DNA from: Auanema rhodensis
Lineage: Eukaryota > Animalia > Nematoda
Direction: 5' to 3'
Assembly (NCBI GenBank): GCA_964057225.1
Contig: OZ059900.1
Location: 9,858,001 to 9,922,000, forward strand
Length of the DNA stretch: 64,000 bases
Under the pieces are notes generated by a model. The model saw only the letters and a list, made by a program, of their open reading frames with translations. It did no database searches and had not been told where the DNA came from. Both the position numbers and the translations under genes were made by a program. Positions 1 through 64,000 of this stretch are shown here, one piece after another; positions within the stretch are counted from its first letter, which is position 1, and each line of letters opens with the position of its first letter.

Positions 1-45
1 CCTTCCCATATCTTCATCTTTGGGATCGGAAAATACAAGATATAC

Positions 46-190
46 CTCAACCAAACCTCAACGGAGTATAGACGATCTATATTTTGTTGAATTGTTAACT
101 TTCTCTTTAATAAAGCATTCTACCACTGACTATCTGTTCTATTAATTCTCAGCGGAATACCGACAACCGAATACCTTCGCCGAAGCGACA
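46..190. repeat. Dispersed repeat, diverged copy of 2529-2672
   Basis: tatagacgatcta.attttgttgaa...cattctaccactga.tatctg...ac.gacaac.gaat is shared with 2529-2672 in the same orientation. Confidence 0.7.
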
Positions 191-292
191 TTGTCCCTTA
201 TATTCCAGTGATGTTCGGGTGGGTTTCTACTAGTCTTGTAGTGCTTTTATAATGAAACGGAAATATACCAAATGTTAAAGAATAAAAACTTG

Positions 293-325
293 TATATATA
301 TATATATATATATAAATATATATAA
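293..325. repeat. (TA)n microsatellite
   Basis: Direct reading. Confidence 0.9.
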
Positions 326-422
326 GTAGGAATTGTTAGATATAAATGTTTATTATAATAAAAAAACAATAGTTAAAATTCAACAAACAAATTTCAAGTA
401 GATGCCGGTCATTTGTTAAGTT

Positions 423-792
423 TTATTCAGGTTCATTGAAAACCTCGGCGCTGAAAACAAAATTCAATACAAATCAGAATTACAACACTTACGTTTTCAT
501 CTTCAAACTGTCATTTAATCCCCTGAATCTATACTTTTGGTACTTAAACTCGGCCAATTCATCAGAAGAGACAAGACATCCATCGCGTAAGCTTTCTTTT
601 ATTTCCGTAAGCATTGCTCTCATTTTATCAAACATCATACAATGAAGTTTGAGATGTTTCACTTGTAAGGTGTGAGTTAGCCGTTCTTCTACTTGAGTAT
701 GAGAAGCAAACTCGGTTAACTTCTGTTCACAAAGATCTCTGATTTGTTCATCACTGAGATCGTTTTCGTTGTTCATGCTCATCTCTTTAACT
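423..792 (-). CDS. Divergent, possibly 5'-truncated member A of the lineage-specific helical 'EYRK' family
   Basis: VEERLTHTLQVKHLKLHCMM...LAEF...F aligns with the EExxxxxMQLEYRKLH...EF...F block of the 50-63 kb paralogues. It has the same phase-2 terminal intron (ac|gtaagt...tttcag|c) and a last exon 423-450 (AEVFNEPE*). The 5' end is uncertain. Confidence 0.55.
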
Positions 793-996
793 GGAAATAG
801 GTACTTAACTTTAAAAACAACAGCAATTCCAATAAAATGATCAAAAACATTAAAAAAACATATAAAATTGTTATACAGAAGAATAATTAAATCGATATAG
901 TGTTTGAAATTCTCGCAATATCTAATTATCCCGCGTATCATTAGAGCACCGATAACTATTATCTCATAGGTTTTTCATTTCTTCAAAGGATAAAAA

Positions 997-1115
997 AGCT
1001 TACGGCACCCGGGATTCCCAAGCCGTCTCCGATCCAAGTACTAACCGGGCCCAACGTTGCTTGACTTGCCAGATCAGACGGGATGGCGTACTTTCAACGT
1101 GGTATGGTCGTAAGC
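997..1115 (-). rRNA. 5S rRNA gene, copy 1
   Basis: 119 nt, GCTTACGACCATACCACGTTGAAAG...AGTACTTGGATCGGAGACGG...GTAAGCT, closely resembling C. elegans 5S and followed by an oligo-T Pol III terminator. Confidence 0.97.
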
Positions 1116-1186
1116 GGAGTTAACGTTTAGTTTTGTGCTTATGATAGTGAACTTCACTGACCGTGGTGTCAGAAAGCGTTCCATTT

Positions 1187-2375
1187 TGTTACATATATGT
1201 CTCAAAGGAAGGCAGCTGACCATGTCAGCTGCTATTATAAAACTAAAGCGGATAGTTTTGAAGACATTGTGAGAACTTTCTAGATAAACTTTTTATAAGT
1301 ATTGTAACATTTTGTGTAAACTGAGTAGGAGTTGTATGGATATATAAGCCTGAGTCTTCAAGACTAAGGCATCTCATTCTCGTCTGTTTCTTATCTTTTC
1401 TATAGCCTAAATTTTTGTGTAGTGATATTATAATACGAACAATAAAATTTATATATTTTATAGCTTGTTTCTTATTTCACCATACATTACACACTTATAT
1501 TTAAAATCATACTCATCTTCTCATAGTCTGTTTGGATCTCTCAACTTGGAACCATTGAGAATCTAAATGGAACGCACATAATGTTGGGACAACCCGCCAG
1601 AACGAAGACCACAGCTGACATCTACAAAGCAATGCCGACGTGGACAACACAGATGACACAGCAAGCTGTAGGAAATAGCGAAACCGAAGAAGAAGCATCG
1701 TGGATAGAGATAGGGCAAGACCTATCAGTAGTAATCAAAAAACTACTGGCAAAAAGGACTACCAACATGTCCGCATCAAAAAGAAAGGCGAAAGCAGTTA
1801 GCCAAACAATCAGAACAATGGAGCTGCTTGGAATTGCACACATATCGGAAATGATCAGCGGAATAGAGCAACTGACGGATTAACGAGAAGAGGGAAGGTT
1901 AAAACCACTTTTTCAAATTTTATATATCTCTCAAAATTTTTTTTATTAATAGTTTGTTTATCTTCAAAAATTTTTTTTTTATCATGTCTATTTTATTTTT
2001 ATTTTTCTCTTGATTAATATCTGCATATAACAGCTGAGGTCAGCTGACTTGTATCCGGGGGCATGTTACATACATGTCTCAAAGAAAGGCATTTTGTGTA
2101 AATTGAGTAGGAATTGTATGGATATATAAGCCTGAGTCTTGAAGACTCAGGCATCTCATTATCTCATCATCATCTCTTTATATTCTTTTTCTTAACTCTA
2201 GCTTAAATCTTTGTATAATTATATTATAATGCAAACAATAAACCTTTATATATTTCATCTCTTGTTTCTTATTTCACCATACATTACACACTTATATTTA
2301 AAAATAAAATAAAATATTTAAAATTTAAAATTTAGACTTTCTCAACTTGGAACCATTGAGGATCCAAATGAAGTG
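1187..2375 (+). mobile_element. Small non-autonomous LTR-like element (TRIM-like remnant)
   Basis: Two direct repeats start TGTTACAT (1187-~1578 and 2064-~2369) and share a TATA box, a gcctgagtctt.aagact.aggc hairpin and AATAAA. The purine run gggggca lies immediately before the second repeat (PPT-like). No RT or integrase, and no TSD or PBS recovered. Confidence 0.65.
1581..1883 (+). CDS. 100-aa intronless ORF inside the LTR-like element, function unknown
   Basis: It begins right after the first LTR-like repeat and has purine-rich, coding-like composition. No recognised domain. Confidence 0.35.
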   Translation: MLGQPARTKTTADIYKAMPTWTTQMTQQAVGNSETEEEASWIEIGQDLSVVIKKLLAKRTTNMSASKRKAKAVSQTIRTMELLGIAHISEMISGIEQLTD

Positions 2376-2414
2376 ATTTGGATCCTCAATAGTTCCAAGT
2401 CGAGAAAGTCCAAA
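2331..2414. repeat. Fold-back inverted repeat (39-bp arms, 3 mismatches, 6-nt loop)
   Basis: tttagactttctcaacttggaaccattgaggatccaaat-gaagtg-atttggatcctcaatagttccaagtcgagaaagtccaaa. Confidence 0.9.
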
Positions 2415-2700
2415 CAGAGCATTACTCACCATGTTATGATGATAACACATATCGAAGTCGATGAGAGCGACAATTCTCTTCAAAAGGGGATGGGCCGTTC
2501 CCACCAGCAGTGCAAGAGCGGGTTGACCCCTTAATCGAACTTCAACAGACTATAGACGATCTAAATTTTGTTGAAACTGTTAACGTTTCTAATAAAACAT
2601 TCTACCACTGATTATCTGATCTAGCTATCTTCATCAGGATACTGACAACAGAATGCCTCTGCTGAAGTGGCAGAGTTAACGTAAAAAAGAGACTGTTTAT

Positions 2701-2835
2701 CTGGAAATTCAAAATATATTATTCCAAAAACATCATAAAAGGTATAAAATTATGTACTATGATTTCTAACTAGTATTATGATCATATCGCTTTGAACCAA
2801 ACTCTTTGGGATATAATGAAGATAGATGAATGCAT
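2701..2835. repeat. Repeat shared with the upstream flank of 5S copy 2 (9168-9293)
   Basis: ctggaaattcaaaatatatta...tcataaaagg.t.aaaattatgtactatgatttct...tatgatcatatcg is present at both sites. Confidence 0.8.
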
Positions 2836-2900
2836 TTTTTTACTTATAAATCGTTATTTATAAAGATTGAGAAAATTTTATTTTTATAATTCGCCATACA

Positions 2901-3013
2901 TGATATTTTAGTAGAAGGTTAGATTGCCTACTGCAAGCAGTTTTAAATGTTGAACGTAATATATGACATTAGAAAACGAAAAATATGAAATACAGAACAG
3001 TCAGCGACCTTCT
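2901..3013 (-). repeat. Segment homologous to 53404-53517 and 52705-52792 (possible decayed exon)
   Basis: The reverse complement agaaggtcgctgact...ttttctaatgtcatatattacgttca.cattt..aactgc.tgcagtaggc matches 53404-53517. Confidence 0.75.
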
Positions 3014-3960
3014 TACAACACTCAATGAGCAACCTACAAGATCAAACAATACCTTTTGAAATCAAAAATTCGAAAAATCATTGTTGTACTAAAATCTGCT
3101 AATAGAAGCACGGCAGAGGTAAAATTAAACCGATTAATGTGAAAAGAACTGCTTAAATTTAAGAAACCAAAAGTAATACAGCAGAGCTGCAGGATGATCG
3201 TTATGTTTTGTGGCCAATATAACATATCTCATTACTCTCTTCATCTGTCACAAATCGCTTCAGAGTCAAAAAAATAGGGATAAGCATGATGTTTTTACAT
3301 TAAAACAATTCATCTTGTGCTTGAATATTCAAGTCAATTAATGCCGTATTCTTTATCCATTTAAATAGCTAAGTATAGCTGGCTGTTGGCTTCCCTAGAG
3401 CGCATTTGAACACTATAGTGAACGAAAAAATGAGAAATTATAAATTTTAAAGGAGATTTCGTATGATCTGAAGTCTATAAGTATTGTATTCTCCTCGTCA
3501 ACAGCATTTTATATGCGTAGATATTCATTTTATCGTTATCAACAATATTTATTTTTTTATTTACAAGTTGAAGCGCTTCTGCTATGCTGAAGGTTATCGG
3601 GATCAATGAAATGTGGAAATGGCTGCTACTATGAGCTTTCTACTTCACAATTTATATGGTGAACTCTAGTTTTTATTCTTATGAATTGATAAAATAAGAA
3701 AATAAAATTTATTACATAAAACAATAAAAAATTTTAATAATTCGGAATATCGAAAATAAATAAAACAATCAGCTTGAAAAATGTAGATAATTTTGCATTT
3801 CACAGCATACTCTGTTAAATAATAAGACAAAAGTGAATATAAAACCAAGCAATGAGAGAATGTATTTCATGCTCTCAGTAAAACATAGCCTCAGAAACAT
3901 TCATATAGCTTTACAAAACATTTTTACTGTTAGACGCCTTCTATAGTAGGCAATATAACA

Positions 3961-4566
3961 TTAGAATAAATCCAACGCTGGCATAATTTCAAAATCAGCA
4001 TCTATCAAGTTGCCGTCAGTCGGAACAACAGCTTCATCAGAAACAGCAGGAACAGTGGCATCTTCAGAGCCAGCATCATTTCCAATTGTTGGTGTTGCGT
4101 TATGAGGAACACCCCCAAATTTTAAAACCAACGGTGTGTTACCGGGAACAGAGCTCTGTTCCGATCTCCTTATTTTGTCGTCATGAGAAATACCGAAATT
4201 GTGAGCAAACTTCTTAACAATATTCCACTCATCTTTTTCATAAAGCTCATGAGGCTCATTGCGAGTTGCTCTGTGATATTCTTCATTGGCACAGTTCTGA
4301 AGCTAAAATTTAGTTGAAGAAAATCTAATTAATAAGCTCACTTGACGAGTGAAATTGAATGTAGCTTCAATCTTCTGATAAAGAAGAGCATTTTTCATAT
4401 CAGTCGTGAACGAATTGACCCGATGCTGATGAGCACGAGTGTAGCTTGAACGGTATACAGATGCATCTACTGTTGGTGATAAATTGTTCATACTATGATC
4501 TGTCTGGGAAACACTTCTCATACGATTTGTATAAATATACTGAGGAACGTGATCATCGGTAGGCAT
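3961..4566 (-). CDS. Two-coding-exon orphan protein, ~188 aa, acidic C-terminus (…DADFEIMPALDLF)
   Basis: Exon 4566-4342, a 39-nt gtgagc...tttag intron, then exon 4302-3961, open in phase 0. No recognised domain. Confidence 0.7.
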
Positions 4567-5807
4567 TTCTTAAATCTTAAAAATAAGATTAATTCGAAAA
4601 AATATGATTATAAGAGCTTACTTGAGTGACAGCTGTTGAGAAGAGCTGAGAAGGTTGAATAAAAAATTCTGAAATGCACAGCTTTAATTTATTTTCAAAA
4701 TGAAAGAAAAAACAACAAAAACATGAAAATGTCACATACGAGTCATCTTTAAAATATTTAGGGTAAGCAGTTTAGATATATAGATAGACCGTTACGATGA
4801 TTCAGATTTCCCCGTTTGCTTAACTTCTCTTTTAATACTTTGCAATTAAAATAAAATATTTCTTTTTTCCAGCCCAAATAAACATTTTTTTTTATAAAAT
4901 CAACATAAAAACATTGAAGAAAAGATAACAAAAAGTAAAATTTAATGATCATGGGTTGGCAGCTATGATTTTTATTCGTATGTAACTGACTGTACTGTAA
5001 TCCACACCGGAAAGACGTCAATATTGAGATCAAACTATGCAGATTAGGGACATAAAGTAAAGATATTGATCAATTATATTATATTTTGTATACACCAGAA
5101 AAGAATAAAGTTAATCACAAGTTTGATAATAGCGAAATGGTTGGAAATAATTGTTTTTCATTTAACCAACAGTAACTTACGCTCGGATGTAATAATACAT
5201 GGCAAGATGAACTTGTCAGGATATCCTAATTATATTTTATTGTTATTTCTATGTTTTTTCTTTTATATAAAACAAAATCAGTAAAAAATGATCATTTTCC
5301 CAATTTTTTCGATTAAAGAGCTCATTATAATTCTATGCTTTTTTTATAATATAAGCTAGGATTCTGGTAAATTATTTGGATACTCGGAGTTATAATTTTA
5401 ATGATGTCTGTTCAATTAATATACAAAATCATTATATCTATGAGCAATTTGTGATATAGAGCTTTTATACTATCTTATGCGGAAGCATTTTATCACAGAT
5501 ATCGTGGATTTCAAGCGGTTTCTCTCTACTCAGCGAACGTTCAAGCGAAGTATTGTCGCTGGATGTGCGCAAAGAAAAATTTTTAAATTGTATTAACTTG
5601 TTTGTATTTTGTTGATTGTTTTCACGTTGTCAGTATTTCATTTATATAAAAAAACTGAAAATATTACAGAATAAATTTATTAAATGCAAAACAAATTGAT
5701 TAAAAAGCAAATCTTCGGATATGGCTCTAATAAAAAAATCTTCAAAACATATTAAAGCTATGCAAATATGACAAAAATGATACAAGAAAACTTCTCAAAT
5801 ATAATTT

Positions 5808-7689
5808 TCACCATTCACGAGGTGGCAAAAGCATATCCAAATGCAAGTCAAAATCAGTATAGGCAGATAGGTCCTCTTCAAGGGGATCAATAGCTGGTCT
5901 CTTCCTCATGGCAATAGTTGCTAATGGCTTTGGAGGTTTACTGCTACGACGCTTGGCTGATGAAGACTTTGGAAACGCCACATATGATGTATGAGATTCT
6001 ACGTGCACTACGGTGTATACCTTAGCAGAATTACATTTTTCCATGGGCAAGCCACTAGAGACATTCTTCGACGAGTCTACAGTTTGATCTCCAACCATTA
6101 GTTCAATGTTGTCTAGTTTTGCTTTCTTATTCAAAACCTCGTCATTTCTGGCCAGCTACAATGAATTAACTGATTATAACATAATTATACTAACATAAGT
6201 TATATAGGTAAACTTAATCATTTTTAAACTCACAATTGCTTTTTCATTCTGAACTTGGCTTTTAATCAGCCTTATCTTATCCTGTTCCAACTAAAAATAT
6301 AATTTAAACAGAGAGAAAACAAGAATATGCTTACAACATCCAGTATTTCCCTTTGCTGCTTATTAGAAATAGAGAGATTATTTTCAAACATGTAAGGAAA
6401 CTTGGGTTCTTCAGGATTATATGATGAATTATCAAAATTGTTTATCTGAAAGATTAAACTTCAGAAAAACATTGAAAGACTATTTAACCATTTCCCTAAC
6501 ATGACAAAATACTTCGTCACTAATGTCCTTCAGTTGAAACTCTCTATTATTAGCAAATTCAGTCATGCTTTGATCGCATCCAAAAAAAAGCTGAAATCAA
6601 GTTGTATCTGGAAAATTTTGTAAATCCTGCTCACCACATTTCGAATAATCTCCAAAACTTGTTTATTTGAAACCTTACTATTATGATCTTCTGGATACTT
6701 CTGAAACATTGAAAACTAGTAATTGTTCATGCAATAACTGTAATTACCTTATGAATACATTGGTGATCATATTGATGACATAAGATGATATTTTCCTTCA
6801 GATCCTTTACAACATCAAGTACATCTTCACTTAGTTTTTCTTCTTTATTACAACTTTCGTACATGTGATGTTTAAGAGATTCCATATTATCCAGCATATC
6901 ATCACAGAGTTTATCCATTTCAAGGAGTTTTTTTTCACCCGACAAGGAAGAAGTAAGCATTTCAGAAGAAATGTTATCACAAGTGCATAGATGATGCAAT
7001 TCTTTCATGTAATGTGATAATTCTTGCTTTTGGAAGAAATGGTCAGTAATTCTTTCTTGGCTCTTATCCTGCCAGTCGTTTGGCAGTTTCTCTCTCTCCA
7101 TCGGCATCTCTTTGAATACTTTTTCATCTTTTGCAAGCAAAGCCAATTCAGAAGCAACTGCTTTGTTTATTTGTTCAAAAGTTTCCTGAAACAAAGAATA
7201 TTCATATCATATGCGATTGCAAGTAGTTACCGTTTTTCCGGAAGATATGTGTTCGAGCTTTTGGGGATCACTAAGAAATGGAGCATGACTATCAGAACAT
7301 AGAACATTGTTTTCTTTTCCAGCTTTAGTAGATAAGCATTGAGAAAGAGAAATTTCAAGCTTGGACAAAACTTTTGTTGTATTGATAACAGAACTATCCA
7401 TCTTATAAAAATGTTGAGACCTTTCAGCCGAATTGCCTTTGGTATTAACACTTGAATCAGAAATCTCGCAAATAACGGGATGAGAATGAGCCTCGACCAT
7501 AGAAGTATCAGACACAGCATTCGTTGCTACACTTTCTTCATTGATTACAGTGAAAAGTTGAGCAGATTCGTTGGGCACATTATTAACGTCATTGGGAGAA
7601 TTATTATCAATGTCTGTCATGAGGACATCCAAAGTAGTTGTAAGAAGTTCAGATACTTGATTATCTATCTCAAGACCTAAGGAACTCAT
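5808..7689 (-). CDS. Multi-exon lineage-specific protein, family 2, left copy (S/T-rich N-terminus plus Cys-containing helical region)
   Basis: About 7 exons with canonical GT-AG boundaries. Exon by exon it is homologous to 53736-55381: KYPED..VSNKQV / QYPDD..VSNEQV, LFFGC / IFFGC, FQLKDIS..F.H.R / FQLKDVS..F.H.R, LEQDKI / LEKDRL. Confidence 0.75.
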
Positions 7690-8926
7690 CTCAAAATAAA
7701 AAATAATATCAACATTAGCTGGAAATAACAAACCACAAATAAATTGAACAACAGCAGGAAGAAACAATAAAACAGCTATATTACCTATAATAAGTAAAAA
7801 ATTAACAAATTAACAATCAAAAGGAAAAAAAAGAATGCTAAAACATAATTTTCAATAATTGTCAAAAGCATTGGTTACAGGATCACAAATACATAAAATA
7901 GATTAGAATACGTGATAACAGTAATGCCAAAAGTTATCGGTATACAAGATATGAGTTAGAGTCAGAGATGGCATCTCTGTAAATGCGATATTCTGGATGA
8001 CATTCTATGTTTGATATTCCCGCCTACTATTCGTCGTTGAGAATGTTTACCATATTACATGACATTAAGAAACAGTTATTATCAAATATATGATATTCAA
8101 TGACCTCTTACTAGCAGTCAAACAGCGATCTGTATCACGAGTATGAGATTAAGTGCATCTATTTCAAGTTGAAAATTGAAAGAATTGCGAAACGCCTATA
8201 TTTTGAGTTTAATTAATTGACAATAGAGCATAGATGAGGAAATTCGACAATAAAAGTTGAAAGGTGTCTGTATTATATCAAAAATAATTCAGAAAGATCT
8301 TGCGGATGATACACACTACCTATCAGCCGTACCTATTAATTTTAGCAACAATAAAAAACTTGTAAATATTCCCGTTGAAAAATACCGGACTCGATATGTT
8401 TTAGATTCTCAAACACAGCTAATTATATCAAAAAAACTTAAAATATTAACTATTAAACCTAACAAGTAATTTTAAAAATTAAAATCAACAACCGATTAAG
8501 AATGATAGAGTCTACAACATAGAAAAAATTGTAGAAAGAAAAATATATAATTTTGGAAGAAAATAACAACAGTTGTTTGAATTGGATTGTGATAAGTAAC
8601 TATCCTGCGTAGTATTAGGGCACATACGTAATCATTAATAACTAATTAGTTACCATATCTTTTTATTTCTTCGAAAATTTTCAAAAACAAGAAGAAGTTT
8701 TTGGCATCAGCCAACTTTGTAAAACTATTATTTTTAGAAACAAAAATCAAATCAAAATATCCCGTACATGAGTTCAGTGTTGTTCATGATTACATGAAAA
8801 GGAAGATCACAAATACGTGAATGTCAATACATTTTTTGTCTTTTGATCTACCCATCTATCGGAGACCAACCTCCAAATCTTTTCTACTCTGAAATCTAAT
8901 TATTATCTGTGTGTTCGAAAAACAAA

Positions 8927-9045
8927 AGCTTACGGCACCCGGGATTCCCAAGCCGTCTCCGATCCAAGTACTAACCGGGCCCAACGTTGCTTGACTTGCC
9001 AGATCAGACGGGATGGCGTACTTTCAACGTGGTATGGTCGTAAGC
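8927..9045 (-). rRNA. 5S rRNA gene, copy 2
   Basis: Identical over 119 nt to copy 1, followed by T-runs. Confidence 0.97.
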
Positions 9046-10551
9046 AACGCTAGAACGTTATTTGTGGAATTTATTGCAGTGATCTCTGAGTGTCATAGTA
9101 CTAGTCTTGTAGTGGTTTTATAGTTGACTCCATACATTTAGATTAAACGTAAAAAGCAAAGTTTTAGCTGGAAATTCAAAATATATTACTTCAAAAATAT
9201 CATAAAAGGTTTAAAATTATGTACTATGATTTCTTTTTTTTTATGATCATATCGATTTGAGTCAAACTTTATAATGAAGAATGATGAATGCATCTTCTAA
9301 AATTCAAGTTGAGGATTGCTATTAAGTTTAAAAAAAGAAGAAAAAAATCTTCCAATAAAAATGGAAAACTAATTTTTTTTATCATTAATTATACAAACTA
9401 TGATTTTTTGTTTATATAATGTTTATTTATGTTGAATTTACGTTTGAATTGCTTGTCATTCTTTGCATTGATTTCAATTTGTGATAATAAAAAATTCTAA
9501 TAGCATTATGATGTCTTCAAAACTAAAAAAAGGTTGCCAGTGTATAAACATTTCCCGTTAAATTACTTGTTGGGTTATACACACATGAACGTTTTCGGCA
9601 TTTAAAGAAAAATGAAGCTATTAATCAGATGGTCGTTTTCAATGTACTTTTGAATTTGATGCAAAATTCCAAAAAAGAAATGGAACACTCATCATTTTTG
9701 CGCTATATCATTTTGTAAAAAAGTGTTAAAATAAGGCTATACTATCATCTTTTCATCATTTGATAATTTTTTCTCATTTTTTTCTCAGAATATTGTCCCT
9801 TCTATCTGTTTAAGTTGTCGATATTCACAAAGTGTTTCACATGATGAGAACAAAAAGAAATTGAAATGATGCGTAAAAGTGAAATGAAAAATGTGATCGA
9901 GGATAGGGGAATGTACAACATGAACTAACTGTTTTGTGGGTCAAAAAATCCTGTTAATTCAAATCTTTCATGATTTTTCATCTTTTAAGACAAAAGCTTA
10001 TCAGGATTTTAAAGTAATTTTTTTCCCAAAATTGATTGTTCAATAGGGTGAAGTAGACAGTTAATGATGTATTAGATGATGTATAAACATGTAGCATATC
10101 TAGATAATCAACAACCAGACTTATGCTAATGATTATGAAAATCCGGAAAATTTTCTATTTTCATCAAAATATTGTCGTTGATATATAAGATATAATTTTT
10201 ATGCATTTGCGATTGCATAATCTGATTCCTGTTTTCATTTTTCTCACTTTTCCATCTGATTGAGATTTGGCAAAAAAGACCAGCTTGAGAGTGAAACAAA
10301 GACAATTTTTCCATATTAAATTGTCTTTTAATGGATTTTATATATCGTGGGGCGGGTAGATTTTTCTCATTTTCATCCATCCATCAGAATCCCGGTGAGG
10401 CGTATTTATAAGGAAGGACAGATAATTACTTATCTTCAGTGTTAGAATACGCAAGTTTGTCGTCGCTGGTTCGATTATTCCATTCCGATAGTCCGGCGTG
10501 TGTGTGTGTGTCTGTGACTGTGTGCTTTCTCGGATTCGACCTATATTAGCT

Positions 10552-11129
10552 ATGCGTTCCAACTATTTGCTACTGACTGTTCTTTTAACTGTATTTGCCT
10601 TAGGTGAGCTTTATTTCTCTATTTTGAAAACGAGAAAACTTTTTTTTTGAGAATTTTTGAGAACTTTTATCTAAAAATCGAATACGAATACATGTACGAT
10701 ACACTTTACCGACTATCGGTTTTTCATTAGCATTAACTTGCTTCATTCTTTCTATTACAACTCAAACTCTAATGAATGTTGCTGTATGTTGCTCATCAAT
10801 TCTAAATAGTGAAAATGTATCTATGAAAATGCACAAACAACTATATCTGTTAAGCTAGCGGCGCTGTTTTCAATCGTCAACGTCGTCAAACTTACAAATA
10901 CGATGATGAATTACGATCATATGCTCATCCACATCCAGGAACCAAAGTATCACAAGGCTACCTAGCCAGATATGAGCCTCAAGATTGGCCTAAATGGTAT
11001 GTGAATACAATCAAATGAAATCATACAATATATTTATAATTCAGGTATTCAAGAAATATTATGCAATGGGATGCCATATCACGTATGGTACCCGAAAGTG
11101 CACCACAAAGATGGGGATATGGAAAATAA
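10552..11129 (+). CDS. 92-aa secreted peptide precursor (signal peptide, RQRR cleavage site, C-terminal GK amidation signal)
   Basis: Exons 10552-10603, 10855-10996 and 11045-11129 join in phase to give MRSNYLLLTVLLTVFALASGAVFNRQRR-QTYKYDDELRSYAHPHPGTKVSQGYLARYEPQDWPKWYSRNIMQWDAISRMVPESAPQRWGYGK*. A TATA-like tatttataa lies ~145 bp upstream. Confidence 0.75.
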
Positions 11130-13678
11130 TATGAATCAATATATATCTACCTCACACATAATCTCATATATATTATATAATAGTTATAATAATACTCATA
11201 TACATATAGTAAAAAAAAATAAAATATTTTTTAAAACTCAGTGAAAGATTATAAACAACTTCAACCTCTAGTTAATGATTGAAATGAAGACAAATCTGGC
11301 TGTACTTGATCAGTAAACTGACAATTGTATCGAAAATGTTCCATTATTCTTTGATATATACTTTCAATACTAAACGCTTTTAATTTCTTGATCAAGTCAT
11401 AAAAATAAATTAATAGATTTTTGTTTTTATAATGCTTTTCTGAAAAAAAATTATAAAATGCATGTGCGTATTATCTAAAAACTTTATATGAAAACTAGAC
11501 TACATACATGTGGTTTGTGAACTTTTATGGTTTGTTTCTCTGATTTAATGACTGAAATCAAATTAATATTTTGTAATCTTTAGTGTCATCTTTACAAATA
11601 TCAGACCATGTCTTAAGATGTAACTGAAGAATATTCTGTGTATATTATATCTTATAGTTAACTAATAACTATAACAACTTATTATTTATTATATGTAGAG
11701 TATTTGATATTTATTTTGAATGTTTAAACATTGTATGCTTGAAAGCTGAAATGCTTCCGATTACTCTATATGTATGAGCATTCAACTATCTTAATATTAA
11801 CTATAAACCTTTAATTTATTAATTTCTGACTCTCATAATTTCTCTTCTTCTTTCTCTCTTTCTCTCTTTTCATCCTTTGTTATTATCAGTTCAATCGTTT
11901 TTCTTCATAGTATTCGTTCTTTGTTTCAAATTAAAGCTCATTGTTTTGATCGTATCCATGAACGCACCATGTAGCCTGCCCCTAAACAAACTTTGATCAC
12001 TGATAAAACATCTTACAACAATACTTTCAATATTCTTCTCAAGCTCTTTTATGCTAATTATTAACTATCCCTTATATTTTTTATATACATAAATATATGT
12101 ATTTATATATATATAATAATATAATACTATAAAAATAAATATATATATGTAAATGATTTGAAAACTATTCAACATGTTTTTATCAATATGACCCGATCGC
12201 CCTCTCTCCCACTACTACCCCCCCCCCCCACCATAGCATGAGCATCTCCTCCCAGTTACCTGTCACATTATAATCTTTCTCTTCTCTCTATCACATGTGT
12301 TTTGTGTATATCATGTAGAATACAAGCATGCTTCTTAATTATACTTTTAATTCAAATTATAATAAGAATTATAAAACAATATATATAAATAAATAAATAA
12401 TAATAGAATTAGAATAGTTATACGTATAAAAACATTTTAAAAAATTATAATAAACAACAATTCGTTATATATTGTTATTTATTATCCAGAAATATAATAA
12501 ATTGATCAAACTACATTGTACTGCTATTGATTTTTCTCATCTTTTTCTTCAAATTCATGTTATGACTTAGTCATCAGTTATATCTAATTCGTATCTTTTT
12601 CATGTAATCTTTTCGTAATTTTAACCATTTTTTGCAATTTGTTTATAATATATCCATTCTAATAGCCATTTAACTATAAAAATCTATGAGTCTGTTAGTT
12701 TTTATAAGTTTTTCATTTTCTTAACTATATTATAAAAAAAACTACATATTTCTCTGATTTTTCCCGCCGAAACCAGTTTTTTATGTGAATATGCAACAAA
12801 TCAGTCCACTACATCAGCAGTATCAGGTGATAATATTCATTATATTTTAGCACTGAACTGTTATTACTTGATTTGTACATCTCTGCTATTTAATCGAATA
12901 TACAAGCCCAGACAGGCCATTCTATTTTTACGATAAAGTATCAAAACTTTTGTTCATTGTTGTTGATATTAAGCGATTACTGTTCATTTTTGTTTCTGTC
13001 TAGCTTCTTACACTACTTATTTGATTATTTCAAAGAACGTCATAGACATATTGAGCCCTAAAACCTTATGTATAATCAGTTCAATATTGTATTTTCCAGA
13101 TGAATATTGATATCTTATCTGTTGCTCATGTTTCAATTTATTCTTTATTTTTTCACGTTCTCTTTCATAGTAAAGCAATTTTTGTATATATTATAAATAA
13201 TATTATAACTCATTCAATAGATCTATAATCCAAGTGTCATATAGCTTTTCTCATTTTCAACACTAAGTTCAAACAATCTAACAGCATGCAATATTTAAGT
13301 ATCTAATAAAATAAATTTTATTCTAATAAACTCATCACGCCATATACCATCTTATTCGATATATTTGTTATTTTAATAATGGTGTCACTGATAATAATAT
13401 CAAATATATTATATTAAAAGATGTTAAAACAAAATTCTTCATGATTACAGTCTTTGATGAATTTTATTTTCAAGAAAAATGTTGGAAAAACAATTTAATT
13501 CAAGATAGTAACTCAATGATTCCGATTCTCTATTAATAAACTCAATGATAGATTATAGCCTTATCATATCACCGGTTTATTTCCGTTCAAACTTTTGTTA
13601 TGTTTTTCGTCAAACTGATGTTTAAATCTTTGTTTTATTCTCAAATAGTTCTTATTAATTTTCTTTATAGTTAACTAA

Positions 13679-15866
13679 ATGGCCGTACTATCTAGATTAG
13701 CAGCATGTTGTAATATTCCCATGTTAACAACCAATTGCTATGAAACAGTTCATACATGGCATCCAGATTGCACACGAGCTATCCTTGTAATTCGATTAAT
13801 AATGTATTCATGAATATAATTATTTTTATTATAGGTAGCTTTACCGGAAAGTTTTCGTTTTACCTTAAAAACTTATTTGACGTTTTATTTGGTAAGATAT
13901 ATTAGTTTTTTTTTTCACAAATACCTATTCATCTTTAGTTTTCCGCTTTGTTAGCAAAGAAGAATCCAACAAAAATAGATTGGAAGCGTTTTACTCGTGA
14001 TGTGCTTCAGTCATCCGCTTTTCTGATGACAAATCTAGTACTATATCTTTGGCTTATATGTAAAATGAGGTGAAATTCAAACAATTTATGAGAAATAACT
14101 GAAAAATACAATACTTAGGCAATTGCTTGGTTTTTTCACTCCATTTTCATTAGGAGGAATTACCAGCATGATAGCCAGTTATGCAGCTATACTTGTTGAA
14201 AAACCTACGAGACGACCAGCATTAGCTCTTTACCTAGTCAATTTGGTTTGTTTATGTTTACATTTTTTTTGTTCTAATTGATAAACATTAGGCTTCTGAA
14301 ACCTTTTATCGTCACTTAGCAAACAGAGGATTAGCTATTACATTTGAGTACGGACAATGTGTTCCTTTTGCTATTGGTTTAGGCTTATTCATGGTTTTGT
14401 ACAGTCATAATCGTTTACATCCATCTATCAAGAAGTTTTTGAAGTAAATCACATTCTTCCCTAATTCAAACTAATTTTTATCTTTTCAGCTTGACTCATC
14501 GTTTGGAACCTAAACAAGATGACATTAAAAAAATGCCATTACCACAAAGTTTTTCGACATTTCTGGCAAAACTTCAATCAGATTTTTCAAAAACTAAGAG
14601 ATGTGAACATGAGCATTCGTGTCTCAGTTTAGGACTTGAAGTAATACTGGTTTATCATTTTTTCCAATGTTAATAAAAACTTACAGGTTTTTACCAAAAA
14701 CTATGTTGTTGGATTTGGAATTAATGCGGCTTTAATTTTGTTGAAAAATGCATTCAAATTCATACGTAATCCAGTAGATGTAATTAAAAAATTATTCCAA
14801 TTGAAGACGCAACGTTTACCATTGTTTTTCGCCTTTATGCCTATGCTATTTCATGTGAGTTGTACCAAATTATTTCTCAAAACATGTGTGCAATCATTAT
14901 ATTTTCAGGCTGTTCGATGCTTATTGAATCGATTCGAAGTTGATAATACTACGGTCAAGAATGTTGCTGCTAGCACAGTCTCATCTTTAGCAATGGTATT
15001 TTGCCCCAATACGACTATAGCCATGTATACTCTGTGGAAAGGAATTGAGGTGAGAAATAATTTGATAGCATCTTTCGTGGAATTTCATTTCTTTCCAATC
15101 TTTAACTGATAGATGAGGTCCTGTTTCAGATGTGCTACAACGAACTAGTATCACGTGGTATGGCTCCAAGCTTAAAACATGGTGCTATTGTGTTGTATAG
15201 TTTATCAACAGGATACGTGTTGTGGATGGCTACTATTCAACCACAATCTATTCGAAAAGGCTATTTGCACTTTCTTGAAGGACTTACAGGGCAAAGGTTT
15301 GTCTTATCTTATATTGTTTGATACTAATGTCCGGCTGTTCTTTATTGATAACTGATTATACTTTATCAACTTCAGTAATATTTCATTTTTGAGTAAGCAA
15401 AGTATGAAAAGCTGTTAGTAATTGGAGAATCAGATGATAAGAAATTAGAAATAGAAACGTTACATCCTTTCAAATGCAATAAATCTCTGGAAAGTTTGAA
15501 TATCTTTTGCAGTGAATCTTTCTTCACGAAAATGTCAATGAAAGTATTAAAACTAGTATATAACAAACTATAGCAAGCCTCCATTGAAGTGCTATTTGTC
15601 TATTGCCTGAGGCATTTTCCATTTAAGCTATCCTATTCATATAATATATTAATATAAATAATTCCTATGAAATATAATATATAATCTTTGGCGCCTAATT
15701 GGCATATCATTACAGATTGCGCTTATTTAACCGAACACTATTGGATCATTTCGGCTATCAATCCAATGAGACGTACAAGCATGTGCCAGAACTAATTACC
15801 AAGTATACTTCTCTCAATCCAGCTATCTATCAAGCTGTTCGTCATGTGCATCAACATACAGCATAA
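13679..15866 (+). CDS. tmem-135: Transmembrane protein 135 homologue
   Basis: The N-terminus MAVLSR...[13 protein letters not shown] matches TMEM135 (NCYEIGHTWHPSC). It also has the internal [13 protein letters not shown] and C-terminal [13 protein letters not shown] / NRTLLDHFG segments, in about 10 exons. Confidence 0.9.
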
Positions 15867-16468
15867 GATAGAAGAAGATATACCAAATCCAATACATCTC
15901 GTTAACAGGTATTACATTGCTAGTTTGATTACTCTTAATTCATTATTTATTTTCATTTATTCTTATAATAATTGTAATGAAGGAAAAATCATTATCACAT
16001 TTTAGATAATTATACACATAGTTAAAATATAAATTATATTCTCATAACGGGTTCAATATGCGTAGATTCATTTCATTGCTATGAGAATGATTTTTATTTA
16101 TTTTCTATGTATCTCTTGAATAGAAGAGCAATTTCAAAGTATATTCATATTTCTAATTCATAATCAATTCTTTATTTATAATATTCTTTACTATATGCAT
16201 GTTTATATTATCTACTCTTTTTGTTTCTGAAATATCATCATCTTATAAGAATCCGAATGAATATGTTTATTCTTATTTCTTGATCTTCGTCTTTCAAATA
16301 CGTACTGCATGATGAGCCAGCCATTGGCATTCGAGTGCATATATCCCTTTTAGAGAAAAATAATGTCATCTTATTACTTCAGAATCTGGATTTGGTTCCC
16401 TTATCTATGCCCGCTATGCCTCGAACTCTGTTCTCAGATCACACGATTTTTGTTTTTTTCATTTCAGT

Positions 16469-16870
16469 ACAGCGGCAGTTGAAGTGAAAAAACTTTATTT
16501 TCGATTTTTCAATTGCAAGTCTATTAATCTTGTCGGTTTGATGTTAAACGAATGAATGGCGTCGTATCAGAAGCCTACGATTGCTTCTGAAAATATGGGA
16601 TAAGGCCGAGAAGAATTAAGACAATAGAAGACTGAAAGTGAGCATAATATTTAGACGTAATGTCTTGAAAACTTGATCAGTCCTCCAGGAAATGATCTCA
16701 TCACACAGCTTGAAGAGAGGAACAAACTACTTGTTCTACATCGTACATTAGCATTTTTCATTCATGTTGATGAATCTGGCATAGATTATGAAACACTATA
16801 TGTAAAGGAAGGGCAAAGTTCAAATGCATTTTCAGATGATGATGTTGATGATGACGTGAAGACGTATTAG
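16469..16870 (+). pseudogene. Possible decayed coding or transposase fragment
   Basis: An exon-like open stretch at 16681-16870 (…FIHVDESGIDY…) with splice-like borders. The upstream part has stops in all frames. Confidence 0.2.
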
Positions 16871-17272
16871 AAAACAATGAGATGCTGATATGAGCCGTCA
16901 TCATATTACAATTCCAACCTTTTCTTTTATTCTCTCGTGGATTTATATCTCACAAGATTACTATGATTGAGATATTTGTTGAACAAACTACAAAAATTTG
17001 CTTAGAAGATAACAATGACAGCAAAAGATTCTAAGCACATTTCATGAAAAATATGGTCTCAGAGCGCTTGTATAAATATAATAGAGCGTATTATTTGTTA
17101 ACATCATTTATCGAGTCTGACACCACAAGTAATATGAAATAGAGATCGAAGCATATATAATCGCTTCAATTTATAGTATAAAAAAATCAAAAAAAATTGT
17201 ATTTTGACTACAAAAGTCTAGGAGTTCGGCAACTGACTCCAGCCGGATGGTGGGGGCAGGTAACGACGTCAT

Positions 17273-19528
17273 CTATTTCAAGTTGGCCAGCTCGAGCTTA
17301 CGAAGAGTATCTAAGATATCGTGCATATGGTCAATCTGTCCAGATCGTCCAAATCTGACTGAAAAGGAAAGAGTTTTACTCGGCTTATTCATACTCAGAA
17401 TAAGAAAATGCAAAGTATATTTGTAAACTGAGCATTTGTCCTAACAAATAACGTACCGAAAGGTTGTGGTGGACCTGTTCGTTTGCCTTGGAATGCTGAT
17501 GAATCAAATTCAGGTTGTTCAGAGCGCTTACCAAACCTGGAACATTTGTTGTTTTAATTTTTTTTAGAGACCAGAGAGCTGTTATTAATTCATCCCCCCC
17601 CCTTTTTCACATATTCAATGATATTTACAAGAAATATACATTTTTATAAGTTACATCATATCATACACGTAACAATACGATTTTAATTTTATTTTTTTAC
17701 TGTTCAACAAGCTCGTTTAAATTTTTAAACTTGGAAATTGGAAAACTAAAAGAGAGACATGTCAGAAACTGCAGCCAATACTAGTTGTAATAGGACCATA
17801 TCTATTAATTTAATTTCTATTTTTAGTTATCCGCAGTTTTCTATCTCATCTTATGCTCAATCAACTCTACTCCCTCGCACTTGTACCCTCTTCATGTTAA
17901 ACCATTAAACTTGAGATTATGGGATTGATCATTGAACGATACCAACCTGACCAATGCGTTACGAGCTCCACTAGAAGCGCGGCCAAATCGAACAAGAGCA
18001 TTACGCATAGCACGCTTTTCAGTCCTGAAATTCATGAAATTATTACGAATATTTACATCTATTATGAAGAAGCTTTAATTTTCAACAATCGTACTCTTAT
18101 AATTCAGTATAATTCAGGAAATCGCTGAGACTCTTGAAGGGTTTCGTTTAAGCTTAAGCTGGCTATTAGACTTGTAAATCATTCTAAACTTGTTTTCGTC
18201 TCAGCTCAATAGATATACAGTTAAAGATTAGATCTTTCTTCGCCAAAAAACAAAGATTATTTATTATTATCTCATGAGAATAAGTTCAGTTCATAGATTT
18301 TAGGAAGGATATCAAGTACATTTTCTAGTATTTTCTTCGTTTTTTGACTGGCCCACAAAAAATCCAAAAACTTATGTGCGTGAAAGCGTATCTATTTAAA
18401 ACTTTGTGAAAAGGAAATCTCTCAATTCAAGTGGGCGTCCGAGTGATATCTGGAGGCCTGGTCCTCTAAAGCAACTATGTGAACATGACGAATTGGAGTA
18501 GATGCCATGACATTTTTTCTTTATCTTTGAAAGAAAAAAGTGTACAGCATAGCCTTAGTTGCCAGTTTTTTTTACGGAGAAATGGAAGAATGAATCGAAA
18601 AATGTATTGTATATGTTTAGATTTTTCCAAATATTTCAATAATTAGAAAAACTCTTTCATATATTCTTACGAATTTGTGAGAATGAAGGCAGAAATTGAT
18701 GAAGTTATTATACTTGTTGTTGAAAATACTTTATAGTAAGATTGAATTTAATTCTATACTATACTTTAAAAATGAAAAATGTTGTTAACGAAAAAAGCAG
18801 TTGATTAGTAATATTTTTCATTTATTCCCATATAAATTGTTTAATTCATATTTCTTAATATGACCTTGTTTTCTAGAATTGATAATAATCAGGAAAACAA
18901 ATTGTTTTTTCGAAATGTTTCCGTTCAGTACAAAACTTGTCAAGTACGTATACCGTATCTCAAGAAAACAATATATATAAGGAACTTCATATTTCGGGTT
19001 ATAGCTCATTCACAATTTTTTTTCTGAATTGCCATGCGTGCATGTATCAGATATTCGTTTTCCGGAATGAAAACGATAAAGAAAAGATAATGAGCAGAGC
19101 ACGTAGATAAAAAATGAAAAAATATATATTATGCTGTATAATATGCATAATTAACAATAATAATCTTCACATTTGTTTCTAATATATAATTAAGTGAATA
19201 ATGAATTTCGATTTGTTATAGACCATTTTATGACCTTCATAAACTTTTCAATATAACAATTCTATGATTAATGATCGAACAACGCTAATATTATGCGTAT
19301 AGTTGAGATATCTACATATATGCATATGCATTTTTGATGAATTAATTAGGTTCATGCTTTAACTATATATATATATATATACATATAGTTAAAAGAGTAT
19401 TATTATCTTTTATGAATAAATTAGATAAGATTTGATAAAACTTACATCAATTCATCATCAGAATATGATTGAGCCAAGGCAGCACTGAGGCAGACAGCGA
19501 TAAGAAGGACTCGGATAACAAGCGACAT
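17273..19528 (-). CDS. flp-11: FMRFamide-like neuropeptide precursor FLP-11
   Basis: Exons 19528-19446, 18024-17947, 17536-17457 and 17358-17273 give a signal peptide, KR-AMRNALVRFG-R-ASSGARNALVRFG-KR-SEQPEFDSSAFQG-KR-TGPPQPFVRFG-R, and the tail SGQIDHMHDILDTLRKLELAN, as in C. elegans FLP-11. Confidence 0.96.
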
Positions 19529-22500
19529 TGCCACAACCAATATCAAAATGAGCTGCACAAGTTTTGGATGTTACTTATATAAGCTTTATATAGCCTGAAG
19601 GTATATTATATAATTATAAATGAGAGTAAATAGCTTAAAGATATATACGAAACAAATATTTACAATGAAATGAGAAAATTAGGTGATTATACTGACGGAT
19701 ATGACGAATTATTTGGAAATTATTTAAAAGAAAATGAAATAATTGCTATATATGAATGGAAGAAAAACTTGCTCAATCTTTTTCAATAAAAAAAATTTAT
19801 CTATATATATATATATATATATAGCATAAAATATATCGTATAAATATAAAGTACGAAATGATGAGCTCAGACAAAATATTATTATAAAAACAAGCATAAT
19901 TTGAAGTTGTTGTATTATAAAGAATGGTTCAGATGTCAGTTCATTCATAACAATGATGACGAGAAGGCGGAAAATATTGTGAAAATGCTGTTGAACTTAT
20001 CTAAAACGAAATAACAACAAATATAATGCGCGATGTAATCTCTTAGATTAGTTAATAATCAGCTGAAGAACTCTGAGCGCGGGCTTCCATCTTTAGCTCA
20101 AAACAGAGCAAGTTCAATACAAAAATGCGTTGTTAATCGGGAATATATTACGAAAATAATTGATAATTCAAAAAAGAATGCCTGCATTTCAATGGAAAAG
20201 CTGATTTTTAATTTTGGGTCTGCTTGGCTGAATTAAACGGTTTAGCTGGAAGCATGAGCATGAATCTGTTTAGCCGACTAAACTTTAATCTGTCATTTGT
20301 AGGCAGATAACTCAATGTTGCTAACATTTCACAATAAATTGTATATACAAAGATATAAAGTTAGTTTATGCTTATAAATATTGACCACAAAGATCATTAA
20401 AAGGCCAAAACTGATGATTGATGCTTTGCCTTTAGGCTATGTCTGCTCTATGCAATAGTTCGTTTCAAAGTGAGTAGATCTTAGATGGCCAGCAGCTCAA
20501 AGATATATAGATATATGAATGTAGGCGCGGCTGACTGAATGTGCACAAGTTTTTGAAACGTCAGAAGATGCCAACTGGCTAGTGACGATGACAATGACGG
20601 GGGTGGAGCATGTACAAGTGATGTGAAGGATGAAGATGACGATATTATCTCTAAATATTCGTCTTAACACGAGATTGGTCTCCGAGATACGATCACCACA
20701 AGTGGGCAGTCATTGCATCAGGAAGTGGTTATATAGGATTTGAATAGTCAATTAGGGCGGGAAATATGAATCGCTTGAATATCAGACTAAGAGAAGATAG
20801 AGGAGAGAGAGAGAGTCAGAGTCAAAAGGTAGATAAAACGATAATAAAAGGAAGATAGCTATGAAGAACAACGAGACGAAAAATGAAAAATGAACTAAAC
20901 AAACTGGATATGCTTACATGTTTTTCTCATCTGTACTCATTTGTAAAACTAAGGTCTTAATCTGAAACACCACTTTCAATACTCTCTCATACGATGTGCT
21001 TCTCTAACAGCTTGTCCACTATGTTCATCTCATTGAAACTCCATATAATTTGAAAACGAGACCTCAAAGTGGAAAATAGAGAAAATGATTGAGTAATTGA
21101 GAATGAGCATTTCAATGCATCCAGCAGTCACCCTAGAGGATGAATGCCGTAACCCGCAACTATAAAGCTTCTTGTAAATGAGACTAAATACACATGTATT
21201 TAGTTTTTCTATCAATTTCCAAAAAAAAACCCGCGTATTTATATTTTTTTCCGAAATTTAAGACAATACCGAACGAAAACAAGGAGTTAGTATAAGGTTA
21301 ACGACATAGCAAGCAAAATCATGCTAGAAATAATTTTGCAGAAAATATTTAGATTTCAAACGATTTCTCTATGTTGCAAAATGCTCTAAGATGCCACAGA
21401 AGCAGTGTTCAAAGCAAAAACGAGGGTATGCTTCGAGTGCATTGTTCATTCTCAACTGAAGGTTGATTGAACCTGTTTCTCATTTTTTTTAATAGATTAA
21501 CAACATCTCACTCAGTATCTCTTTTAATCCTTTGAGAATTAACTTTACTTAGACTGTACCGTGTTAGTTTATAGGATTAGAGAAGGTTATGATGTAATTG
21601 TCTAACATAAAATGATCATTAATGATTAAGTTTCATCATTTATCATCAAGATTGTTTATATTATCGAATTGTGTTGATTATGCTGAATTGAAAGTTGTTA
21701 GACAAGATAATGGAAAACCATTTGTGAAATGCAGTCAAATTCTTTTAAACGAGTACCAGCTGGTAAAGCAATTTGTTTTCACATTCTCTATATGGACAAT
21801 GTTCATGCCAGCCGTTAGAAAACGTCATGAAAATCAGTTTTTTGTCTCTCCATGTGTTAGAATAAAAAGTAAAAATGATCATTTCGAGAAAAAGTGGAAT
21901 AGAAGCAACACAACTGAGCACATGATTGGATTCTACTTCAAGCGGGGGTGACTACATGAATAGCTAAACAACACTTATCACATACACACACACACACACA
22001 CAGGTGAGGAAATAAAAAGGTCAGTAGAAAAAGAGATTTTGTATATGATAGTTTTATAATATTTTTCACCTTAATTATGATTTTGTTTATGTTTTCCTAG
22101 AAAAAAGAAGTAAAAAAAGTAGAATAAACAATAAGAAATAGAAGCCTAAAGCAATATAAATTGGAATAAATTTTATCTAATATATAATATATACTATACA
22201 ACTATATGCTATTTATAAATATAATTCTTTTTCTTTCACTTTTCTTAGTATATCCTACTTAGCAAAGCAACAATAGCAACAATAGCAACTATTGCTGTTT
22301 GTTTTTCGCAAACTTGCAAAGTAACAAAAAGAATTAACGCGTTTAATTTTAAAAGTTTCAAATCCCCCCGCCAAAAACTTTGTTTTTTTTTAAACTGCAA
22401 GAAAAAAAAGTTGAGATCAAGAGAAAGATCAAAGGATTTCGAAGAAAGAGATAAAGTGAGATCGAAGGGAAATGAGATATAAAGAGAGAGAGAGAAAGAG

Positions 22501-23301
22501 AGAGGGGAAGAGAGAGAGAGAGGGAACGGTACTATTTCATATAAGTTTGATATTTTCAAAACCAAAGTTTGATGATAAGAGGCATCATAGCATTGAGGTA
22601 AAAAGTATTCAATCAACCATTCATTAAATATTTATTTGAATCTGATTACTCACGTCAAATACGTCAAAACGTTCAAACTCAGATAAATGAGAAACTGATT
22701 ATTCACGTTCTTCTCATTTGTTTCTTAAAAATTGTATAAAAGCAACTATTTATGTTAAAAAGTTATTTCTATTTTGTTTATTATTGCATCATGTTTATGC
22801 TTTTGAAATCATGTATTGACAGATAAGCGTACATAGGGCTTTATATCGTAGGAAAGAGAAGCCTGGTTCTCCTTTATTTCAAAATCATATTTGAAATATT
22901 AATTTATATCTTATAAATAAGAGATGAAAGATGATTAGCTCTGTTCAACTATACAGATTTCTAAATATAAATATCAATTTCAGAAGTATTTCTGTGCTAA
23001 AAGTGGAACAAGTAATTGCTTCAATGATTTGAAGTCCTACTGTTAGGGATTATAAAAGATTAAGTAATCATGAATGACAATTTGAAAATTAAAAGTAAAC
23101 TGAAAGATCAAGATGAATGAGAATACAATGATCAGCTATAACAGGCTACATATTCAGCTTATTTCAAAATTGGAAACTAAAGAATTGCGAAAGCGGGGTA
23201 TTTGGAGAACACTGATCTGATGTATGCTAGTACCAGCATACAACTGATTCATGTTTCAGAGAATATCTCTAACTAAATCTATTTATATAGTATAAATATA
23301 G

Positions 23302-23343
<42 letters not shown>

Positions 23344-25519
23344 TCCATCTTACGACATATTTATACTGCGAATAGTAAAATATGGATATAGGGTATATAT
23401 ATATATACATATGTACGTAAGCCAAATGGAAATTCTGTGAAAATCCGTTATTTAGATAATGAATATTGCATAGAAATGCTTCTCAGTTTATCTAACTTTG
23501 AGTGAGCCTCAGTGATACTGAATATCCAAGCAGATCGTAGGTGTTTGTTTGAGATTTGCATAAAAAATGAATTTAACATCCAAACGCATATTAGTTTGAG
23601 AGTGGTAGCATGTATTTTGGTCTTCAAAAAAAATAATCTGCTTATATGAAATAAGATAAGATCTCTTGAAAAGAACAGTTTCTCTCTTGAATACAAATAG
23701 ATTTTTGATTTGTTATCCTAAAAATTTAAAAATGACGTGACTTGGGTTGGTGTACAAGCAGGTGTGAATACATACAGTTGAATAAGAAATACGGTTTTTG
23801 AAACCTAATATGCAAGTGTGCAAATGAGCAGTAACGGATAAACCCTTGAAAACATTGAGAAACTTACCATGTAGCTTTACTTTTTTTCTAGAAAAGAGTA
23901 CTTTTGTTGCGTATTGAGAAAGTTATGTAGTCAAAAGGAAAAAGATGAAAGCTAACTGACTGACAAGTAAAGTTGATGGCCTTCTGAGGGCATGAGATTT
24001 GAGCTGAAGATGCAGTAAACCGCACACCACACATACACATTGAAATTGAGTGAAGAACAAGGAAAATTAATGACGGATGAGGGAATTTGTAGTCAGTGCA
24101 TAAAAAGGGAGGAAAAAAGATGGGTTACTGACGAGAAAGACCTCAACTCTAGCGGGTTATGACGCCATATAAATACATCTGTAGAAGTCTATAATCTAGA
24201 ATTGTTAGATGTTCGACGATGGCAAAGTTAGTGTGAGTGCTAGTGGTCAACATCAAACCGAGTGACAGAGATATGAAGAGAGGGAAGAAATGAAAAAAGT
24301 TAGAAAAGACATTTGAGAGAAAGAATGAAACAAAGGCGAGAGAATGCTGGAAAAGCTTTATGGCAGATGAGCACAAGCGGTAGTTGTCGACGAAAAACAT
24401 GATCTATTTCTGGCTTGAGTTTATCCTCCTGTTTTTTTTAGTTTTTAGACAATTATAAACATGATTGCTTTTTATAGTCTCAGCTGAACATTAGATCTGA
24501 AAATGAGTAGGTTCAATCATTTTTTGTGTTTTATTATGCCGACAAAATATAAATTATTTTTGAACATGAAAGTTACAAATATGATTGTTATAACATGAAA
24601 TACTTTATATACTCTTTCATCTGATACAGCTTTATCCTTTTTTTTTCTAAAATATTTTAATTTTCTGACTATAATTAATGCATTGGTTCACAAAAGAATA
24701 TTGACAGATTTGCGCATGTGTTAAAAGGAAATTAATTTACAAATTAACTCTTATAACTAAGCATATGTTCATTGAAAAACATGTTTTGTTACGCTTGTCG
24801 TCATCAATTGCGTATCTGATTAATCAGATATTACTGCTGCATGAGTGATATTAAGCACTACAGGTCACACCTAAAACTATTTTGGAATACTCTCTCTACT
24901 CACTATGAATTATGACGTTAAAGATGGGCAATTATGTGATACAGCATGAGAAATAGATAGGTGATATATTCTGAGTAATAAAGCAAATCAACTGCAAAAT
25001 TAGATGACGTGAAGTTGAAATGAAACGAAACTTTTAAGCCGCAATGTCACCAGCAGTGATATTTCATTGCAACTTACCCTCGGGACCATTTGTCTCACAA
25101 ATTATTAAAATATTATGACAATTATTGAATTTAAGCAAAAAGCGCAGTTAAGATTTTCTAATTTATGTCTACCATATCCACTTTCTAGCAATAATTACTG
25201 TGAATTCAAGTCTAGATTTTAATGGCTTGTAGTTGTTATGGAAAGGTCAAAACATGAGTGCAACTCACGTAGTTCAATAGATAAAAGCTTGCCATTTATC
25301 ACATTGAAAGCCGATAAGTTGAACATCAGCGGAGTAACTCGAGAAAACAATTTTTTAGCCTTCTTTGTTTAGAGACTGATAAACTTTATAAAGTATTCGT
25401 TTATATACGATACAATAGCCCATGTCCATGTTGTTGAATTGTATTCTCTGCTATATCTATATATAGTTCAAATCCCTATGGTCTCACTTGTTAAGATATT
25501 GGTAACGTCACAAGCATCT

Positions 25520-25595
25520 CACACACATACACATACACATATACATACATATACATATACGCATTCATACACATATATACACGCAAATACATACA
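25520..25595. repeat. CA/TA low-complexity tract
   Basis: Direct reading. Confidence 0.8.
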
Positions 25596-26956
25596 AATCC
25601 ACCCACATCTACATGCAAGCTTCAGATTTAAAGGCTAGCATGTAGTACGTACTTTGTTTGCTCTGTTCCCTAAAGATGAATCTGGCTTATATGTCAGAAT
25701 TGAGAAAAAAAGAGGAAGAAAAACTTTTTTTGATGAAAGATTGAAGCTACAAGAGGAAGAAAAGAAGAGAAAATTCTTGAGATAAAAGTGAATCATCACA
25801 TAATAAAGAGAGACAAAACAAAATTTCAATGATGAACACGTAGAAAACAAAAGCTAATTGTACTTGCAACGATGATTTTCTAGTTGACCATCAAAAACAA
25901 AAGCAATATCCATCATATAGTATACATATATAGAATATATAGAGCAAAAGTCAAAAGTCAAGCATGCATATCTACCGATATGAAGAGGATAACACGCTTA
26001 ATACTAATGCTGGATGCATGACCGCGAACATAACATATTCCTTATGTTTTTTGTTTTTGACTTATACTGTTAGTGTAGGCGATGAATAAAAGAACAATTG
26101 GATAACATAGTTTGATGCGCAGAATAAGACGACCCAATATACGTATAAGCAAATCATAAATAATATTATACTGTATAATATATATTATATATCTTTTTTT
26201 GATCATTATCACAATTCTTGCAGTTTCTATGCTCCATAGCTATGGATACATAAACGCGCGAAAAATGAGAATTAAAAAATGATTGTGAAGTGAGCGGTAA
26301 ACGGATTGAGGGGGTGCGAACGGACCAACAAATTGAGTGAAACAATATACTTTGCGACATATTGCAGTATTTGATTTCTGTGTTATTCTTTTTTTATTCT
26401 CTATTTTCATTTTAATAATGAAAATGAGCAGTAAGTAACGAATAACAATGTGGTGCATCATCTACTAATGAGTTAGACATGTAGATCAAGATATTCTATG
26501 TTATTGCTGTCATTTAGATTAGTATTTTATTTTATTTTCTGCCTTTGCTTTTCCTTCTTTTTCTGTTTCTCACTTCCTCTTATAATTTTTCCAATTTTCA
26601 ATAAAAAAATATAAAAATAGTTTGAAAAATAAAGATTGTTGTAGATGTATGACATCAGAATTGTCAAGTTATGTTAACGCGTTAGTCATTGTGAGTTATG
26701 ATATATGTAAAAGAGAAGCTACAACTTCACAAGTTCTTTCATGTACTAACTGGTCAGAAAAAACTATGTTTTTTGATCAGTTAAAGTTACTAGTCAAGAG
26801 TTTGAGCATTTGTGTTGATTCGTATAGTGAGGCCAAGCAATGAAAACGTGAAATAATAAATTTAATATTCTAGACATTTTTATTGGTATATGATAACAAA
26901 AATGTATAATTTACTGTATAAAATTATGCAAGTTTGTTCAGGACCATACGTATGAT

Positions 26957-28607
26957 TTAGATGAGAGCGCGAGCCAATGAAGCCAAAGAATTGGAATGTT
27001 TCTTCTCAAGACAGCCGGAGATGTCACTGTCCAAGTTGGAGGAGCGGCGTTTCTCATCATCAAAGTCGGTAATAATCTTGTTCTATAATTATATTAGTAG
27101 TCATATCACATAGTTATATTATGAATTTATAATACCTGCTTCATCATGTTGAAAGATTCATTGACAATTTCAGAAGTAAGCTTGCTGCCGTTGGCAATAT
27201 TGACAAAGCTCAAAATGACATATCCATCTGAAAAAACAGTTAATAATGAGTTCTACAGCAATGAGCGTATATTAGTACCGTAGTTAAGAATGTGAGCATA
27301 TTTGCGAATTTCGTATTCGCTCAACTTGTCAGGACGAAGCCATTTACGGATAGTGTTAAGACGATTGTTCCAGCTAAAGATGTTTTTGATCCAGAAAAAG
27401 CAAGATACAGTAGCCACAACTGAGATAATCGCAAACCAAAACCTGAAGCACATCTGATATTTAAACGAAAATTCAGAGAAGATCTTACCATTCAAAGAAG
27501 AAAATTTTCTCGTTGATCATGTTAATCATTAACAGGCACTGAACAGAGTAGTTACGAACGTTTCCTAAGTCACGAATAGCAATATCACAGAATGTTACAC
27601 GAGGGAATGATTCAGATTCTAACCAGCCACCTCCTGAGACGATAGAGAAGAGAGACTGAAATAAATGTTTTTTTAAGCTGAAGGAGATGGTAACTGGTTA
27701 CTTTGAAAGTCCACAAACTCTCTTGGATATCCAACATATTACTGATCAAAACAAACTGTATAAAAGCATTAACAGCATAGAAAATCTTAGTGAATATGTA
27801 GAAATAAGCAAAAGATCTCCCACCGCATGAGGACCATTTACGACTGAAATACAATTATAGGTAAGACTAGTTAAGGTAAGTTCTTAATTTACTTGCTATC
27901 CATGTTATCAGAAGGAGTTTCAACTACACGTTCGTTGAGGACTTCGGCAAGAGCAGTAACGGTTGGAGCACGCTTTGATGTGATCTGGTTGCGAATGCTT
28001 TGACTTTGAGTGACGTAATGCATAGCATCAAAACCTGTAAACTTCTTATAAATACTTAATTTTGTAAATGACATACTATTGATTTTCTTGTTTAATTTTT
28101 TCCAGAAAAAGTTGGGCAAATAGAAAGCAACAGCTTGGAAGAAGAGAATCATTGGAACCCATTGATAATAGTTAATGGTATTCTGAAGTTTTGGATATAA
28201 GTACGTGAATGGAAGCATAGCTCACATGATCTCTCAAATGCTTCTCAGGAATGTTGATTTTGCTATGAGGAACATGATACGTGTTGGTAATGAAACAGTA
28301 TTCTTGAGTATAAGCTTCCATAGTACCTTTGAATTCGGTTGGCATCCAGCAGGTGATTGGATGACCCACATATCTATGAAATTAACATATATAGTATAAT
28401 TATAAACTATAATTATGCAAAATGTGTGAAGAAAAAAGAAAAAACTATAAAAACAATTGTAACATACTGCTTGGTGCTGACCATGATAGCTAGAAGAGCA
28501 CAGATGGTAGTAGTGAATGAACTGGAAAGACGATCAGATCCATCACCTAGGGTTTTCGGACGAAATATCTTGAAGATAGCTTGATCAATGAAAGGTATTC
28601 CCAACAT
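26957..28607 (-). CDS. Innexin (gap-junction/hemichannel subunit)
   Basis: Motifs KQYVGHPITCWMP, YCFITNTY, YYQWVP, FPRVTFCD and CLLMINMINEKIF. The ATG is directly preceded by a tttttag acceptor. The specific inx orthologue was not assigned. Confidence 0.95.
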
Positions 28608-30542
28608 TCTAAAAATGAAGAAAATATACAAAAAAAGTAAAATTAAACATAATGAAAAAGATTTAAAAAAAAAAGTAAACGATAGAGTCTTCCAGATGAG
28701 AGTTGGCTGAAAATCAGACTGTTAACCGTCCCAGACGAGCGTTTTTGCAGAATGATTGGGTAAGAAATGATCAGACCATGAGATCCGTTACAGGATAAGA
28801 GGCTTCTAATCAAAATACCCAATACTATTGCCTCGCCAGATTGTTATATTACAATAAGTGTGTGGGCATGAGAAACTGTGTGTAGGCAGCTAAACCATTG
28901 CTTGCTTAACACTTTTCCGTAACATAATACAGAAAAATAGATATTAAAAAGAAAGAAATCAAGCAAAATAAAAAGAAAAACTATGAAATATAATAAAAAT
29001 TGAGGATATATGAAGAACAATTTGAGAATTTCGGAGATAACACGATTAATCTTGTTATGAGTTTTAAAAATATTTAGAATTATCTGCAACAACAAATGAA
29101 AATATCGTCCTCATTGATTGATACTAATGGATTTTTTTATAGATTTAAAGCGCATATAACATATAAAATGACATACAATTAATAGATTACTGAAATATTA
29201 TTCAATTTTCTTGTTAAATGACATCGTTAATGGCTTGCGAGTTATTGTGCTTAATGAAAGTTGGATACAAGATCTGTTACGATAGATAAGCTTTTATCAT
29301 ATATCTGCGATCATTGGGTTATTCAATTTGAATTGCTCAAACAAGGCAAAAAAACAGTATAAAAAGCTTTTTATCAATTATCGTAATCAGTGATCAAAAA
29401 TTAAAGAAAATGCCATGAACGTTAATGCCAACCCAGTAGCATTTTTTTGTTCATGGGAAAATGTTGGATAGAAATCAGACGAGATTACAATGTTAATCAT
29501 TTGATTGAAATAGTTCGAATCTGCACTTTCATTCACACTAACTATATACTATATAGTATTAATTATAATAAACAAACAATATTTATCATATTTTTAATAA
29601 TAAATAAATAAATAAATATATACATATATTTTATATAATATTATATTATATGACAGCATATAATAGTTTTGTATAACTTGATGGAAAGTAATTTGTCATC
29701 TTTAGCCTGAAAAATGTTTGTATTTTCTTGAAATTCATACTTTTTAACTGTTTTCCTTTATTCACTAGTTTTGACACGTATTGACATCTGTTACTTTTTT
29801 CTTCTTTCCTCTTTTTCTACTTGTGTATTATACTCTCCTCTTCTCATTTCATATTGCTTTGTTTGGTGGTATTATCTCACTTATTGATTTTCTTGATTAA
29901 ACTACAAAAAAAGAAAACAATGTTTCAGTTTCAAAACTTTGTGAGATATTTACAAGAAAGTAAAATTGATTTCTTCATAACTATATCGAATATTCACATA
30001 TAGTATTCACATATAGTATAGTCTTATATTCGTGGTAAACATATTATTTTGATAATCATAGTTCTTACTGCTAGTTAATATATAAAAGTTATTTATAATT
30101 ATATTATATATGTACTGTGTATTGCATCATATTATTTCAAAACATATGCAAAAAATATTTATTATTTATTCGATTTCATACATATACTGACTTACGTTTG
30201 AACTTTCTCTATAACTATATTAGCATAATATTCAGAATTTAATAAAAATTTTGAGAAATTTCATTTTTTATATTCAATTATTTAGCTAGATTTCTCTAAC
30301 AATATACTCGAATTATTCTTTAATCTATAAAACTCATCTAAAACTTCAGACATCAACTTGTCCCAATGGCAATACCATTGGTGACGAGGTTACTTTATGA
30401 CAATCCATAAAGGAAGATCAATCAGTTAATGGCAAAATTGTATATTGATTGGAGATAGGTGAGTAATTAAGTATAATCTATATATCTTTCTCCGATATGT
30501 CACATAATCTCCTCCCATTTTTGCTTATTCGCCTTCGTTCTC

Positions 30543-30790
30543 TTATGTCATTCCTACTGGTCAGCTCGTCTCAAGTTCTTATTGAGTAATGTTCGCGGGT
30601 CGCTCTTATAGCAAGGAAATCTTGTCAAGGACATACCGCAACACACTGACCATAAATGGGACATGGCCGCGTGAAGGTCTCAGCATCTTCGCGAACATTC
30701 TAAGAACAGATGAGACAAAAAGGAATGGATTTGTGATGGCTATGCGCATATATCCACACTGATTGTTCGAGAAACGTGTGGACTACATGC
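30543..30790 (-). ncRNA. Candidate structured ncRNA or cis-RNA element (long multibranch stem plus separate hairpin)
   Basis: Nested helices at 30549-55/30721-27, 30568-73/30711-16, 30575-81/30701-07 and 30588-97/30690-99, with two internal hairpins and a further hairpin at 30746-90. Several G-U wobbles work only on the minus strand. It is a GC-rich island in AT-rich intergenic DNA. Confidence 0.45.
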
Positions 30791-31410
30791 AGACAATGTC
30801 TCTTCCTCCTTCTTTCTGATTTCACTGTCATTCTGATATCTATATATTTCTATCAATATTTCGCTTTCATATGCCTGTCTCTATATATGTGTATGTGACC
30901 GATTTCCTTTAAGATTTGTTTTCTTCCTTTCTTTCTTATTCCCCCCATCTGTCTCACTTTCTCTCTTCATCTTCCACACTCTTTCTTTCTATCTCTCTCT
31001 CTGTACCTCTACCTGTTTTTCATAATTTTTCATCTCTAATGAAATAAAAACGATCCTCTACACTGTTTAATGATCGTTTCTTTCATTTCTTTTGGCTTTC
31101 TCTCTATCTCACACCTCTACCTATAATCTCACGCAAGACCATTCTTTCTCATCTACCTGACATGAACACTTTCTTTCTATCTCCGTTTCATAGTTTTTTT
31201 CTTGTTCTCAAACATTTTCTCCAATAAGCCACATCAGCATTAGCGATTCGACTGTGGTCTAGTTTAGTTTCAAACATTTTCCTTCTCATCCTCGCTCATA
31301 TATCCCCCTTTATCCTGAACATCATCTAATATTGAAATAGCTTTTGAATTCAACATCTTTCTGTTCATGATTATTCTTAATATTCATTTCATTTTTCTTA
31401 TTACAGAGTG

Positions 31411-34400
31411 ATGATCCGGTACTTAGTACTGGCACTAGTTATCTCGACTAGCTTGGCAGTTGAGCGAGAAAAGTTCAAAACTTGCGCACAATCGGGTTTT
31501 TGCAAGTGAGTCTTAAAATTTATTTTGTTGATTAAAAACGTTGTATTCTTCAAAACTGTATTCTCTAAAATACAAAACTCTTTAAGGCGTCAAAGAGAAA
31601 CTAAAGAGCCAAGTGGATATGAAGTAGTTGAAGATACAATCAAGTTGAATGACACAGCTCTCACCGCAATTATTAAGAATAAGGTTAACTATTTTATTAT
31701 TTTATTAAATTAAAACAACTACAACACTTAAACTGAAAAAAATATAAATAAAAGAATTCATAATACACATCAGCTATTGATCGACTTCATTGATTTACTG
31801 TACTTTAGGAAACATCCTTAAAACTTAGTGTTGTGTCCTTGAAAGACTCTGTGGTCCGGTAAGATAATAGAATAGTTTAAAGATGTTTAATCTTATTCAT
31901 AACAGAATTGTAATCGATGAAGATGGTGAAGTTATACGTAAACGTTATCAACCATTAGATGCTTTAAAGACCAAAGAACCTGAACAACAAAGCTTCAAGA
32001 AGACAAAAGTTGGTGATTCCGTTACAAAGCTATTGACTAAAGACGGTCATCGTGTTGTTATTCAACACAAACCATTCCGTGTTGACCTCTATTCCAAGGA
32101 CAAGCTGGTTAGTTATTTTAACATAGTTTACTTAGTGAACAACAATGAAAAAAAAAAACATTAATTTAGGTTCAATCAATTAATTCCGAAGAAAAGCTAT
32201 TCTTTGAAAAATTCAAGAAAAAGATTCTGTTATCTGATCGTGAAAAGGGATTCTGGGAAGAAACATTTGGAGATCATAAAGATACTAAGCCTCATGGTAT
32301 TTGAATTACCTGATTCATTCTGAAAGAATATTAAAATAACCTGTTCTTAGGATCATCATCAATTGGTGTCGATATTGCTTTCTTTGGAATGAAATATGTT
32401 TACGGAATTCCTGAGCATGCTGATTCTTATGCTTTAAGAGATACAAAGTATGTTGTTGTAATAATTCCATCCATACATCGTTGCCATTATCTGGCTTTAT
32501 CGAATATTAGCCAAAACATATTCAATTTTCAGAAATTATGAACCATATCGCTTGTATAATCTTGATGTATTTGAATACGAATTGAGTAACCCAATGGCTT
32601 TATATGGAACCGTACCATACTTGGTTGGAGTTAACAAGAAGCGTGCTGCTGGTCTGCTTTGGCTGAATGCTGCTGAAACTTGGGTTGATATTGAGACCAC
32701 AACTGGTGACAAGGTATCACCAACTATTCAATCCATCAAAACTAATTCATACATTTTAGGGAAAGCTCAACTCTATTCTTACTGATCAAACTCAAAAGGC
32801 TCGCGAAGTTGTTCAAATTAACACTCGCTTCATGTCCGAGAGTGGAGTTATTGATATCTTTGTTATGCTTGGCCCTCACCCTGTCGATACAGTCCGTCAG
32901 CTTGCTGGATTAACAGGAACCTATCCATTGCCTCCAGTATGAACTTGGCTCAAAACTAGAATATATAACAAACCGCTTTTAGCTCTTCTCTTTGGGATAT
33001 CATCAATCACGTTGGAATTACAATGACCAAAAAGATTTATTGGAGGTTAATGAGAACTTTGAAAAGTTCAATATTCCATGTGACGTATTATGGCTTGATA
33101 TTGAGCATACTGATGGCAAGAGATATTTCACCTGGGACCAAGAAAAGTTCCCAGAGCCAGAGAAGATGATTGAGAAGTTAACTGAAAAGGTGAGCCGATT
33201 GGTCATATTTCTGTGATAAGATCTAAGAGTGATTGAGCTAATCTTGAAAATTTATAACAAGTTATTGCATCATTTCAAAAGCTCTTGCGATCAGATAACA
33301 GAAAAGAGCAACAGATTGACCTATTTTTGAGTTTTTTCGGTTTATAGATGAAGATTTTAGGGTCGCAAATTAGTTACCATTGTTGATCCACATATTCGCA
33401 AGGATAATAAATATTCTGTTTACAAAGATGCTAAGAATAAGGTAAGCTAACTACTAACTATATGATATATCTAACTATTATGATTTATCACCTGGTTTTT
33501 ATATAACTGTTTTGATTCTAGGGATACTTCATCAAGGAAGCCGATGGTAAGAACAACTTTGAAGGAAATTGCTGGCCAGGCGATTCAAGTTATTTGGATT
33601 TCACTAATCCCGAAGTACGCAAGTACTGGTCATCTCTTTTCTCCTTCGATAAGGTAATACCTCAAAATCTCTCAATAGATTTGAATTTTATTATTTTAGT
33701 ACACCGGAACAACTAAGGACGTATTCACCTGGAATGATATGAATGAGCCTTCCGTATTTTCTGGACCAGAAGTCACTCTTCCAAAGGATGTTGTCCACAA
33801 CGAAGGATTAGAGCATCGCGAAGTTCATAACATTTACGGTTTCTATCACGTATGCTGAAAATCTTTCGACGGTTCATATTCATTTTTGGATTTAGCACGA
33901 AGCCACTTTTGACGGTCTGAAGGAGAGAAGCAAAGGAGAAGTTCGCCCATTTGTTCTTACACGCGCTTTCTTTGCTGGATCACAGCGTACTGCTGCCGTT
34001 TGGACTGGAGACAACAAAGCTGATTGGGCCCATCTTAAGGTATTGAGCTAGTTACACCCGTGTTCCAGTACTTAAAATATTTTTAGGCTAGTGTCCCAAT
34101 GACCTTAACTTTATCTACTGCTGGTATTCCACATGTCGGAGCTGATGTTGGAGGTTTCTTCGGAAATCCAGACGAAGAACTTCTTGTCAGATGGTATCAA
34201 ACCGGTGCTTTCCAACCATTCTTCCGTGGACATGCTCATCAAGACACCAACAGACGTGAGCCATGGCTTTTCAAGGAGGAGACAACCAATGCTATCCGCG
34301 AAGCTATCAAGATTCGCTATCAATTCCTTCCATATTGGTACACCTTATTCTACGAGCATACCAAAACCGGAATGCCAGCTATCCGTCCTTTCTGGCAAGA

Positions 34401-35244
34401 ATTCTGGGCTGATGAATCATCATATGACGAGGATCGTCAGTGGATGGTCGGAAATGCTGTATTGGTTAAACCAATTCAAGAACCCGGAGCTCAAATTGCT
34501 TCAATTTACCTTCCAGGACAGCGTGAAGTCAGTTGAAGCTTCCATAGTTTTGACCTAAAGTCTCTATTTCTAGGTTTGGTATGACTGGTTCACTTCAAGA
34601 GCTCGCCCATCCCCAGGAGCTGTTCAGAGCAACGCTTCTCTCACTAGTATTCCAATTTATCAACGTGGAGGAACTATTGTTCCAATTCGTGAGGAAGTTG
34701 GAAAAACTAGCCAAGCTACTAAAGGAGAACCCATCACTTTGTACATTGCTTTAAACCAAAAAGGTATATTTTCCAGCGTTTGAAATGAGAATACCAAGAA
34801 TTTTAGGTGATTTCGCTAACGGAACTATCTACATGGATGATGGTGAAAGTTATGCTTATGAAAGAGGAGAGTTTGCTTATTGGGGCTTCACTTTCAAGAG
34901 GTTTCTTTGTTTGGTGTCAAAAAGTTTTAGTCATCCTTTACTTTTCTAGAGTTCACGACTATCTTCACACCATTACTAATAAGAATCTTGACAAGAATGG
35001 TAAGCTCGATAGCGACGTCTTCATAGAGAAGATTATTATCCGAGGAGCAAAGTTCTATCCACGTACTGCCCACGTTTTTGTTGACGGTAAGATTCACTAA
35101 CATTGACTCAATGAAACTCCTACCGTTATAGATTTCACCCCCGATCCAGTCGATTTCGAATATGATCGTGATAACTTCTTGATGGAGATCACTACTCCAG
35201 CTGGATATATAACTAATGAATTTAGACTGGATCTTCACTCATAG
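31411..35244 (+). CDS. GANAB: ER glucosidase II alpha subunit (GH31; aagr-3/aagr-4-like)
   Basis: Signal peptide, [44 protein letters not shown], catalytic [10 protein letters not shown] (33730), [13 protein letters not shown] and FFRGHAH. Confidence 0.96.
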
Positions 35245-35459
35245 TTGCATATCGTCTTTATTGTTCATTTTTTTTGTTTTCAATCAATCAAACTATATGC
35301 TGTGATCAAAAGAGCTGAAATAAATTATTAAAATTACATCAATAATTTTTGAATTTAAAAAATAAATAAATAAAAACAAACACATATATAATACATGGAA
35401 TTACAAATACATTAACTCGTAATTAGTGGAAGAATAAAATCTATGTTTAGCTCTATATA

Positions 35460-38400
35460 TTACTTTTTTTTGAATAAGCTCATATCATCATCGTCTGAAT
35501 CAAAATCGAATATGCTCTTTTTAGGATTTCCGATACTATGCTTTGATTGGTTTCCTGTAGTGCCACTTGTACCACTGGAGCCTGCAATATGCTTTTAAAA
35601 ACATAAAAATAAGTGATGGAACATACTTTTTGATATAGTACTAGCATTGAATGTGGATGTTTCAGTAACTTTATCTGGCGGCTGATCGTTATATTGTTGA
35701 CCTGATTGCTTTGAAGCTGACGAGGAAGAGAACATGGAAACATCATCATCTGAGTCGGAATCAAAAATACTTCGCGAGAAGAGAGGTTTAGGAGTTTCCA
35801 ATTTCTTCGCTGCAGGATTGTTCATAACAGGGAAATTAGAATTTGTTTTTGGAAGTTCTGAGGATGTTGCATCTTTAACAGGGACGATATTATCTTTTTC
35901 CACTATCTCCGAAGGTGTTTCAGCAAGCACTCGCTTCTGTGTTTGCTCTTTTATCTTTTCAGTTTCAGCTTCAATAACAGGATCATTTATTACAATAGGT
36001 GTGTCAAGGGGATCGCTGAATGTTCATTTTATTGATTAAATCTGATTAAACCATTGCTTACCTCTTATCAGGCTTGGACGTATCTGTTTGGACAGAGATA
36101 CTACTCTCATCAGCTGTACTTGTGTTCAATGAAACAACCGGTGACTCACTTTTCATTATTCTTGAAGGAGGTTTACGTGCTGGACCCTTTACTCTTGTCT
36201 TAAGTAGTTCTGGTTCGTTAGTTTTTTTTTAGGTAAACATTACCTTTGTAACAGAAACCAGAAGAGGAGAAGAATCAGATTCGGTTTCGGAATGTGGTTG
36301 TTGGAGATTCGGTGTAGTAGGCTTACTGGAAGGATTGAGCATGGGCATTTTCTCTAAGTTTTTACGTAATGATTCCTATAAATAATATAAGTTTTGAAAA
36401 GAATTGAAAAATAGTGTACAAAGCTGCTCTCCTTTGCTGATGATGTGTTTTTCTTTTCCTCTGTAAATTCTTCCGCGTTGTCAACTTTTTCTGAGATCAT
36501 GTTCAGAGGCTCATTTTCAGGTTCAGCTTCTCCATCATTTTCAACCTTCTCAGTAACGGAAATAGCAGGCTGCGTCGCTTGTTTTTGGACATCTGGCTTT
36601 TCTGGCACGATAGTCATTGAAGATTTACGATTAGCATTTTTGTCACTGTCATCACTGACTGAGATGTTCGTAGCGAGAACATCATCAGAGATTTTCAAGG
36701 ATTTGAAGAAATCGGAATCCTTGCTACTTGCCAGTGATGAAGTAGACGATAAACTGTCTGCTAGATCTGGTTTCTTAGCTTCCTTTGTAGCACTAATTTC
36801 AACTTTCTGAAGAAAACGTCAGATAAATAATAAGAATAGTTTCAAAATATAACTTACCGAAATAGGCTTTCGTTCAGCCATTAATGGCTTTGTAGTAGAT
36901 ATCTTATCGATGGATTTTACGCTAGTTAATACTTTGGCATACTCCGAAAACAAATCATCTTCATCTGAATCAAAGTCGAATAAACTAGACTTGACAGGAG
37001 CTCTCTGAAAAAAACATTAAAAGATGAAATATATACAAAACATACCTTCGGAGGTACTGAAGCTTTGATTGGTTCTGTTGTAGATTGAGAAGGCATCGAA
37101 ACTTTGCTTGATTCAGCTGTAGCTTTAACGGAAACAGAAGCTTTGCTTGGTTCCACTGTAGCTTTAGAGGAATTAGAAGCTTTGCTAGGCTCGTTTGTTA
37201 ATTTAGAAATAACATTTGTTTTGATCGGTTCAGCTTTAGGTTTAGTAGATATTGAGGCATTTTTTGGTTCTTCAGTAACTGTAGAAACTTTGTTTGATTC
37301 TGCGATAACTACAGGTACTCGTGGAACAACATTCTTTGCATCATTTTCTTGAGAATTAGGTATTGACGAAGATGAGGGTATAACTACAGGAAGCACAACC
37401 GTACGTTTTTCGGTTTTAGGAATAGATGATTCGTTCACATTTGATCGAGAAGGTGGTGCGTTTGGAACAGGCTTAACATCTTTAACTTCTTCATCGTCAC
37501 GAACATCATCCACCTAAACTAAGAATAGTTAAATATCATATAAACTTCTTATACTGTAACCTGCGCTACGGTTTTCTTTAGCAATTTGGCTTTAAGTTCT
37601 TCAGCAAATGCAGATGCAGGAGTTATGGGCTTTTCCAACTCGCTCTCCAAAGTTGGTTCAGTTAGATCTTCTTCATCAACTTTAGGAATTTGTTCTTCAA
37701 CTAAAGCAAATGATTATTGATTAAATTATAAATAATCGATTTAAATAAAACCTATTTCTTGTCTACTATTCTTTTTCTCAATGCGAGTACTTTCCATAGG
37801 ACCAAAACTCTGTAAAAATTATGGAATAACGATAAATATCATAAATCGTCTCCTTACAGCAGCATTTCTATTTTCAAAATCTAAGCTATTTATAGAAGAT
37901 ACCTCAGTTACAGAGCCATAATCAATGGTTTTGTCCACAAATGAAGGAATTATAGGTACCGGAGGTCTGATGATATTCGATTTGTTTTCTTCTATTCATT
38001 TTGAACTTACGGGGGCATAGTTGAAATTGGCGCGACAATATGCGCGGCTTCAGGTACGGAAATTTCTGGTACATCATTTTCAGGTACGACAATATCAGGT
38101 TCACGAGTAATTTTTGAAGCAAAAAATTCGGGAGTGCCGATAAATGAAGGTAGATCATCATATCGTGGTTTCTATATTTGTTTCAATAGGATGTTACACA
38201 ATTCAAGCTGATACCTTGAACTCTTCTCTATTAACTAACTGTAATCCAGATTGAGTAGCTTCCTTGATAGCACGTAGAGCATCAGCAGTTGCTTCTTCTC
38301 TACTTTTCTAAACAAGTTACATATTAAATTAATTTGTTTATTAACTATATAATAACCTCGGGAACTTTGGATGCATGTTGATTTTGCTTTCGAATTGGAA

Positions 38401-38783
38401 TATCATCATCTAATATTCTCTACAATACTCGTCATCAATGAAAAAATTTTAATTGTAAACTAACAGTATCTACAAATTTTTTATTTGTTATTAGCGATAA
38501 TTGTAAACTCAAGTTTTGAATATTATTTTCTAGCTGATCTATAATAAACAATATTTGAATAATTTCACATATATAAACTAGCCTGCATTTAAAGATAAAG
38601 CTTCACATTTTTTCTCTACTTCAGTACATTTAGATCTCAAATTTTTTTGGAAATCATCAAGAAATTTACACAACTAAAACAATAATGATGCTAATATTAA
38701 CCACTAATAATGACAAAACTTACCAATACATCTTGTTGAAGTGTCCAGTTGTCCTGGCCAGCTTTAAGTTCTTCTATACTCAT
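35460..38783 (-). CDS. WASHC2: WASH complex subunit 2 / FAM21-like
   Basis: The N-terminal WTLQQDVLLCKFLDDF...KFVD.RILDD resembles the FAM21 head. There are acidic LFa-type repeats (LFDFDSDEDDLF, IFDSDSDDD, IFDFDSDDDD) and a capping-protein-interaction-like motif LVSVTKTRVKGPARKPPS split across an intron (~36160-36270). Confidence 0.82.
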
Positions 38784-39490
38784 TAATTTTCTAACTTAAA
38801 CAAAAAATTATTGATTATTTTTTAAATGTTTGGATAATAAACATGTGAGGAAGATAACAATATGTTTAAAAGTACTTATCGCGCTAACTTATAGATAGAG
38901 TGCACTGTGTTTACGATGCACTGCGTTTAGGCTAAACACAAAGCAAAAATTCAATAATCCAATGCATAGTATATGTAATTATTATAAATATACAATTTGA
39001 GATTCAGCAGAAGAAAAAGAAGCATTTGTATTATTTTTCTTGGTGGTTATTGATTTTCATTTGATTGTTTGTTAATTTCAACTATAGATATTCAATAGAT
39101 CTGTAGTTTATGCTAGATATAGATAAGAAATTAAGTTTTAGTAGTCTGATAAGAAAAGAGCCAGCCACTGATATGATTTTCTTACGTTTTTCTTATATAA
39201 CAGCTGTTTAATTGATTTATTAGCATTAGTTTGTAAATTTAATTTATCGAAAGGAAGAAAATGGATAAAAAAATAGTAAGAAATAGACAAAATTATATTT
39301 TCCATTCACAGTTTAGGGCAAGTGGAAATGTTAGAGTTAGAATAATTAAAAGTTGTGTAAAAGCAATACATTTCAAGTTTATAAATAAATAATTATAGGA
39401 AAATGACAGTGTCATTATTATCTACAATGAGAATGGAAACAGTTGGAAAAAAGTAAGAAAACAAGAGTGTGTATCATTCCTGGTGAAAAA

Positions 39491-40145
39491 TTAAACAATG
39501 GGTTGTATACCCAATTTTTTCCACTTTATCCAGCTAAGTCGAGCAATAAGATCTAAACATGTGTATATTAATATTCTTATATAAAACGCCGACAGTACCA
39601 CTTGTACTCCATTTTGGAGCATAAGGATGTCGGTTTTTGGCCAATGTCACACAACGTTTAATATAGCGATGTGGATCCATTTGTGATCTAAAAAAAATAA
39701 AATAATCTTGATTGAGAAATGAAAAGATATTAACAAACTTCAAAATATCATTAAGTAGATCAATATAAGCAATGGCTAAATTCAACGTATCAATTTTTGA
39801 TAATCTCTTCTCAAATGGAAAAGTAGGAATATAATTTCTCAATTCCTGCAACATTTTATTTGATAAATTATAATTAAAATTATTTCATTTAACTATACCA
39901 TGAATGCCACGTTAATGCTGCACATTCTCTTTTTTTCTCGTACATTAGCTGTACTGCGTGTTGATTCATCAAATTCACTGCATGCAGGTGTAGAAGATCG
40001 GCTGATATCCATAAATATAGGAGAAGTAGACTGACTAGTATGAATGTATTTTCTTGAATGAGCCTGGCATAATTAGAATATAATCATAAGAACTCTTTAA
40101 AAGTGTAGTGGAATAGACACATGTCTATAACATGTTTACCGACAT
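39491..40145 (-). CDS. hlh-13: bHLH transcription factor HLH-13 (PTF1/Fer-like)
   Basis: [44 protein letters not shown] and C-terminal WSTSDLIARLSWIKW. The first micro-exon (ATG TCG, 40145-40140) is less certain. Confidence 0.9.
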
Positions 40146-42131
40146 TCTTCACGCATGAGTTAATCTTAATTGAAAAACTGTCATAAGTAGTTGTGGCTTA
40201 ATTACTATGAATAATACTGCTATTTTGAAGAGTTTTAGTAATTATTATTTGAAATTAAACTCCAGCTTTGATTAGAAAACTTTAGAACATTGCAGGGGTC
40301 ATTGCAAGTGAAAAATATGTGAATTAACTTCTTTCATCAAACATTGTCAGAAAATAAGAATAATCTGTTTGGAGTTATTGGATCTCACAAGTATTATTTG
40401 TTGTTTTCAACGTGTTGGCTGAAATAATTCATTGCGATAAACGATATGTGCTTAGAGGTTATAGTTTATAGTAAATCTCAAAAAGATTCATAATTTCTCT
40501 CTCAAAGTTTCAAAAAAACTATTCAATTCTCATTACTGAAACGAAGAAAATGATATTTTGGATTAGAATATTCATTTGTGTATAAGTTATTTTTAGAATT
40601 CGTGCGGTAATATAACTGTAAAATATATTGAAAAATGGCTCTGTTCTTAATGCACTTTTTCTGCACTTCTAGCTGTGGTCAACGATCAGCGTAAGGCCAC
40701 AGGAGATTAACATGCTCAAGCATGCTTATAGAGCCACAAATTTATGTTTTATGTGCTTCCGTGTTGTCTTTGATCTTTGAATCATATACGAAGAAGATAG
40801 TGGTATACGTTCTCATCTACACTAATAATGAGTATAAATTAGAATGATTCTTAATTATATATATATAAATATAAGAATTAATGAGCTTGTTAAAATTAAG
40901 TTTAAAAATATATACTATACGTATAGATTAAGAAGAAGAAAAGAATTAATCAATTATAAATAATTTGATATTTAAGCAAGAAATTTGATGAAAGATGTCT
41001 TCATTCTATAATTTTGAAAACTAAATCTATTTTACATATGTTCAGATATTTATTGTTAGAAATATTTCATTTTGTTCTCAAATATTATAAGTTATAGTTA
41101 ATAATCTGTTTCGTACTGTCTTGAATGCACTTATTGATACTTTGCATTCAAACTAGCACATGAGGAGTTTCGAAAACGGTGATATTTAGTTTGGAATTCA
41201 AAATGCCAGAGCGGGATGACTTTGATTGTCAATTCGTCTATTGTATTTTCTTTTTACACATTGTAAAACATAGTACAGCAGCATGGGAATTTCTTCTCAG
41301 AGACTGTTCTAGGCTGAACTTTTTTGTTTCATTTTGAATTTGGGCGCACAAATCCCTTTGAGAAAGAAAATAACTAAGAAAATCTTTTTTTCTTAATATA
41401 ATATATGAATAGTTTGACGTCGTGATGCAGTTTCTTCACATAATCATTATTTTTTTGGTAGGTTCATCAGATTTTTCAATTTACGAAGCTGAAAACAGAA
41501 AATTTTTTGGTGTCAATTAGCATTTTTGTATTTATTTAATCTTTCAATCTTTGTAAGAAAAAATGCACTATGCTTTTAAAATTTTATTTCATAGCTTTCG
41601 ACGTCAAAGCATCAACAAGATCAAGCTGCACATATGTATTCCCTGTTGCATAATTAGTGTCCATTTTGAGATAGGTGTGGCTTTGTTTCATTTGATTAGT
41701 CAACTGCTGCTCCACTGCCCACATCATATTCCACAGCTTATTCAAAAAAAAACATTTTTACAAAGGATCCACTTATTTTAAATTAATCTTTTTCATTCGG
41801 ATTCAAAGCTGGTACTGATTGTTAGTATGTCATTAATCAAGATCAGACAGATGGAGAAACTGGGAGGTCGCCCAACCCATCTTTGACCACCTCAGGATTA
41901 GAGCATGAAGCAATAATTACATAACAGCATAACATGTTTTCAATTAGTATATTTGTACCAGCTCAATCCAAATGTTCCAATTTCTCAAAAGAAAAGCTGC
42001 TTATCTTGCGTTCAAAAATCCTATTTCTTTGTTAAATTAATTTTCAAAAAAAGTTACTGGTTGTACATATAAAATGTCATTTTCGACTATCCGTTTCTTT
42101 TTTTTCAGTTCAAATTTTTCATTTTTTGTAG

Positions 42132-43886
42132 TCAAGCTTGTATCTCTTGTCAAGCTTGAGTCTGACTCTCTTCCACCGTTAATTACTGTGCTAATCCTTA
42201 AAATCTGCTTTGGATTCAACAAATATAAAGCTGGTTCAAGGCAATTATCTCAATATATCTATTCATTTACTGCTCTCATTTTTGATTTCTTCTCATTTCT
42301 GCTCGCCTTTTATTTATTTCAAACACTTTTCTCTGCTCGACATTCATTTTATATAATTTTCTTTAATTTTCTATTTTAATATATTATCTTAAGCATATAT
42401 AGAAAATTTTATGAAAATTTAAAAGTAACTAGACTGAAACTAAGAAAGAGAGAAAGAGAGAGAAAGAGAGAGACAGAGAGAGAAAGATAAAGAGAAAGAG
42501 AAAGAGATTTAGTTAGAGACATAGTATTAGGTATATCAATACAGATACAAATCTTTAAAAATATGTTGTAGTTTGGATTGATCAAACTCAAAATTGATTG
42601 TTCTCAATTAAGCGCGCGGACTCATCTTTAAATAATAATATAAACTATTTTAAAATAGTATTGACTGTTATTTTTATAATTATATGTTTTGTTTTTATTG
42701 ATGTTTTCTTCGCATATTTTTTCAAATTAATATCTTTTTTGTTCATTAGAAGTACCAAGCTTGACCCTCAGCATGATTATATCTGCAAGCATTTCCTTGG
42801 TCAGATTTCTACTAATAGGAATATGGATCAAGGCTTTTAACAAGATTTGTTCGTTTATTCGTTTCATAATCATGGTATATAGGCACTTCTTCTCACCTAT
42901 TATCCCAGCTCGTTGCATTCGTAAGTTACAAAGAATTTGAATGAGATTATTAATACCGGTTGTATCATTTAAAGCTGTTAATACGTCAACTGCGTATGAT
43001 CAGATTGTGTTTGAAGTGCCATTGGCTATTCATCTTTACCTTGTTCGTCGCAGTTTTGCTGTTCCCATTACATTCTTAACGGGTGCTATACGTCAAAGAA
43101 GCTTTCATCCATGCTGTAAGCTTGAAATATAATTTGTTTTGAAAAAATAACCTAATTAATATAGATAAGCATATATTTTATGAGTCATGTAAAACTGATC
43201 CATTCTATAAAAGAACTGTAAGAAGATTAGAAAACTTGGAATGGGTAAGCTCTACTGAGAAAAGGGAAAACTAAACTAAATGCTTGAAGATGAGGTTCAA
43301 AGATTACAAAGATAGCTGGACTACAAATGGTAGTCTTCTTCTCGATTACATTGAAAAAATTCCTGAAACTATTCTGTCGGAGAAGCCATTCAGATACTTT
43401 GAAGCTGTTGCTGAGTATGTTCATTTATGTCTTTTGCGTTTGATTGTATGTGAATTCTATTCAGAATGCAGCAAGAAAAAAATGTTTCTGCTGTGTCAGT
43501 TTGCTGTCAGCAGATTCCTCAGCCCCACTATGATCATTTCGTTTACTTGATCCGTTTCTTTGCTGCATATCTCGCAGCTGTAAATTTAAAATCAGATAAG
43601 TAAGTATTTAGTTTTTCTATTGAATTTGAATAAAATATGTATTTTCGTGAATATTTTGAAAAGTTTTGTACAAGACTTTCTACTGTATTCTTTCATGGAC
43701 CATATGCACGTCTCTCAATTAAGTCTCGACGATTAGTAAGAATTGAAAATCAAAGATTAATCTACTGAAATCTCATTTCAGATCATTGCTACTATCCTGG
43801 AAAACCATGAAACTCTGTTTGTTGATGATTTTAAAACGAGAATGAAATGGAAGATCTGGCAGAAGTGGATAAACTTTTGGCACTAA
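42132..43886 (+). CDS. Divergent RhoGAP-domain protein, probably catalytically inactive; 5' end uncertain
   Basis: Spliced exons give IVFEVPLAIHL..., KHIFYESC, GSLLLDYIEKIPETIL, IPQPHYDHFVYL, KLSTVF and IIATILENHETLF, in the order of RhoGAP motifs. A likely GC-AG intron lies at 42241-42749. Confidence 0.6.
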
Positions 43887-44763
43887 TTATCGTAAGAAAA
43901 TACGTAAAATGAAACAGACTCCTTATTCTAATTTGCATGATAATTTTGCTACAACTTAGAGTAGTAATACTGCTACTTTAAAAATATTGTATTATAATCA
44001 ACTAGTAAATACTTTTTAATGTAAATTTACATCATACTCTCGTAAATCAATATTAACCTATTATCCCATGTAATCTACTATATTTAATCAATATTTTCAT
44101 TACATTATACTTAACTAATCTCACAGTACTGTCACATGTTTTTCTGAAATGCTTGCTGTTTCCACAAGATTTTGTACTGATATTGGATATAAATAAAGTC
44201 TTGATAGACATATGCTCTTATTAATTTCTGAAATTGCAATATGATTCCTATACGCCTTATTGATACTTTAATTGCCTCGCTTGCCTTTCATTGCTTACTT
44301 AATAAGCATTGAAGATTTAGAGTCAAATTTGAAACTAATAATATAATAATTATAACAATAGAGAGCTTAAGTAAGGCATTCGGTTTCAAGCTAATTAGAA
44401 AGCCATCTGCGGTAAGCAAGCCCCCCCCCCTCTCACGGATTAATTTTTAGAGCTGTAGGTCAATGGATCATGAACAGCACGTAACCACTCGGCGAATAAT
44501 TTATGTGCAAAAAAATACAATTATAGATATGTATTCAGTGTGGGAGGTAAAGAAATAAAAAAAAGTGAATGTCCGCCTGCTCCATATGATATGGCTATAT
44601 AACGCATCAGAGATTTTAATAGATTTACACAGCATGTAATAATATTTTATTGGATAAAACATATTATTAAACAAATATTTTATAGAAAAAAAATGAGTTT
44701 AAGACAGGTTTATGTGTATTTATTATAAGGTAGTTATATTGTTCTTAAGTTTCTGCCAAGCAT

Positions 44764-45319
44764 TTAACTGCATGCCTGATCCAAATTGTCATTCAATAGC
44801 ATGTAGATGAAGTAAGTCGTGAACAGAGCAACAGCTTTTCGAGCAAAAAGCTCTACATAACCATGCTGAGCAAACTGTGAAGAATAGTTAAAACTATGTT
44901 ATATAAAACATGGAATTAACCTTATAATGATAATATGCATAGAATGTGATTAGTCGGATGGCAAACTCAAGAACACGATAAGCAAGACGTCTCTTATGTT
45001 CATAGTGCAAATCCTAAATTATTATAATTATAAAACTTCGCATTTATCACTTCGGTTACCAAATGTCGTGTCAGGAATATGATAACAAACAAACATGAGT
45101 AGAATATGGTTATAACCCATCTGCTCAACCTGTTAGACTGATTACTGACGAAAATCTACAAAATTACATATTTTCCAAAGTTTTATAGCTGAAACTCATG
45201 AAACAAACCAGTTTATATGTTAAAAAAGATGTATATCCTATATACCCATTTATTAAAATGAATAAAAGGAATAAGCTACAATGGCATGAGCAAAATGATG
45301 CAATAGAAAAGCTGAACAT
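44764..45319 (-). CDS. Small four-exon hydrophobic (multi-pass membrane-like) orphan protein
   Basis: Phase-0 GT-AG joined exons: ...SRWVITIFYSCLFVIIFLTRHL / DLHYEHKRRLAYRVLEFAIRLITFYAYYHYK / FAQHGYVELFARKAVALFTTYFIYMLLNDNLDQACS*. The start is uncertain. Confidence 0.6.
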
Positions 45320-47292
45320 GCCCAATTAGATGTAGAAGAACAGTATGTTGTACAATATTAAAGACGTTGAAAAGCCTAGTTGTGTAGCTGACTAACCACT
45401 ACATGACTCGTAAGGTTATTATTTAACATTTACTGTGGAATGTTATTTGTATTATCAACATAGGCTAATAACTTTTCATTTATTGATTGCAAATTTTTCC
45501 AGTTATGCAATATTTCATTTATAGAGTTGCATAGCAATTCTCTTCAATTTTCTTTCATATGTTTATGCAAAAATCTGTTTAAATTCTTGTTTCTGACACA
45601 GCTACTCCTTCTTTCCGTGGTACAACAGCAGTCTAAGCTTTATGCTTTCAGTTGTGATTCTATGTTAAATATTTTTTTTCAACCACACCGCTTTCACTCT
45701 CAATTACTTAATCGGTTAGATCGTTTAACTAATCTTTCACAATCCCATCACACATTCAGTTAAAAACTCAATCTGCGGTCAAGAGACATCTGGAACAAAC
45801 TACATATTTCATATGTATGCGTTGTATTCAGTAGATCAAATGCACGAATTGAACTTAAGTCAATGATTTTACACGTGGCAGCTGTAACTATATTCTTGTT
45901 CAAATTTAGTCATGCAGTTAATTGAAGAAAGATTTAAGAAAAAGCGACATTGATTGAATTATCTCAAAGATTCCTAATGCGCTTGAATATACTTTGCCAT
46001 ATAATTGCTCTTTTACTTATTTTTTGCTTGATTTTTGTTCCCTTTAAAGCCGTTTTCGACACAAATTATTTAGAAACGATTCCTTTAATTGTCTTGAGTT
46101 GCTCGTTCGTTTGGCATATCCATCCTAGAAAACGTTATTCCATGACAACCTCCAGTATAATTTCCAACTTTTTTATTGGTTTAATAACAAATATTTTAAT
46201 ATTTCCTCCCGAACTCTACATTCCAATAGATTTTTTTGCATTCTCAGTAACAAAATGGCATATATATTGGTTTTGAGAGCCAATGGTAGCTATTAAAATC
46301 TTCATTTGCTTTAAACAGAAAAAAAAATCTTTTCGTGTGTGTGTGCCAATGAAATTTAGGATCATTTTATGATGGGGGCATGTGCCAGCAAAAACCAAGA
46401 ATCAAGCCAGTTGTCATAGCTAAGGAAAATTTTTCTGACGTATTTCTTTCAGAAAAATTTTATTTTTGATTTATATTAGGTAGTTTATTTCTGAAAAAAA
46501 CAGAAAATTTATTAGTGCTATCTATTTCGCCTACAATCATGAGCTCAGTTAGATTGCTCATTGAGCTTGTTAAATTAAACAGGGAGATCCTTGTGGATTT
46601 TATAAAAAACCATTTTTTCATTTTTTTAAATTTAACATTTTATTTGATCTTGCAACGAAAAGTTAGTTTTTCAAATTTTTAAAGTTTTTTTGAACTAATA
46701 ACTACATAATCAAAATTTCCAAATATTAAATAATATTTTTAGAGTTTTTTTTTGTTTTCTTTTCAAATTTTATGAAATTGTTAGCATAATTGAAATCTAA
46801 TCATAACCAAATAATGTTTTCTTCTTTCTTTCTCACAGATCATATATCATATTATCATACGGTATCATATTAGACGCTTGCAGCTGTTCATTAGCTGGAT
46901 GGCTTGAAGTCATTCCAATTATTTTATTCAATCCTCAATATCTACATATCTACCCGTCTATCTATCTATCTATGCCTATATATATACATATATAGTTAAT
47001 GAAAATCTGCGAGGAATGCCTCAACTAATCAAGAGTGAACAGAGAGCTAGGTGTATCAGCTCGTCATGTACAACTATCTTTCCATCAGCTATATTTCACT
47101 ATTTTTATTCTAAAAATGCTCATTTCTTTTAAATTTCTTTTTTGGTTTTTCATTTTCAACAAGAAAAGTGACCATCAATTTTTTTTTAAGTTTTTTCGTA
47201 TTTAGAATTTTTTTTTCTCATCTGACACACTGTAATATTTAATATTAAAACTTTGATTACAGCTTATTTATTGGATAATTTTTTTTGTCAAA

Positions 47293-47708
47293 ATGTATGC
47301 TTTGGCATCTATTGGTAAATTTATCATTTTCTCACATTTGAAAACATTTTTTATAATATTCAGACATAGCTTCGAAGTTTCAAGAGCACTTAGTGCTTAT
47401 TGGAACAGCAATGACAACAATAATCGCTATCATAATGGTCATCGGCTGTCTGCTTTGTCGGACCACAGGGCAGCCCTCCGTGAGTAGTTTTTAGCCAATT
47501 TTCTTTTTGTTATATATAGATCCATTGTATTTAATATTTCGAATGTTTACATGTTTAAGAGAGAATGCTGTCCGGAATGCAGGCATTTTGATGTTGAAAT
47601 CGAAGTATGTAGTAATTTTTAATATTATACATCTGTTTATAAATTATTAAATCATGCTTTATAAATTTTTGTTTTCAGAATGGGGAGCCTACTTATGATT
47701 GGGTCTGA
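47293..47708 (+). CDS. 70-aa single-pass membrane microprotein with a Cys cluster and C-terminal YDWV
   Basis: Four exons join in frame: MYALASIDIASKFQEHLVLIGTAMTTIIAIIMVIGCLLCRTTGQPSRECCPECRHFDVEIENGEPTYDWV*. Confidence 0.7.
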
Positions 47709-49076
47709 GCTTCATTGTGGCTAATTAGGCAGTCAATTAACTACGGATACTAATATATTTTGATTTTTCTTCTGTATGTATATATATCTATATATATGAA
47801 TAACATTATTATAATAAATATTTCATTTATGACGTATGTTTATATACATAGCAATATAATCAGAGATAGATAAAGCTATTCATTGCTGGAGCAGTCTATT
47901 TCATCTATTTGAATACGTAGATAAAAAAAAAGACAGCTTAAATCCATTGACAATTTCAAGTTATATATAGGCATTCGGTGAGTAAAGCGGGAGATCCGCA
48001 TAATCATATATGACTCATCGCAATAATACAATTATTCTATGAAATATCTATAAATATGCAATAAATTACATGCAAAATATAATGAAAAAGCGCTTCCAAT
48101 TTCAATTGTTATTGTCAGGTATATGTTATTCTAATTATCTAACACAATAATATTTTATGTTAACATTTTTATAATTTCACAATATTATACTTACAAACTA
48201 TGAAATACATGGAGAATGTATAGGAATAAGAATAAAATTGATATAGAAATGTGATAGCAAGAAAATGAATTAGATGTAACTTCATTGTAGATCAATACTT
48301 TTATAGGTCACATAATATGCCAATGGAATTGTGCCAACAACCTTTTTCTCTTCAAATAACAAACAACTGCAAAACATGTTATAAACTACATGAGAAAACT
48401 ACGTATAATTTTTCAAGAAAACAAGAGAATATACAATAGTAGTTCAAATGTTAAAAAAGAAGATAAATTTCCTGCAAAGTATAAGAAAGTTCATTTTGAG
48501 AATTTTACTTTTATAATATATTTACATCAAATTTTATGAGATTGAAGTGTAATGTATGAAACTAAACTATTTTCTTTCGTATTTTCTAGTATTGTTACTT
48601 CAAAAAACTTGAATAAAAAGGATGTAAGTCTTAGAGATTGTAGTATTGTTTATCAACTTTTGAAAAAAGATTATTCGTTTCTATATTGTTCAGAAGACTA
48701 TCAACTGTTACTTTTATTTGAATTTTGAAATTTTCTTAGTTTTACTGATTTTTATAAAGAAATTTTTATAATTATTGTAAAATAGATCATTCAAGTCTAG
48801 TTAGGTGACTCCTTCTCTGTATTATAATTATTGCTCTGATTAGTATTATCGATATATTCAAGTTTGAATTATATTGTGATAAATGAAACTTATTTCCCAT
48901 AATTCTCGCATTTTACAAGTTTTTTCTGTTTTTTTTTTCGCAAAGAAACAATTATGATATAATTTTTATTTATGACTCTTATCAAATAAATATTAAGATT
49001 ATAAAACGATTAGAATAATCGTTTTTTTGAGTATCATTAGAAAAAGCTATAGATATCATGTAATATAGTACAACTG

Positions 49077-49405
49077 CTAGTTTTCTTCTTCTTCATTATC
49101 AGATTCAGTTATTGGTATGACGATTGTGTGTACTTGCTCATTTTGAAGAATTTGAGTTCGGCAGAATGGACATCTATATCTTTCTTTGTCCTGTCCACAA
49201 ACAAAGAAAATTCCTGTAAGGCAGTCCATGCAAATCTTATGAGTGCAGTATGTTAATTCTCTTAAAAATCTGAAAAAAAAAATTAGAACTATATCTCGAG
49301 CATATCTTAGATTTCATCAACTTACTTAGTTTCATTACAAATAGGACATTCCATGGATGGAGTCATTTTCATATGATAGAATTCCATCATACGATTTCTG
49401 TTCAT
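49077..49405 (-). CDS. ~90-aa RING-HC (C3HC4) finger protein
   Basis: Exons 49405-49326 and 49269-49077 give CPIC-x11-CTH-x2-C-x2-C...CPFCR with an acidic tail. An additional upstream exon is possible. Confidence 0.8.
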
Positions 49406-50214
49406 CTTATTAAGAAAATCTGAAAAGGTATGCTACTTACTAATAAAATTATTCAAAAATTTTATAATTAGATAAACAAGTTCGAATAATTATTCAAAAG
49501 AAGAGAAAATAATAATAAATATTATAACCATAACATAGAAAATGAATTTAGATTTAGACCGAATAAGTTGGAACAACATTTAAATAGGAAAAATAGAAAG
49601 TGTGCACAACCATTCAGCAGCACTACGCAGAGTACTAATGGTAAGCAGTTTCCACAGTTGAGCAAGATATAATCCTAATACATAGGTCATTCAAGTAAAT
49701 ATCTAGGCCATTGGTTTGACACCGAACGATAGAAAATTACACCTGTCATTCCTATTGGGAAGATAGTGATAGGATTTGAAAGAGTGGGAAAATACCATTG
49801 GGAGTCGAAGTCTCATGTATGCGTTGACCTATTATTGAAATATAAACCACCAGGCTTGATATTTATATTTGAATACTTATTATATTTATGCTTAGGTAAG
49901 CGATTTCACATATTTAAATATATATATTAATAAAAATAAATATATAAATTTGCAAAAAACTGAAAAAAAGAGTTTCCAATGACGACATCTCAGTAATCAA
50001 ATGGTTAAACCAAGTTGAAACTTGAATTGTCTGAAACATTTCAGAATTACTTTGGAACATGTGTACCAACAAGGTAAGCCTAATTAAAAATCCAAGAAAA
50101 ATCTATTCTTTCAATGGGGAGGGATGTATAAATAAACAAAATGAGGGCGACCTATGCCGTATTACACGCCTGTATAAGAATTTCCAGCTTTTCAAGCAGA
50201 TCGAAACAAGTTGT

Positions 50215-50392
50215 TAAATTATAAAGTTTTTCGTAATAGTTCTTAATGTTCCATCTTATTTATTATTTGTCTTATTTGGCTGTTTGGAAGTTGAATATTC
50301 TAGATAAAATAGTTTCAAACACCATAATCTTGTTATCTCTTTCAGTTTTTCAGAATTTTGTAATTGGATTTGAAGTCTACGTGAAAATATCT
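50215..50392 (+). repeat. Left arm of a degenerate inverted repeat pair
   Basis: ataatcttgttat...gatttgaagtctacgtgaaaatatc is the reverse complement of 51893-52080. Confidence 0.7.
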
Positions 50393-50686
50393 TCTAAACA
50401 AGCTATCTTTACCGTGTTTTGAAAAACAGTTTCAATTGCATGTGCATTCAAAAATTTTTAAAAATTCCAAAAACCAAACTTAACTCATGTACGGAACACA
50501 TTGTGGTCATGTTCTGTAAAATTTCAGAATTTTACGATAAGTGGTTGATCTTCGCACTTTACTATGAATATGAAATATAATATTTATTCTTAACTTTTAC
50601 TATCAGAAATTTTAAAAATTTTGAGTTATTCTTCGTTTAGGTTTAAGAAGTGTACACCTTTTAATTTTTTTTTAGAGAACTCAAAA

Positions 50687-51370
50687 ATGTCTGGATTGGT
50701 AAGTCTGTCTTTAATTCTATGCATGTTACTCTTTTCGTTGCAGGGTGAAAAAGCTGGTTTCTACGAGCACGATAATATATTTCGAGTGGAGGAAGAACAT
50801 TTTACTTGTTCACATAAACAGAAAGTCATTCATCGCATCTTCGAAATCAAAGATATTCGGGATCGTAAAGAGAGTCGTGCTAAGCGGTTGTACAACTTGC
50901 AACAGGTTAACCCAGTGCTTGTTAGCAGTATCAGCAATAAGATTTTTGAACTGGATGAAAAGGAAGAAGATCTGATGGCCGATCTTCGTTCAATCAATCA
51001 CCTTTCATTGGATATGATTCAGTTAAGAAGGACGATTGGCCAGATTAGATCTCGAATTCAAGAACGCACGGAGCATATGAATGAGGAAGAGAGATCAACT
51101 TACCTTATGCAAATGGAATATCGTAAATTTCATTCACTCGTATCGGAATACATGAAGTTTATATGTAATCAAGCTGTACTTTATATGATAGCTCGTCATC
51201 CTATTCCTCTTGACTTGATGGAAGAGTTTATAGGCACTCGCCAATATTTTTCCAGGATGAGAAAGAACATGAAATCAACTTAGTACGGTTTCTGCTTTTA
51301 ATAATTGTAATCTCATATTTTCAGTCTGGCGAATTGCAAGCTGTTTGATAAGATCAGAGCAAGCACTTAG
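50687..51370 (+). CDS. EYRK family member B
   Basis: Exons 50687-50698, 50744-51282 and 51325-51370, with the motif EERSTYLMQMEYRKFH. Confidence 0.8.
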
Positions 51371-51892
51371 AACTACATTTTAATACAATTTTGTATAATG
51401 AATTCATATAATTGTTTTGTTATTTTTTACTGAAAATTTTGTTATTTTTTACTAAAAATTTGTTATTTCTTACTAATAAAAATGTTATTTTCTCAAACTT
51501 CTGAATTTTATCGGACTTGTGGGGGTGATAGAACATGGAATGTTATGCAAGAACAATCAGATAATAAATAATAAATTTGAAAATAGAAATATCTGTGCAT
51601 TCTCTGAAATCAATATCTTGAGTGATTGTGAAGCTGATTTAAGGTAATCAGTATTTTAGAGGAAAAACTTGAGGAAGAAAGGACGCAGTATGGAGATTGA
51701 GTGTCGAGAACAATGAGAGGAATAAAGGCAGAGTTTGAGTTCAGAGCATTGAAATCAACGTTTCTTAACTTAATTTATATTGTGATCAACCCTTATCTAT
51801 TACTCTCAACAAACAGTTATTGTGAGAACATTTTGAGATCTCCACACGTCTAATGAAGTTCAGAAGTTTGGGAAAAATACGTAAAAATACGA

Positions 51893-52080
51893 GATATTTT
51901 CACGTAGACTTGAAATCGAATTGCAAATGTTTGAAAAAACTCAAATATAACAAGATTATACTATTTGAAACCATTTCGTCACTACTCTTTAATTTCAAGA
52001 CAGCACAACATTTCAACCAAGTGAAATAAGAATTAAGATGAAACATTGATAATTATTAGGAAATAAGCTGTAATCTAATT
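51893..52080 (-). repeat. Right arm of the degenerate inverted repeat pair
   Basis: gatatttttcacgtagacttgaaatc...ataacaagattat is the inverted copy of 50215-50392. Confidence 0.7.
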
Positions 52081-53735
52081 TGAGTTGTCTCTTACAAATC
52101 CTTAGCTATAGTCTTTTAAGTTTCAAATATAGTCATACTTTCTTAGTTTTAAAAGCAATTTTAATCCTATATTCAATACATTGAAATGATCGCTAATGTG
52201 TTCTCAAATATAATAAATTCAAACGTTTTCTCAAACTAGCAGAAATAAGAAAAAATAAAAAAATAATACAGACAATGACAATCTTTTTGTTACTCTATTC
52301 ATGTTTCAAATTTTTAGTTGTACAGCTATCCAACGAGAATATACTGAGGTTTTAAACAAAACACAAACAGTCATACTGAGGTTTTAAACGATAATCAATG
52401 AACACAATGAAGTCTGGATATACGTCTTGGCTGTTGTTTATTCTTGTGTTTTATCAACGAGATATAATTGGATTACATTGATTTACTATGCTTTGATATT
52501 TTTTAATTTCCTAATAGTGTTAGAAAGATTTATATATGCATATATTAATTTATGAGGATCTGTTTTATTTACCTTTTTATATGTGCTCTACTGCTAAATA
52601 AAAAATAGACACGAGACGACCTTCATTTTTATAATTTTTTAACTGAAATGATATTGTTTCATCTCCTAGATTGTTTTTTTAATATTACAAAATTATTTCT
52701 GTGTATTTTATATTTTAAGTTTTCTAATGTCATGCATTACGTGCAACATTCACAATAGCGAGCACTTGGCCCTAATGCGCTGAAATATCAATTATGAAAT
52801 GTTTAAAACAAACGATTAATTTTTTTTAATACAGGCGATTAAGTTGAAAAAACTATAATTTATTCAGAGAAATAGTAACATTTTCTTTATTTTTTGTATA
52901 AAATTCATTTTGATACCATTTTCGTTGTCTTCAATGGGGTTCGGCAACTTTAATTTTCCAAGTCTGGTAAGAGTAGCAACCAGATATTTGTTTGATCCAT
53001 CCGTTTATCTGTCATTTTTTGTTGTTTTTGGATCTAATTAGGTTTAAGATATGCTATATTTGAATTTTGTTTTTTTTTCAAAATTTGCGCTCTAAAGCTA
53101 ATTAGCAATGAAAATTTGAATTTTTTATTATTAAATGAACAAATACGATAACTGCGTGTTGGGACCATTAAACTAATAAAAATAATAAATAAGAATAATT
53201 ATTTTTATTTTTATTGAGAATATTAACAAAGTAATCTCATATTCAATATAATGGTATGTGGAATACTTTTCCTCCCCTCCCTTTTTGAGCTATATTTATT
53301 AAGATGATCAAGGCAAAAACAATCGAGTAGATATTTTTTGTAAAACAGTATGTAATTGACACATCTCTACACTGAAAAATAAAGATCAAATTGAGAGAAT
53401 TATGAGAAGGTCGCTGACTATTGTCATTTTATATTTTCAGTTTTCTAATGTCATATATTACGTTCAGCATTTGGAACTGCCTGCAGTAGGCCTTCTAACA
53501 GTACGCGGAAATATCAATCCGGGCAAGTCATTCAACAGAAAAATGTCAATTTTCATCTATAACGTCAAGTAAGGCAAAAACATTCTTTCATTTATATATT
53601 TGATTGATCACAATCAACTTTATAAACAGAGCGGATACTAATCTTCTGATACTTATATTCTTTGTTTTTTTAATTCAAATATTTTGGATTGACACAATAT
53701 TTGTATCACTCAGCTCGCTACTATTGTACTAAAAT

Positions 53736-55381
53736 ATGGTTAGTTTTTACATTTTCTTAACATCATTGTTTAAAGGAAACAACAAACTCACTGCTAGATA
53801 TGAGCAACTTTGAGATTAATGACTTGGATCGCAGCTCTTCTCCTGATACTCTTCTGCTCAGGCCGGAAGCAACAGGAACGAATGAGGGAAATATTGGGTT
53901 AAAAAACCACAAGACTAGTAATGGGGCTGATTCATTCGGTTTGGGTTCTATTGCAACATCACTTGTATCGCATCCTGAGCGACCTAACGGTTTACATAAC
54001 TCTGAACCAATTCCACAGAGCATTCCAGTTCTTTCTACTAATATTACGGTAGCTACTAATTGTTTTCAATCTTGAATTAATGCTTTCATATATTCAGATC
54101 GGTGATTCTAATTGTGCTAATATACTTGAAATATCTGGTAAGCTATATTATACTATACGTACTGTCTTATTAGCTACTCACTTTAGACCTTCCAGAGTTC
54201 AACAATGATGGCTTAACTATGGTTCAGCGACAAAGAATTCAAAGAGAAATTATGGCTATGCATAAAGATCTCGAGGAGTGTAAACGTGAAATCCTCTTCT
54301 TAGATGATATTAATCTCGATATCTTTGTCACCCAGCAAACATACGATCAAGAATTCAAGTTCTATCTGAGAGAATTTGAACATTTCGCTTGCTGTGATTT
54401 CTCTGAAACAAAAAATACACTTTCGGGTGCACATAAACTGAAGAAAATAAGTTCTCTATGCGATGAAATGCTGGAAACTATGGAAGGTGCTTTGGATTGC
54501 TTGACTTTAGCCTGTGAAAGCAAACAATTTTTGAACAATACAATGGCTAGAATAATAGAAAAGAAGTGCACCGATATTCTTTCATGTGATTCAAAGAATG
54601 AAAATATATTTAGTTATTGCAATCAACAGGTAAACAATTGTTTGAAAGAGAACTATTATCAATTTCTCTTCTCAGCAATATCCTGATGATACTGCCAAAT
54701 TAGTTTCTAATGAGCAAGTTACAGACTTTATTCAGCACGTGGTTAGCCGAATTTATTATTCTACTGCTTATTTTTTTATTTCAGATTTTTTTTGGGTGTG
54801 AAGTGTTACCACAACGTCAAATTCATCTGCCTGATCTGATTGTGAATTTCGAATCTAGCATAGTCTAATATTTTGTTAATTACAGATTGAAGACTCACCA
54901 GAAGCAAAGTTTCAATTGAAAGATGTTAGCCGGCATACATTTGCTCATCTCAGAGCTTTGGTATGGAATCAAACAACTTAAAATATGGTTACAGCATATA
55001 TAATTTTTGTTTTTTCAGATTGAAGTAAAAGTTGCTCCGCTTTCTGTTATTCAGAATGAAACGTACCCTTATTTCCGGATAAGACATACAGCATTTACTT
55101 TTGAAGAACTACATTTGGTTGCAAATATTGTGAGAGGAATGCTTTTTTTCTTATAATAGTTTGAGTATTTAGCTGGAAAAAGATAGATTATCTCTAGTAC
55201 AGAGACAATTATTACAGAGAAAAAGAATACGTGTAAGTTTGTAAACTCAAAGAGTATATTCTATTTAACGTTTAAGGACAATGACAATAACATCACTAGT
55301 GATTCTGAAAGTGGCCAGGAACCTGCTGAAAAGCTTGGAACTTCCGGAAAAACTAAAACTAAAACAATGAAAAAACTATAA
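53736..55381 (+). CDS. Multi-exon lineage-specific protein, family 2, right copy
   Basis: ATG|gt first exon, S/T-rich exon 2 and a helical Cys-containing exon. Downstream exons and most intron positions are homologous to 5808-7689. Confidence 0.75.
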
Positions 55382-56019
55382 TCAATAATGGTACGATGTT
55401 TTAAACTTTTATTTTAATTGAATTATTTTTACTTGATATATCTCAGTATTATTATTATGAAATGAACATAATAAATATTTCTTTATTATTAATTATATAA
55501 ATTACATAGTTTTTTATATTATTTTTTATTATTTTCTTCGATTATAATTGATGTTTGTAATTATTTATCTATTGACAGATATCTGTATAAATGGCAGTCG
55601 GTTTTAACAATGGTATGTTTGAGAATATTTATTTTGTATTGAAAAAACAAAAAAATTATTTTTAGAACAAGAAAAAGTTTTTAAAAACAAAAAAAAAGTT
55701 TTTAAAACAAAGAAAAATAACTAAAATGACTCTTAGATAAAAGGATAGCCAGTTATTGTGGACTAATGCTAATTGGACGAAGTTTGCATAAGTGCAACCT
55801 ACAGTATACGTGCTCTATTGCAGTACTTGCGCTCTAAAACACAGGTTTGCATAAGGTGAAACTATTAAAATTATTGATTTTTTCTTTTTTTTCTTTCTTT
55901 TTTTAAACATAATTCTATTGTTTTTTTTAATATTTTTAATGTTTTAATTAATTAATTGTTTTTTTCAGTAGTTACCACTAAAGTTCTCTATATTGAGGCC
56001 GGATATTACCATAAACAAT

Positions 56020-56682
56020 ATGGTTAGTTAGTTTGAGGCTGTCAATTGCGTATATTTAATTTTAGGCCGTAGCATTACCTTTTCACCTTGACTACTATAT
56101 CTTGCAAAAATCCGAGCGAACTTTTGAAAAACAGTTAAAAGATTTAGAGCATGCGAATCGGAAGGACATCGAAGCTTTAGTGTCTGCTAGAATGGATCGT
56201 CTTCTGATGAGTCAAGAACTCGAAAAACACCATCCAGCTCTTGCATTACATTATCAGACACTGTGCTTGAAAATCAATGAGATAGAAGATGTGCTGATTG
56301 ATCGCATTAAACAATATACAAAAGCTGTTCAAAACCTATTCTCTGTGAAGAAACATTTGTCTAATATTAGAAGACTTCTGGAAATCAGAACTAATTCTCT
56401 CGGAGAAGAAAAGAGGCACCACTACATGATGCAACTGGAGTACCGGAAGCTGCACCATATGATTACGGATTACGTGACATTCTTCAAAAATCAAATTGAA
56501 GCATACGAAGAAGCGGATAAGAATTTCCCAGATGAATTGATTAAAGAATTCGGATCTAATCTGTCAAGATTCAAACAGATGAGAGAGGAGCTACAAACCA
56601 AAAGGTTAATCATCAGCTAGTTTCAAAGTGAATTAACTTTTTTTTCAGTACGAATATGCGCAATTACTTTGAAGAGGAGTAG
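56020..56682 (+). CDS. EYRK family member C
   Basis: ATG|gttagt, exon 2 from 56066, and a phase-2 last intron. Motif EEKRHHYMMQLEYRKLH. Confidence 0.8.
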
Positions 56683-56706
56683 AACACACATGAATTAGAT
56701 TTTCAT

Positions 56707-56716
56707 TGTTGCTGTT

Positions 56717-56758
<42 letters not shown>

Positions 56759-56759
56759 G
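56707..56759. repeat. (GTT)n microsatellite
   Basis: Direct reading. Confidence 0.9.
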
Positions 56760-57113
56760 AATTTTCAAATTTTATCACTTTGTTCTGTTTGGTTATGTTC
56801 TGATAAAAGTTGTTTGTTTACAAGATGTTTATTGAGGTCCATACAAATGATTCACACATGAAAACAGTTGATCAAAGCTATCTGTTTCTTCTCATATGTG
56901 CCAACCACACTGGACTTCACCATTAACAAAATGACGTTGTGATGAAACAAACGGAATAACTTGAAAGAACTGTCTAAATCTTTTACAACTTTTAATGGAT
57001 TATTTTAAAAGCTGAGTTGTTCGATATTACTCTTGAGAGCAAGTTACTTATATGTGTCCAAAGAGAACTAATTAAATTAAAACAAGTTTCTTGATATTAC
57101 AATGAAAAATGGA

Positions 57114-57157
57114 GATATACACGATATACACGATATACACGATATACAGGATATACT
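57114..57157. repeat. 9-bp tandem repeat (gatatacac)~5
   Basis: Direct reading. Confidence 0.85.
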
Positions 57158-57407
57158 CGTATTTTGTCAATACTACTCTTTTCATAGCAGTTTCTACCTT
57201 TAATTTTCGTTTCTATGAGAATTTCAGATAGAAACCGACTTGAACTGTACTTTCAATTTCATAATATTGATTTTTACAGTAATATATATTGTATTTTAAC
57301 ATCAAATAGTATAACATCTTGGTGTAATGGTTGTATTCCAGGTTAGTTGATAAACTCTCCTTGGATCATATCCTCTCCAGGTAAGTTACAAAAATAAAAA
57401 TATTCAC

Positions 57408-57408
<1 letters not shown>

Positions 57409-57454
<46 letters not shown>

Positions 57455-57472
57455 TCTCTCTATCTATCTCTC
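57409..57472. repeat. (CT)n microsatellite
   Basis: Direct reading. Confidence 0.9.
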
Positions 57473-57658
57473 CCTCAAAACCACACTCAATTGCAATATA
57501 TCCTTCCTACTTCATCATATATTCTCTCAGTATATATACTGAATACCTTATATCAGCTTCACAATCCTTGATTCTGGTGTATACAACTATTTCCTCCACT
57601 TTGCGGTTAATTATCGTACTTATCACCTGATTTATGAGAATTAAACAATATTAATATG

Positions 57659-57732
57659 AACATAGTAGTCTAGTGGTCTGAGCATTGGACTGCATTCTAC
57701 ACGGGCAAGTACAATCCCTTTCTGCGTTTTTT
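57659..57732 (+). pseudogene. Degenerate tRNA-like sequence (Cys-GCA-like pseudogene or SINE head)
   Basis: A-box-like tagtctagtgg. agcattggactgca resembles tRNA-Cys AGCATTCGACTGCA. The B box is degenerate (gtacaatcc) and T6 follows. The acceptor stem does not pair. Confidence 0.35.
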
Positions 57733-57739
57733 ATGAAAA

Positions 57740-58450
57740 TCGATAGCAAATCGAGAATCCAAAAAACGCTCGGATGGATTTTGAACGGGAAAAAGTGTTT
57801 ATTTTGGTATTTAAAAGCTGATATCTCTGTTCAAACTCAATATTTTTGAATTTTAATTGAGTCTTTCTGTAGTTCTGATTCATCTCTTCTCGCTCACAGA
57901 GATTTCAAAAACTTTCTCGTTTGGTTTGAAAGTTATAGCTTCATGAATATGAGACATGAAGCCTAAAGTTAGATTTCAAACAGCTCTATCTCCTTAACCA
58001 TTAAGATTTTCAATAATTTTCAATATGATTCGGAATCTACGTAATGAGATCTATCCAATGAACTGTCTATATCGAAGTTTGAAGCACTTTGAAATTTTGA
58101 AAATTAATGGAATTAGCTAGTTTCAGGTTTGAGAAATACAATTTTCGAGTTTTCTAAGTTTTAACTAGCTTATACGATAGAGTTGAACGTGCTGATTTCA
58201 AATTTTAAAATTCCGATTTTCAATTTTCACTTTCAAAGGAGTTACGAGCCTTTAAAGTTTTTGACGTTGAGTATTCAGAAGGATATATCTCCGTTCAGAC
58301 GAATTTTCAGAAGTTTGAAATTATCAGAATGTACATCTACGAGTTTGATTCACCTATGTGATGAATTTCAAAGCATTTCCTTAAAATTTTTAGTTTTTGA
58401 AGAAATCATCCCATTCCATGTACTCCCCCCTTACCTACTTTTGACCTAAA
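57740..58450. mobile_element. Probable decayed non-autonomous DNA-transposon-type repeat
   Basis: Non-coding, with recurring sub-motifs (atatctc.gttca.ac, atctacg) also seen in the 50.2 and 51.9 kb repeats. Termini not defined. Confidence 0.3.
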
Positions 58451-59108
58451 ATCGATCGATAAACCGTCTACTCTGAAGTTTTTTTACTTTTATAGGTTCA
58501 GAAGAGTTTTAGATAATTGTAGTATTTGACGTTATTTATATGTCATAGTTAACTATGTGATATGAACTCAGATATATATTCTAAGATCATCCTTGTTTCA
58601 TCTTCCAATGTATTGTCAATCTCGTTTTGATGTTCAAAGGTATCACAAAGGAGAATATAATGAAAAACTAAGATTCCAAGTATGAGAAGAGCAATCTTTA
58701 CGTTGTTTCGTCTCTAAAACTTTATTTTGTTATAGTTTATATCTGCTGTGAAGTCTTCAAAAAATTTTCTTAGTTTTTCATCCTATTCTCTTTTACCTCA
58801 AATTCAAGTAATAGTACTCATTATAATAAGTATATTGAGATTCAATCGTAGAAGATTTCATTTTGTTTATCAACGTCGCTTTTTCGTTTTCTTTTCTCAT
58901 TTCGCTCGGAGGCCAAATTTCTAAATTTCTATGTACGAAACTTGGAAGTATCGGTTATCAAACTTTTGATGCAGCCTTATGAGAAACTTGAAAATCTTAA
59001 TTTTATAAAACTTGTTTAATCCTTATTTCTCAAACAATAACTTATCTAATTATGAAACATTTCATTGAACATCAATACAAAGCAAAAAACTCAAATTATA
59101 AGAATATT

Positions 59109-59789
59109 TCACGGATTATGTCTCCTTTCAGAAAATAATTGACGTAGACCATCGCTAGAAAACAAATTTTGAAATATTGTTAAAAACAGTTAAAGAAGTT
59201 ACCTTCTTGTCGTCAAATATGTTTTCACTTTTTGGAAATGAGCTCTGAACGAAGAAAACTCTTTCAAAAACCCAGTCGGAGGAAGAACACCAGCTTGAAG
59301 AAATTGGTTTGCGTGATTGCACAAGAATCTCATATAACCTGTTATCAATAAAAACAGTTTTCGGTATTCGAGTTTCATCAAATGAGTAAATTTTTCTTCC
59401 ACACTCATGTTTTGTGGTGGTGTATCCAGTATTTTTGTTAACTGAGCTATCATTCTCTGCTGATAATAAAGTTCAGTTGTTGAACGATTGGTCAAATTCA
59501 TCTCCAAAGTCAGAACGTCTTCTCTTTCCTCTAATTGAGAGCTCAATTCTTTCATTTTAACCGAAATATCTGGTTCCAACTGTTGTACGATACTGAGCAA
59601 TTCATTACGACGTTGCCTTTCATCTGTAGCTACCGTAATATTATGTTGATGGATGCTATCAATAGTAATTTGACAATTAGAAAGCGTTGTCTCATCTATG
59701 AGTAATTGTTCATAGCTTTTGCTAAATATTTCCCTGAACGTCTGAAATCTATTAAATAATAAAACTATGGAAGAAAAATATTTAACCAT
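59109..59789 (-). CDS. EYRK family member D
   Basis: ATG|gt, exon 2 from 59741 (TFRE…), a phase-2 last intron, and last exon SDGLRQLFSERRHNP*. Confidence 0.85.
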
Positions 59790-59967
59790 GCTAAGTATAG
59801 TTCTCTATTTTAATGAAAATTCTTGAAGCTTTAGATAACTCACAAAAATTGTTAAAATAATAGAAGGATGGTAGAGAAGAATGGAAGTGAAATAAAATAA
59901 ATTTTTATGATAAATACCATAGAACGAGGGTGGCTAAATGAAAACAATATGCCTTATAAACACGTTT

Positions 59968-60450
59968 TTTTTGCTACCAGCAAAACACCTTGTCTGATTA
60001 AGATCTGATTTAGAAAACAAGCTGTTGCACTTTAATGTTATGCATTATCTTACAAAACAATATTTGCTGTAAGTTGTTATCAAGCTTTCAAGCTTTGAAT
60101 AAATATTTTCCTCACTATAACATTAGTGAGAATTCAAAAATTTCTATAGGGTCTTTTTAGACCCTAAGGATGAAGACTTGGCCTAATTAACAGTGTGGTT
60201 TTAGAATCAATTTTCGTTCAGCAAATCATGCCAGATTCTGTTCATAATTTATGAAATGTGTACTCATTCTCAGCTCATAAATATGGAAAAAACTTCATAA
60301 TTGAATGAGAAATTTGTCGTTGTACCAAAGAAAAAATAAGGAAATATAAAAACTCTGGAAAACTGTGGAATAATATGTATACATGACATGCTCAATTCAA
60401 TTGCAATACCTCATTTCCCGCCAAACAATAGAGCACATTTGAACCTTTGT
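59968..60450. repeat. Upstream region of D, near-identical to 61840-62588 apart from two indels
   Basis: Long identical runs such as agatctgatttagaaaacaagctgttgcac… and cgttcagcaaatcatgccagattctg…. Confidence 0.9.
60414..60443. promoter_or_regulatory. E2F/DP-type site TTTCCCGCCAAA with nearby TTTGAA
   Basis: Matches the E2F consensus. Similar sites occur at 62550, 63596 and 8017, upstream of other accessory genes. Confidence 0.35.
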
Positions 60451-61042
60451 TATCGTTTTTTTTATTTTTAAATAAATATGTGATTCGAATGAGAATCCAA
60501 AAATAAATTTTACGGGTTTGATAGATCACTACAACAAAAGATGTTTTGCATAACTTCGATGCCATGGTTTATATCTGATACCGTATCTTACATGGGTGTC
60601 TATCTTTGCTATTATCCAATTGAAGGATACACAACGCTCTTCTCACAATTTTGAGAATAAAATCTTATTAAAAACTGAAAATCATTTCTTCATAGATGAA
60701 TAGAAAGATTTGAAAGCATTGGATGAATTTAGGTGATCAATAAGATTCCAATTAAATAAAAATTATAATATATAATCATGAAGTAAACAATAATATTTAT
60801 CTGTTAATTGTATTCTAATTTCAATTTATCAGTTTGAAGAGCGAGGGGGGGTATTTTCAAATTATCAATACTAGCATTAGCATTGGATATAATTTCATTT
60901 TATCATAATTTATTCATAAATCTCTCTCTCTCATATTCACTAATTATGTGGTTGAAGGTGAATGAATTTGAATCATTAATGTTTGAAGAAACATTTCATT
61001 GAACATCAATACAAAGCAAAAAACTCAAAATATAAGAATATT

Positions 61043-61723
61043 TCACGGATTATGTCTCCTTTCAGAAAATAATTGACGTAGACCATCGCTAGAAAACAAA
61101 TTTTGAAATATTGTTAAAAACAGTTAAAGAAGTTACCTTCTTGTCGTCAAATATGTTTTCACTTTTTGGAAATGAGCTCTGAACGAAGAAAACTCTTTCA
61201 AAAACCCAGTCGGAGGAAGAACACCAGCTTGAAGAAATTGGTTTGCTTGATTGCACAAGAATCTCATATAACCTGTTATCAATAAAAACAGTTTTCGGTA
61301 TTCAAGTTGCATATAGTATGCAAATCTTTCCTCGACTGTCATGTTCAGTACCTTGAGCTCAACCATTTTTTTCATCTGAAGAGCTTTATGCTTGGCATCC
61401 TTGACTTCAACTGTTTTTTGATTCGCTTGCAGAAACCAGGTGATAAGGTTATCTCCCTTCTCATTCAAAATAGAATTTATTTTTTCCATTCTTGCACCTA
61501 TATCTGGCTCTAACTGTTGTACGATACTGAGCAATTCATTACGACGTTGCCTTTCAGCCAAAATTCTTGTAAAATTTCTTTGTTGTGCAGACATAACTTT
61601 CGTCATGTTTCGATCATAAGCTTTCTTAATGTTAATGAAGTGATTGTAATCATCGCGTGAACGATGTCTAAAGGTCTGAAATCCATTAATAAAGTAAAAT
61701 ATGAAAATAAAAGAACTAACCAT
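61043..61723 (-). CDS. EYRK family member E (tandem paralogue of D)
   Basis: Same three-exon structure as D. The 3' third, last intron and 3'UTR are almost identical to D. Confidence 0.85.
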
Positions 61724-62809
61724 ATTCAATATATGTAGTTTACTATATTTGAAGATGGATTTCTTTGAAATATCAGAACAAATAAAAAAAGGCAACCGTA
61801 GAAGAGGAAAAATGAATACAATATTCCTTATACATAAAGTTTTTTGCTACCAGCAAAACATCTTGTCTGGTTTAGATCTGATTTAGAAAACAAGCTGTTG
61901 CACTTTAATGTTATGCATTATCTTAAAAACAATATTTGCTGTAAGTTGTTATCAAGCTTTGAATTAATATTTTTGGTTTTCATATGAAATAGGTTACTAA
62001 ATTAATAATTTCCTCACTATAACATTAGTGAGAATTCAAATATTTCTATAGGGTCTTCTTAGACCCTTAGGATGAAGACTTGGCCTAATTAACAGTGTGG
62101 TTTTAGAATCAATTTCTGTTCAACGTACGGTATATGGGTGTTACGACGACACCAATTCTAAAGATAGCATCAAAAATCATTTATGAACACTTCTTCAATA
62201 TTATCAACCTAATATCATCATAGCTGAGAATCAACTTATTGTCTTTTGAGCGGTCTAATCTGCAAACATGGGAATTCTTTCTGAGTTCGCCTAAATAAAG
62301 ATTCATATTATAATTGCATCACTTGCGGACACTGCTCTTCTTCTCAAATTCGTTCAGCAAATCATGCCAGATTCTGTTCATAATTTATGAAATGTGTACT
62401 CATTCTCAGCTCATAAATATGGAAAAGACTTCATAATTGAATGAAAAATTTGTCGTTGTACCAAAGAAAAAATAAGGAAATATAAAAACTCTGGAAAACT
62501 GTGGAATAATATGTATACATGACATGCTCAATTCAATTACAATACCTCATTTCCCGCCAGACAATAAAGCACATTTGAACCTTTGTTAGTACTAATCATC
62601 TACCGTATCATATCAATTTTCAATTAGAATGCTTCATATTTGTGTTGTAATTTGTGAAAAGGTTTTACGTCAAAAAAATAAAAATCTCGTAATAGAAAAA
62701 ATATTTATAATTCACAGTAAAATATTTATTAATACACAGAAAAATTCTTAAAATTCGATAAAACATTCTACAAAACCTTAATTTCTTCAATGGTAGACCA
62801 CTGGTACTT

Positions 62810-63467
62810 CTATAACGGCGAAATATGCCGGATATCATTACTTAAATTAGATTTAAATTCCAATCAGAAACTAATAACTTACCATGCTGTTGTCAACTTT
62901 ATTTTCATATTTCTAAAACGTTTCAGATTACAGTGCAACTCGGAAAGTATGCAGTCAGGAATAGGAATACCAGCCTTCAGATAGAGTTCGGCCTGGTTTT
63001 GAACAAATTTCATGCAATCGATCATGAAATAATAGAGCTTTCGGAATTCAATAAAAAGTAAGGAAGTGAGTTTATCTTCTAGGCTCAAATCTTTCATCGT
63101 CATTTCCAGCAATCTTCTAATGTGGACTATCCGGTTTTTCATTACTTGGCTATCCAATAGTAGCTGATTATCTCGATGTATCGCACAAATCAGTTCATCT
63201 TCCGCAACGTTCAATTTAGAGTTGAGCACACTAATGTCATTGGCAATATTGGAATCTAGCATATCAGCAATTTCAAGTAGCTGGAAACGGCAATGTCTCT
63301 CATAAGTAATTCCATCCAGTATCTTCTTCTGATCAGCATTTTTTCTTATCTGAGAATGCCCAAAATCATCTTCGTATACGAGATCGTAATAAAAATCTCT
63401 ATTTGATCGTAATGTTAATGCCTCAAAAAAAAATGATATAATACCGAAATGAAAACTAAATTACCAT
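62810..63467 (-). CDS. EYRK family member F
   Basis: ATG|gtaatt, acceptor tttttgag, exon 2 from 63421 open in frame, and a phase-2 last intron. Motif EDKLTSLLFIEFRKLY. Confidence 0.78.
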
Positions 63468-64000
63468 ATTATATATAGCTTCTTGTTGTTTGACAACGTT
63501 AATATTCAAATATTTTACCTACCGCAGAGAAAACTATGTAAAATATGTAAAATTACGGTATAAAATCAATAAAATTGATTTGATGTTCATGATACTTTTC
63601 CCGCGAACTAATTAAAATAATGTAAAATAACAATAAATTACGCTACGCTTCCCGAAATTACGTCAAGTCACGCGGTTTATTAGCAGTAGAGCGGAAGAAA
63701 AACTATCCGAAAAAATAGAAATAGCAGAGCCTGTTTAAGATTTAAATGATATATTATTATGTTCCAGTGTTACTCACGACAGATACTAACTTTGGCATGT
63801 TAAAATGCTTTCATTTTGTTAAAAAATTTGCCATATTACTTCGATTTTTTCACTAAGATGTATAGAATTTCGCAATGGAGCAGATATGAGATAAACAATG
63901 TTTATCACAGTAGTAGATCAAAAAAAAATTTCATTTTTGTTTACTTCATAACTCAAAATACAATAATTTTGTAAGTGCGCGCGAAAATCAACTTTATTCA

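Follow-up and report, generated by a model that had tools for sequence, protein, structure and literature searches.

Genes D and E lie in tandem on the minus strand of the window, the 64,000-nt stretch of Auanema rhodensis DNA analysed here, and all coordinates are positions within it (Table 1). Each gene model encodes 185 aa, and the two proteins align without a single indel, which agrees with the collinearity claimed in the original prediction. The ATG/GT splice pattern of both models is kept throughout the family to which they belong, and open frames and splice sites are intact in both genes. The only candidate for expression is a 194-nt contig of depth 3, covering 59491-59684; it comes from a run only guessed to be RNA, lacks a splice junction and is no evidence of transcription.

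Table 1. Positions of D, E, their shared and diverged segments and other family members in the window
Feature	Position	Strand	Remarks
Gene D, 185 aa	59109..59789	-	Gene model; ATG/GT splice pattern
D exon structure	ATG 59789-59787; intron 1 59786-59742; main exon 59741-59203	-	Main exon 539 nt
D 3′ end	intron 2 59202-59125; last exon 59124-59109	-	
Gene E, 185 aa	61043..61723	-	Gene model; ATG/GT splice pattern
E exon structure	ATG 61723-61721; intron 1 61720-61676; main exon 61675-61137	-	Main exon 539 nt
E 3′ end	intron 2 61136-61059; last exon 61058-61043	-	
3′ shared block, D copy (codons 125-185, intron 2, 3′ UTR)	59054..59369	-	3 genomic copies
3′ shared block, E copy	60988..61303	-	Logan contig ~2x depth of variable parts
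V2 of D (codons 61-124, helix 2)	59370..59565	-	49% nt, 28% aa vs E
V2 of E	61304..61499	-	82% nt identical to G3
Island, D copy (codons 42-60)	59566..59622	-	45-nt identical run plus two synonymous differences
Island, E copy	61500..61556	-	Sole genome-wide DNA match to D's middle part
D old core, 5′ part (proximal upstream 160 nt, ATG, intron 1, V1)	59623..59949	-	
E old core, 5′ part (proximal upstream 98 nt, ATG, intron 1, V1)	61557..61821	-	74% nt to G3
Distal upstream shared block, D copy	59950..60452	-	94-98% identical to E's
Distal upstream shared block, E copy	61822..62588	-	Partly homologous (79%) to G3 upstream
E-D spacer, single within window	60453..60987	.	97-98% identical to spacer downstream of G3
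E/G3 common tract, ~900 nt	60477..61375	-	97-98% identity; G3 148 kb away
Next family paralogue	62888..63382	-	About 28% aa identity to D and E
Family paralogue	56090..56605	+	
Family paralogue	50747..51280	+	
Partial match to family C-terminal part	495..746	-	

When D and E were compared, nearly identical blocks were found to alternate with blocks that can no longer be recognized as related. In the 3′ shared block only 2 of 316 nt differ, both changes being private to D (59313, giving H144, and 59096), and dS is 0.03. Intron 2 matches at 78/78 nt and the 3′ UTR at 51/52, and the identity ends sharply at 59054 in D and 60988 in E. Position 144 (H in D, Q in E) is the single difference over residues 125-185. 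The original prediction had placed one difference in the C-terminal ~70 aa; this holds for those residues and fails for residues 113-124, where six further differences occur. The island ERQRRNELLSIVQQLEPDI (residues 42-60) is identical in amino acids and at 55 of 57 nt; within it, 45 consecutive nt match without a break (59622-59578 in D, 61556-61512 in E). When the mismatches of positions 1-372 were shuffled 100,000 times, no permutation reached this run, the longest being 25 nt; a 110-nt identical run between D and E was likewise reached in 0 of 20,000 permutations. The distal upstream DNA is 98% identical in one part (235/240) and 94% in the other, with stretches of 226 nt (62123-62348) and ~30 nt present in E only. 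Since the identity takes in intergenic DNA, intron and UTR as well as silent sites, it comes from copying and not from constraint. A transposon or dispersed repeat was considered for the shared blocks and ruled out by their 2-3 copies genome-wide (three of the 3′ block, two of the upstream block); the D core is present once.

The remaining segments are highly diverged. V1 (codons 2-41) is 20% identical between D and E in amino acids and 40% in nucleotides, and V2 (codons 61-124) 28% and 49%. Synonymous sites are saturated (pS 0.72 in V1 and 0.76 in V2; V2 dN 0.69), and third-position identity is 33-41%. The nucleotide identity of 0.40-0.49 compares with a family-wide median of 0.42 for the N-terminal part; judged from sequence, the original D and E appear to be now as distant as any two family members. 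The proximal upstream DNA (160 nt in D, 98 nt in E) has no similarity, the alignment scoring 0.79 versus 0.77 +/- 0.03 for shuffled sequence. Intron 1 is 80% identical, versus 65% in shuffles. An assembly-wide DNA search for a donor of the D core elsewhere in the genome returned none; only the island matches anything. The original prediction was therefore correct on the near-identical last intron, 3′ UTR and most upstream DNA, on the identical island with its >40 nt of DNA, and on the minority of residues shared by the segments flanking it. Its further statement, that coding segments are more diverged than adjacent non-coding DNA, applies to the distal flanks only; it does not extend to the unalignable stretch before the ATG or to the partly similar intron 1.

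A second locus, 148 kb away, carries an E-type gene (G3) and, ~1.8 kb downstream, a D-type pseudogene (G4), in the order and orientation E then D. G4 has a D-type start, MTFREIFPAHYEQFLINK..., and the V1 and ATG region of D resemble it; the pseudogene is decayed, and its V2 and C-terminus are uninformative. Since the same gene order is found at both loci, the split between D-type and E-type genes is old. The duplication is also older than the identical tracts, on the evidence of the pair at the second locus and of a dS that is saturated in V1/V2 but only 0.03 in the 3′ block. The order of events is read from this one paralogous locus. E and its spacer align continuously with G3 and its spacer, and the identity of E with G3 switches sharply at 61375, from 97-98% to 72-76% on the 5′ side. 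The upstream block of D matches that of E, and nothing corresponds to it in the interval from G3 to G4; its most likely source is therefore the DNA upstream of E. To G3 and to G4 alike the island shows 67-72% identity (counted by hand); being about equally far from each, it favours neither direction of exchange. The trees conflict: D falls outside E+G3 for the N-terminal part, whereas D, E and G3 cluster at 99/99 for the C-terminal part.

We believe that D and E are probably tandem paralogues of old origin, into which interlocus gene conversion has recently written patches on several occasions. Recent and presumably separate conversions, or closely related template-copying, would have put E-type DNA over parts of D, namely ~500 nt of distal upstream DNA and the 316 nt that comprise the last 61 codons, intron 2 and 3′ UTR. 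The 57-nt island, which maps to the tip of the first hairpin, would also have been exchanged between D and E, in either direction, and a further tract of ~900 nt between E and its closer relative G3. The parts left unconverted would be the proximal promoter/5′ UTR, intron 1, V1 and V2. Patchy gene conversion was among the readings offered originally, and the sharp block edges, the tree conflict, the tracts in intron, UTR and intergenic DNA and the old second locus all bear it out. It is not necessary to suppose that V1 and V2 resisted conversion; they would persist mainly because too little homology is left for it (40-49% nt, about the family background of 42%). What speaks against this reading is that placing the E upstream block before D would take homology, or template switching, and no homology was detected at the sites concerned.

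An unlikely alternative, in our view, is that the whole E unit, from upstream block to 3′ block, was recently duplicated in tandem and that the middle of one copy was then replaced by D-type DNA, with the island left or restored as E-type. Such a history would make both flanks of D E-like with no need for homology at the upstream block ends, and recent segmental duplications abound in the region, with copies that are identical or nearly so at distances of 9-112 kb. However, a duplicated unit plus spacer would leave two E-D spacers, and there is one; the assembly holds no donor for the D core, for which an ancestor of G4 or a lost copy has been proposed; and D-type DNA would have to be brought in twice, once for V1 with the promoter and once for V2, on either side of the island. 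The position of G4 behind G3, the same as that of D behind E, fits a D core that was in place.

Selection might instead keep V1 and V2 apart, if the N-terminal hairpin were a specificity module in which overwriting conversions are removed, those in the C-terminal module and flanks being tolerated or favoured. We consider this quite unlikely. The ~185-aa family proteins are predicted to form two helical hairpins; in the models, helices span residues 2-55 and 57-110 in E and 10-55 and 57-106 in D, and the island covers the last part of helix 1 together with the turn of the hairpin. The predicted hairpin pairs the two long helices of V1 and V2, so these would have to match. Neither gene has lost its open frame or its splice sites, and the core has not been erased even though the homologous flanks make double-anchored conversion possible. 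These flanks are young (0.6-3% divergence), however, and there was thus little time for it. Promoter and intron DNA also lie within the unconverted block, and lost homology alone suffices for its persistence. In V1/V2, dN/dS is ~0.25-0.44 for D-E and D-G3 and 0.23-0.35 for E-G3, without a signal of positive selection, and in none of these three comparisons did dN/dS exceed 1 with unsaturated dS. Selection against conversion was probably absent.

Genes with constant and variable parts that are kept diverse by selection include the MHC, plant NB-LRR clusters, gamete-recognition proteins and nematode toxin-antidote pairs. Their defining signals are dN/dS above 1 in the variable parts, low dS, high polymorphism or a linked toxin/antidote pair. 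D and E resemble them as clustered paralogues with mosaic sequence exchange; unlike them, their variable parts have neither dN/dS above 1 nor low dS, and nothing in the sequence points to a linked toxin-antidote pair. The original prediction had the variable segments either carry specificity and resist conversion or evolve under strong diversifying selection, as recognition systems do. Saturated dS with dN/dS below 1, an outcome it had named beforehand as refuting the idea, was what we found, and the proximal promoter/5′ UTR has diverged too. A wider form, in which a chromosome-confined family uses the V1+V2 hairpin to set partner specificity and the C-terminal hairpin as a shared module, conversion occurring only where the co-adapted pair stays unbroken, strikes us as improbable; if it were true, D and E would be one visible case of a specificity code.

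An assembly artefact, whether a chimera or collapse, which had been named originally as what would overturn the pattern, or two alleles of one gene set in tandem, is in our view scarcely credible. Every D/E junction recurs in contigs from three independent DNA studies, and unitigs from three studies reach 28-31 nt from the variable segments into the shared blocks without differences. Unitigs built from short reads are interrupted at the shared blocks and alone cannot phase over the 45-nt island core, but G3 separately links E-type V1 to E-type V2. The variable parts of D and E have depths of ~60-80 in X1, equal to the single-copy flanks and not half of them, while the shared 3′ block has ~155. 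The variable contigs show no differences over three studies and three organism labels, although the runs are possibly not from distinct strains. That the copies are young and were driven apart where they lie, through targeted hypermutation or strong diversifying selection, accounts superficially for variable coding DNA between near-identical flanks and is otherwise refuted by saturated synonymous sites next to flanks at 0.6-3%. Unalignable proximal non-coding DNA, old relatives (G4 for V1 of D, G3 for V1/V2 of E) and variable segments that do not differ among the three DNA studies also speak against it.

The case is one of a well-known process, with no sign of a new recognition system. Interlocus conversion tracts in Caenorhabditis range from 12 to 2,958 nt, surviving ones being mostly 50-200 nt; a gene pair may show several events, tracts can run into introns, and near neighbours are preferred, and examples include col-12/col-13, the hsp-16 modules, the zim/him-8 cluster and fog-2/ftr-1 (PMC3966223). 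Like these, D and E are close paralogues on one chromosome with several short tracts (57, 316 and ~500 nt, and ~900 nt between E and G3), all within the published range, that cross short introns and flanks and leave some parts unconverted. They differ in that the unconverted parts are saturated, with an extreme contrast of 99% versus 45%, in that the tracts take in ~500 nt of intergenic upstream DNA, and in that the proteins come from a family without known relatives. The 57-nt tract is short for homology-dependent conversion, given flanks of 40-49% identity, and this counts against the conversion model. D and E offer a clean worked example of multi-tract interlocus conversion in a nematode, with an internal control locus that dates the events, and show how conversion mosaics can mimic a constant/variable recognition gene.

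A more open question than the mosaic is the family itself, which appears to be fast-evolving and found only in this genome, with no detectable relative among about 2 billion searched protein representatives. No match was obtained in Pfam above the cut-off or in a word search of 5.8 billion proteins, and a profile search of 1.84 billion representatives gave only four long coiled-coil proteins. The best E in a PDB sequence search was at least 0.058; the ESM Atlas gave no match by features or by shape, and Foldseek on PDB and VIA wide gave only generic helical hairpins (Z at most 10.2). Orphan families are common among nematodes, and on present evidence the orphan status of this one is not remarkable. 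A search of the genome gave 42 matches, all inside 4.2 Mb of one contig, corresponding to roughly 20 intact genes and a similar number of fragments on one chromosome. In the youngest pair (L014/L017) the dN/dS of the N-terminal part is 1.17, at a divergence of 3% that leaves too few changes to mean anything. Other close family pairs differ only mildly, the N-terminal part being less identical than the C-terminal part, as expected from constraint.

Genes D and E, neighbouring paralogues in AT-rich nematode DNA (window GC ∼31%, assembly of 181 Mb), encode collinear proteins of 185 aa each with no indels between them. Block-by-block comparison confirmed that they form a mosaic in which near-identical and diverged blocks alternate. 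The original prediction was correct in describing this alternation; however, its picture of diverged coding segments beside near-identical non-coding DNA did not hold within the variable block, where non-coding DNA has diverged together with coding DNA. The proximal upstream segments (160 nt in D, 98 nt in E) are no more alike than shuffled sequence (identity 0.79 versus 0.77 ± 0.03). Intron 1 is 80% identical, compared with 65% for shuffles, and V1 (codons 2-41) retains 20% aa and 40% nt identity. Similarity ends sharply past the 3′ block. In permutations of the mismatches, no identical run matched the length of the island's in 100,000 trials, nor that of the 3′ block's in 20,000. A genome-unique stretch of 226 nt in E's upstream block (62123-62348) is missing from D's copy; it was either lost there by deletion or gained in E's copy as an insertion that is not a repeat.

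Positions of D, E, their blocks and related loci (window coordinates, or those of C8, the contig containing the window at 9858001-9922000)
Feature	Position	Strand	Description
Gene D	ATG 59789-59787; main exon 59741-59203	minus	45-nt intron after ATG; 539-nt main exon; 78-nt intron; short last exon
Gene E	61723-61043	minus	Layout as in D
Distal upstream block	D 60452-59950; E 62588-61822		94-98% identity; extra unique 226 nt and ∼30 nt in E
Old core, 5′ part	D 59949-59623; E 61821-61557		Proximal upstream, ATG, intron 1, V1
Island (codons 42-60)	D 59622-59566; E 61556-61500		19 identical aa; 45-nt identical run; two synonymous differences
V2 (codons 61-124)	D 59565-59370; E 61499-61304		28% aa, 49% nt identity
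3′ block	D 59369-59054; E 61303-60988		Last 61 codons, intron 2, 3′ UTR; 2 of 316 nt differ
G3	C8:9769891-9770424	opposite to D/E	E-type relative 148 kb away; own-genome search
G4	C8:9771640-9772100 (L024:3640-4100)		Decayed D-type pseudogene ∼1.8 kb downstream of G3
Family matches in window	495-746, 50747-51280, 56090-56605, 59109-59789 (D), 61043-61723 (E), 62888-63382
L005 / L006	C8:9645708-9646241 / C8:9536414-9536947
L019 / L020	C8:9656326 / C8:9768537
L014 / L017	C8:9773072 / C8:9764222

In three independent DNA studies, Logan contigs specific for D (59340-59607 and 59593-60030) or for E (61347-61541 and 61527-61903) showed no differences, and each extended ∼30 nt into the shared blocks. 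These contigs do not phase across the 45-nt island core; E-type V1 and E-type V2 are linked independently in G3. In run X1 the depth of D- and E-specific contigs was ∼60-80, as in the single-copy flanks, and rose to ∼155 in the shared 3′ block. These depths are consistent with two full-dose copies that have a block in common, and not with two alleles or a collapse. The mosaic is not an assembly artefact. For part of the spacer (60536-60637), contigs of three runs contained a second version at about half of the summed depth. It is best explained not by heterozygosity but by the spacer copy behind G3, 97-98% identical, being placed here.

In order to date the variable segments, Nei-Gojobori estimates were obtained. 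Synonymous differences between D and E are saturated (pS 0.72 in V1 and 0.76 in V2, third-position identity 33-41%), dN is 1.07 and 0.69, respectively, and dN/dS, as far as estimable, is 0.25-0.44. The dS of the 3′ block is 0.03. Saturated dS with dN/dS below 1 is the outcome that the original prediction had itself named as contradicting selection on V1 and V2, and D and E fail those criteria for diversifying selection in a recognition system that were tested. Nothing in the sequence suggests a toxin-antidote element. The nucleotide identity of V1 and V2 (0.40-0.49) equals the family-wide median for pairwise comparisons of the N-terminal part, 0.42. In the profile alignment the N-terminal two thirds vary across the whole family and the conserved core (E-Y-R-K, Y-M-K-F, N-Q, P-x-P, E-F) lies in the C-terminal third; consequently, the constant/variable appearance is in part ordinary differential constraint.

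G3 shares 80% aa identity with E and 60% with D. G4 contains stops and frameshifts. It still begins with ATG|GT, its N-terminus is of D type (MTFREIFPAHYEQFLINK...), and its 3′ part shows no homogenisation with D, E or G3. Since an E-type gene is followed by a D-type gene in like order and orientation at two loci (E/D and G3/G4), the D-type/E-type split is older than duplication of the pair. E and its downstream spacer (61747-60490) align continuously with G3 and its spacer. Nothing between G3 and G4 corresponds to D's distal upstream block, which matches E's upstream, and E's upstream is 79% identical to that of G3; the arrangement points to E-to-D copying of this block.

E and G3 also form a mosaic, 72-76% identical over V1, island and V2 and 97-98% from 61375 on, the latter tract covering ∼900 nt with the 3′ end and the entire spacer. 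Two changes in the 3′ block, including Q144H, are private to D and none is private to E, while G3 differs from D and E jointly by seven substitutions and one indel; it follows that D and E exchanged sequence more recently than E and G3 did. A tree from 112 N-terminal columns placed D outside a well-supported E + G3 pair, and one from C-terminal columns united D, E and G3 (99/99) with near-nil branch length. Both trees accord with D-E and E-G3 conversion. Across the genome the 3′ block occurs three times, the upstream block twice and D's core once; with only two to three copies, the shared blocks are not repeats.

With sharp tracts, conflicting trees and a second locus, D and E behave as an interlocus gene-conversion mosaic and pass the tests for one, as the proposal of patchy conversion had anticipated. 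Alternatively, E could have been duplicated recently and D-type DNA imported afterwards, but this order of events accounts less well than conversion for the G3/G4 arrangement and for the presence of only one spacer. The evidence best supports an old tandem pair that several recent interlocus conversions, or template-copying events related to them, have patched. D-E tracts would measure ∼500, 57 and 316 nt and the E-G3 tract ∼900 nt; V1, V2, intron 1 and the proximal promoter would have stayed different because ∼45% identity offers no homology for conversion. The account is weak on two points, the anchoring of the upstream-block copying and the origin of the 57-nt island tract, which sits in strongly diverged surroundings; judging from G3 and G4, the island's ancestral similarity was probably ∼70%. 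In Caenorhabditis, paralogue conversion tracts span 12-2,958 nt (most surviving ones 50-200 nt), occur several times per affected pair, reach into short introns, leave some segments unconverted and favour neighbours within a few kb (PMC3966223). D and E are similar in all these respects: tract size, repeated events, introns, proximity and unconverted segments.

The mosaic is thus a clean example of an already known process, and it draws attention to a family restricted to one chromosome and without known relatives in the searches made. Pfam, protein sequence and profile searches, PDB, ESM Atlas, Foldseek and VIA gave no relative or informative fold match, and no signal peptide was seen in D or E. 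The AlphaFold2 models, with pLDDT 87 for E and 84 for D, show a common architecture: a long antiparallel hairpin (helices ∼2-55 and 57-110) followed by a second one (114-150 and 158-178). The paired helices of the predicted first hairpin carry V1 and V2, and the island forms the hairpin's tip, a topology in which V1 and V2 would be in contact.

Using a profile built from 18 members, we found 42 matches in the 181 Mb, all within 4.2 Mb (6.18-10.34 Mb) of the 27-Mb contig C8. Some 20 of these are open over their full length; the others are fragments or pseudogenes, some in short tandem arrays. In most members the first exon ends exactly at the ATG and is followed by a ∼45-nt intron and a 539-nt main exon. 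Among family loci L001-L019, the first coding exon is mostly the ATG alone (ATG|GTwAGT; e.g. 59787-59789 and 61721-61723), and many have an acceptor-like TTTCAG or TTTTAG 60-100 nt upstream of it, possibly a trans-splice site. At C8:9325126-9334773 four tandem units (period 2,676 bp) each carry two partial family matches, one with an in-frame stop, and a comparable group of four copies, with stops, occupies C8:6984592-6995991. Identical or near-identical members 9-112 kb apart (L005/L006, L019/L020 and L014/L017) indicate that large segments of this part of C8 have recently been duplicated.
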